Notes: a model not told the origin generated them from the letters alone. 63,973 bases of DNA, filler included, from Collodictyon triciliatum (GCA_043381765.1; 5 parts of 5 records of this genome joined end to end with filler, not necessarily neighbours in it); one strand, 5' to 3'. Positions 1 through 63,973 are shown, numbered from the whole stretch's first letter. Translations and numbers: made by a program.

Positions 1-960
1 CCTCTTCCACTCCCCTCTAAACATAATCAAGCCCGCTACTTTCCCTCTCCCAAGGACTTCACCACAAGTCCTATCCTGAAAGGAATCCCTGGGCCTCTTT
101 TCAAGCCCCAGGGTCTTTACTTCCTTTCCTATTCCTCTTCATCATCTTTTCTCTCCTTTATCTTTTCCCCATCTCTATACTCCTCTGATGGCACATCCAC
201 CATCACTTTCCCTTTTATACCTCGGAATACTTGCTTGGTGGTTGAAAAAAAGATTGTTGGCGTGGGCGCCAACAGCTAAGTCTGTCGTGAATAAAAAAAA
301 AAAAAAACATATTCGGATAGTTGTATTTGGATTTGAACTAGTAGAGTGATAAAGATGGTATATGCAGTTGTCCTCTTTGAATGCTTCTTTTCTGTGGTGT
401 GGGTGAGAAACGATTTCCGGGCGCGTGAGGTTTTATGCAAGCATTGAAATCAAGATACGTTTCGTATTGCTCCCTCCACCTTGTTTCCTCCACTAGTGGA
501 AAATATAATTGCACAAATACATAAAAGGAATCATCCACAGTCTTTATCTCTTCTTCTTTATATGTCCAAAATCATTAAATATAACCTTATTTTAAACTTA
601 ATTTGAATTCTGGAGATAATTCCCATCCCCGGAGTAACGGTCTCAGGTCTGTGGTGTTCAAACTGTGTAGATTAAAAGGCCCACTCGCAGAAACCTACCA
701 GATTTTCATATCCTGTTGTGCCGCAATGGGCACATGTCTTTCTCAAATGCGTGCAAAGACATAAGGGAAGAACGAAGACAAGCATCTCTTTAGTGAACAA
801 CTCACTCTCGCCTGAATCATTGCATACAATCTGACCCATTTCATATAGCGAACCAAGCCATAGGTCAATCTCATCACCAGCAAGAAACAAAACAGTCATA
901 CAGGTGACATCGCCGATTCGAAAAGCCTCTCCAAGAAGTGACACAGCTACATATAAAGTC

Positions 961-1632
961 ATGAGCGGTACCATCCTGTCTAAAGCCAAGGCCAAGATAG
1001 TGAAAGGCTACAATATTATTCGTATTGCTGCCGAGAAAGTTCCTCACGAGACCGTTGATGACATGTCTGACAAGTTTTCCATCGTCCTGGCCTTTGTGTC
1101 TTCGATTGTTCTGAGCTTTGTGTTCTCTGGAGCTGTCAACTTCGTGAAGCAATATAGAGTTTATCTGAGCTGCAACAAGATTTATGAGGAAAGTAATTGG
1201 ACGTACAACGAGGCGGCCATGAAAGTGATTGCAAACTCTATTAACATACTCTCCTTCACTACAGCCTATTTTCTCGCCTGGATCACCTACAAACTTCTTC
1301 GTCCAGTCCACTTCTTGAAGATTTGCTTGATTGTCTGCTTGGCCTTCTACGGGTCCAGCTCATTGATCAATTCGCTTTTTTTCAGTAGAGAAATTATTGT
1401 TGCTATGAGCATAGCCATCAGCGAAAATGACCCCATTGATACCAGACCCACCCCAGAGGACTGTGACATCGGGAGAAACTCTCGCACACTTACAAATATC
1501 AACTTTACAGCCATCATGTGCCTACTGTACATCACGTCCATACCAGCAGCGTATCGCCTCTCCAGGATGGCGAAGGCAGCTGCCATGAATGAGCCCTTGA
1601 ATGACAGACCTCAATCTATCCCAAGAAAGTAG
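961..1632 (+). CDS. Uncharacterised four-TM membrane protein, tandem paralog 1 (intronless)
   Basis: ORF MSGTILSKAK...PRK. The ATG at 961 aligns with the start Met of the 2750-3562 paralog. It has four hydrophobic segments and shares long near-identical stretches with that paralog. Confidence 0.8.
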   Translation: MSGTILSKAKAKIVKGYNIIRIAAEKVPHETVDDMSDKFSIVLAFVSSIVLSFVFSGAVNFVKQYRVYLSCNKIYEESNWTYNEAAMKVIANSINILSFTTAYFLAWITYKLLRPVHFLKICLIVCLAFYGSSSLINSLFFSREIIVAMSIAISENDPIDTRPTPEDCDIGRNSRTLTNINFTAIMCLLYITSIPAAYRLSRMAKAAAMNEPLNDRPQSIPRK

Positions 1633-2749
1633 GTGTTCTTTTCGATTTCTGGCAAAACTTTCATTTCTTGGGGTTATATAACGGATTCTGTATCTTCCAG
1701 ACTCTCGATGGCTGTGGAACAAAAGTGATCATATGAGATTCGTTTCCCTCTTCAGAAAAGTTTTTTAATGACATGATAAACAAGCGGAACTGAAGAGTTC
1801 TCTATGTTGAAATTCGAAGCTTTTTAGGCTGCGTGATGGAGACAAGGATATACCTTATAAATAAGTGAACTCATCAGTTTCAATCTCTGGGCGTGAACCT
1901 TGTTTACTTGTGTCTCTAGTTTATTTGTGCTTTTTTTTTTTTTTTACTTTAAAGCATCAAAATACCTCACGTGGTATTGAAATTGCAAGCTCTGGATTTC
2001 ATGCTGTTAATGCATTTATTTTTTGTGCTTTTGTTTCCTATTTTCTCGCAAACTTCAATATTTACATGTAGAATGAGTACAAACCTGGGAATATCAATTA
2101 CTCAAAGGCGCGTTTGTTGTGTGGTACCACCCGGGCTCGTATCTACCACGCAATCCTTTTTCGATTCTACACCAGCGAACGAAAACATCTTACTTGAATT
2201 GCGCCCTCGGTGATATACATTCATGGCTATTCCAATAAAGATAAGTTGACGCCCCCACATGTGGAACATTCATTGGAAAAATCCAATTTAGAAAAAACAC
2301 ACCGAATATTCTTTCATTCAGAATAATAGTCAAATATATCTGAATTTATTTGTGATTCATTTAATTCACCTGTATTTGAAACACATTGCCGTTACAATTC
2401 CAAAAGTGGAGTAACGATGCTCAACCGCCGGTGCGGAGCATTTTATTGGCAAAATCCCAAGTCCATCTTGCTTCCAATCCGCAGTGCACCCAATGTTTAG
2501 AACCCAACAGGACCCTGCCCAATCACCAGACGAAGGTTTGGCGGACTCAGAGGCCAGCTTCCATCCTCAATGAGTGTGAAAGTGAGAGTAAAAAAGGGGT
2601 TTGTTAAAAAAAGAAGAAAAAATAGGCATAGTTTCGACAGGAAAAGGGAGTGAAGACTAGAGTACCACTAAACAAGCGGAACCTCACACAGACACAACCC
2701 CAACAAAGCCGCGCCCCGAAAGCCCAAACCAGACAAAGCGCTTCATACC

Positions 2750-3562
2750 ATGGCAGACTCCACCATGACACGAGTAAAGACCAAGGCCTACGAAGTCTAC
2801 ACAATCATCCGTATTGCCGCCGAGAAAGTGCCCCACTCAGTGGTGGACGACATGTCGGACAAGTTTTCGATCGTCCTTGCGTTTGTCTCGTCCATCGTGC
2901 TCAGCTTCCTCTTTGCTGGCTCCGTCAACTTTGTGAAGCAATACCAAGTTTATCTCAGCTGCAACCAAATCCAAGACCGCGAAGTATGGGACTACGAAGA
3001 CACGGCCGAAAAGGTCAACTACAACTCGATCAACATTGTCTCCTTCACTGCCGCCTACTTCTTGGCCTGGATCACCTACAAGCTTCTTCGTCCGGTCAAC
3101 TTCCTCAAGATCTGTCTCATGGTCTGCCTGGCTGTCTATGGCTCCTGCTCCTTGATCAACTCGCTCTTTTTCAGCAGAGAGATCATTGTGGCCATGTGCG
3201 TGGACAACAACAAGCTGCCCGATCCCCTGACTCTGCTCTACCTCACTGAGGACAACTGCAAACTCAGCCGCAGCGCCCGCCGCATGACAAACGTCAACTT
3301 CACCGCAATCATGTGTCTGCTCTTCTTCACGTCGATCCCTGCTGCCTACCGCCTGGCCCGCATGGCCCGTGCGGCTGCTCTGGACGAGCCTCTCGACGCC
3401 ACCAGGCAGATCGACCTGGAAGTTGGAGGCAAGTCTGACCAGGCAAAGAGTAAGTCTCCCAAGCAGCTCTCTGTGGAGGCTGGACCGGCCGTCACTCGCC
3501 CCGAACCCGCTGATGATGGCCCAGCCTCAGGGGCCCACCAGGCGTGGAGCTCATCAAAGTGA
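2750..3562 (+). CDS. Uncharacterised four-TM membrane protein, tandem paralog 2 (intronless)
   Basis: 270-aa ORF with strongly C/G-ending codons. It shares IIRIAAEKVPH..VDDMSDKFSIVLAFVSSIVLSF, SFT.AYFLAWITYKLLRPV.FLKICL and LINSLFFSREIIVAM with paralog 1. Confidence 0.88.
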   Translation: MADSTMTRVKTKAYEVYTIIRIAAEKVPHSVVDDMSDKFSIVLAFVSSIVLSFLFAGSVNFVKQYQVYLSCNQIQDREVWDYEDTAEKVNYNSINIVSFTAAYFLAWITYKLLRPVNFLKICLMVCLAVYGSCSLINSLFFSREIIVAMCVDNNKLPDPLTLLYLTEDNCKLSRSARRMTNVNFTAIMCLLFFTSIPAAYRLARMARAAALDEPLDATRQIDLEVGGKSDQAKSKSPKQLSVEAGPAVTRPEPADDGPASGAHQAWSSSK

Positions 3563-4232
3563 TGCCCTGCTTCTCTTCCTTTCTCCTCTCTACTGCCCTT
3601 CCCTCTTCATACTTGTGTATGTCCCGTGTTGCTCCATTTGTTACCATTTTTTTTCTCATACATACCTTTTTTTTCTTTGTTTTTATTTTTCTTCTGCCCT
3701 ATATTCTCCTTTTTTTTCTCTCTCTCTCTCTCTTTCTTTCCGTATATCCCTTTCTCTCCCTCCCCTCCTACTCGCCCTCGCCCGCGAATTACAGGCAACC
3801 CGACCCTGTTATCCAGTTGCAACGGCTTCATCCCGCGTCATAGCAGCTCCAACAATAAAGAAATGCCCCAAGCCAGGATTCTCACTTTTCATTCCCCTAC
3901 GGTTGTGTTTTCATGTGACTGTTCTCCGGTGTCATTCGCGCTCATTAACTGTCCCCGCAAACATGAGGCAGTAGTGCCCGCACTTTATTCTCCTTCAATT
4001 TGCGCACGAAAGGCGCCTATACTTTCTATTAATATAATACGCAATAATTTATATTTTTTAAGAAAATTTTTTATTTGACTAATTGTTTGAAACAAGAAAG
4101 AATATTATGATTATGGCGGCGAAGTTTCAAGTTTCCGTTAATCAGGATTTCTTTTTATTGAAAACTGGCCAAGAGAAGTAGAAAAAGGAGCATCTTCATA
4201 ACTCTTTTCCATTCCTTTCATAGTTTTTTTTT

Positions 4233-6186
4233 TTACGAGTTGCCGTGATTTTGGTAAGGTTGGTAAACTCCACCAGACGTTTCTCCTAACATGGGCGGGG
4301 GTGGCGGACTCTGTGTTGTTTGCTGTCCATACTGCAAATTGCTCGGGTACGGCGCCATCATAGGTGGTGGCGGTGCCGAGAAGTTGGGGGACGATGGTTG
4401 TGGTGCTTGTTGAGTATACTGCGAGCCACCCAGCATTGGAGGAGGTGGCGGACTTTGCGGATAAGCCGATGCTGAAGATATCGGTTGTGCGTACAACTGG
4501 CCACTCGAGCCAGAGCTCATCATCGGTGGCGGTGCCGAGAAGTTGGGGGGCGATAGTTGCGGTGCTTGCTGAGTATACTGCGAGCCACCCAGCATTGGAG
4601 GAGGTGGCGGACTTTGCGGATAAGTCGATGCTGAAGATATCGGTTGTGTATATAACTGACCACTCGAGCCAGAGCTAATCATCGGCGGAGGACTGAATGA
4701 GCTTTGTGTGGAAATAGCAGGCTGATAGGAACTGTATGACGCGGCTCCGTAGTTTGGTGTGTAAGAAGCAGATGCATGTGTTGGGTCGCTCGTAACGCCA
4801 GCAACATAGGATGGACGCCGAGCGAAGCTTGACGAGTCGGATGGGTCTTCTTGAAGAGGAGCCATGGAAGGGCGTCTGCTATTGCCGAGAGGGCTTGAAG
4901 GGTTTTCATAAGCAGGATTCATGGACGGGCGTCTGCTGTTGCTTAGTGGGCTTGTTTGGTCCTCGTAGACAGACACCATGGAACTCTTCCTAGATAGGCT
5001 GGATAGATACATGTTTTCTTCATATCCTGGAGCTGCAGACGCTCTACGCAAGGATTGTGGTGAGTTTGCGGAACCGTGGAGGTTGCCAAGTGGAACTTTC
5101 CAGCTGGTTTGGGCGACAGATTCTGGAATGATTAGATGAAGCAATTAATTCATCTTGTCTCCAGATTGCCAAGCGATGTTTGGAATGATAGGATGCCTGC
5201 GAGATTGGGAATAAATGAACCCGGTGGGAATAAAGTTCAGCTTATATGTGGAACTACCTGAGCGGAGTCGAATCTGCGTGGTGTCGCTGAGACTGACGCC
5301 AATATCATTGAATGCATCGAAATTCAGAATGCCCTCGTTGTATAGCTGAAATGAGGGAGGCTGTAGTACTCTGGCTGTGTGAATTAACACGATATCATTA
5401 ATACAAGCTAAATCAACGATGTAAGTCCCTGAGAAATTTATTTTGTAGAGATTGACCCTCCAATGGTTTATTAGGTATTATCATGAATGAAATATATATA
5501 TATTAAAAAAGAGAGAGAAAAGGTAGTAGTTTTTAACAGATTAAATTAAGTTTTTCAACAAAGTCTTATTCATTTCTAAAATCATGATTTTACTCACCTC
5601 CAGAGCCCACAAGTTCGTTTCCGATGTCGATGAAGCCTGTCTCATCACGGAAGGATTTCAGCATGCGTGCGCCCGCCAACTGGCGATTACTTATGATTCT
5701 CTTAAATATGTATTTGTATTGCATTGAAATCATTAAATTTTGCTCATGAAAATGAGAAAAGTGCATGCGTTGATATTGTTTTAAGCCCCCTCTTCAAAAG
5801 AAAATTAAAGAAAGGATTGTATTGCCTTGCACAAAAGAAAAATATCTGAGAAGAAAAAAAAAAGAACAAATGATAAGGGAAAAAAAACCTACCGTCTGAA
5901 CGGACTGCATCTCCAACTCGAACGACTCCACCTGCTCGCTCTGGGCTGCCAGGAATTCATTGAATTGCCCAGCAAGCGAGAAGATGTGGTCAGAGATACT
6001 CTGCAGCGAATGTGCCGTGTAGGCCTGAGTCTGTTGAACCACCTCCGGCGTCGGATTCTCCTTGAAGCGATCCTCCCAGTATTTTGCGATCTCGTGCAAT
6101 TTGCGGCTGTTTTCTCCCAGCTCGCGCAAAGAAGCAGGGATTCCTGTGTCAAGCAGCTGTTTTGTTCTCTCTTGTGCGGAAGTCAT
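4233..6186 (-). CDS. ABI1: ABI-family (Abl interactor, SCAR/WAVE complex) protein, multi-exon, proline-rich C-terminus, no SH3
   Basis: Exon 6186-5893 LLDTGIPASLRELGENSRKLHEIAKYWE...TQAYTAHSLQSISDHI resembles the Abi N-terminal WAVE-binding helices. A later exon ILNFDAFNDIGVS resembles the Abi HHR motif. The terminal exon is polyproline-rich. Confidence 0.85.
4365..4685 (-). repeat. 159-bp (53-aa) tandem duplication inside the ABI proline-rich exon
   Basis: MISSGSSGQLYTQPISSASTYPQSPPPPPMLGGSQYTQQAPQLSPPNFSAPPP occurs twice with few substitutions. Confidence 0.9.
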
Positions 6187-6758
6187 CTTGTTCGGGGCTG
6201 CAGTTCCTGCGATAATGCGGGGGTAAACTCGCCACTCTGTATTGACAGCTTTCTTCGACGGCCCGCTGATTGATGAAAGTTAATTGCTTGTTTGATCAGA
6301 TGAGACGGGATGATTCCAGAATGGTATTCTAATTATGGAGATTATATAATTAAGCTATTATATCATTATTTTGACACACTAAGTTTACAATTAGAATTAT
6401 TACGCATTATATATTTGTAGATGTTTATAAAAAGTATTAATTCCGTTACGAAATGATTGTCCTAATCTGGAATGTTGAGTGAATAACGCGCTTCACAAGC
6501 ACACAAACACGAGCAGTTTTGTGCCAGTCAGATCAGTTTGGCGTAGAAAACAAAAATAACAGTGGCGTTGATGATCAATGATAAATAATGATAAATAATG
6601 ATAAATAATGATAAAAATTACCGCCACAGGGCGATGTGAAGCAAGTGATCGAGAGACTTTTGAATAGGATTGATTATAGTTTTTGTGTTGCGTACTTATG
6701 TCTCTCTGGGGTGTTTTATAGAATAAAGGGCATAAAAGCTTGAAAACAGTAACACAAA

Positions 6759-8876
6759 ATGGAGTCGTCACGCGGAGAGTCACCCACCGGATCAGCCACA
6801 AGAACATCAAGAGGAAAGGCGCGGCCGGGCGCCGTTAGTTCGCAAAAGTATGTTCCGATCCCCCTCTTTTTTTTAATTTTATTTTCCTTTCAATATCTTT
6901 TGGAGGTTGAAAGTTGTCTTCGCCTTTATCTTTCGTTCAATTTTTTTATATATGCCATTTTATTTTATTTATTTATTTTTTAAAAAAATGAACTAGTTTT
7001 AAAAAAATCTTACGTCGCTCATTCTTTTTTTCTTTCACTGGGAAATAGGATGAACTTCCGATCGGACGAACGAGCTTTTCCAATAGAAGATGTCCCTGTT
7101 AAAGTAACCATCAATTCAAAAGAGAAACAACAAATTAAAGCAAGATAAGAACCGAAAATAATCACTTCTTTCTCCCGCCCTGGTATTCTCCTGCTTTCTT
7201 TCACATTAAACTTATCTCCAGTTACTGTAACATGTTTTAAAATTACAAGGCTTTGGAGGCAAAAAAGGAGGTACTGTCCTACTTGCAAACAGATGTTCTT
7301 GGGATTTCAAAGCCTCGCTGGAATGGATCTGTTTTGACTGGGCAACACTTTCCCGACCCCAACTTCAAGAGAGAGCTTCACCAGGTTTCCTTTTTTTTTT
7401 CTTCCTTTTTTCTGTTTTGTTCCCTATTACTCACGTAATGAAGAGAAATGAACAAAGGAACTTTGATGTCGTGAAAATACGTTCATGTTTCGTCCTATCA
7501 CGTTGATTTAGCTCATTCCCTCTATCTTTTCCTTTTGATTATCCGTCAACACACAGTTTTCGAGCATCAATCCTGAGCACAACTATCGTGGGGAGGTTGT
7601 CATAAAGGAGCCACCAAGGCCCTTACCCAAAGGAAATAAGTTTAAGTTTGACCAGCGCCTGTTTATGGAGGCAGAGACCCGAGACCAAATCTTGTCCAAG
7701 GTAATCCTAGCATATTCTGATAGAACATCTACTTCATCTCAACCCGGTGAATGTTTTTTATATAGAAATACTCATTTTAGTAAACATGTTTAGCACCTAT
7801 CTACAAGACCGAGTTCTATTCCTAACCATCCTGACCTTGTCAATGCCCGTCCATGGGATTTCTCCACATCAGCACCTTCAACCAAGGAAAGACAAACCAA
7901 ACTTAGCGAAGAGTAAGTAATAACAGAAATCTTGAGAGAAATAAAAGCCTAGAAGATGCTTATATCTACTGCAACGATTTCTCTCAAAGCCTGTGATAGA
8001 ATGCACTTTTATCTTACACCAGTATTTAACCCTTAAATATCTACATAGCACTCAAAAAAGCATGAAAAATTCTACCAGAATGATGCAAACCCTTCAAACG
8101 TACACGACACCAACTGACCAGGTACATTTGAATTACAAATGCCTTTAAAATCATTCGCTTCAAAATGATTTTTAGGAAGATTTCTCATATGTTTAATTGC
8201 TATCTTAAACACCTCAGATATCCCATATGATCGAAGAACAAAGAGCGAAAAAGAAGGAAGAGGCTGAAATTCACAACAGAATCCAAACACTCTACGGGAG
8301 AGAAGTATTGGAGGCAGAGAAATCAAAAGCAGTCGGGACGGACAAATACCAACTAGAGGAAATCAAGAGAATGCGACAAGAGGTAAAATATGCACATTCA
8401 CTTTACGAAATAGAGGGCAAATGTTCTTTTGTTTGCGATAACGTTTGAGTTTGCGATTGAAATTCGATGTGTGTTTTTTACCTACATTAAATGTGCGATG
8501 GTTAGGTATCAAAACAAATGGAATCGACTCGGGGACCTCCAAGGAAAACAAAGATATATGCCCACACCGGGGCGTGGGTAAGAATAAGAAGAAAAATAAA
8601 ACCCTAACAATATAAAGCTTCCCTGCACCTTAATTTGGCTATTTTATCATTTTTCCTTCTTTTCTTTTATTCTGAATGATAATGCCTGGCCTTGTTTCCA
8701 AGTAATTTTCATACACGGCATTATTTTCACACACAATTTCTATCGCTTCATAGCAACTAAACCCCCAAGACAATGCATACGCGTGGTCATGCTGCATGTC
8801 ATCTGTGGAGGATTCTAAAGGGTGCACGCTGTCGCGGGTCATAAACCTTGACTCATGGAACACCGAGTCGTTTTGA
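6759..8876 (+). CDS. Hypothetical multi-exon protein with C-terminal BTK-motif-like zinc finger
   Basis: GT-AG exons run from MESSRGESP (6759). The last two exons splice in phase 0 to give KIYAHTGAW|QLNPQDNAYAWSCCMSSVEDSKGC...TESF*. Some internal exons are uncertain. Confidence 0.65.
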
Positions 8877-9368
8877 GTCCGTCTGAGGCTTCAAACCATA
8901 TCCCACGTACACAAACCTTTGCGCAGGCTCTGTTATTTTATCGGAGTAGTCTGAATCTAAATTCACCCGTTCTCTTGCATCATGATTGGCCATGGATTCA
9001 CATTCATTGACTCAATCTCGCAACCATAAGCGGCCTATTCTCAGTATATTATACGACTCATATCTCTGTCTCAATCATCCGCCCCTCTGATATGAAATTG
9101 CATCACCAATACAAAATAAACCATCACAATAATCAAACCCGCATCTTGTCGTGCATATAGTAGCCGATCTAAAAGGAGACTTAAATCTCTTTTGACACCC
9201 ACAATACAGCCTTTTTTTTTCCCTTTTCTTCTTATTATTTTACTTTTTTTTTGAGGCATCGTTTTATCTACTGTGCCTCGAACAGGAATGAGCGAATGCT
9301 TCTCACTTTTTTTCTTTTCCGGTTTCCCAGGAGAGGTGGAGCGTGCGAAGAAGGCTGAAACAAAAGTC

Positions 9369-9744
9369 TTAGTGATGGGAGTCTCCCTTTGAAGCTTTCT
9401 TGGTGCGAACAACCTCTGCAGTCAGGTCGAAAGCCATGTACGTGAGGAAAATCATAGTCGCGACTCCAAGGCCGGGGAACTATAAAGGATAATGTCTTTC
9501 GGTTGGTGTCATCCTGAGATTTTTTTCTTCTTATTTTGCTTCGCGATTGTTTGAGCATCGGTTGTGACAACACAAATGGCATGGAAAGAATGAAACAGCC
9601 TCTCGGCTGCAATAAATCATACTGGGGCGTGAGTGTGAAAATGAGCGTGGATATTTGTATTTGCAGCCCTTTCTGGCTTACCATAGCGCGGTGGTTGTTT
9701 GTGAGCATCGGGTGCTTTCTCCAGGCTTCGTAGTTTTGGAACAT
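9369..9744 (-). CDS. NDUFB3: NADH:ubiquinone oxidoreductase subunit B12 (NDUFB3)
   Basis: Two exons (9744-9682, 9480-9369) give MFQNYEAWRKHPMLTNNHRAM|FPGLGVATMIFLTYMAF...SHH*. WRKHPML...PGLG is the B12 signature. Confidence 0.9.
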
Positions 9745-10395
9745 TCTGGGTTTATCTTATTCCTGTAACTTTCTCAATGAGTTTTGTTTGTGGATACATT
9801 ATACCAGCGTCTTTTCTGCTGCCGAGGGATCCAGTTTTGCGTTTGTGCTTCCTCAAGCCTTCAATGATTTGATGCGCGGGGCATTTGTTGATCATCACCA
9901 ACACGATTCACTGTCTCGATCAAAAGTTTGATTTGAGAGACTATAAACGCGTCAGTAGAAACGTTTAATCAAAATTTGCATATCTGGAAAAGGGCGATGA
10001 ATGCGTGCTTATATCCTTGACAATTTTTTTTTTTGATTTCTTTATTGGTTCGTTTCCGTAATCAAACCATGAACTAGAATTTTTATTTTCCTCATTTTCT
10101 TTTGGCTTCACGAAGGGTTCTCGCTGATCCGGTTGGCGGTGGCTTCAAAGGCCCAGGCCGTGTCTGAAGTCCGTGTTTTTGGAAAAAGTGAACTGTTGTC
10201 ATCCTCTCTCCTTCCTATATGGCAGCGACTGTCATTTTGAAGCCTTTTTCTATTCCTTTTTTCTACTTTATAGATTCTTTTTCCTTTTTCCATTCTTCTT
10301 TTTATCTTTTTCTTTATCTATTCCCTTTTCTTTTTCTTTCCTCATTTTCTTTTTTCTCTTTCTCTCTTTTTCTCCTTTTTTCTACTCTATAGATT

Positions 10396-10541
10396 CTTTT
10401 CTCTTTTTTCTCTTTTTTTCTCTTTTTTCTCTTTTTTTCTCTTTTTTCTCTTTTTTCTCTTTTTTCTCTTTTTTCTCTTTTTTCTCTTTTTTCTCTTTTT
10501 TCTCTTTTTTCTCTTTTTTCTCTTTTTTCTCTTTTTCTCTT
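10396..10541 (+). repeat. (TTTTTTCTC)n simple repeat
   Basis: Directly visible tandem array. Confidence 0.9.
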
Positions 10542-10701
10542 TAAATGGTATTTCTATTTATTGCAAGTAACACGGATGAGACTGGCCGATAAATGCCATA
10601 GTTACCAAAAACAAGAATACAATAGAGAAACTATACCTATTAAGAAATTATGCTTTGTCTTGAACCCAACCTGAAGCCAAGGTCAAATAGGTAAGGTCAA
10701 C

Positions 10702-13484
10702 ATGGCATCCTCTGCTTACCCGATCATGAAGAAGGCCCGAAAACAGGTCATCAAACTATACATGAAATCCTCTATTCCCTGTCACTTTTATCTATTAACT
10801 ATATCTCTTCAAAAAAAAAGCGACGAGGTGAACAATCGTTTGGCCAATCTTTTTTTTCGGCAATAACTACATATACCAATATAACACCGACTGAATATTT
10901 TTTCTGATTTAATTCAGGTGGCCGATGATGGAAAAAAGACACAAAGTGTAATTAGCATGGACACTTACAATATCTGGTACGACCGACATCTATCATACGA
11001 ACGCGTGCACAGGTTTTTGATGAGATATCATGTCAATTTTTTAGTATACATATTTCTCTTACATTTTTCTATTCTCACGTCATACAATACTGTCATGTTG
11101 ATTTTAACAAAGATTACAAATCATGCGAAGGACTTTATTTGTTCCATAATTTGATAAATATATTTTATTTTATTCCGTTAAATACGTATCATCGGTTGTA
11201 GAACTGCAGCAACAACGCGCTGTAGTATTTCCAAGGATGCTGGTAGAACGAAGGGAGATGAAAATCCTGCTGCGTTTATATGCCTATACTTTGCTCGTGG
11301 ATGCTGCCAATGGGTAGTTAAATATATTAGTCCCACTTGCTTTAAGTATTTAACAAAAGGCAATATTATTTTATACATATATTTGGAAAAAAATAGGATA
11401 TCTATTCAAGATTCAGATAATCACTTAATCACAGGGACATGAATGTGTGTATTTACACCGGTTGCCAGACCAGGACTTTGAAAACAGACTTGGACTGATT
11501 CACGATATCTTTGGAAGAGATCGACACAGGTACTGCCTTTTATATATGTATTTACCATGTGTGCTACATAAGAAAAAAAAGGTACAGAAACCAAACCTTG
11601 TGATTTTCTTAATGTCGGATTAAAATTAATCATGCATTAAATAAAACAATGTATTGAACTGAACTTCCTGTATACATTTATTTCAATAAGAGCTTACTCT
11701 TTTCTATCATCTTCTTTTGATGCATATTATGACGAATCGCCAAACATAAACAGCACAGACAGAGATGATATGGGAGGTGTGGGGACATTTAATCGGGACA
11801 ATCGTACGCTGTATATCGGAGGCATCAGGATAAGCAAAGGAATAGAAGATATCTTAAAGCAACACTTTTCAGAATGGGGGGAAGTAGAATATGGTTTGTT
11901 TCAATTTCAAATTTCAACTCTCATCAAAAGCTAAAATTTTACAATATTTATTTTATACAGAATATCGATAATCATTTATCCAAATAAATTCGCACACATA
12001 ATTGGAGGGCTTTCAAATAGAATTAATCGAGTGTATATGGACTGAATAAATAGTTCGAGTGCTTGTAACCAGAAATTGTGGATTTGTTCGCTATACACTG
12101 AGGTCATCCGCTGAGTTTGCGAAGGAAGCTATGAGTGACCAATCGCTCAACCACAAAGAAGTACCAAATTACATTTTTAAATTGCATAATCACATGTTTT
12201 GCGGTGAATCACTGGTCTTGAATTGCTTTCATGTTATACATAAAGCACTGATGCATACCTCAATTTTTCAATAAATAAATAAATTTAAATAAAATCGTCT
12301 AACCTCGCATAATTCTTTAGATGCTTAATGTACGCTGGGCGACTGAGGTATATCTTAACAAAATCGCTATTGATGCATTATCAGAAAAAGAAAGAAAGAA
12401 ATTGCTCGAATCCAGGACTTTGTGATTGTGTATCATGTTTAAATAAAAAAACTTTGAATCAAACAAAGGAAAAAATAAAATAAAAACACGGGGAAATATA
12501 AATAAATCGGTATAAGTATGTTCAATTTTCCAGGACCCCAATCCTGCAGTGAAGAAAAGAATCCGAGAGCAAAACGAGGACAAATTTCAGGAGGCTTACG
12601 AACGCATTATGCCTGAAGCTGCAGAGTTTCAGAGATGGCAAGAAAGTGGGGGTCTCTATGGGGAAGACGGAAATCCATACATTCCCCCGAACCCCAATGC
12701 AAAGTCGCCTGGGCCACTCCAAAGACCTACATCAGCGGACGAGAACCAAGTAACCGACCCAGAGGAACGACGCCGAATTCACGAAGCCTGGCAACAATAC
12801 TACGATTACCAAATTGCACTATCAATCCAACAGGAATGCGGCGAATTCGCGTCGCACAGTGGCGCTTATACTGGCGATGCAAAAGAGGCAGAAACAGCGC
12901 CTATAATCGCGACGACCAACACTCTGACTCCAAACGCAGAATCGGTGGTAAATGAGGCAGATTGTTCTTATAAAGAGTGGACACCTGAAGCATACGCTGC
13001 GTATTACCAACAATACTATGAGTATTACCAATACTCAGGCAGTCAGTATGCAACAGACAACTACCAACAATCAAATACAGATGCTTACAATACACAAAGC
13101 CTGGCCGCATACTACGCTCCACAACAAGGTTATTACCCACAAACCAACTCGATGGCTCCCTTACAAGTCTATCCTTTGGAACTGGTATCTGGAAAAGCTG
13201 AAGCAATTTGTGGAGAAAACATAGGTGGCGCATATGGAAGCTCAGCTGTGTCTGCGACTTCTGCCGAACTAAATGGGCAAGCAGAGGTTAGAGAGGATAA
13301 TACTACTGTCTCGTCCATTCCTGTGCAATCCGAGGAGCAGGCGTATGGACCGTCAATCACCACAGAACCACATCAAATAGACAGCCAAAACACCAACCAT
13401 ACGAAAAAAGAAGGGGCTAATAGTCAGGAGACGGAATCAAATGACTCAGAAGTAACACTTACTGATGATGAAGCAGAGAACTAA
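10702..13484 (+). CDS. CWC2: Pre-mRNA splicing factor Cwc2/Cwf2 (CCCH zinc finger + RRM)
   Basis: Spliced exons give YNIWYD, DAGRTKGD...ICLYFARGCC..GHECVYLHRLP, DIFGRDRH..DRDDMGGVGTF...TLYIGGI, CGFVRY...SAEFAKEAMSDQSL and LNVRWATEDPNP. Confidence 0.92.
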
Positions 13485-14499
13485 GAGAAGAGATGATTCA
13501 CTTTTAACAATTTTTTCTATCACTATATAAAAACATTTTTTTTTGGATACATCTGTTGGTTTTAGTATTGTCCGACATAATTCCTAGAGTTTGCGACGAT
13601 AAGTTTGATAATGTATGAGTCTGATTATTTCCTTAGTTTCCTTTTCTTTTCTGTCCTTTTTTCTTTTTTCTCTTTTCTTATTTTTCGTTCTCTTTTTCTT
13701 TTTCTTTTTCCTCTTTTCTTATTTTTCGTTCTCCCTCTTAACTGTTTAGTATGCAGGAATCTGTTATAATCGCCTCACAGCCTAGCAATATCGTGATAAT
13801 CCTTCTGTCGCAAAAGTGCGCGCTGATGTTTGTGATTGACCATGCTTGAGCAATGGAATGCCCGCCTCTTAATTTTGGACAAAAGCTCTCTCAAATTAAT
13901 ATCTATTCATATTTTATTGATTATTTGTATATAATAATATGAACTACAGCTATTAAGAGCATTTAAAAAGCTTATATTATCTTTTCCAATTTTAATTTTA
14001 CATAGAATATATACTAAAATGGATAACCCCTCGTATCCATAGCAAAATCGCTATTTTTTCGAAATACTTGGCAAAGCATAAAGGCTTCAGTCGCAAACCG
14101 ACTCGCAATTATCGCCCCGCAAGAAACATACACGGCGCCTTCCTGATAATACTTTTACACAACTGCTTGCGGCTTTGTTGCTGCTTCACCGACGAGCCTA
14201 GAGACCTTTCAATTCGCATCAGTCTTATGATATTTTATCATCTGGTCAATGAGGATACCGAAACAATTAGAGCTTTCATTTCGTTAGAGTACCGGCGTCC
14301 TGATCACAAGTCGGACTAAAAAAAGAAAGAACAAAACAAAACAAAACAAAACAAAACAGCTGGCGCTGGATTGATTAGCTCACTAGATGTGAAGCCCTTT
14401 TTTTCCAATAAAAAGAAAGTAAGAAAAGTACCATCCCTTAAGATGGCAGTACCACCAAGTGTTTTTTTCAGCATATATTTTGGAATAGCTCTCAGGAAA

Positions 14500-17400
14500 A
14501 TGATGCGCCTGTTGATTGCGTTTCTGTGCGTAGCCGGAGCCGCAATTGCCCACCCCGGATTCTCTACTCAGGTATATTGTTTTACCCTGTCTTTCCCAAA
14601 TCACCCAAAGACAATACCATCTCAACGACGTTATTACATGGCTTAGTTTCTTTCTTTTTTTGGTTCATAAGGGCGGTTTGTGAGTTTCACGAAAACCCTA
14701 ATGCATCTTTTGCGATGATTCTATTTAAAAAGTGTTTTTTCTCTGTCATATCACCGCACACATAATAAATACAATCACATATTATAATGCGTTGTGGCAT
14801 AGAGAACTTGGGTTGCTCTTTACGATGTCCCACAAGATACCCTGGATAAGCTTATTCCTGTCGTGGACATCCGTGACACCCATAAGGGAATCACACTTTC
14901 TGTTCTCAATCAATGTAGCTGAATCGTTTAAATTTTCATTGTATATGTATACTTATATATGTAGACCGCAAAGAGGAACGCATACTAAAATTGACATTCT
15001 TCAATTTGAGTTCTTGTATTTTTAACTTTTATCTGAATACTTGATGATTCATGCATGGGTTTCATAAATAATGAAATGCAGTGGAACTCTTGGTTGTTGC
15101 TGCTGCTGTACCCGCATATGAAATCCTGGAGGTCTACAGCGAGAAACGTCCCCTATTTATCGTGGATGTTCCTTCCGAATATCAGATTTCTGACTATGCA
15201 TTTCGCAAGGCTGCTGTTGCTGTTAGTTCTCTTAATTTTTATTGTGCCATATTCTTGACAATTTTTTTGCATAATCAGTATATTTGAGTCTTTGTTTATT
15301 ATTGATAAATTAAGATAAATACACGATTTCCCTATGAAATGTGCGTAATAAAGGCATCCGGCAAGCTGATCTTGTTCAATGAAAAAATTGCCATCATAGA
15401 AACTGAAGAAGATAAAGGGGAGCTGGTATCTATCTTCATCGACTCAAAAATTATACCCATTCATTTGAACCCGTTCATGCCAATACATGATATTCCATCT
15501 TTTTTAAAAGATAATAATGATAATAATCCGATGCATTCTTTTCAATTAGTTGGAATCTTCTCTACCTTTCCCAACTGAGTTAATTCCAGTTGCGCGCTCG
15601 GGTGTGTCAATTCCCGCCACTAAGGAAAAGAGTCCTTTGGCTATTGCTTCCAAGCCCCTTAGTCCCTCAGTAAATCCATTCATAATACCTACAGTTATAT
15701 TGTTGTTATATTCAAAAGTGGCAATCTGAACATGCTCATTTCAAGTCTCGTGTTGCTAAAACTTTTTCATGGAAATTTGTAGTCGGTTGTCCAGAAAATG
15801 ATTGATTCTGTCAAGCAAGAGAATCTGTACACGGTTATGGAGCAGCTGTCGAATGACTTTTATACTCGTCAGGCGCAATCATCTGGCGCTTATGATGCAT
15901 CAGCCTGGATTGGTCGCATGTAAATATGTTGATTACATTCCTACTACTCATTAACTTGCTTCTTGTACCTTTTTCTTGCTGGGATTGTATAATGTTTTAA
16001 CACCAAATGCCTGAACAATACCCGCCAATCATATTTTCTAGAAAAAAAATCACTTTGAATCGAATAAACGGAAAAACAAACAAAATGACTCACATAGTGA
16101 TATAATAGTTTTAAAAGCATATTCAACTATCTTTTTATGTGTATTCCCTATAAAAGCTACTCGAGCCTGGGATACTCTGTTTCGACTCATACGTTCCGCA
16201 GTGGATACGCACCAAATATCATCGCTGAACTTCGTGGCTCTGTTGAGCCGGAGAAATATCTGATCATCGGGGCCCACTTTGATGACAGGTTAAGATATCA
16301 TAGTTGATTACTCCCGTCTGGACTATAATACTATTCTTTCATATATTTTTTTTTTAAAAAAAATAATTAAACAGAATGACGAATGCTTATGATGTCTCCT
16401 CTCGTGCCCCTGGTGCTGATGATGATGGCTCTGGAACCACGGCTATTCTTGAGATTGCTCGCGTTCTCGCTGAAAGGTTCGCCTCATAATATTTTACATA
16501 AAAAGATAAATCCTATTTCTACTCGAGTACTTTTTCTCTCGCATATATTTGGAAATCCTGACGTGATTCTTTTTTTTTCGATATAAAGTGGCTTCCGCTT
16601 CCGCTTTTCTATTCGCATTTGCAGCTGGGGAGGCGAGGAGCAGGTATTTTTCGTTTATATATATTTTTGGTGAAACTCTGGCTAAAGATTGCAAAAAGGT
16701 TTCAAGTGGACTTTAGATTTCATGAAAGCATTACACACCTATATTACTTTATAGATGCTTGAAGTTTTCCCTATGAAAAGACATTCTAATTTCCCTGCCG
16801 TCTAATTCAGGGTCTTTACGGTTCTACCGCATATGTCGCAGACTTGAAGGCCAGTGGTGTTGATGTGGTCGCCTACTTGAACGGTAATTTTTTTAAATAT
16901 GTTTCGGTTTTATGGAATGTAATACTTTTCTTCTTTCCTTGTTCCTCTACTTTCTCTACTTTCTCTACTTTCTCTACTTTCTCTACTTTCTCTACTTTCT
17001 CTACTTTCTCTACTTTCTCTACTTTCTCTACTTTCTCTACTTTCTCTACTTTCTCTACTCTTCTTTTGCAGTATTGTGTTTGTAGCTCGGCCCTAATTAG
17101 AACAACCCAAACACGTAGCGGACATGCTTGGATGGAAGATTCCGAGCAAGCCTATCACCCTTGGCATGAAGGTTAAAAATAAGCAATCGCCTAGCCCCAT
17201 CATTCCCTCCTCTTTCCCTTTCAAGCACAACTGCAAGTGTCTACTGTTTTCTTTTCCCCTCAAAGAACACGAAATCGGGGCAATAACAACTGCATCTACT
17301 CTACGCCACAGGGTCCTTACACCACCACCTGGCTGAATGACATCGTGAACGGAATCACCGCCACATACTTCCCTGTAAGACGAGCAAATAAACACCCACG

Positions 17401-17761
17401 AATCACGCGATATTGTATCTTCTCACCACCCAAACAAACAGACTCTTCCTATCGGCGTCAGCAACAGCTGCTGCTCAGACTTCAAGCCTTTCTACGAGGC
17501 CGGCTATCCTGGTTAGAATTCAAATCGGCACAACTTCATCACGTCGCAATATTCATTCATATATCATATGATCATTCTCTGCTGAAAACACGCACGGTGG
17601 ACCACACAGCGATGGGCTTCTTTGAGAACGACGAAGGCGCATCGTCCTATCCCTGCTATCACAACATCTGCGACACGCCGAGTCAGGTCAACATGGAGCA
17701 GCTGACCACCTTCACAAAGGTCATGCTGGCCTCCACTGCAACTCTCGCCGAGCCGCAATAA
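14500..17761 (+). CDS. Secreted M28-family zinc aminopeptidase (leucine aminopeptidase-like), multi-exon
   Basis: Signal peptide MMRLLIAFLCVAGAAIA. Motifs IIGAHFDD, PGADDDGSGT, GEEQGLYGS, LNADMLG and YPCYHNICDT supply all five zinc ligands. Confidence 0.88.
16945..17060 (+). repeat. (TTCTCTACT)n 9-mer tandem repeat, intronic
   Basis: About 12 perfect copies inside an M28 intron. Confidence 0.9.
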
Positions 17762-18136
17762 ACACCTCTCAAGAGAAGTTGGCAACTACCTTCTTCCTAG
17801 AAACAAAAAGAAAAAAAAGAAGCCATGAAAGAAAAGTATAAAACTATATATCATGCTACAGCTAATCACCCAGGACATATGCCTACTTTTGTTGCACTCG
17901 GCTTGCCATGCAAGATGAGTGGCGTAGACACAAAACTAGAAATGAAAGGAAGAAAAAATGGACACTTAATCATAGAACAAAGTAGAAAGAATGTCGGAAA
18001 ATACGGGTCATGGTCTCTGATGCAGTGCGCTCTCGAAGAGGCTCTTCCAGTGATGCAAACTATAGGCAGATGAAGCGCCTGCTTCAGAAGGGGACTTCTT
18101 TGTTATTTATCCCGTATGGAGCACAAAAAGAAAGCG

Positions 18137-18236
18137 NNNNNNNNNNNNNNNNNNNNNNNNNNNNNNNNNNNNNNNNNNNNTTAATTAATTAANNNNNNNN
18201 NNNNNNNNNNNNNNNNNNNNNNNNNNNNNNNNNNNN
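18137..18236. other. Artificial contig-joining linker (44 N + TTAATTAATTAA + 44 N)
   Basis: The same 100-nt structure occurs four times. The 12-mer gives stops in all six frames. Confidence 0.95.

Positions 18237-18333
<97 letters not shown>
18237..18333 (+). repeat. (TTG)n microsatellite at contig start
   Basis: Directly visible. Confidence 0.95.
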
Positions 18334-18363
18334 GAAGATGACTTCCAAATACCAAAATTGTAG

Positions 18364-20023
18364 GCATTGTTTTTGAGTCATTCCAAGGAGAATTAAAGAT
18401 AACGACAGAGAAGCTGAAACAGTCAACTGATGGTGGAAAAGACGAAAGTATGGATGCAGAAGATGCCAAGAAAATCGGAGAAGACTCTACTGCTGATGGT
18501 GACACAGAAATTACTGAAGAAAAGAAACCGTTCTTGTAAGTTGAGAGTTGTTAGCATCGTCTTTGTTCTATTGTCATTCATAGCTTCAATCATTCAATTC
18601 TCGTGTCGATGCACTCTCATTCTATCTTTCTTTGCCAGGTTCCTCTCTCTTGACATCCCACCTCCGCCCCTGTTCAAGGATGAACTTGAACGCAACGTTA
18701 TACCAAACGTAATATTCTAATACTATGGTGTATCGTAGAAAGAGTGATTGTGACTATTGTTCTGTTCTCATTTTGGTTCGATTTGTTTTGTTGCAATTTA
18801 GCCCACTATCATTTTTATACGCTTTTGAAGTAATCACCGTTGTCAATATACCAAAGGGATGAACTTTTATTTACAACATCGCCATTAATTCTTCAAAGGT
18901 ATAATTATGATGATTATATAGGTTCCTTTGTTTGTCTGTCTAGAGAAATTTGATGGGAAAACAACAGAGGTAACCTCGCAGCAAAATAACTTCACTTCGC
19001 CCAACAATCCAACAGGCATACAAAAAAGAAAATTGACGAATACGTTAACTTGAATCTCCACTGAATGACTGGCATTCCACTTTCTAGATTACTATGAACA
19101 GAGAAAAGAAAAAATACGTTTTGACGAAGCTTCCGAAATACCTCATACTTCACTTGAAAAGATTCAAGAAAAACAATTGGTTTATGGTGAATGAATGAAA
19201 AAAAATCATATATTTTTTAAACTCGTGCTTTCGATAGCCAGGCATAATGTAAATGAGGATAACATTACGTTTGCAAATGAGCATTAAATCTATATCGTTT
19301 AGTCTGAGCATAATACCCTTTGAATATACAGGAGAAAAATCCCACGATTGTGACATTCCCAGTGAAGAATCTCGAAATGAAAGATTGTATCCCTTGTCCC
19401 TTCTTTCTTTCTTTTTTTCATGAATAATATTTAAAATAGTCACATAGGAATCATGAGCAATAGAATTTACTTATTTCTCTGAAATATTGATATTTATTCA
19501 CTCACTCATTAATCCCGAATCTCTGATTCTTCAAAACATAAAACACCCTTAACAAAATGTTTCAGACGTTTCGCCTGAAGCCCTAGCAGCCAACCCCGAG
19601 ACGAAATACGACCTGCTTGGTAGTTGGACAACATGGATTTAGAAAGAAAGAAAAAAAGGAACCGATTGCATTCATACATGATCATATATTCATACTTGTC
19701 ACATACCATGTAGCGAGCATTTGCCATGAGGGTCTTCCAGGGAAGGGAAACTATCACGTCCACATCTACAGCAAGGTATGGCCCAACAATATATCTTCTT
19801 ATTTGTGAGATTATCACGTGTAGATGTCCACTCTTGGCAATATAATTACCCTGTAATGTAACCTGATAAGAAAATCGTTATATAAGAAATAACTCAAAAC
19901 GCGGATATATTATAGCCGCATGACCAATGGTTTGACCTTCGCGATTTGATATGCACTGAGGTGTTGCCCCAACTGATTACACTTTCGGAAGCCTACGTCC
20001 AGATATATGAAAGGAAGGCGTAG
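18364..20023 (+). CDS. USP39: U4/U6.U5 tri-snRNP-associated protein USP39/Sad1, 3' part (5' end lost at contig edge)
   Basis: Exons give FLSLDIPPPPLFKDELERNVIPNVPL, KLPKYLILHLKRFKKNNWFMEKNPTIVTFP, YDLLASICHEG..GKGNYHVHI and EVLPQLITLSEAYVQIYERKA*. Confidence 0.9.
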
Positions 20024-20694
20024 AACAAAGTCGGCGAGAGATAAAACTATCCAAGGAATCTAGACTCCAATTTGACTTTGTCTTTGTGCCTTGCGGTTGT
20101 CGCCGCGGATCGCAGTGTTTTCTTTTCTTTTTCTTTTTTTTTCTCCTAACTGAAAGGAAATTGGCGCTGCAAACAATAAAATACCCCACATTTGGTATAA
20201 TAATTATTTCTGGAATATATTATTATTTGTCATTTTATGGCATTTTTTGAATGAAGTAAGAATAGTGAATATCGAATAAGACAAATAATATATGGTTAAC
20301 ATACTTGAAATTCTAGTGACGAACATGCGTGACTGAGAGACAAATGTATATGACGTACTTACACCGGTGGCCAACTAATAGACGACCAGATTCCATCTAT
20401 AGAAGTTTGCAACTTCCTTTTTCTATAAAGCCACAAAAGCCACAGGTGCAGCTGACTTTGCTAACCGGAGCTATTATCACGCTACAGTGCACCAAGTCCA
20501 TAGCGCAGAGCCCCTACGTCACCTGGCTTGCATCTGCTACGCATTGCGCATACGAAAGACACAAGCAAACTGCCTGTAGATAAAGAGCGACAGAATTTCT
20601 GGTTCTTCATAGATTATCCGCGTCAGATTATTTGGACTTTGGAATCAGTGCCACGCAGCAGATCAGAACACAAGTGAAAACAAGGAGAGAAAAA

Positions 20695-20760
20695 GACAAA
20701 GACAAAGACAAAGACAAAGACAAAGACAAAGACAAAGACAAAGACAAAGACAAAGACAAA
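20695..20760 (+). repeat. (GACAAA)n microsatellite upstream of the desaturase gene
   Basis: Directly visible. Confidence 0.9.
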
Positions 20761-20986
20761 GAAAGAGTGATCAATGAACCGGCGCCGCCAACAAACAGCG
20801 CCGCCAACAAGCAGCGTCGCAGACACAGAACAACAACCAGAGACACAGCAGCAGAACGAGGCAACCCACACAAACTGAGAAACAAGCAAAAGACAAAGAA
20901 ACACCAAGAAAGACAGGGCAAATTAGGAGATACTTTAGACGAGACAAACCAACAAGCACTGACCCGCCCAACCCACGCCAGCACAC

Positions 20987-23900
20987 ATGCCCGACACAGT
21001 ACCCTCCAACAAGAGCGCCAAGCGCGGCACACGCAGCCTCCGCAAACTGGACCCGAAGCAGCTGCAGCTCCGCCCCGACGCCCCAAAAGGCGCATACCCA
21101 ACCACCCGCGTCGAAGCCCTCCCTGCAGACATCTCCATGGAGGATCTCTTCAACGTGCTGCCCAAAGAGGTATGGCCGCTCCCCTGCTCCCTAATAACTG
21201 CTTCGCCAACAGCAACAGCAACAGCAGCCGCACCAACACCCTCCATACCCCACGTACCGCACCAACCCTCTCTGTATCATGCGTACCGTACCGCCCACAG
21301 GTCTTTGAGCGCAGCAACCTCAAGGCCTTCGGGCAGCTGCTTCTGTCGCTGGCCGGGTGCGGCGTGGGGCTGTATCTGCTGACGGTGCTGCCGTGGTTCC
21401 TGCTGCCGGTCGGGTGGATCTTTGTGGGGACTGCGGCCACGGGGCTGTTTATCATCGGCCACGACTGCGGCCACGATGCGTTTTTTCCTTCTCATGTGGC
21501 TAACGAGGCCATCGGGTTCCTCTGCCACGTCGCCCTGCTCTACCCGTTTGCCTCCTGGAAGGCCCAGCACGATGCCCACCACGCCAACGTCCGCAAGTAT
21601 GCCCCCCGCCCCACCCTCGTCATTCTGCGCTTGGCCGATCAGGCGTCTCTGACCTCTTTCTCTGCTCTTCCTCGCCCAGTGCCACCTATGCTCACCGTCT
21701 CCATCATAGCCTCCAGAAAGACAATGCCTGGAAGCCCGTGCAAGCATACCAGTTTCATCAGTACGGTACTGCCAAGCGCGTCCTTACCCGCCTGATCCAC
21801 GGGCCCTTCTGGTTCTTTGGTTCCATCTTCCACTGGTTTGTCCATCTGTCATTCGACGGCTGCGGCTAGAATGCACACATACACGAATACATCACACACA
21901 CATACCTCATATGAATGCAAATTGGGGGCACCACGTCCTTGATCCGACAGCCGAACCAACGAAGCCCTGCATCAATCAGGTTCAAGTTCAACTTCGACCC
22001 GGAGCGCTTCCCGCTGCCACTGCGCGGACAGATCCTGTTCAACCTGAATGCGATGTATCTGCTTGCTGGCGGGGCCTTTGGAGGTGCCTACTACATGTTT
22101 GGCTTGTGGCCCATCATCAAGTACTGGGGACTGCCCTGGCTTGTCTTCCACTTCTGGCTATCGTCCTTGTCCCTCGCCCAGCACGGCAACCCGCACATTC
22201 CCTTCCTCCACAACGACCACTGGGAAGAGGCCTTGGCCAAGGTCACGCTGATGCCCCACATGAGACTCCCAGCCATGTATGTATTGTCTGCCACCATCCC
22301 ATCAGTATTCTCCCACATTTTTTCTCTAAAAAGAGATATGCTGGGCTCCTCATAAGTTGTCTCCAGGCTGTTATATGTGCTTATGTTCACTTTCAGGCTC
22401 ATATCTTTCCATTCATTTGTTCTAGCCTGGAGCTGTTCTTCCATAATGTCAACTACTCTGTGCCGCACTACATATGTCCGAGCATTCCTTTGTATAACTT
22501 GAAGAAGGCCAATGCTGCTGTCAAGGCCAAGTACGGGCGCTACATGACTGAGTCCAACTTTGGAGTCTCGCTCATCCTCTATATTCTGACCAATTGCCAG
22601 CTGTAAGTGGCTGTTCCCTTTGATATACCAATCATATGCATCCTTTCTCTTTTTTTCTTCTCTTTCAACGTGATACCGACATGTATCAATATTATTTATT
22701 GAAATGTTTCTGCGACAATATCAGCCTGTTCTATTCGAAATGGTTGCAATTCATGAGCCTATCTTGACACGCCACGATATCCTGTATAGGTATGACCCAG
22801 AAACAAACTACCGTACATTCAAGAGCGTCATGGATACCAGCGTTCTCGAGGAAAACATCTCTGGTGTGATTCCCCAGGTGGAGAGTCTACGCGACATCTT
22901 CTTCCGCCTGAACTGGCTACACATCCCCATCCTTACCATCCCTCCTGCACTTGGCATCTACGGTCTTATCTATGTCCCTCTGCAATACAAGACCTTTGTG
23001 TGGTCCTTTATCTATTACATGTGCACTGGTCTCGGCATCACTGCTGGTATGTAATCAGCACAAAATTTATATAACTTATCACTCTTTCTCTATTCAAACA
23101 AATTTAGCTGCATTCTTAATTGGTTCGAATATTATGTCGAGAAAAGGTGATCATGCGTTCATATCTTGCGCACTCCAAGGTGAACACACTCTAATTCCAC
23201 ACGCCCTTCTCCGTCCAGGTTACCATCGCCTGTGGGCTCACCGTGCATATGATGCTGCATTCCCAGTCCGCCTGGTGCTGTGCCTGTTTGGTGCCGGCGC
23301 CATGGAGGGAAGCATCCGCTGGTGGTCGCGTGACCATCGTGCCCACCACCGATACACTGACACCCCCAAAGATCCTTACAGCGCCTCTGAAGGATTCTTC
23401 TATGCCCACATCGGCTGGATGCTGCTGAAGCAGGACCCCACAAAGATTGGTCGCCACGACATCTCCGACCTCAATAAGAGTGCCCTCGTCAGATGGCAGC
23501 ATAGACACTACCTCCCAATTGCCGTCTTCATGGCGTTCATCTTCCCTACCATCGTCGCTGGTCTCGGATGGGGTGACTACAAGGTTCGCTTTTCTGCCTG
23601 GAGGGCATACGCTCTTTCATCCATTTTCAAGTGGTCATGTTTCTTGGCAAATGCATGTTGTTGATAACTCTATTTATTATCTTTTATTTTATTCTATTGT
23701 TCTCATTTGTATCTTGGGTCTTTCACAGGGAGGATTCTTTTTCGCTGCGATGTGTCGCCTGGTCCTTGTTCACCACGCTACATTCTTTGTCAACAGCCTT
23801 GCCCACTACCTGGGTGAAGCCACTTACGCTGACGAACACACTCCCCGGTATAGTATACGACACCTACCACAAGAGATTCACACGTTCCCTGCCCCATCTG

Positions 23901-25592
23901 ACCATGCCTGTGCTTTTGCCCCCTTCAAGTTCAACCACTTTCATCTGATGTCCAATGACATTTGCTTGCTTGACTTGACTTGACTTGCTGACACACGCTT
24001 ATATATCAGTGACTCTATGATCACCGCTGTCCTGACATTCGGAGAGGGATATCACAACTTCCACCACGAATTCCCTTCGGACTATCGCAATGGTAAGTAT
24101 ATCACTTCGGTTTTCTTTCTGTGGTGGCATGATATAAATCTGTATTCATGTGCATTAACAAATTCCTGGAGAAAGTCTGAACCAAACAAAGACATATGCA
24201 AAAGTATCTCATGAATCATCGTTACAAAAATCCTCATCCACTTCTGTATTTCTACGCGTGCAGGTATTCGCTTCTATCACTATGACCCCACCAAATGGGT
24301 GATCCGTTTGCTGTCATACTTTGGCCTGGTAACAATCACATATCAACACACTATTGAGATATGATAATCTTTACCCCTTCTGTATCATCCCATGATATAC
24401 CAATAAATCACATGATTTTTTTTTTGTTACACTTTGAGATGACGGAATCCGTTTTTATTTATACACAAGATTGGTGATGACTATAATCATGTGAATGTTT
24501 TATTTTGTAATACTTTTCTGAGTTTTCTGGTTCTAGGGGATATGTCATTTCCATTTTTCTTTCTATTAACCCTCCTATCTGACGGCAACAGACTTACAAC
24601 CTGAAGCGCTTCTCGAATAATGAGATTTTGAAAGGACAGTACCAAATCAAGGCCAAGAAGCTCGAGAAGGATCGCCAATACATCGAGTGGGGACCAGATG
24701 TGAAGACACTTCCGGAGATGACCCTGCAGGAGGTCAAGAAGAAGGTTTGGGAATGCAAGCCAATAGCAACAGCGGCACATTGCCACTTTCTGTCCTTTCC
24801 CAACAAATTTGTTCTTGCCAGACCGCGAATACAGTCAGCAAATCTTTTTTTTTTTATACTTTTGAGAATTATAACCTACCTACACTTTCAAAGTTCATTT
24901 CATGAGAGTTGTCATGTAACAATGAAGACTTCCCTTTAAATCTGAACTCCTCCTGGGCGTCCCTCTGCAAAAGAAAAATATTGGAAAGGGGGAGCCAGGC
25001 ACACGAGCGATTTCTAACCAACACCACTGTACATAACAACTAGTGTGAAGCAGGCGAGAAGCTGATTGTCATCAACAACTTTGTGCACGACGTGAGCGAG
25101 TTTATCCACGAACACCCTGGTATGTATTTTCGAAATCCTTCATCTACTTTTCTTTTTAGCTTTTTGTGACATTCCACACGGGGGCATATGCCACGGGGCA
25201 GGGTGGTTGTTTCTTGTCTTGTATGGAGGGTGGGTGGGGGGTTATGCGAGCCATATAGTTAAGATGTGACAACCAGCAAGCAAAGCAAAACATATAGTTG
25301 AAAGAAAAAAGAAGAAATGAAATGAAAGAGAAATGAATCAGCAGCCAAAGACCGACTTTTACCTCAATGATGCTTCGCACCGCCGCCCCAAAGAAAGAAT
25401 AATACCAGCCACGCAAGAATAACCTTCGGATTGCACACAACAGGAGGCGCAAAGATCGTGGAGGCGTATCTGGGGATGGACGCGACGAAGGCGTTCCTCA
25501 AGGATGTCTACGCACACTCCAACGCCGCACGCAACACTCTGCACGCACTGCGCACCGGCCGCATCCGCCCGAGCGAGACTACCACGCACTAA
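20987..25592 (+). CDS. Fused fatty-acid desaturase: DesA/FAD6-like omega-6 (delta-12) domain + Ole1-like delta-9 desaturase + C-terminal cytochrome b5; 13 exons
   Basis: All introns are GT-AG and phase-consistent. The N-domain has [33 protein letters not shown] and [13 protein letters not shown]. Exon 22790-23046 continues without a stop into LNWLH...TGLGITAG, followed by [38 protein letters not shown] and the b5 motif HEHPGG. Confidence 0.9.
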
Positions 25593-25835
25593 ATCCCATA
25601 TCCCCATTCCCCATTCCTCATTCCCCATCCAACCAATAAAAGCCCGACCAACAAACAGGAAAGGTTGCTGCCGCCGTGTGTTGGTGCGAATGCGGGGATG
25701 ACGATTTATGGCCAGAACATTCTAGAAACCTCGACTGACGGAGAGATGGATAGATGGAGGGAGAGATGGAGAGAGGCATAGTCGGTAGTTTACATGCGAG
25801 GGAGAAATGGAGTGTGTGCGAGAAGCAAGGGGAGG

Positions 25836-26783
25836 CTACTTTGGGTTTGGGGGCCGGGTGAAGAGGCGGACGCGGCGGGTGTGTGTGGGGTCTGAGGCGT
25901 AGGCGTAGGCGTGGGTGTGGGTGTCGGCCATGAGGACATCGGGGTGCGGGGCGGGCGGGGGCGCGGAGGCAAAGAGAGGGGCGGGCGGGTGCGGGGGTGG
26001 GGCAGCGGGGAGTGCGGCGTGGAAGGTGGCGATGAGGCGGGCGACCTTCGCGGGGTGGACGTGGAGGCGGAAGCGGAGTGCGGCGAGGAGGTGGCGCTCG
26101 AGGAGGGCGAGGGCGGGCAGGGGCAGCGCGCCGAGGGCTGCGTACACGCCGTTGCCGAGGGGCGCGTCCGAGAGCAGCTTGTCGGCCACAAGCAGGGCCC
26201 CGAGCAGCAGCGCACGCATGGCCGCCCCCGGCACGCCCCGCCCCGTGCACGCGCGGTACCGCTGCACAAGCACCAGCGCCGTGCACGCCTGCTCCGCACT
26301 CACCACCCCGTGCGCCGCCCCGCGCCGCAGCTGCTCCTCCACGCTGCACATCGCCCCCAGCGCGCTCAGCGGGTGCCTCTCCGCCTCCGCCTCCGCCTCC
26401 TCCTCGCAGCTCGCCCGCAGGTACGCCCCCACGTGCACAAACAGCTCCTGCAGCTCCTCCCGGCTGAAGCGGCTCGGCTCCCCGTCTCCGCCCCCGCCCC
26501 CGTCCCTGTCCCCGTCTCCGCCCCCGTCGGCCGTCCCGCTCGCCTCGCCGTTCATCTCGTCCTTTGTCTGCTGCTCTGCCTCCGCGCTCGATCGCTGCTC
26601 TTTGCTGTCCCGCTTCTGCTGCTCGCCTGTGCCCTCTGCAGCCGCTGTCTGCTTTCTTTTCCTTGCTCGCGGGCGCCTTCTCCTTGCTTTGTTTATTTGC
26701 TTGCTTCGTCTGCACGGAAAAACATTGGAAGGTGCAATCCGGCGCCTCACGCCGCTTTCGGGTTCATTAGACTTTCTCGGCAT
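25836..26783 (-). CDS. Cyclin-fold protein (Pho80/cyclin-Y/P-U-type-like), intronless, very GC-rich
   Basis: ACTALVLVQRY...MRALLLGALLVADKLLSDAPLGNGVYAALGALPLPALALLERHLLAALRFRLHV resembles the cyclin-box pattern of Pho80/Pcl/cyclin-Y-type cyclins. The start codon is uncertain. Confidence 0.7.
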   Translation of the reverse strand: MPRKSNEPESGVRRRIAPSNVFPCRRSKQINKARRRRPRARKRKQTAAAEGTGEQQKRDSKEQRSSAEAEQQTKDEMNGEASGTADGGGDGDRDGGGGGDGEPSRFSREELQELFVHVGAYLRASCEEEAEAEAERHPLSALGAMCSVEEQLRRGAAHGVVSAEQACTALVLVQRYRACTGRGVPGAAMRALLLGALLVADKLLSDAPLGNGVYAALGALPLPALALLERHLLAALRFRLHVHPAKVARLIATFHAALPAAPPPHPPAPLFASAPPPAPHPDVLMADTHTHAYAYASDPTHTRRVRLFTRPPNPK

Positions 26784-27564
26784 TGTCCCGCTTCGTCCCT
26801 TGCGGCCGCGTTTGGCGCTTAAGTCCTAATGTGGTGATGAGAACGGCCTGATATGGGTCTATGTGCGTCATCCTTGGTCACCGTGTGGTGCGGGTTGCAC
26901 CTATGCATTAGCCGCTTTTGTTTAGTGTGCACGCCGGGTGACGCTCTGTGATGTCATTCTTTTGGACTAAAAGCACTTGTTGGGAAGGTCATCTGTCTAT
27001 GTCAGATGTTTCTATTTCGGCTGTTTTGTTGCAAATGTGGATTTCACTGTTCGTTTGTTCCTTTCTGGGCTCAAAATTAATGCCATTTTCATATACCTTA
27101 TGACCAACAGAATGTTTCCAATTCAACCGCAAACGGATTTCCTTTTTAAATCTGACTTCCTTATTTAATCATATTTGGCTTGTTCAGGAAACGCCTTGGA
27201 CGCCTCAATTTTCTAAATTTTCTGAAATTCCAAACCAGGAACTGCGAACCATTCTTTCCACATTTATATGTCATTCAGCGTATTAGTCTTCTCCATTGTC
27301 GGTGTGGCTGTTCAGCGTTTCCACCAGAAACCAAACCTGCCGTGTTTAATCTGATTAGTTTTTTTTTTCATTTTAATTAATCACTAGTTTTTTTTTTAAT
27401 AGTTTCTTTTTTCCTTTTGCTTTGTCAGCTGGAGTCCACCCCTGCTCCGTCAGTCAACGGCTAGTGTGAAATAAAGCACAAGAAGTTTTTTTTTTTTAAA
27501 GAAGGTAGGGAACAGAGGAGCTAAAAAAAAAAAAAAAAAAAAACCTCCGGCGTTTTCACACAGC

Positions 27565-30500
27565 ATGTGGCGGACTTTGTCTCAAGCCGCACGGCCAAGC
27601 CTACCGTTTGGCTCCCAAAGAGGGCTCCTTCCTCGACTGAGCGTGCTTCGATCTGCTCCTGCTTCTGCTGCTTTATCTCCCCCTCGCCAAAGTGCACCGT
27701 TCTCCACTCTCAGATTACTGGCGAGAAGCGCATTCGGTCAGAGCAGTCGCGCGCTGGCTTCGTCAACTTTGTCCTTGGACGTCAAAGAAAAATTTCCAGA
27801 CTATGACTTCCTTGCAAAATACCAAAAGGTAACCCTAGATATTCTTCCCTACACTCAAATAACACGGGTCATGCCTAATTCCGTGAAAGTCAAAACAAAA
27901 AAAAAAANNNNNNNNNNNNNNNNNNNNNNNNNNNNNNNNNNNNNNNNNNNNNNNNNNNNNNNNNNNNNNNNNNNNNNNNNNNNNNNNNAAAAAAAAAAAA
28001 AAAAAAAAAAAAGGTTACAAAGTCAATTACTACCTTGTCAAAATTATAAACAAGTAAAAAATAAAAATAAAAAAATTTCGACAGAAGATAAGTATGTGAA
28101 ACAATATCACAAAGAATACAACGTGATGCATACTCCCCCTCGCTACCTCAAACCCCATGAACAATTACAAAAAACAATTATCGTAATTAAAACAATAACA
28201 ACAACAAAAAGCAAGAGAAAGAAGAAGGGAGACCAAGAAAGCCAAAGATAGCTCCTTTGCCAAAGCTCACATTGGAGGAAAAGTTTCATGGTGTCAGGAA
28301 CAAAGGAGACAACCCTTTCTTGGACGCTGTATATTTTTTTCTTTTCATAAAAAAAAAAAAAAGACACCCCAATTCAACTATTTTTTTTTTTTTTTACAAT
28401 AATGTTCATGTCTATCAAACGTGATTTGAAATAATTATTTCTAGTCAGTCAACTTTCGCAGAGGCACATAATGCTTCGTATATTTCTCTACAAATCCTTA
28501 AAGAATTAAACATATATTCTTTTATTCAAATTCAAATTTTTTTTTTAATAGGTTGATGAAGGCGATATCACAAATGCAGTGTATTTGATAAAACATAGGT
28601 CCTTTCAAAAAACAAAACAAAATTATCTAAATCTTAAATCAAAAAATAAAATAAAAAAAGAGAGGATTATTTCTCCTCTTCAAACTTAAACTAATTCAAA
28701 GTTTCATCATAACTCACATCTATTTAAGATCATACATACTTTGTTTCTCTCTTTATTTTTCTCCATCTATTTTATACATTTATTCTTTCATAGATAGCTG
28801 ATAAAAATGTTTGTGACCCTACCAGCTTTATATCTATTCAGAAATACTAAAATTCAGATTTTTTTCCCCCCCACCATATGTGTACGGATTTACACGCAGG
28901 AATCGAAGGGCCATCGCCCTCAAGAAGTCATCTTTTCCTGGCAGAGCTGTCCAGATTTTATTGGAAACCATGGCAAAACAAGATAAATTTTCCTTGATCG
29001 AAGAGTTGATTCCAATTCTCCCTAAGATTGTCAAATTGGATTTAAGTTTCATTCATGTCCTCAAATCATTAAACAAATCGCAAACTTGGTCAAATAAGGT
29101 ACTGGTGCCGTTTTTATTTATTTTTATTCTTTTTTTTTTTTTTTACACAACCATTACTAAACAGAAGTAAATTTGAAAGTAATGATAAAGAAAATAAGAT
29201 AAATAGTTCTAAAAATTGAAAAATAAATATATGCAAAAAAAAAAAAAACGAAGTTATCTTAGCGCACCGAAATATTCAATATCAAGTGATAATGCAGCCA
29301 AAATTGTACAAAATATCTATCAAAACAAACAAACAAACAACTATTTCAATACTCACTCTCATTAATGGCTATAAAAGTTGTTTCCATGAAAAGTATATGA
29401 TTTCCGATCAACATAGTCAAATCGTGCGCTCCTTTCATAATCAACCACAAATTTAGGGTTTAATTTTTTTTTTTCTAAATTGTAGGTGGACCTGCTACTA
29501 AATACAAGCGAGGCCCCCAAACAATCAAGGAAAACAAAGGAAAACCAACATATAATTGATTCAAAGGAGGAAAAAACTGAAATTGCTCGACAAAATGAAT
29601 CAACTTACAAAAATTTATCAAATACTCTGAATAAGAAAGCAAAGCAAGAAAACTCTGGTATAGAGAGCCTTGAAAGGGAAAAGAAACCAAATACACAGAA
29701 CAAGGATTACTCTGCCATCAAAACAGAGCAGGATATGGAAGATTTAGTGTCAGAGTAATACCAAATTGAATAGAATAATTTTTTATAATTAAAATATTAT
29801 AAAGAAACAAAATCCATCACGAATATGTATACATGCGTCATATTACTCTAATCTTTCATAGAATTTAATCAACACTTTTACACGATTCAAAAATTCAGAT
29901 AACAAGTTTGAAGTCTACTCATATTTATCACAATAAAAAAAATGCAGAGTATTTGAAGAACAATCACCGACAAATGAAACGCTCGATGCACAAATTACAA
30001 AGTTATTACGAAAAAAAATATTCAAGGAAGCAGTGATTCTTCTTAAATTTGATAAAAGGTAGAATTAACTGTAGCTCTCTCTGTCTCTTCCTTACTCCCT
30101 TAGATCTAATATGAATTATCGTTTTTTTTTTTTTATTATTATTATTATTTCTTCATATGTTTCAAAATTTACTCCATTAAATCTTTATTCTGGATATTTC
30201 TTTTTAAAAATTGGTAATGCTATTTAACCCTCATGTACGAAAGGTTAATTTTGTATTTGAAAAGTCATCATATATTTCTATTTAATTTTCTCTTGAGAAA
30301 AAGAAACGAACATATAACTCGAACAAATTGAAATATAGTTCAGAAAAAGTAAGCGTCACAACTTACAATAAAGTGCTGCATGGTTGTTTGAGAATTCCAA
30401 ACTATGAGGATTTTGATTTGCTATTCAAGTTGTTCAAGAGAAAAGTATCACCATTTCCCCTTGACATATAAATATCTAAATGATCAAAATACTAATACTT

Positions 30501-32496
30501 ATAATAAATGAAAAAGATTGAAACTTATGGCAAAAGATAAATCAATCTTCGACGAAATTATGGAGAACTCGTGAATCAATATTTTCCAAAACTAGACTGG
30601 CTATCGCGTTGAAGGTCAAACAAATTATATCCGGGCTTTGAGATACTCTGACGTCAAAGAATATGGCAAGGCATTGGAAGCTATACGCGCTTCATCTGCC
30701 TTGATTGATTACGAATACTACGCAAGACTAATCGTCACGCTCACGAGACAGGACAGTGTCTCAACTGAAACAATAGAAGCAGCTCATTCTCTATTAGAGG
30801 CAAATACTTGAGTTTAGCCTATGCACATCAATCTACTTATTCTCATTTACATGTACACTTAAGCTACTCATATGCTTTCTTTTTCTTGAATACTAAGTTC
30901 AATACACCCCACACTAGGATATTAGAAAGGCAGGAAAACGACTGAACATAAAAGTATTTTCGGATATCGTCAATGGTTGCGTGACAACAAACTCTCATGA
31001 AACCTTATTCTCAGTTATTGACAGTATGATAAACAATTTCAAGGTTAATAATTTTGAGGCATCGGCTTGAAAGATGACCATATATCTCTTTCTTTTAAAG
31101 TGTTCTTTAGCTGTTTAATTTTAAATTCCTCAAATTTGTGCCAATCGCTTGATATTGCAGTCATTATCGATATTTTTTCGCTTGTTAGATGCTTATTTTG
31201 TATTTTCCTCACACAAACCATTTTATGATGTCATGGACTCTGCTCTCTGGACTGATTCATCGTGGGTATGCAATAAATTAGATTATTCCCTCCGAGGATT
31301 TCTGCAGAGACCTATCAAATCGCCTTACCTCAAAAGGCCAGCATGGGCTTGTCATAAAGTTCTTTGATATGATGAGCACACATAAAGTTTACATTCCTTC
31401 TTCCATGGTAACGAGTCTATTTGCAACTGCACATGACACGGAAAACTGGGCTGTAAGTTCACTTTTTCGAAATATCATCATGGTGTTCGTGTACTTGATG
31501 CACTTTTTTCTACCTTTCTCTCCTCCTTTTTACTAATTCTTTCTGCTGGGGGTTTTTTTTTTAATTTAAAAAGTTACAAACAGTTAATCCTAGTTGTCGG
31601 CACATTATTCAGTCTATCAGTCCTTTATATTCGAAATCCAAGCCTTTCACCCCTAATACCGATTTGCATGTGCACACCAGACCGCCACAGAGATAGTAGC
31701 ATTTGCAACACATCACGGTGTCAAGCTAAGGGAAGACATTTTCCTGTCTATGCTCCAGAAGATTGTGTCTGAGGGAGATTCGCCAAAGGTGATTTCATTA
31801 CATATACATTTCTTTAAAAGACAAATGACAAATTCAGCATCCGATACAAATTTCAGCAATATATGCATAGAAATGAGGCCATAGCAATATCTGCTCGCTT
31901 CGCCAACACACCATCTATTAGTGTGATACTCACTAAAGTCTTTCAAGGTTGAAATGACGCTGGGCTATGCGAACAAAGCCGGGATTTCTATTCCTTCACA
32001 ACTCGCAACGCACATTTACATTTGGTTTGTATAAACAGATACACATCCATATTCACGATGTATTCACCCCCGAGAATATTCATCTGCAGAGATAGCATCA
32101 TCTGCGCTTGACAAACACAACTTTGATATATTTTCTTTTTATTTGCGTTATACCAAAAAACTCGACAACGTGATATGTTGTGCATTGGTGCTTTAGATGG
32201 CTAGACGACTAAAAATGATATAACCAACTTTCAGGTGCTGCTTGCCAAACCGCGTCCGGTCGTCTTTGCGGATTCTCAACCACATAACTGCAGTATCACC
32301 ACAGCAACTTTCCTTGCCCCTGGCCACACGGCTGAAAGATTCCTTAGGAAAGCTGGAATCAGACTCGACGCTGACCGAGGAGGAGGAAGAAGCCGTCAAG
32401 TCTTTGAGGCCCAAGGTTTTGAAGGCCATCTCCGAATCCCAAGCGCAAGTCCAAGCACAAGCGCAGCTCAGCTCACACGATTCTCAATCTGCCTGA
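27565..32496 (+). CDS. Probable mitochondrial helical-repeat (PPR-like) protein, multi-exon
   Basis: The N-terminus is an Arg/Ser/Ala/Leu-rich presequence lacking acidic residues. Helical units include VSVTTYNKVLHGC, KRLNIKVFSDIVNGC and GLVIKFFDMMSTHKVYIPSS. The model is incomplete and spans an N gap at 27908-27988. Confidence 0.55.
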
Positions 32497-33146
32497 ACAG
32501 CAAATCAGGCGTAGAACAGCAGCTTGGATTTCAATGTCAAACTATTTACTAACACCAATAAACAACATGTGAACATTTCATTTCTTTTCTTTTCATTCCT
32601 TTTTGCCAAAATGGATTGGTGAGAGGTAGAGCCACGCATTAGAAAAGAGAGTACGCCACATTCTGCATGTCTCATTTTTTTAGAAGGGATACAAAGACGA
32701 AGGTGCTTTTTGGGATAATATGATAACATATATTATTTTGTATAACTAGAAAAGAAACTAAGAAAAATAAATAAAAAGGAAAAGAAATAAAGAAAAGTAA
32801 AAAAAAATATATAAGCAAAATAAAAAGGAAAGAAAGGGAAAAAAAGGAAAAAAGGAAGAAAGGAAAAAAAAAAGGAAAAAAGGAAAAAAGGAAAAAGAAG
32901 AAAAAATTAATAAAAATAAATAGCGAAAACAAAAAGGTAAGGCTCGTGGCTCTGATTCCTCATACCGAATGTGCCATGCTTGCCTTTTGTTTTCATCGCC
33001 AAGCGCACCCACGTGCCAAAGCAGCCAAGCAAAGCCTGCTGCATAGTTGCGTTCGCCAATCAGAATCCTGCGATTATGATTACTGCGCACAGAGCAGAGA
33101 CAAAGCAACAGATGTTCGAGCCAGAAAGCAGACTCTCAACAAACAA

Positions 33147-33244
33147 ACAAAACAAAACAAAACAAAACAAAACAAAACAAAACAAAACAAAACAAAACAA
33201 AACAAAACAAAACAAAACAAAACAAAACAAAACAAAACAAAACA
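33147..33244 (+). repeat. (AAAAC)n microsatellite
   Basis: Directly visible. Confidence 0.9.
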
Positions 33245-33495
33245 AACACATACATACACACACAACACACGCATCCGCATGATTACAAACGAGCATATGT
33301 ATATATTCTTCTATCCAAAGCGAACCCTTCGTTAAATGACACTAAACACGCAACCCCGTCGGGGATGCCAATTGGATTGTCATTAATACTACCGCCACTA
33401 TTTCTTTTTTAATTATGCACTAAAAGTTGGGTTTGCACTGCACTTTGTACTGCGCTTGTTTTTCACAAGACAGAGTATTGCGTTGCCTTTCGGAA

Positions 33496-35907
33496 ATGCT
33501 TCGACAGGCGCTGCTTTTTCCTGTGCGGCTCTCGAGCGTGGCTCAGTCTGCCAAGAACGAATGGAAGACTCTGCCGTGGGTGACAAAGAAAAGCTATTCG
33601 ACAGAGACAGACGATTCCTTAGCGAAAAAGGGGAGCAAGTTGTGGACTGTTGAAAGTATGCAAAGCCACTGCGCGGAAATGCTCAAGTTGGTCATTGTTT
33701 TTATAGCCTCTTAAGTTAATATAAAAGAAAAAAAAAAGAAAAAAAAGAGGAGACTTGCTCGCCAATATATTGCCACTTTATCTCCACCATTGAATATCCT
33801 TTTATACATTTAATACTTCTATTTGGCTCCCTTTTTGAATGATAATGATTATGAATAAATCAATTATTTGAACAGAGAAAACGAGCGAGAGATATATCTC
33901 TGCTCCTTATTTTTACCAGAAAAAGTCGCAAGAAAAGTATGGGCAGTTCGAGCTTTTAATGTCGAGGTACTGGTTAAAACTTACCTGATTCACCAGTATT
34001 CACGTTTTTATACTGGGATAACATTACAATTGTATCGAAATGGGCAAAGAATACAAAACCGAGCTCAAAATACCAGAGATTCGGAGATGTTAAGCACAAA
34101 CCAATAAAAAAAGAAAGCATTTCATATTGTAATACATTTTTTTTTAAAAAAAATTCCATGACATATCATCCATTTTAATTGCTTCGCCTTTCAATTCCCC
34201 AGATATCTCGGGTTGCTGAGTCGACCACACAGAAAATAGCAGAGAAAATGAGATATATATGGTGGAAAGAAACGCTAGACCAGATATACAAGGTTGCATT
34301 AACACATATATTTTTCACACAACGAATATAAACAAAAAAATGTCACTGTTTGCAGCTCACGCATATTCAACCTACAAGAAATATCATACATACATTCTAT
34401 TTTACATCATCTTTTTTCAGTCTACATCGTATTATGGCTCTATTTTACATGAATTGGTTTATATTTCAGTTTTCAGGATTGCATGGGATTTGAAAAGCTT
34501 TTCTTTATTATTCGGCTAGAATGACCCACCAGACCAACCCATATCAAGATACCTTGCTAAAATTATAAACGAAGACAAAGTCCAACTCAATCGCTTATGG
34601 ATGGAAAGACTTATCGAATACAGAGTACCTCTCACACTATAATATCAAATATGCGAGCAATAATGCAACCTTTTCGCAAAAGAGCCTTTGAAAAATCGCT
34701 CCCTTTTCGTCTTAAACTGCTCTGCAAATATATAGGAACAGTATGGGTCAGATCATGTCTATCACTCTTTATCTGACATTGAAAGTTTTGCAGAGGGCAC
34801 TCATTCAACCCTCCTCTACCTCACTTTGCAAATCATGGGAATCAAAGACTTGCATGCTGACCATGCTGCATCTCATATTGGTTTGTAAGCAACATGCCTT
34901 TGGATTTATCTCTCATTCTTTACAGTTTAGGATAATCCGCATATATATCTGATTATTCATACACACTGATTTTTTCTTTTAAAAAAATTATGACCACGAT
35001 AAATAAAACATATTATTTAATCTCTGATAGCCAGTTTTTAGGGTCTTTTTATACTAATTTTGTACATCGATAGTATAAGTATTGGAATAAATAGAATCCA
35101 ATCTAAAACGCATCGCTCTATCGCAGGCAAAGCACTGGGAATAATATCCGTCTTGCGTGATGCACCTCAACAAGGTCAGCAGAGAAAAGGAACATTTCCA
35201 ACACAGCTATGTGTGAAGGTACTCATTTTTTTTTTTTTTTAAGGCGTTGTACTTCGATACTCTTAATGACACCCTCTTGTAAAATGATCGAAATATACTT
35301 AATTTCAGTCCACTAACATTTCAAAAATACTCACGCTGAACAAATGATGTTAAAGATTGGCGCATTTCAATTTTATATTTTTATACCCTTATTTGTAGCA
35401 TGGTATCTCTCAGGAAGCTATCTTCCGAGGACAATTTGACCAACGTATGGGTGACCTCTTCTACGAAATGGCCAACCAAGCAAATAGTCACATTATAAAG
35501 GCTCGTTCTATGAATGAGCAAATCAAAGGCGACGCATATAAGGCTCTCCTCCCAGCGGTAGCCAACCACTCTATTTCACTATATTCCTTGATAAATGCAG
35601 CCCAAAAACGCAAGGCGTTCTCCTTTTTTTTTTCTTTTTTTTTTTCTCTCTCTCTCTCTCCCTATTTCATTCCTAAGCTTCAAGTTCATTTCTTGCACCT
35701 GACAGCTTATTTTTCAATAATTTTTTTTTTTAAAAAGGACATTAAAATATCCACTATCTACTCATTTATTTACAGACTGCTGCCGCCTCATATCTCGAAC
35801 GCCTTCAAAAAGTGGATTTCAACATTTTCCATCCTTCTATGCAAGGGCCAAATCGACTCACACTCCCGTTTAACCTCATGTCAAAGAATTGGAACAAGCA
35901 GTTTTGA
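33496..35907 (+). CDS. NDUFAF6: Complex I assembly factor NDUFAF6 (squalene/phytoene synthase fold)
   Basis: Exons give [23 protein letters not shown]...[51 protein letters not shown] and [15 protein letters not shown]. There is a presequence-like N-terminus. Confidence 0.88.
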
Positions 35908-36374
35908 TAAAGCACTCATTTATCTGATTCTGTTCTACTTAGCGAGGTGACTCTTAGGCTTTGTGTTGTGATTTATTCTGGATATGTATACGGCTTTCAC
36001 TCGATATAATCAATCACTGGTATTGTTCAATCCTATTATTTCATTCATATGTATATTTAAGTGTATTATGCATGGTTTATTTTTTCTATGAACATGATTG
36101 AATGAAATGAAAAACAATACTTCGAAGTGTACACGAAGCACCAAAAACAAACGCTGTGTGACAACTCATGGCAATTGTAAAAAAGAAAAAGAAAAAGAAA
36201 AAGAAAAGACGTGAATGCTTCGCGAATACTATACTCAGCCATTTACTTAATCAATTACTCGCACATTCAGCGACAACAATTTTTCCTAAGAAAAAACAAC
36301 GCTACAAAATTACACACAAAAAAGCAAAAAAAGCAAAAAAAGCAAAAAAAGCAAAAAAAGCAAAAAAAAAGCAA

Positions 36375-36474
36375 NNNNNNNNNNNNNNNNNNNNNNNNNN
36401 NNNNNNNNNNNNNNNNNNTTAATTAATTAANNNNNNNNNNNNNNNNNNNNNNNNNNNNNNNNNNNNNNNNNNNN
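36375..36474. other. Artificial contig-joining linker
   Basis: 44 N + TTAATTAATTAA + 44 N. Confidence 0.95.
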
Positions 36475-36511
<37 letters not shown>

Positions 36512-36652
36512 ATGACATGCAGAAATATTATTATATAGAATATGTCATATTCCACTAATGTTTAGTAAAAATTCAGAGCAATCATGAAAACCCAGTTTTT
36601 TTTTCAGATGAATCGATTTACTGGGAAGTAGATACAATATTTTTTTCCAAAC

Positions 36653-43022
<6,370 letters not shown>

Positions 43023-44038
43023 CTGTTAGAACTGGCTGATATGAGACCAAATCCCTATGTCGATGAGCAAAAGATGAAGAGAAAGAATATATATTCATGT
43101 GCACGAACCTGCAGCACCTAAAAACTAAGTAGCATTATCTCTTATGATAATCAGAGAGTGCTGTGAATATAACTCAATGAAACTGCGACAACGAGACTGC
43201 AGCACTTATCAATCATCGCGCCACTTATAGAGAAAAAAAATTCATATAACCTTTTGCTTTTGATCAAACGGGCCACACAGGTCAAAAGAAACAAGGGACA
43301 CTCTTATCAGCACAGAGCCAGAAGAAAAAAAAAAGGGAGAGAGTCAGAAGTAGGAGAAAGAAAAAAAAAGGACACTAAATAGAAAAGCAAAGGAACAAAT
43401 GAACGAGAGAGAAAAATATAAGAAGAAAGCTTGGTGGCGAGAAGAGAATTCTATTCAAAAGAAGAAAAACAACAAATACTGATAACATAGACGGGGATCG
43501 AACGGCTAGGAGACTCCATTTCCAAGCAACAGAAAACGAAAACGGACACTGGCAGCGCGGTAAACATAATGGGAATGAAATAGAAGAAGAAAAATGAGAT
43601 GATTCCCATATCTATACTTTCTGTCATCTTTCTTTATACAGACACTTTATACCAGTGGGTGCAGAAAGACCCCAAAATGAACATGCTTTGGGGAATCGGG
43701 ACAAGAAAGGCGACCCTTCAGAGGCCGGTGGGAGGGAGGGTCGTCTCTTTTGCAGCCCAAAGGTAGGCATTGTCCAGAGACAGCGCCCATCTGGTACATG
43801 GGATGTGACTCGGATGATTTTGGTTGCGATGATAGATATAGTCGGGTTTTATCTTCGTCTTATCTTTTCAGAGCGATTACAGGGATCTGTGACCTTAGGT
43901 TTGACAGATTCTCGCGGCTGGGTCAGAAAAGAGGGATGGGACGCACTTTTGGATTAATTGGTTTCTTTTGATATTAACTCACCCACACACGTGGTGGTTC
44001 AAAGGGGTGTATTCTTTTATGAGGAAAGAGCCCAGCGG

Positions 44039-44904
44039 TCACCAGTGCATCCATGAGTCCGTTTGAGGAGCTTGAATGCTGCCATAAGCGCCCAAATCAC
44101 CTCTTGACAGAGAAGCTATCGACTGGTATTCGGTCAATTCTTGAAGCATGGGGAGGATGTTGTTATACTCTGAAGCACTCAACGAGCTCATTTTCTTGTC
44201 GACCTCCTCCAGGATAGATTCGACTTCCGCTTCAATACTCAACCCTCCGTCACCACCATCTCCATCAACCAAAAAGACGTCCTGGAATATAATAAATAAA
44301 GTATTGTACACGAACTAAAAGAGTGTTTATCAAGTGTATATCATTCATCAAATGACATGGAGTTGTAAGACTCATCCAAAATGATACTTGTTTCAAGAAA
44401 AAGACACCATACTATATAACATCAAGCTTCAAGTTGATGAGACACATTACAGTCCTCCTAGATGCACGAGTAAACCGAATGGATTACTTACACGAAACGT
44501 AAATATCACTCGGCAGTACATCAGGTGGACTCTCAGCGTGACAGCCAAAGGGAGGTTACTGTCGCTAATATCAAGGTATGACTTGAGCATTTCTATCTGG
44601 TGCCGAATCAGCATCAATAGAGGCATGGTGGCCTCCGTCTCTCCCATCAACTTGTAAACCCACACATCTAGCTTGATTTCAATCAAACGCACAATCACTT
44701 CGATATATGATGAATTCAATATATCAATAAATGCAAGCGTTTGCTCTTCATTTGGAAACCACGTTGTCGGAAAGAAAAGAAAAGAAAAGCAAAGAAAAAA
44801 GTATGATGGTTAGTGATATAATACTGGCATTCTTACAGGGTCTTGACCATTAGGATCGTAACCGAAATAATATTGATACAAATAGCAATAGGTAACTAAG
44901 CATG

Positions 44905-45002
<98 letters not shown>

Positions 45003-45436
45003 CGTAAGAGCCAAGGTCATGCATACGTGATACAGAAGGAGCTCTTAGAAAAAACAGATTTTGTTGGCATGATCAAGCCCAAACCTGAGCCTGTTTGTGA
45101 AGCTCTTGTTTTCCAGAGGCTACAAAACTTCCGCCTCAGCTGGCTGATCAGACTCAGCAACTTGGCCCGCCCCGTCTCCACAGTCTTGCGGATGACATTG
45201 CGCAGAACCTCGCCGGAAGTCGGTGGGATAGAAGTCTCCAGTCTGTGGTATGGAGCCCACTCCTTCGACAGGATGAATCCAACAGCCTCCTCCAGACTCA
45301 CAGCCTCGTCGATGTTGGTTAGGCTGTTTAGCAAGAGAAGCGTCTCGAGCACATCGGCCGGCTGATCAAGAGTCTTGTAGAGGCTGATGAGTTTGAAGCA
45401 CTCCTGATTGGTCAGGGCGGCTGTGCCAAGGGACAT
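44039..45436 (-). CDS. Hypothetical alpha-helical protein, multi-exon
   Basis: Coding-like exons MSLGTAALTNQECFKLISLY..., LNSSYIEVIVRLIEIKLDVWVYK... and DVFLVDGDG...SWMHW* are flanked by GT/AG. No family recognised. Confidence 0.55.
44905..45000 (+). repeat. (AAT)n microsatellite filling almost an entire intron
   Basis: Directly visible. Confidence 0.9.
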
Positions 45437-46862
45437 CCTTCCGCAGGCCTGAGTGTGTTGGGTGCTTGAATGTTTTATGCAAAAGAGAAAGAGTGTCATT
45501 GGGAGCGTTTGTTATTGGAGGATATTGCGAACGGAGTTAAGGGTCAGCCATTCACACAGGCAGAATTGAGTGGTGGGAATGATAGCCTGCAGAGGAGAAA
45601 GGGCGCCTTCGCATAGTTGCTGCGGGTTGGGTAGTTTTGAATGAAAGAAAAAAAATATGAGGGTTTCGAACCGGAGAACGGCACACTCATGCTTTTGTCT
45701 TTGTTGTTTAGCAAAATTTATTTGGGTTTATCTTTTCTTTCTTTTTTTCTTCTTTTTTGACCAGATTCGTAAAAAAAAAAAAAAAAAACTTGCTAAACGC
45801 TCCTGTGCGTGGCAGAGACGGTTAGATATAAACACTTATTTTTGCTAATAATGCACGGTAGGGTTCATCGCTTAGAGGAACTTAGCACAATTACCATTTC
45901 TCTGATTATTTTCCCCTTTGGAAAAAGGTGTGTACCCACCTATGCGCCCTTAGTCTTCGCAATCACACGGAGCTCGACAGGACGACGGCTGTTTATATCC
46001 TAATGTAGAACACTCCAGAGCGAACTCTTTATGGGTATTCCTTTGAAGCCTCATATATCGTCTGCTTTGCCATTTTAGTTAGTTAGGAGCGACAGGTTTT
46101 TGTGAGATATAACCCTCATCTCCTAACCTGCAGACGGTGGATACAATCCTTTAGTCTCTCTTTCCTTTTCCTTTTTCTCTTCTTTGCTCTTATTTTTATA
46201 TTACCTGGATTGACTTTAAAATATGTGTATATCAACGGGCTTCTCTTTGCCACCTCGAGCATGGGCTGTGTTCCTTGTGAGATTTGAGTATCCTCTTTTT
46301 TTTCCAGACAGCGCCTGTGATGTGTCGATACAGTAGAGTCCAAGAAATAGCAAATGCAAATGCAGCGCACCTTCATTAGTAAAGATATAAGTGCGCTCGG
46401 ATTGCTGATACTGCCTGCCAATTATTCTCGAGCGCCGTTCTGCTAAATCAGGCTCTGTCTTTATAATCATACAGGTAATTAAACCTCGATGAGCCGTTAG
46501 ACTCTGCGTTGGTTTGTGATATAGTACTAATTCTATATATATATAATATTCATTACATAATTTTAGATGCTGATATATCGCCTTACATGAATTGGCAGAA
46601 TTATAATACTATATATTTAATTTCCATATGTAATGAACGCTTTAAGAGATCAGATCCATCGATTATTTCCTCTTTGGCCAGTCCATCCAATCAGCCTCTG
46701 CGAACAAGAAAGCCTGCAGGTGTGTTTGTAGCGATCCTGTGCAAGTCTTTTTGCGCTTTGCCTAAGGAAAGGAACAGTAGTCTCGCAACAAATATATTCT
46801 GCACATAATTTGCAAAGCTCAGTTTTCAAAGTGTTTATGCAACCGCAATACAGTCCGACTCC

Positions 46863-54481
<7,619 letters not shown>

Positions 54482-54504
54482 GTATGGAACACTTTAAAAT
54501 ATAT

Positions 54505-54505
<1 letters not shown>

Positions 54506-54599
<94 letters not shown>

Positions 54600-54600
54600 A
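54506..54600 (+). repeat. (AAAG)n microsatellite at contig end
   Basis: Directly visible. Confidence 0.9.
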
Positions 54601-54700
54601 NNNNNNNNNNNNNNNNNNNNNNNNNNNNNNNNNNNNNNNNNNNNTTAATTAATTAANNNNNNNNNNNNNNNNNNNNNNNNNNNNNNNNNNNNNNNNNNNN
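54601..54700. other. Artificial contig-joining linker
   Basis: 44 N + TTAATTAATTAA + 44 N. Confidence 0.95.
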
Positions 54701-54820
54701 CTTTTGCATGAGCGAAGCGTCAAAGAGCCAGGCAGGGCAGCCATACCGCGCGCTCTGATCACACCAGAAATTCATTGGCACCCGACAAGCAGAACGCTGC
54801 GCTTGACAAAAGGACTCGCA

Positions 54821-56234
54821 ATGGAGTCGGAAGCAGACCCTTTCCTTCGAACCATCCGCAGATCAGAGTTGGAGGCAAAGGGGAACAGGGAAGTTGTTCA
54901 TGTAGCTGGGCGGGTGGTAAGGCGTCCTTTTTCCTTCTTCATTCTCTCATTTTTTTTTTTTGTTCGTTCTTGCCTGCTGTGGTTTTGGATGGGTGTTGGC
55001 TTCACATTCTCATATGTTTCATTCTATCCACACATGGGCGCCAACGATAAACTGTGAGCGCCAAGAAAAACATACACATACAAAGAATGATGCAAAGGTG
55101 TGTCTAGGTTCTGGTATTGGTCAATAAGGGCCGACTCCACGCTATGGATGCAATCTGCTATCATGCCGGAGGGAATTTGATAGGCGGGGATATCGAGGTA
55201 TGAACATAAACCAGTCTTATGTGATCATCACTCGGTAGACTTTTTCTTTATTGGAAGAAATAGATGGTGGAATGGAAAGAAAATGACAACAGGAAATTGA
55301 AAACCACTTATCCTGCTTCCATTCATTCTAATATATCACCACATATGAATACTTGACGTAATCAAACAAACAATCAAACAATCAAACAATCAAACAATCA
55401 AACAACCAAACAATCAAACAATCAAACAATCAAACAATCAAACAATCAAACAATCAAACAATCAAACAATCAAACAATCAAACAATCAAACAATCAAACA
55501 ATCAAACAAACAATCAAACAAACAAACAAACAAACAAACAAACAAACAAACAAACAAACAAACAAACAAACAAACAAACAAACAAACAAACAAACAAACA
55601 AACAAACAAACAAACAAACAGGATATAGCGCAGCAATCATGCATAAAGTGCCCTTGGCACGCGTATATATTTACACTCGATACTGGTGAAGGACTTTACA
55701 GGTAATTGCAAAGTTATCACATGTATTTTATAAATCGATTATTCCAAGAATTCACCAATATCTGTTATGTGTAACTCTGGAGAATTGGAAGCATCCACAA
55801 TTGAGTTTTCTTCATCAAATATTCTTTTTTTTCCCTTCTTGCAATGTGCGATGATTGAGATATCTTTGATGCTAAAAATTTGATTTACAAACACAGAGGA
55901 ATTGATGGAAATATGAAATCAAAAGGAGTGCGCCAGGTTTTCTTCTCTTCTCATAACAAAACATCTATTGGCAAATCTATTCTTTAATCGTAGAAATGAG
56001 ATACACCTGTTGAAGATGATACCTTCCCTCACAAGAAAAGGAAAATGAAGATATAATAATCATAATAATAATTCTATCTGCCAATAGCCCTGACCAAAAC
56101 CAACCCAATAGAGAATCCATCAAGTGAAAGAGGACGAGGAAGGATGGATATGGATCAAAGTCGCACCGAAAGGAGCAGAGCCCAAAGTATCTTCCGACGA
56201 ATACGCCTTTGGCGAGAAACATCCATACCTATAA
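54821..56234 (+). CDS. RFESD: Soluble Rieske [2Fe-2S] domain-containing protein (RFESD-like), 5 exons
   Basis: The spliced product contains LHAMDAICYHAGGNLIGGDIE|DIAQQSCIKCPWHAYIFTLDTGEGLY..KSKGVRQ|RIHQV, with the CxH and CxxH ligand motifs. The ORF track misses it. Confidence 0.88.
55360..55620 (+). repeat. Compound (AAACAATC)n-(AAAC)n microsatellite ending at a splice acceptor
   Basis: Directly visible. Confidence 0.9.
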
Positions 56235-56421
56235 AACACAAGCGCTGGCAACCAAGCGCAGCCTCCAAGATGATCGTATAACAAACCGCATCTACTATGC
56301 CAGACCTGCTCCAACGCAGCGATCATTCGCCTCACAGATCACCGCCAACCCAGCGCAGCACAAGCAAAGCAAGGAGACACAGAGCCGAAAAGCCCGGGCT
56401 GCAGAAAGCACAGACAACAAG

Positions 56422-59400
56422 ATGAACCCCCCCGGAATCGACTCTGGTTCTGCACAAGCGATCACCGAGCAGCCCGCAAACACGGCACCGCCATGTTCTC
56501 CCTGGCTGCAAACGCGAGGTCTTGGCCCTATCCCACTGGCAGAGCGTTTTCTGTGCGGCTTCTGCAAAGGCCAGTGCCTCGAGCCGCGCCTTCTTCCTTG
56601 CCGGCACCTTGTGTGTCGCGGCTGCCTGCAGCTGAGTCGCAGCGCACAGGAGGCTGCGTCCGGCGAGGATTCGGCCATCAAGTGTCCCGTCTGCTTCGGC
56701 CCAATCCCCGTGGGCAGTGCGAGCCACAGACCCAGTCCGTCACTGTCTCTGGCCACACAACTACTCCGCTCACAAAGCAACGAAGCCGCTTCGGCTGCAT
56801 CCACAACTGCAGATGCAGAGACGGCAAAGGACAGCATTGCGGCGTCGCTGCACAGGGCAAACGCGCGGGCGGGATTTCTGGCCCGTGCAGTGGATGTGCT
56901 GCATCAGTCGGAGGCGCTGCTGAGCGAGAGATGTGCCCAGGCCGAAGGCGACGTGGACGCTTTGTTTGATCGGCTGCTTCAGGCGCTGCAGGTTCGCAGG
57001 CAGCATCTGCTGGATGAGCTGAGGGAAAAGCATGCGGCAAAGGTAGATGTCTTGCGCAATCAGAAGGCGCAGCTGCAGAGTGTCCTCATGGACATGAAAT
57101 GGAGCTTATCTTGCGCAGAGGTAATCCAAAAGTCTGCACCAGAGACCGATGTGCTGCGCATCAGGGAAGAGCTGTGCACTGAGCTGGACTTGGCTGGTCG
57201 TGCTTCCATTCCATTGGAACCTACGGAAAAGGTTAGCGTCGCGACAGCCTATGGCTCTTCAGTAATCTGCATTGCTTGTGTGAAGCGTTGGTGTTGTTGT
57301 ACTATGGATGTTTAGGGAGAGGATGATTAATACATGCGCATTGTGAAGGATGTTAACAGGGGATTTTGATGAATTGTATACGCCGGAATTGTGTTGGAAA
57401 ATTTTACTTTTTTTTTTATTTCGGATATACTGAGGTTTTTTTTTTTTGAAAAAAAAAACGGTATAATAGATTGACGTTTCCCTTCAATCGGCTTACGAAG
57501 TGGAAAATGAAGCAAATCTGGAGGATGTGTTTGCAAAATATGGGCAGCTGCGCTGGAATTATGCTGATGTCACAAAGATGAAAAGTGGATTGAAAAAGTA
57601 AGTTTTTTTTTTTTTACTTTTGCATTCAATATTCATTTTCATATCCCTTTGACGAAAACTTAGAAAATGCCTCCTAGACAAATGGAATTGAAAACTTAAA
57701 CAGATATTACATTTTTTTGTATGAATTTATATCCTTTCCTTCCCCGAATATGATGTCCGCACCAGACACTGAATTCAGAAACTTTATTCTAAAACTGCAG
57801 AAAAGGAAGTGTCAATTCACTTCAACAGTTTGAAATAAAGGAAATATCGAGAATAACTGCTCGATTTGGTGGAAAAGGCACTCAGTTGGGTCGTCTTAAC
57901 CACCCGTATCGTGTTGCTGTCGACTTCAATACGGGTTATATTGTTGTGTCAGACAGCGATAATAATCGCATTCAGGTGATTTTCGGTCGCCTATAAAATC
58001 TTTTGTGTTTAATAAGTTCTTGTTAAATCGTTATAAAATTCTGAATCATATCGTAGAATGGACAGTTCCGAAAGAATGTCATTGAAGAACACTTTATACA
58101 TTAATGTTAATTTCCATATTTGACAGATATACCAGCCAGACGGGACACCTATACGGATGTTCGGCACACAAGGAGACGGAGAGGAGAATTTTCTGTTCCC
58201 GAGAGTATTGTCAAATATTACATATTTCATACATTTTATAAGAAATTCGTATATCATATAACAGCCATGGCGAGTGGTAGCATTATGATAATTATTTTAA
58301 TTAATGTAGAACCTGATATAAAACAGGGTGTTGCTGTTGACGATGAAAGCAGAATTGCCGTGACGGACCAATGGAATCACAGAGTGCACGTATGCATGAT
58401 TTAGTTAATTGATCAAATCCTTCTGATTTTTTTTTTTTTTTTTTTTTGCTTTTCTACACATTAAAACAAAGGGAATGTATAAGAATAATACGTATGTAGA
58501 AAAATGTAGCAAGATGAATATGTCCCCTGAAATTTCATGCCTTTATGAAGGGTATTTTTTTTGGAATGATTTGATAATATTTAAATCCAGTGATTCATTT
58601 AAGTTTGACATTATCCATCAGATCACAAATATTGACGGCTCATTCATTTGTACGTTTGGTTCCAAAGGAGTTGAGCCAGGCCAATTCAATGAGCCTTATG
58701 GAGTAGCTTTTGACCAACATGGTCACTTGCTGGTTGCTGATTCAGATAACCACAGAATTCAAGTAAATAATTATCAAAATTGCACCAGATTTTATTCATG
58801 TATTCATCATTTCAGTTTTACGCCGCGAAAACAGATTCAAGAAAAGAAGGAGATGAAAGACTTTGTTTATTTTTTTCCAGAAAATAAAATGAAGTCGAAG
58901 GGCTTAGCGATCGGGCAGCCTATTCATCGATGGATGCACCTTTTATCATTTTTTTTAAAAGAAAAAACAACTTCTTTTTATGAAAGGTGCTTTCTATAGA
59001 GGGCACATTTATACGGATGTTTGGGAAGAAAGGGACCGAACCAGGAGAATTTCGACATCCTTCAGGGATTACTGTTGACGATTCCGGCAGAATTCTTGTT
59101 TCTGACACATTAAATCACCGGATTCAAGTAAACTTGCTCGAGAGTTTACTTTTTTAAAAAACAAAAAACAAACAAAAAACAAACAAAATCAACCCGCATC
59201 AATACTATCACTTTCAATTGGAATTTGATGAATATTTACTCGTAAATGAGCACCTCTTCATATTGAATCATACCTAAAATCAATCAGATTTTCACGGAAG
59301 GAGGCGAGTTTGTCAAGTCATTTGGAAAGAAAGGGTCAAATAGATCAGAGTTTATTTTCCCTGAAGGAATTGATACGGACTCAAAAGGAAATATATTTGT

Positions 59401-59696
59401 CACGGACGCAGGGAACAATCGAATTCAAGTACCACGAACTATCGCATACACACCCTCGCACCCCATTCAATTAATTTGCATGGGGAGAATCGAATATAAA
59501 GCACTGACAAAGTAATGATAATAAACGTACATCAACTAAATTGTAGGTTTTCTCGCCTCAGGGTGAGTTTATACATGCGTTTGGGAATGAGGGCCCGCTA
59601 GATACCAAACTTCTTCAACCCACAGGAATAGCTTTAGATTCCAATGACCGAATCTACGTTGCTGACCACAAGAATAACCGAATAATCGTATATTAA
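56422..59696 (+). CDS. TRIM-NHL-like E3 ligase: RING (C3HC4) + BBC-like coiled coil + six NHL repeats
   Basis: CGFC...PRLLPCRHLVCRGC...IKCPVC, then DVDALFDRLLQALQVRRQHLLDEL, then NHL units such as FGSKGVEPGQFNEPYGVAFDQHGHLLVADSDNHRIQ. Confidence 0.85.
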
Positions 59697-60130
59697 CCAA
59701 TCACGTTCGTCCAATACCACTTTTGTTGTTGGCAGCGACTGTAAGACATGATATATCACCTTCTTTCCCCTTTCTTCCCACTTACGAACATGATGAAATG
59801 TTTGGATGGTTGTTCTGTGTGTGATTTGAATAAAGGAAAAACAAGCTTCTTGTTCTCAGTGAGGTTAACATGATGGATCGATCTTTCGATGAATACAATC
59901 GAAAAAAAAAAAAAAAAAGACCAACGAAAGAGCAAATCCTTTTTCAGCTGAAATGCCCATCAACTCATACTAATCAACATTCATAGTTCCAAGCAGGCAA
60001 TTATCAAAGACTAGCAACCTGATAAGCTTCTGAATCACAGTTTTTGTTAAATTATTACAAAAAAAAAAAAAACAAGACTGAGTAATCCACCAAAGAAAAG
60101 TATAGAAGGGCAAGTTATGAGAAAAAAGGG

Positions 60131-61748
60131 TCAGGCTCCAACAATCCGCCCAATAGCAGAAAGCGTAACGAATAATCGTCCGTCTCTGTCAAACACTGCA
60201 CCAGATGGTCCAGAAAAATAAGTTTCTGCCAACAAACGTCCGGATGGTCCGTAAGTCCACATGCGCTCATGCCTCGCACTTGTCAGCACAAACCCACCGT
60301 TCGGCCCACGACCCAGGAAGTTAGTAAGCCCAGTTTCCTTCACCGGGATTTGATTCAGAAACCTCCCGTCTGTGGAGTAAACGCGAACACAATTGCCAGT
60401 TTTTGGAATGGTAAGTAACTCGTTAGAATCATTTACAGCCAAACCAACTACCTTCCCGACAGACGGCCAAAGAGAGTCCTTCCCAATGACACAGATGAAT
60501 GCTCCGGCTTTCGAAAACTTTTGCACACGTTCGTTATTGGTATCTGCAACATAAAAGTTTTCATCTTGGTCGAAAGCAATATAGGTTGGTCGGTCAAAGC
60601 GACCAGGCAAATGACTTTGTCCTCCTCCAATGGTGCGAATGGGCACATGGTCCTTTGCGTCAAAGAGCTGTACGCGATTGTTTTGGTGTTCTGTAACTGC
60701 AAGAATAAGACCGTCAGGTGAGAATGCAACGCCAAAAGGGCTGGTGAACTCACCCGAACCAGTCCCCGGCTTACCAACGCGACCGACATAGTCCAATGAA
60801 GGGGTCAAGATATGGACGCGATGGCCTGCTGCATCTGCAACATATATCAGTCCTGTGGTGGGATGAACTGCAATACCTCTTGGCTCATCGATCGAGTTTC
60901 CCTGACGTTGGTTGGCTTTGGATTCGACGAGTATATGCACTGAGATATCTGCAGCGAATGCTCTTGTAATTGGCCAAACAACAAAGTCGCACAGAAAATT
61001 GAATCCAGGTAAACGCGATGAAAAGCCATCTGATTCATCACTAGATTTTCGAGGAGGGAGGATGGAAATCAAGCTAGTGGGTAGGCGTAAGCGAATGCGA
61101 TATGAGGGGATGGGTTCTATGTGAATCTTTTGTGATGCCAACAAAAGCCTTCTCAAACGGATTTCATTTCCACTTCCCTTTACAGTCGGCAAAAGATGCA
61201 GCGCAATTGAAGCCTGTGTTTCTTGAGAAGAGAGTAATTTACTGTTGAACAGATAGCACCGTCTTATCTAGTTATATTTGATACAGAGCGCTCAATAACA
61301 GTAAAAATCTAAATTAAACAGCAATATTTTTTTTTATTTTTTTAAAAGAAAAAGCAAATCTAGAGGACAAGAGAATCTATCGATGCACAATTGAAAATAA
61401 GAGAATGCCTGATATCTACGGCTCCAGAGATATTACACCCAGATTTTGTTTAGATGGCATATAAGTGCATCGGAGAGCCGTGAATATGAACTTTATCAAG
61501 TGATTTACATGGTTGGTCTCTTTACTCACGTGGCTTAATATGCACTGCTCCTGTATGTTTATCGCGCTGCGGGCCTCACTGAAGCGCAAGACCAAGAGCT
61601 GGTCCACATGTTCCAAGCTGCTTTCGACCTGAGCAAACATCAAGCGTGAGTTCAGCTCCAAAATGAGGCCTTGTGAAGCAACTTGCACGCTGCCTACCTG
61701 ATCCATAGTCCTTTCAAACAGTTCTACACTTGACTTGTGTGCGTTCAT
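60131..61748 (-). CDS. NHL-repeat (six-bladed beta-propeller) protein with helical N-terminus, probably 2 exons
   Basis: EPRGIAVHPTTGLIYVADAAGHRV, GKPGTGSGEFTSPFGVAFSPDG and GRFDRPTYIAFDQDENFYVADTNNERVQKF. Exon 1 from 61748 can splice in phase 0 to 61267. Confidence 0.8.
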
Positions 61749-62086
61749 CTTTCCTACTATTTCTTTTTATCCTCGCTCTGTCCTTGGTAAGAGACATCAG
61801 TAAGCACTTCTCGAAAGAAAGTATATAACTTTCATATCACGCTTGGCGCGAAGTATTGGATGAGTGGCCAGTGTATTCCGACGTACATCAGAGCCGCATC
61901 TTATGAAACCATTTGTCGAAGCATAAACTCGATGTAGAAAAAAGAAAAAAGAAAAGAGAAAAAAGAAAAGAGAAAAAGAAAAGAGAAAAAAGAAAAAAGA
62001 AAAAGAAAAGAAAAAAGCGCGTAATTCCCAGAAAACCCGAATAAAAGGCTGGATCACGCGATGCGTACCCTAGCACACGAACAAGC

Positions 62087-62203
62087 TCTTTCTCTTTCTC
62101 TCTTTCTCTCTTTCTCTCTTTCTCTCTTTCTCTCTTTCTCTCTTTCTCTCTTTCTCTCTTTCTCTCTTTCTCTCTTTCTCTCTTTCTCTCTTTCTCTCTT
62201 TCT
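62087..62203 (+). repeat. (TCTCTTTC)n microsatellite at contig end
   Basis: Directly visible. Confidence 0.9.
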
Positions 62204-62303
62204 NNNNNNNNNNNNNNNNNNNNNNNNNNNNNNNNNNNNNNNNNNNNTTAATTAATTAANNNNNNNNNNNNNNNNNNNNNNNNNNNNNNNNNNNNNNNNN
62301 NNN
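62204..62303. other. Artificial contig-joining linker
   Basis: 44 N + TTAATTAATTAA + 44 N. Confidence 0.95.
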
Positions 62304-62459
62304 TTTTGACGGTAATAAAGAGTGGGGATTATACAGATAGGTGTGTACCCATAGTGGTCGAAAGAGACAAACCCGCCCCAATCAAAGAAAGTCAATTGTT
62401 GTCGCTATATAACTCATACAAAAGCAGACGATTTATCAAACGGCCGAGTAACCACTTCA

Positions 62460-63842
62460 GCATTTCTCATCTCCTCTATTCTTTTTTTTTCTCTTCTTTT
62501 TGTTTCTTTCTTTTTGTTTTTGTTTTGTTTTTTCTTCTCTTTCTTTCTTTTCTTTTCTTTTTCTTCTTTTCTTTTTTTCTTTTCTTTTTTTTTTTCTTTT
62601 CTTTTCTTCTCTTTTTTCTTTTTTTTTCTTCTTTTTCTTCTTTCTTTTCTTTTCTTTTCTTCTTTTTCTTTTCTTTTTTTCTTTTCTTTTCTTCTCTTTT
62701 CTTCTCTTCTCTCTTTTCTCTTTTCTTTTTTTTTTCTCTTTCTTCTCTTTTCTTTTTTTTCTTCTTTCTTCCTCTTTTCTTCTCTTTTTTCTCTTCCTTT
62801 TCTTTTTTCTTCCTTTTTTTTTTCTCCTTCTTTTTTTCTTCCTTTTCTTTTTTGTTGGTTTTTTTTTTTTTTCCTCCTTTCTTTTTTTTTTTCTTTTTTT
62901 TTTTTCTTTTTTTTCTTTCTTTTCTCCTTCCTCTCTTTTTTTCCTCTCTTTCACTTTTCTGTTTCTTTCTTTTCTTCTCTTTTTCTCCTTCATTCTCCTC
63001 TTCTTCTCTTTTTTTTCTTCTCTTTTTTTATTTTTTCTTTCCTCTTCGACTTGTTTTTTCCTTTTTCTTTCCCTTTTTTCCCCTCTCTTCCCTTCCTCCC
63101 CTTCCCTCGCCGGTCCCCCTTTTCTTCTCCCCCCTCCTCTCCTCCCTTCTCTTTGTTTCCCTCTCTTTCCCCTTCGTTTCCTCTCTCCTCCACTTTTATG
63201 TCCTCTCCTCTTTTCTCTTCCTTCTGTTTCTTCGTTTTTTTTCTTTTTGTTCTTTTTTTCTCTTTTTTTTTCCTTCCCTCTTCACTTTTCTCGTCCCCCC
63301 CTTCCCCTTTCTCTCTCTTTTGTTCTTTTATCTTTTTTCCCCCTTTTTTCTCTTTGTTTTTTCTACACTTTCTTTTCTTTTTTTCGCTTTGTTCCTCCTT
63401 CTCCTCGCCTCTCTTTTTTCCATCTCCCTTCAGTTTTTGTCTTTCTCCCTGTTCTTCCTTTCACTTTCTTTTCTCTCCTTTCTTCTCTTTTCCTTCTTCT
63501 CTTCTTCCCTTCTCTTTCTTTTTCCTCTCTCCCTCCCCTTCTCCTCTATCTTTCTCCTCTTTCCTCTCTCTTTCTGTCTTCTTTTCTCCTTTTTGCTCTT
63601 CTCCTCCCTCTCCTCCTATCTGTGTTCGTTTTCTCATTCCTTTCTCCACTTGGCTCTCCCTCCTTTTCCTTCTCCTCTCTCTTCTTCTTCTCTCTCTCCC
63701 ACTTTTTCTCTCTCTCTTCTTTCTCCCCTTTCCTCCTCCCCTTTCTTTCTTCTCTTTCTCCCTTCTTTTCTCTCCTCTTTCTCCTCTTCTTTCTTCTGTC
63801 TCTTCTCCCTTCTTCTCTTTCTTCTCTTTCTTCCTCATTTTG
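62460..63842 (+). repeat. About 1.4-kb aperiodic polypyrimidine (C/T) low-complexity tract
   Basis: The + strand has almost no purines. Confidence 0.9.
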
Positions 63843-63973
63843 TCATGGTGAGCTCTCGCAGTGACTCAACACCAATAGAAAAATAAAAAAGCCAAAATCC
63901 AGCTTTTTTACATAAAGCGGCAATAAACCCCTTCATATCCATCACCGCTCACCGTGCGAACGAACACTTGCAC

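What the first reader, a model, noticed from the sequence alone, without database searches (positions are those of the whole stretch)
20987..25592. Natural three-domain desaturase fusion: omega-6/delta-12-like + delta-9 + cytochrome b5 in one polypeptide
Seen: 13 phase-consistent GT-AG exons form one ORF. The end of the first domain ([13 protein letters not shown]) and the start of the second (LNWLHIPIL...TGLGITAG) lie in the same stop-free exon (22790-23046), joined by a short linker. The fusion is therefore not an artefact of merging two neighbouring genes. Established: Ole1-type delta-9 desaturases carry a C-terminal b5, and delta-12/omega-6 desaturases act on the delta-9 product but are normally separate proteins. 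Inference: this could be a single-chain 18:0 to 18:1 to 18:2 assembly line sharing one electron donor, or a delta-9 enzyme with a fused lipid-sensing module. I cannot confirm that the architecture is undescribed.
Basis: partly seen in the sequence, partly recalled or inferred. Interest (0 to 1): 0.9.

Follow-up and report, generated by a model that had tools for sequence, protein, structure and literature searches.

The report
Two-desaturase plus cytochrome b5 fusion gene
A freshwater eukaryote transcribes one gene that joins a plastid-type omega-6 desaturase-like domain, which has lost two of its eight iron-binding histidines, to a complete delta-9 desaturase and cytochrome b5, and this little-noticed fusion family looks mostly like an enzyme turning into a non-catalytic partner rather than a two-step assembly line.

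Summary
Thirteen GT..AG exons (20987-25592) give one 781-aa ORF. All 12 introns are spliced out in RNA contigs of two runs, and freshwater metatranscriptomes from two other studies show 9 and 6 of them. Exon 6 carries both the end of domain 1 and the start of domain 2.

A 794-aa transcript-derived orthologue is 78% identical. Of the 150 best 50%-identity cluster representatives, 29 carry both desaturase domains.

Domain 2 is an intact Ole1/SCD1-type delta-9 desaturase, and the cytochrome b5 is also intact. Domain 1 belongs to the cyanobacterial DesA / chloroplast FAD6 omega-6 family.

Its third histidine box reads SVPHY instead of HxPHH. That box is kept in 92 of 98 stand-alone relatives. Across the 33 fusions examined, 4 keep all 8 canonical histidines, 6 keep 6 (this gene among them) and 23 keep 4 or fewer. 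The delta-9 and b5 motifs are kept wherever those regions are present.

The best reading is an active delta-9 desaturase with a conserved but catalytically crippled FAD6-like partner domain. A two-step 18:0 to 18:2 line is unlikely for this gene but plausible for relatives such as P0152. I found no published description.

The parts
20980..20986 (+). 5' end of the genome-encoded mRNA. A likely 3' splice acceptor AG lies at 20980-20981 behind a pyrimidine-rich tract, followed by a 5-nt 5' UTR before the ATG.
   Evidence: In 3 runs (X1, X2, X3) the RNA contigs carry the same 22 nt (AGCTAACACTACCTAATCAAAG) ahead of 20980, and X5 carries its last 18 nt. The 22-mer is absent from the whole window at up to 2 mismatches. 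Reading it as a spliced leader is inference.
20987..25592 (+). Complete coding region: 13 exons, 12 GT..AG introns, 781 codons plus TAA.
   Evidence: A 794-aa orthologue, P0001, is 78% identical over 780 columns.
21122..22826 (+). FAD6/DesA-like (omega-6 desaturase family) domain, residues about 46-372, exons 1-6. Box 1 is H115/H119 and box 2 is H151/H154/H155; both are intact.
   Evidence: Pfam on exons 2, 4 and 5. Named omega-6 desaturase relatives at 34-43% identity. PDB 8xks_K at E 1.7e-32. Tree.
22442..22471 (+). Degenerate third histidine box, residues 307-316: [10 protein letters not shown], where relatives have H-D-I-x-V-H-V-P-H-H. S312 and Y316 replace two canonical iron ligands.
   Evidence: RNA contigs of X2 and X3 cover exon 5, and no difference is listed inside these codons.
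22790..23046 (+). Exon 6, the junction exon. It holds the tail of the FAD6-like domain, the linker (residues 373-400, 22827-22910) and membrane helices 1-2 of the delta-9 domain.
   Evidence: The joints 22602>22790 and 23045>23218 appear in X1, X2 and X3. In the fold of P0001 the end of the linker has pLDDT under 50 (P0001 residues 399-406).
22911..24693 (+). Ole1/SCD1-type delta-9 acyl-CoA desaturase domain, residues 401-690. Its motifs are HRLWAH (448-453), HRAHH (485-489), NSLAH (589-593) and HNFHH (622-626).
   Evidence: For P0001: SCD1 chains 4zyo/4ymk at E about 1e-60 and TM 0.82-0.88 normalised to the SCD1 chain. Motifs. This domain is 88% identical to P0001.
24694..24744 (+). Hinge between the delta-9 domain and cytochrome b5, residues 691-707.
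   Evidence: The comparison with the hinge of fungal SdeA (abstract read) is an analogy only.
25044..25592 (+). Cytochrome b5 domain, residues 708-781, exons 12-13, with HPGG (H731) and the second haem histidine H757. The stop codon is at 25590-25592.
   Evidence: Pfam Cyt-b5 on exon 13 and on P0001 at E 2.2e-18. b5 structures match at TM about 0.8-0.87 normalised to the b5 chain. Motifs.
25593..25655 (+). 3' UTR, with AATAAA at 25635-25640 and a poly(A) site near 25655.
   Evidence: Poly(A) loose end at 25655 in X1. The hexamer was read in the sequence.

Best explanation
The gene encodes one membrane protein of 781 residues.

The C-terminal two thirds form a complete, self-sufficient delta-9 acyl-CoA desaturase of the fungal Ole1/SdeA type. 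This part has four membrane helices, three intact histidine boxes plus NxxxH, a hinge and a haem-binding cytochrome b5. It most likely makes 16:1/18:1 in the ER.

The N-terminal third descends from a cyanobacterial/plastid-type omega-6 (delta-12) acyl-lipid desaturase (DesA/FAD6). The fusion is old and was probably inherited from an ancestor whose N-domain was intact, as it still is in P0152. In this lineage the domain lost two of the three ligands of its third histidine box (SVPHY). It then evolved fast and settled under purifying selection.

I infer that it no longer desaturates. Instead it serves the delta-9 domain as a built-in, desaturase-shaped membrane partner, for example as an intramolecular stand-in for the second protomer of a desaturase dimer, and/or as a lipid- or acyl-binding module.

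Shown: the gene structure, transcription, domain identities, motif states and family distribution. Inferred: loss of activity and the partner role.
For: 1. Real, expressed fusion. All 12 splice joints are seen in RNA contigs and one exon holds both domain ends. Complete transcript ORFs of 794 aa (P0001) and 776 aa (P0152) have the same architecture in other organisms.

2. The delta-9 and b5 parts are intact. SCD1 matches at E about 1e-60 and TM 0.82-0.88 normalised to the SCD1 chain. Every catalytic motif is kept in every aligned fused protein that covers it (28 rows).

3. The N-domain is DesA/FAD6-type. It is 34-43% identical to stand-alone proteins that their sources name omega-6/delta-12 desaturases of cyanobacteria and chloroplasts. 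It lies inside the eukaryotic branch of that family.

4. Box 3 is degenerate. 92 of 98 stand-alone relatives match H..HH...IP, whereas this gene has SVPHY and P0001 has TVPHY. The 'HH' before PHIPF is QH, and the histidine after box 2 is N. All eight box histidines are reported as essential for activity in this enzyme class (Shanklin et al. 1994; I saw only the title, in a reference list).

5. Family trend. Of 33 proteins with both domains, 4 keep 8/8 histidines, 6 keep 6/8 and 23 keep 4 or fewer, yet all still match the FAD6-like profile.

6. Rate pattern. The stem to this gene plus P0001 is 1.56 changes per site in the N-domain tree, against 0.62 for P0152. In the delta-9 tree the figures are 0.24 and 0.29.

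7. Present constraint. The N-domain is 77% identical between the window gene and P0001, against 62% for the linker and 36-51% for the tails.

8. Precedent. The closest solved relative of the N-domain is the FAD6-like subunit of the Chlamydomonas Orf2971/Ycf2-FtsHi import motor (8xks_K; E 1.7e-32; TM 0.84 normalised to that chain). Its authors report only partly conserved histidine boxes, no iron density and a bound fatty acid (passages read).

9. Self-association of Ole1-type enzymes is reported for A. fumigatus SdeA (abstract).
Against: - No activity was measured. Six of the eight histidines, including boxes 1 and 2, are kept, which is more than a freely decaying domain would need.
- The same x-x-P-H-Y form of box 3 is conserved in MODEL, P0001, P0002, P0162, P0003 and P0035, which split into two groups in the N-domain tree. 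This could mean an altered but working metal site rather than a dead one.
- Physical packing of the two desaturase domains is not shown. The full-length fold of P0001 has pTM of only 0.63 with a low-confidence linker.
- I could not check whether the organism has a separate intact delta-12 desaturase, because no genome is held.
Confidence: 0.6

Rival explanations
1. Tandem bifunctional enzyme. Both desaturase domains are active and share the C-terminal cytochrome b5, so one chain makes 18:1 and then 18:2.
For: Boxes 1 and 2 of the N-domain are intact and the domain is under purifying selection. Relatives P0152 and P0053 keep all 8 histidines in the same N>delta-9 order. P0152 groups with the window gene in the delta-9 tree with support 87. 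Both domains and b5 should face the same side of the membrane, because each desaturase domain has an even number of membrane helices (hydropathy; the topology is established knowledge of SCD1). Plant FAD2 and FAD3 are said to form heterodimers that channel substrate; I recall that paper and saw only its title phrase in other papers' texts.
Against: Box 3 lacks 2 of 3 canonical ligands (SVPHY), whereas 92 of 98 stand-alone relatives keep them. The N-domain stem branch is long. The substrates do not match: acyl-CoA for Ole1-type enzymes and glycerolipid-bound acyl chains for DesA/FAD6-type enzymes (established knowledge), so an acyltransferase step must intervene. DesA/FAD6 enzymes normally use ferredoxin rather than b5 (review passages).
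Confidence: 0.2
2. Neo-functionalised N-domain. The conserved x-P-H-Y variant builds a different metal site (for example with a Tyr ligand or a single metal) and carries out other chemistry on lipids, such as hydroxylation, another regiospecificity, or oxygen or redox sensing that tunes the delta-9 domain.
For: The N-Y-x-[VI]-P-H-Y motif is shared by MODEL, P0001, P0002, P0162, P0003 and P0035 despite only 29-32% identity to P0001 over the N-domain region for the last four. Boxes 1 and 2 are retained and the domain is 77% identical between the two orthologues.
Against: I know of no precedent in this enzyme class for a working site without these histidines. The wider family continues to complete loss of all boxes (23 of 33 keep 4 or fewer histidines). 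That fits a path towards a non-catalytic role better than a new chemistry.
Confidence: 0.13
3. Artefact: two genes, or a mis-assembly, read through as one, or two proteins made from one transcript.
For: Only assembled contigs were available, not single long reads. The organism may trans-splice (the 5' leader), and trans-splicing organisms can resolve polycistrons.
Against: Both domain ends lie in one stop-free exon. Contigs from runs of three studies bridge exon 5 to exon 6, and contigs of X1, X2 and X3 also bridge exon 6 to exon 7. No leader or poly(A) loose end is listed between the domains, though 4 loose ends were not shown. 29 of the 150 best cluster representatives carry both domains. 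14 of the 16 listed variants in RNA contigs are synonymous.
Confidence: 0.03

Closest known systems
Fungal Ole1 / A. fumigatus SdeA-type delta-9 acyl-CoA desaturase with C-terminal cytochrome b5 (catalytic core as in mammalian SCD1, PDB 4YMK/4ZYO)
   Same: Residues 401-781 have the same domain order (desaturase, hinge, b5), all histidine boxes, NxxxH, HPGG and the second haem histidine. For P0001, SCD1 matches at E about 1e-60 and TM 0.82-0.88 normalised to the SCD1 chain.
   Different: It carries an extra N-terminal desaturase-family domain of about 330 residues plus a linker. That domain is absent from the fungal and animal enzymes.
Cyanobacterial DesA / chloroplast FAD6 omega-6 (delta-12) acyl-lipid desaturases
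   Same: The N-domain is 34-43% identical to these, has the same length and helix layout, and keeps boxes 1 and 2. It branches within the family.
   Different: Box 3 is SVPHY rather than HxPHH. There is no long transit-peptide-like leader; the stand-alone chloroplast forms have about 100 extra N-terminal residues. It is fused to an ER-type b5-dependent enzyme, whereas DesA/FAD6 are ferredoxin-dependent (review passages).
FAD6a/FADL, the FAD6-like subunit of the Chlamydomonas Orf2971(Ycf2)-FtsHi chloroplast import motor (PDB 8XKS, 8XQW)
   Same: It is the closest solved structure to the N-domain (E 1.7e-32; TM 0.83-0.84 normalised to that chain; 25-26% identity). It too has a degenerate box 3 region with N-x-N-Y (NNANYMLPQ). 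The authors report no iron density and a bound fatty acid, so it is a precedent for a non-catalytic FAD6 fold.
   Different: It is much more distant than true FAD6 proteins (115 bits against 250-320). Its box 1 is also lost (AHECA). It is a free-standing 682-aa subunit of a plastid protein-import machine and is not fused to a desaturase. The shared N-x-N-Y is probably convergent. Its histidine-box figure (S11B) is in a supplement I could not see.
Non-covalent desaturase dimers (FAD2-FAD3 heterodimers, Ole1/SdeA self-association)
   Same: This is the same idea of two desaturase-fold units working side by side. The SdeA abstract reports a self-associated complex in which the b5 of one protomer is modelled to approach the other protomer's iron site.
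   Different: Here the two units are covalently joined, belong to different desaturase subfamilies, and one is probably inactive. The FAD2-FAD3 work is recalled; only its title phrase was seen.

Membership tests
Ole1/SCD-type delta-9 acyl-CoA desaturase with fused C-terminal cytochrome b5 | Three histidine boxes HxxxxH, HxxHH and HxxHH, plus NxxxH in the fourth membrane helix | tested here: met
   HRLWAH 448-453, HRAHH 485-489, HNFHH 622-626 and NSLAH 589-593.
Ole1/SCD-type delta-9 acyl-CoA desaturase with fused C-terminal cytochrome b5 | Sequence and fold homology to solved SCD1 | tested here: met
   For the orthologue P0001: 4zyo_A at E 7.7e-61 and 4ymk_A at E 3.2e-60; TM 0.82-0.88 normalised to the SCD1 chain. 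The window protein is 88% identical to P0001 in this domain.
Ole1/SCD-type delta-9 acyl-CoA desaturase with fused C-terminal cytochrome b5 | C-terminal cytochrome b5 with both haem-ligating histidines (HPGG ... HS) | tested here: met
   H731 in HPGG and H757 in AHS. Pfam Cyt-b5 on exon 13 at E 1.5e-3 (18.9 bits, below the cutoff of 23.7) and on P0001 at E 2.2e-18.
Ole1/SCD-type delta-9 acyl-CoA desaturase with fused C-terminal cytochrome b5 | Delta-9 regiospecific desaturation of 16:0/18:0-CoA | not testable with these tools
   This needs expression in a yeast ole1 mutant and fatty-acid profiling.
DesA/FAD6 omega-6 (delta-12) acyl-lipid desaturase | Homology to named omega-6 desaturases of cyanobacteria and chloroplasts | tested here: met
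   98 stand-alone hits at E <= 1e-10, 34-43% identity for the best. They include proteins named omega-6/delta-12 desaturase, chloroplast w6 desaturase (Dunaliella) and omega-6 FAD chloroplastic (Selaginella). Tree placement.
DesA/FAD6 omega-6 (delta-12) acyl-lipid desaturase | Histidine boxes 1 (HDCGH) and 2 (HxxHH) | tested here: met
   HDCGH 115-119 and HDAHH 151-155.
DesA/FAD6 omega-6 (delta-12) acyl-lipid desaturase | Histidine box 3 (H-x-P-H-H before IP) | tested here: not met
   SVPHY at 312-316, so one of three histidines is left. 92 of 98 stand-alone relatives match the box. The orthologue has TVPHY. I therefore do not file it as a working member.
DesA/FAD6 omega-6 (delta-12) acyl-lipid desaturase | Plastid or cyanobacterial location with ferredoxin as donor | tested here: inconclusive
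   The window protein has about 45 residues before the domain, against roughly 100 transit-peptide-like residues in the chloroplast forms, and it is fused to an ER-type enzyme. Location was not predicted with a dedicated tool.
Non-catalytic FAD6-like subunit (FAD6a/FADL) of the chloroplast Ycf2/Orf2971-FtsHi motor | Close sequence kinship to the Chlamydomonas subunit and the same long N-terminal extension | tested here: not met
   The match is only 115 bits, covers residues 298-633 of the 682-aa chain, and is far weaker than the matches to true FAD6. The likeness is a resemblance in the fate of the fold, not membership.

The most novel reading that the evidence does not exclude
The family is a natural covalent hetero-pair of two different membrane desaturases driven by one built-in cytochrome b5. 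Members with all eight N-domain histidines (P0152, P0053, and the reverse-order P0134 and P0149) would be true two-step delta-9 plus delta-12 enzymes. The window gene would then be either a still-active variant with a new x-P-H-Y iron site or a caught intermediate on the way to a pseudo-desaturase that regulates or scaffolds its delta-9 partner. If the window protein itself makes 18:2, the eight-histidine rule for this enzyme class would need revising.
Probability: 0.2. Interest if true: 0.85.

Novelty: new variant of a known kind. Interest (0 to 1): 0.6.

Why it matters
Membrane desaturases set membrane fluidity and start polyunsaturated fatty-acid synthesis. How they pair up, receive electrons and hand over substrates is still poorly understood, because they are hard to purify.

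A natural chain that ties a plastid-type omega-6 desaturase fold to an ER-type delta-9 desaturase and its b5 donor gives a ready-made system for these questions. Its relatives range from fully intact to fully degenerate N-domains. That series can be used to ask three things:
- whether two desaturases can share one electron donor;
- whether desaturase dimers need two active sites;
- how an enzyme domain turns into a structural or regulatory one.

It also cautions annotators. Genes of this family will be called 'bifunctional desaturase' by domain content, although most have lost the first active site.

Tried and rejected
**Steps that failed or gave nothing**
- The window's own genome is not held. 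I therefore could not look for a separate delta-12 desaturase, for leader-RNA genes or for the organism's identity.
- Complex prediction on N-domain against delta-9 domain was not folded, for a reason unrelated to the pair.
- Rfam on the whole window at the gathering threshold gave 0 matches.
- Earlier findings of this scan, searched by place, sequence and words, held nothing relevant.
- The ESM Atlas on P0001 returned only fungal Ole1-like clusters at 0.89 and a Streptophyta desaturase cluster at 0.78. On the NHL ORF it returned only bacterial and archaeal NHL clusters. Neither helps with taxonomy.
- Pfam on 10 large ORFs elsewhere in the window gave an NHL repeat match and a weak TRIM coiled-coil match; 8 of the 10 had no match.

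**Literature**
- I searched for the architecture in five ways. The phrases 'two desaturase domains', 'tandem desaturase' and 'second desaturase domain' occur in 0 papers. 'N-terminal desaturase domain' occurs in 3 of the papers listed; their titles are on Ole1/SdeA-type or other desaturases and I did not read the passages.
- In the 2016 classification paper (passages read), the sequence set was limited to 350-550 aa. That range would have excluded these proteins.
- Subscription journals and domain-architecture databases were not searchable, so I cannot claim the architecture is unrecorded.

**Ideas rejected**
- That the N-domain is orthologous to Chlamydomonas FADL: the match is much weaker than to true FAD6.
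- That the joint 24095>24591 in X3 is an alternative isoform: it is non-GT-AG, comes from a contig with three other letters in ten bases just upstream (24043-24052), and is most likely a relative's sequence that aligns poorly.


Full report
**1. The observation**

I read window 20500-26200 and rebuilt the gene from coordinates. Thirteen exons between 20987 and 25592 are joined by 12 GT..AG introns of 113-324 nt with consistent phases. They give a 2346-nt CDS of 781 codons ending in TAA.

Exon 6 (22790-23046, residues 360-446) has no stop. It holds the last conserved stretch of the first desaturase-family domain, a linker of about 28 residues, and the first two membrane helices of the second domain up to GITAG.

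Pfam was run on 10 of the 13 exons; the other three were too short to send. FA_desaturase matched exons 2, 4 and 5 at profile positions 3-71, 131-187 and 208-245, which make one domain. Only exon 2's match (39.5 bits) reaches Pfam's cutoff of 29.7; exons 4 and 5 score 22.1 and 19.0. It matched again in exon 7 at 27-154 (30.3 bits), a second domain. Cyt-b5 matched exon 13 at 18.9 bits, below its cutoff of 23.7; the full domains are confirmed on the orthologue (section 3).

**2. Transcription**

A search of public runs found 20 rows holding part of the stretch, 18 of them on record as RNA, from 14 studies. Most are lake or freshwater metatranscriptomes. I laid four runs.

- X1 and X2 show all 12 joints as GT..AG. 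One 1848-nt contig in each runs from 20980 through exon 8.
- X3, from another study, shows 9 of the 12 joints. One of its contigs covers 22068-22956, that is exons 4-5-6 and into the delta-9 helices.
- X5, from a third study, shows 6 joints, including 22602>22790.
- Bins lying wholly inside introns 10 and 12 have zero depth in X1 and X2, so these runs hold processed RNA.
- A poly(A) loose end sits at 25655, 15 nt after an AATAAA (25635-25640).
- Of the 16 base differences listed in exons, 14 are synonymous.
- No difference is listed in codons 307-316, so the unusual box 3 is what is expressed.

One limit remains. These are assembled contigs, so no single molecule spanning the whole mRNA was seen.

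**3. Relatives with the same architecture**

Exon 6 alone, searched against longer proteins, found 1 protein at E <= 0.001 among 51 candidates. This is P0001, a 794-aa complete ORF from a Trinity transcriptome in EukProt. It is 78% identical to the window protein over 780 columns. Pfam gives it two FA_desaturase stretches plus Cyt-b5.

A full HMMER scan of 1.84 billion cluster representatives with P0001 gave 14097 hits at E <= 1e-3. I scanned the 150 best, plus P0001, P0152, P0162 and the window model (154 in all), with a profile of the N-domain and with the delta-9 and b5 parts.

- 33 proteins have both desaturase domains; 29 of these are among the 150 best.
- 31 are in the order N-domain > delta-9. 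Of these, 25 have b5. Several of the 6 without it end inside the delta-9 match (P0035, P0059, P0123), so I take them for fragments.
- 2 (P0134 and P0149) are in the reverse order and lack b5.

P0152 (776 aa) is a complete MMETSP transcript ORF. The fusion is therefore a family and not a peculiarity of this assembly.

**4. The C-terminal two thirds**

For P0001, human and mouse SCD1 match at E 7.7e-61 and 3.2e-60. The AlphaFold2 model of P0001 was built from a 78-row alignment and has mean pLDDT 91.6 and pTM 0.63. It superposes on SCD1 at TM 0.82-0.88 and on cytochrome b5 at about 0.8-0.87, each normalised to the solved chain.

In the window protein the following are all present:
- HRLWAH (448-453)
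- HRAHH (485-489)
- NSLAH (589-593)
- HNFHH (622-626)
- HPGG (731-734)
- the second haem histidine (H757)

They are also kept in every one of the 28 aligned fused proteins that covers them. This part meets every sequence criterion of an Ole1/SdeA-type self-sufficient delta-9 desaturase. Its activity is inferred.

**5. The N-terminal third**

Stand-alone relatives were found by searching shorter proteins with P0001 residues 60-400. There were 98 hits at E <= 1e-10, the best at 34-43% identity. Where a source names them, they are omega-6 (delta-12) acyl-lipid desaturases of cyanobacteria and chloroplast omega-6 desaturases (Dunaliella, Selaginella).

I built a tree of 46 hand-picked rows by a quick IQ-TREE search: 8 of the 33 fused N-domains, 11 short stand-alone forms, 14 plastid-type, 10 cyanobacterial and 3 outgroup rows. 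The strongly degenerate fused rows were left out. The tree places the window domain and P0001 inside a eukaryotic clade (SH-aLRT 94) together with the short stand-alone forms and P0152. That clade lies next to the plastid FAD6 clade.

Their common stem is long: 1.56 changes per site, against 0.62 for P0152. In the delta-9 tree the same pair has a stem of 0.24, against 0.29 for P0152. The N-domain therefore sped up while the delta-9 domain did not.

**6. The histidine boxes of the N-domain**

By regular expressions, 95 of 98 stand-alone relatives have HxCxH and 92 of 98 have H..HH followed by IP. Four of the six misses are short fragments.

The window protein compares as follows:

| Position | Window protein | Stand-alone relatives |
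|---|---|---|
| Box 1 | HDCGH (115-119) | HDCGH |
| Box 2 | HDAHH (151-155) | HxxHH |
| Box 3 region | [10 protein letters not shown] (307-316) | HDIxVHVPHH |
| After box 2 | N | H |
| Before PHIPF | QH | HH |

In box 3, the first and third histidines are replaced by Ser and Tyr. P0001 has the same pattern, with Thr for Ser.

Aligned to the domain profile, the 33 fused proteins fall into three classes:
- 8 of 8 canonical histidines: 4 proteins (P0152, P0053, and the reverse-order P0134 and P0149).
- 6 of 8, always as x-P-H-Y in box 3: 6 proteins (window, P0001, P0002, P0162, P0003, P0035).
- 4 or fewer: 23 proteins. A few of these are partly gapped (P0016, P0020, P0025, P0028).

All eight box histidines are reported as essential in this enzyme class. 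I saw only the title of Shanklin et al. 1994, in a reference list.

**7. Constraint**

Between the window protein and P0001, identity by region is as follows:

| Region | Identity |
|---|---|
| N-domain | 77% |
| Linker | 62% |
| Delta-9 domain | 88% |
| b5 | 76% |
| Tails | 36-51% |

The N-domain is therefore maintained and is not decaying at present.

**8. History of the fusion**

I built a FastTree of 109 delta-9 domains, taking rows that cover at least 240 of the 290 query positions; 28 of them are fused. In this tree 27 fused rows fall in one 43-row clade (support 90). The 16 unfused rows in that clade include several short sequences that look N-terminally cut.

The window gene, P0001, P0152, P0003, P0002 and P0162 form one group (support 87). 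This fits one old fusion with an intact N-domain, followed by stepwise loss of its active site. However, the tree is quick, unrooted and unnamed, and starred branches still force at least 3 changes of the fused/unfused label. A single origin is therefore not shown.

**9. Structural precedent**

The nearest solved relative of the N-domain is chain K of 8XKS (also 8XQW): E 1.7e-32, TM 0.83-0.84 normalised to that chain, 25-26% identity. This is the FAD6-like subunit of the Chlamydomonas Orf2971/Ycf2-FtsHi chloroplast import motor. In the preprint (passages read) the authors report only partly conserved histidine boxes, no density for iron, and a fatty-acid-like density in the substrate tunnel.

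It shows that a FAD6 fold can persist as a lipid-binding, non-catalytic membrane subunit. The kinship is much more distant than to true FAD6 proteins, so this is a functional analogy and not membership.

**10. How it most likely works**

*Shown:* one transcribed chain, an intact delta-9 desaturase and b5, and a conserved FAD6-like domain with 6 of 8 ligands.

*Inferred:*
- The chain sits in the ER with both desaturase caps and b5 on the cytosolic side. Each domain has an even number of membrane helices; hydropathy picks out 70-114, 402-425 and 541-588, and the topology is taken from SCD1.
- The delta-9 part makes monoenes from acyl-CoA using its own b5.
- The N-domain no longer desaturates. 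It acts as a built-in partner: a pseudo-protomer in a dimer-like pair, or an acyl- or lipid-binding module. Self-association with b5 acting across protomers is reported for the fungal enzyme SdeA (abstract).

I put this reading at about 0.6. The rivals are:
- A true tandem delta-9/delta-12 enzyme (0.2). It is weakened by box 3 and by the acyl-CoA versus acyl-lipid mismatch, but it is plausible for P0152-type relatives.
- A new metal site and new chemistry, suggested by the conserved x-P-H-Y (0.13).
- An artefact (0.03).

**11. Novelty**

Five literature searches found no description of a protein with two desaturase domains. A 2016 classification limited its set to 350-550 aa, which would have excluded this family.

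The proteins themselves sit unannotated in public transcriptome and metagenome collections, and domain databases probably list the architecture. I therefore rate it a new variant of known kinds, not a new kind.

**12. What stayed open**

- The organism and the taxa of the relatives are unknown.
- The packing of the two domains is unknown (pTM 0.63; the complex job was not folded).
- Activity is untested.
- Supplementary figures of the motor-complex preprint, which show the histidine boxes of FAD6a, could not be seen.

Noticed in passing
window 20980-20986 (5' end of the mRNA): RNA contigs of X1, X2 and X3 begin with the same 22 nt (AGCTAACACTACCTAATCAAAG) that are not in the genome ahead of 20980, and X5 carries the last 18 of them. 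The genome has a pyrimidine-rich tract and AG at 20980-20981. The 22-mer is absent from all 64 kb (at most 2 mismatches) and from the searched literature. This looks like a 22-24-nt trans-spliced leader of an organism for which I know of no published leader. A far-upstream 5' exon is the alternative.
   Followed up: partly
proteins P0134 (735 aa) and P0149 (883 aa): Two cluster representatives carry the same two desaturase families in the reverse order (delta-9 first, FAD6-like second). They have all 8 N-type histidines and no b5. In the delta-9 tree they group with P0053. This may be a second, independent fusion or a rearrangement.
   Followed up: partly
proteins P0163-P0172 and P0174: These are stand-alone omega-6 desaturase-like proteins of 352-371 aa with intact boxes and no transit-peptide-like leader, found on contigs of 1.2-1.5 kb. 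They are the closest unfused relatives of the fused N-domain (39-43% identity). They may be the cytosolic/ER stand-alone form from which the fusion arose.
   Followed up: partly
window 20680-20772: A long (AAAGAC)n microsatellite lies about 200 nt upstream of the mRNA start. Read laying skipped it as a repeat.
   Followed up: no
window 25619 (3' UTR) and the exon variants listed: X1 and X2 lack 7 nt at 25619 and differ from the window at 13 listed exon positions, 11 of them synonymous. X1 and X2 are therefore close strains or species and not the assembled individual. In X3, 14 of the 20 laid contigs are only 90-95% alike, so related species in the same lakes express a homologue.
   Followed up: partly
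window 56128-57315 (+) and 60131-61267 (-): One ORF has a weak TRIM coiled-coil match (E 1.5e-4, below Pfam's cutoff). Another has NHL repeats forming a six-bladed propeller (E 7e-19). These are the only other Pfam matches among the 10 large ORFs tested. Gene density in the window looks low.
   Followed up: partly
window 25836-26825 (-): A GC-rich, 329-codon open frame lies antisense just downstream of the desaturase gene, next to a GGCGTA/GGGTGT-type repeat at about 25896-25930 where metatranscriptome contigs show slipped joints. It has no Pfam match at E <= 1e-3. By eye, part of it resembles a cyclin fold; this was not tested.
   Followed up: no
window 18137-18236, 27908-27988, 36375-36474, 54601-54700 and 62204-62303: There are nine short runs of N: eight of 44 nt, arranged as four pairs each separated by 12 bases, and one single run of 81 nt. 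Together they make up the 433 N of the window. They look like masking or scaffolding marks rather than biology.
   Followed up: no
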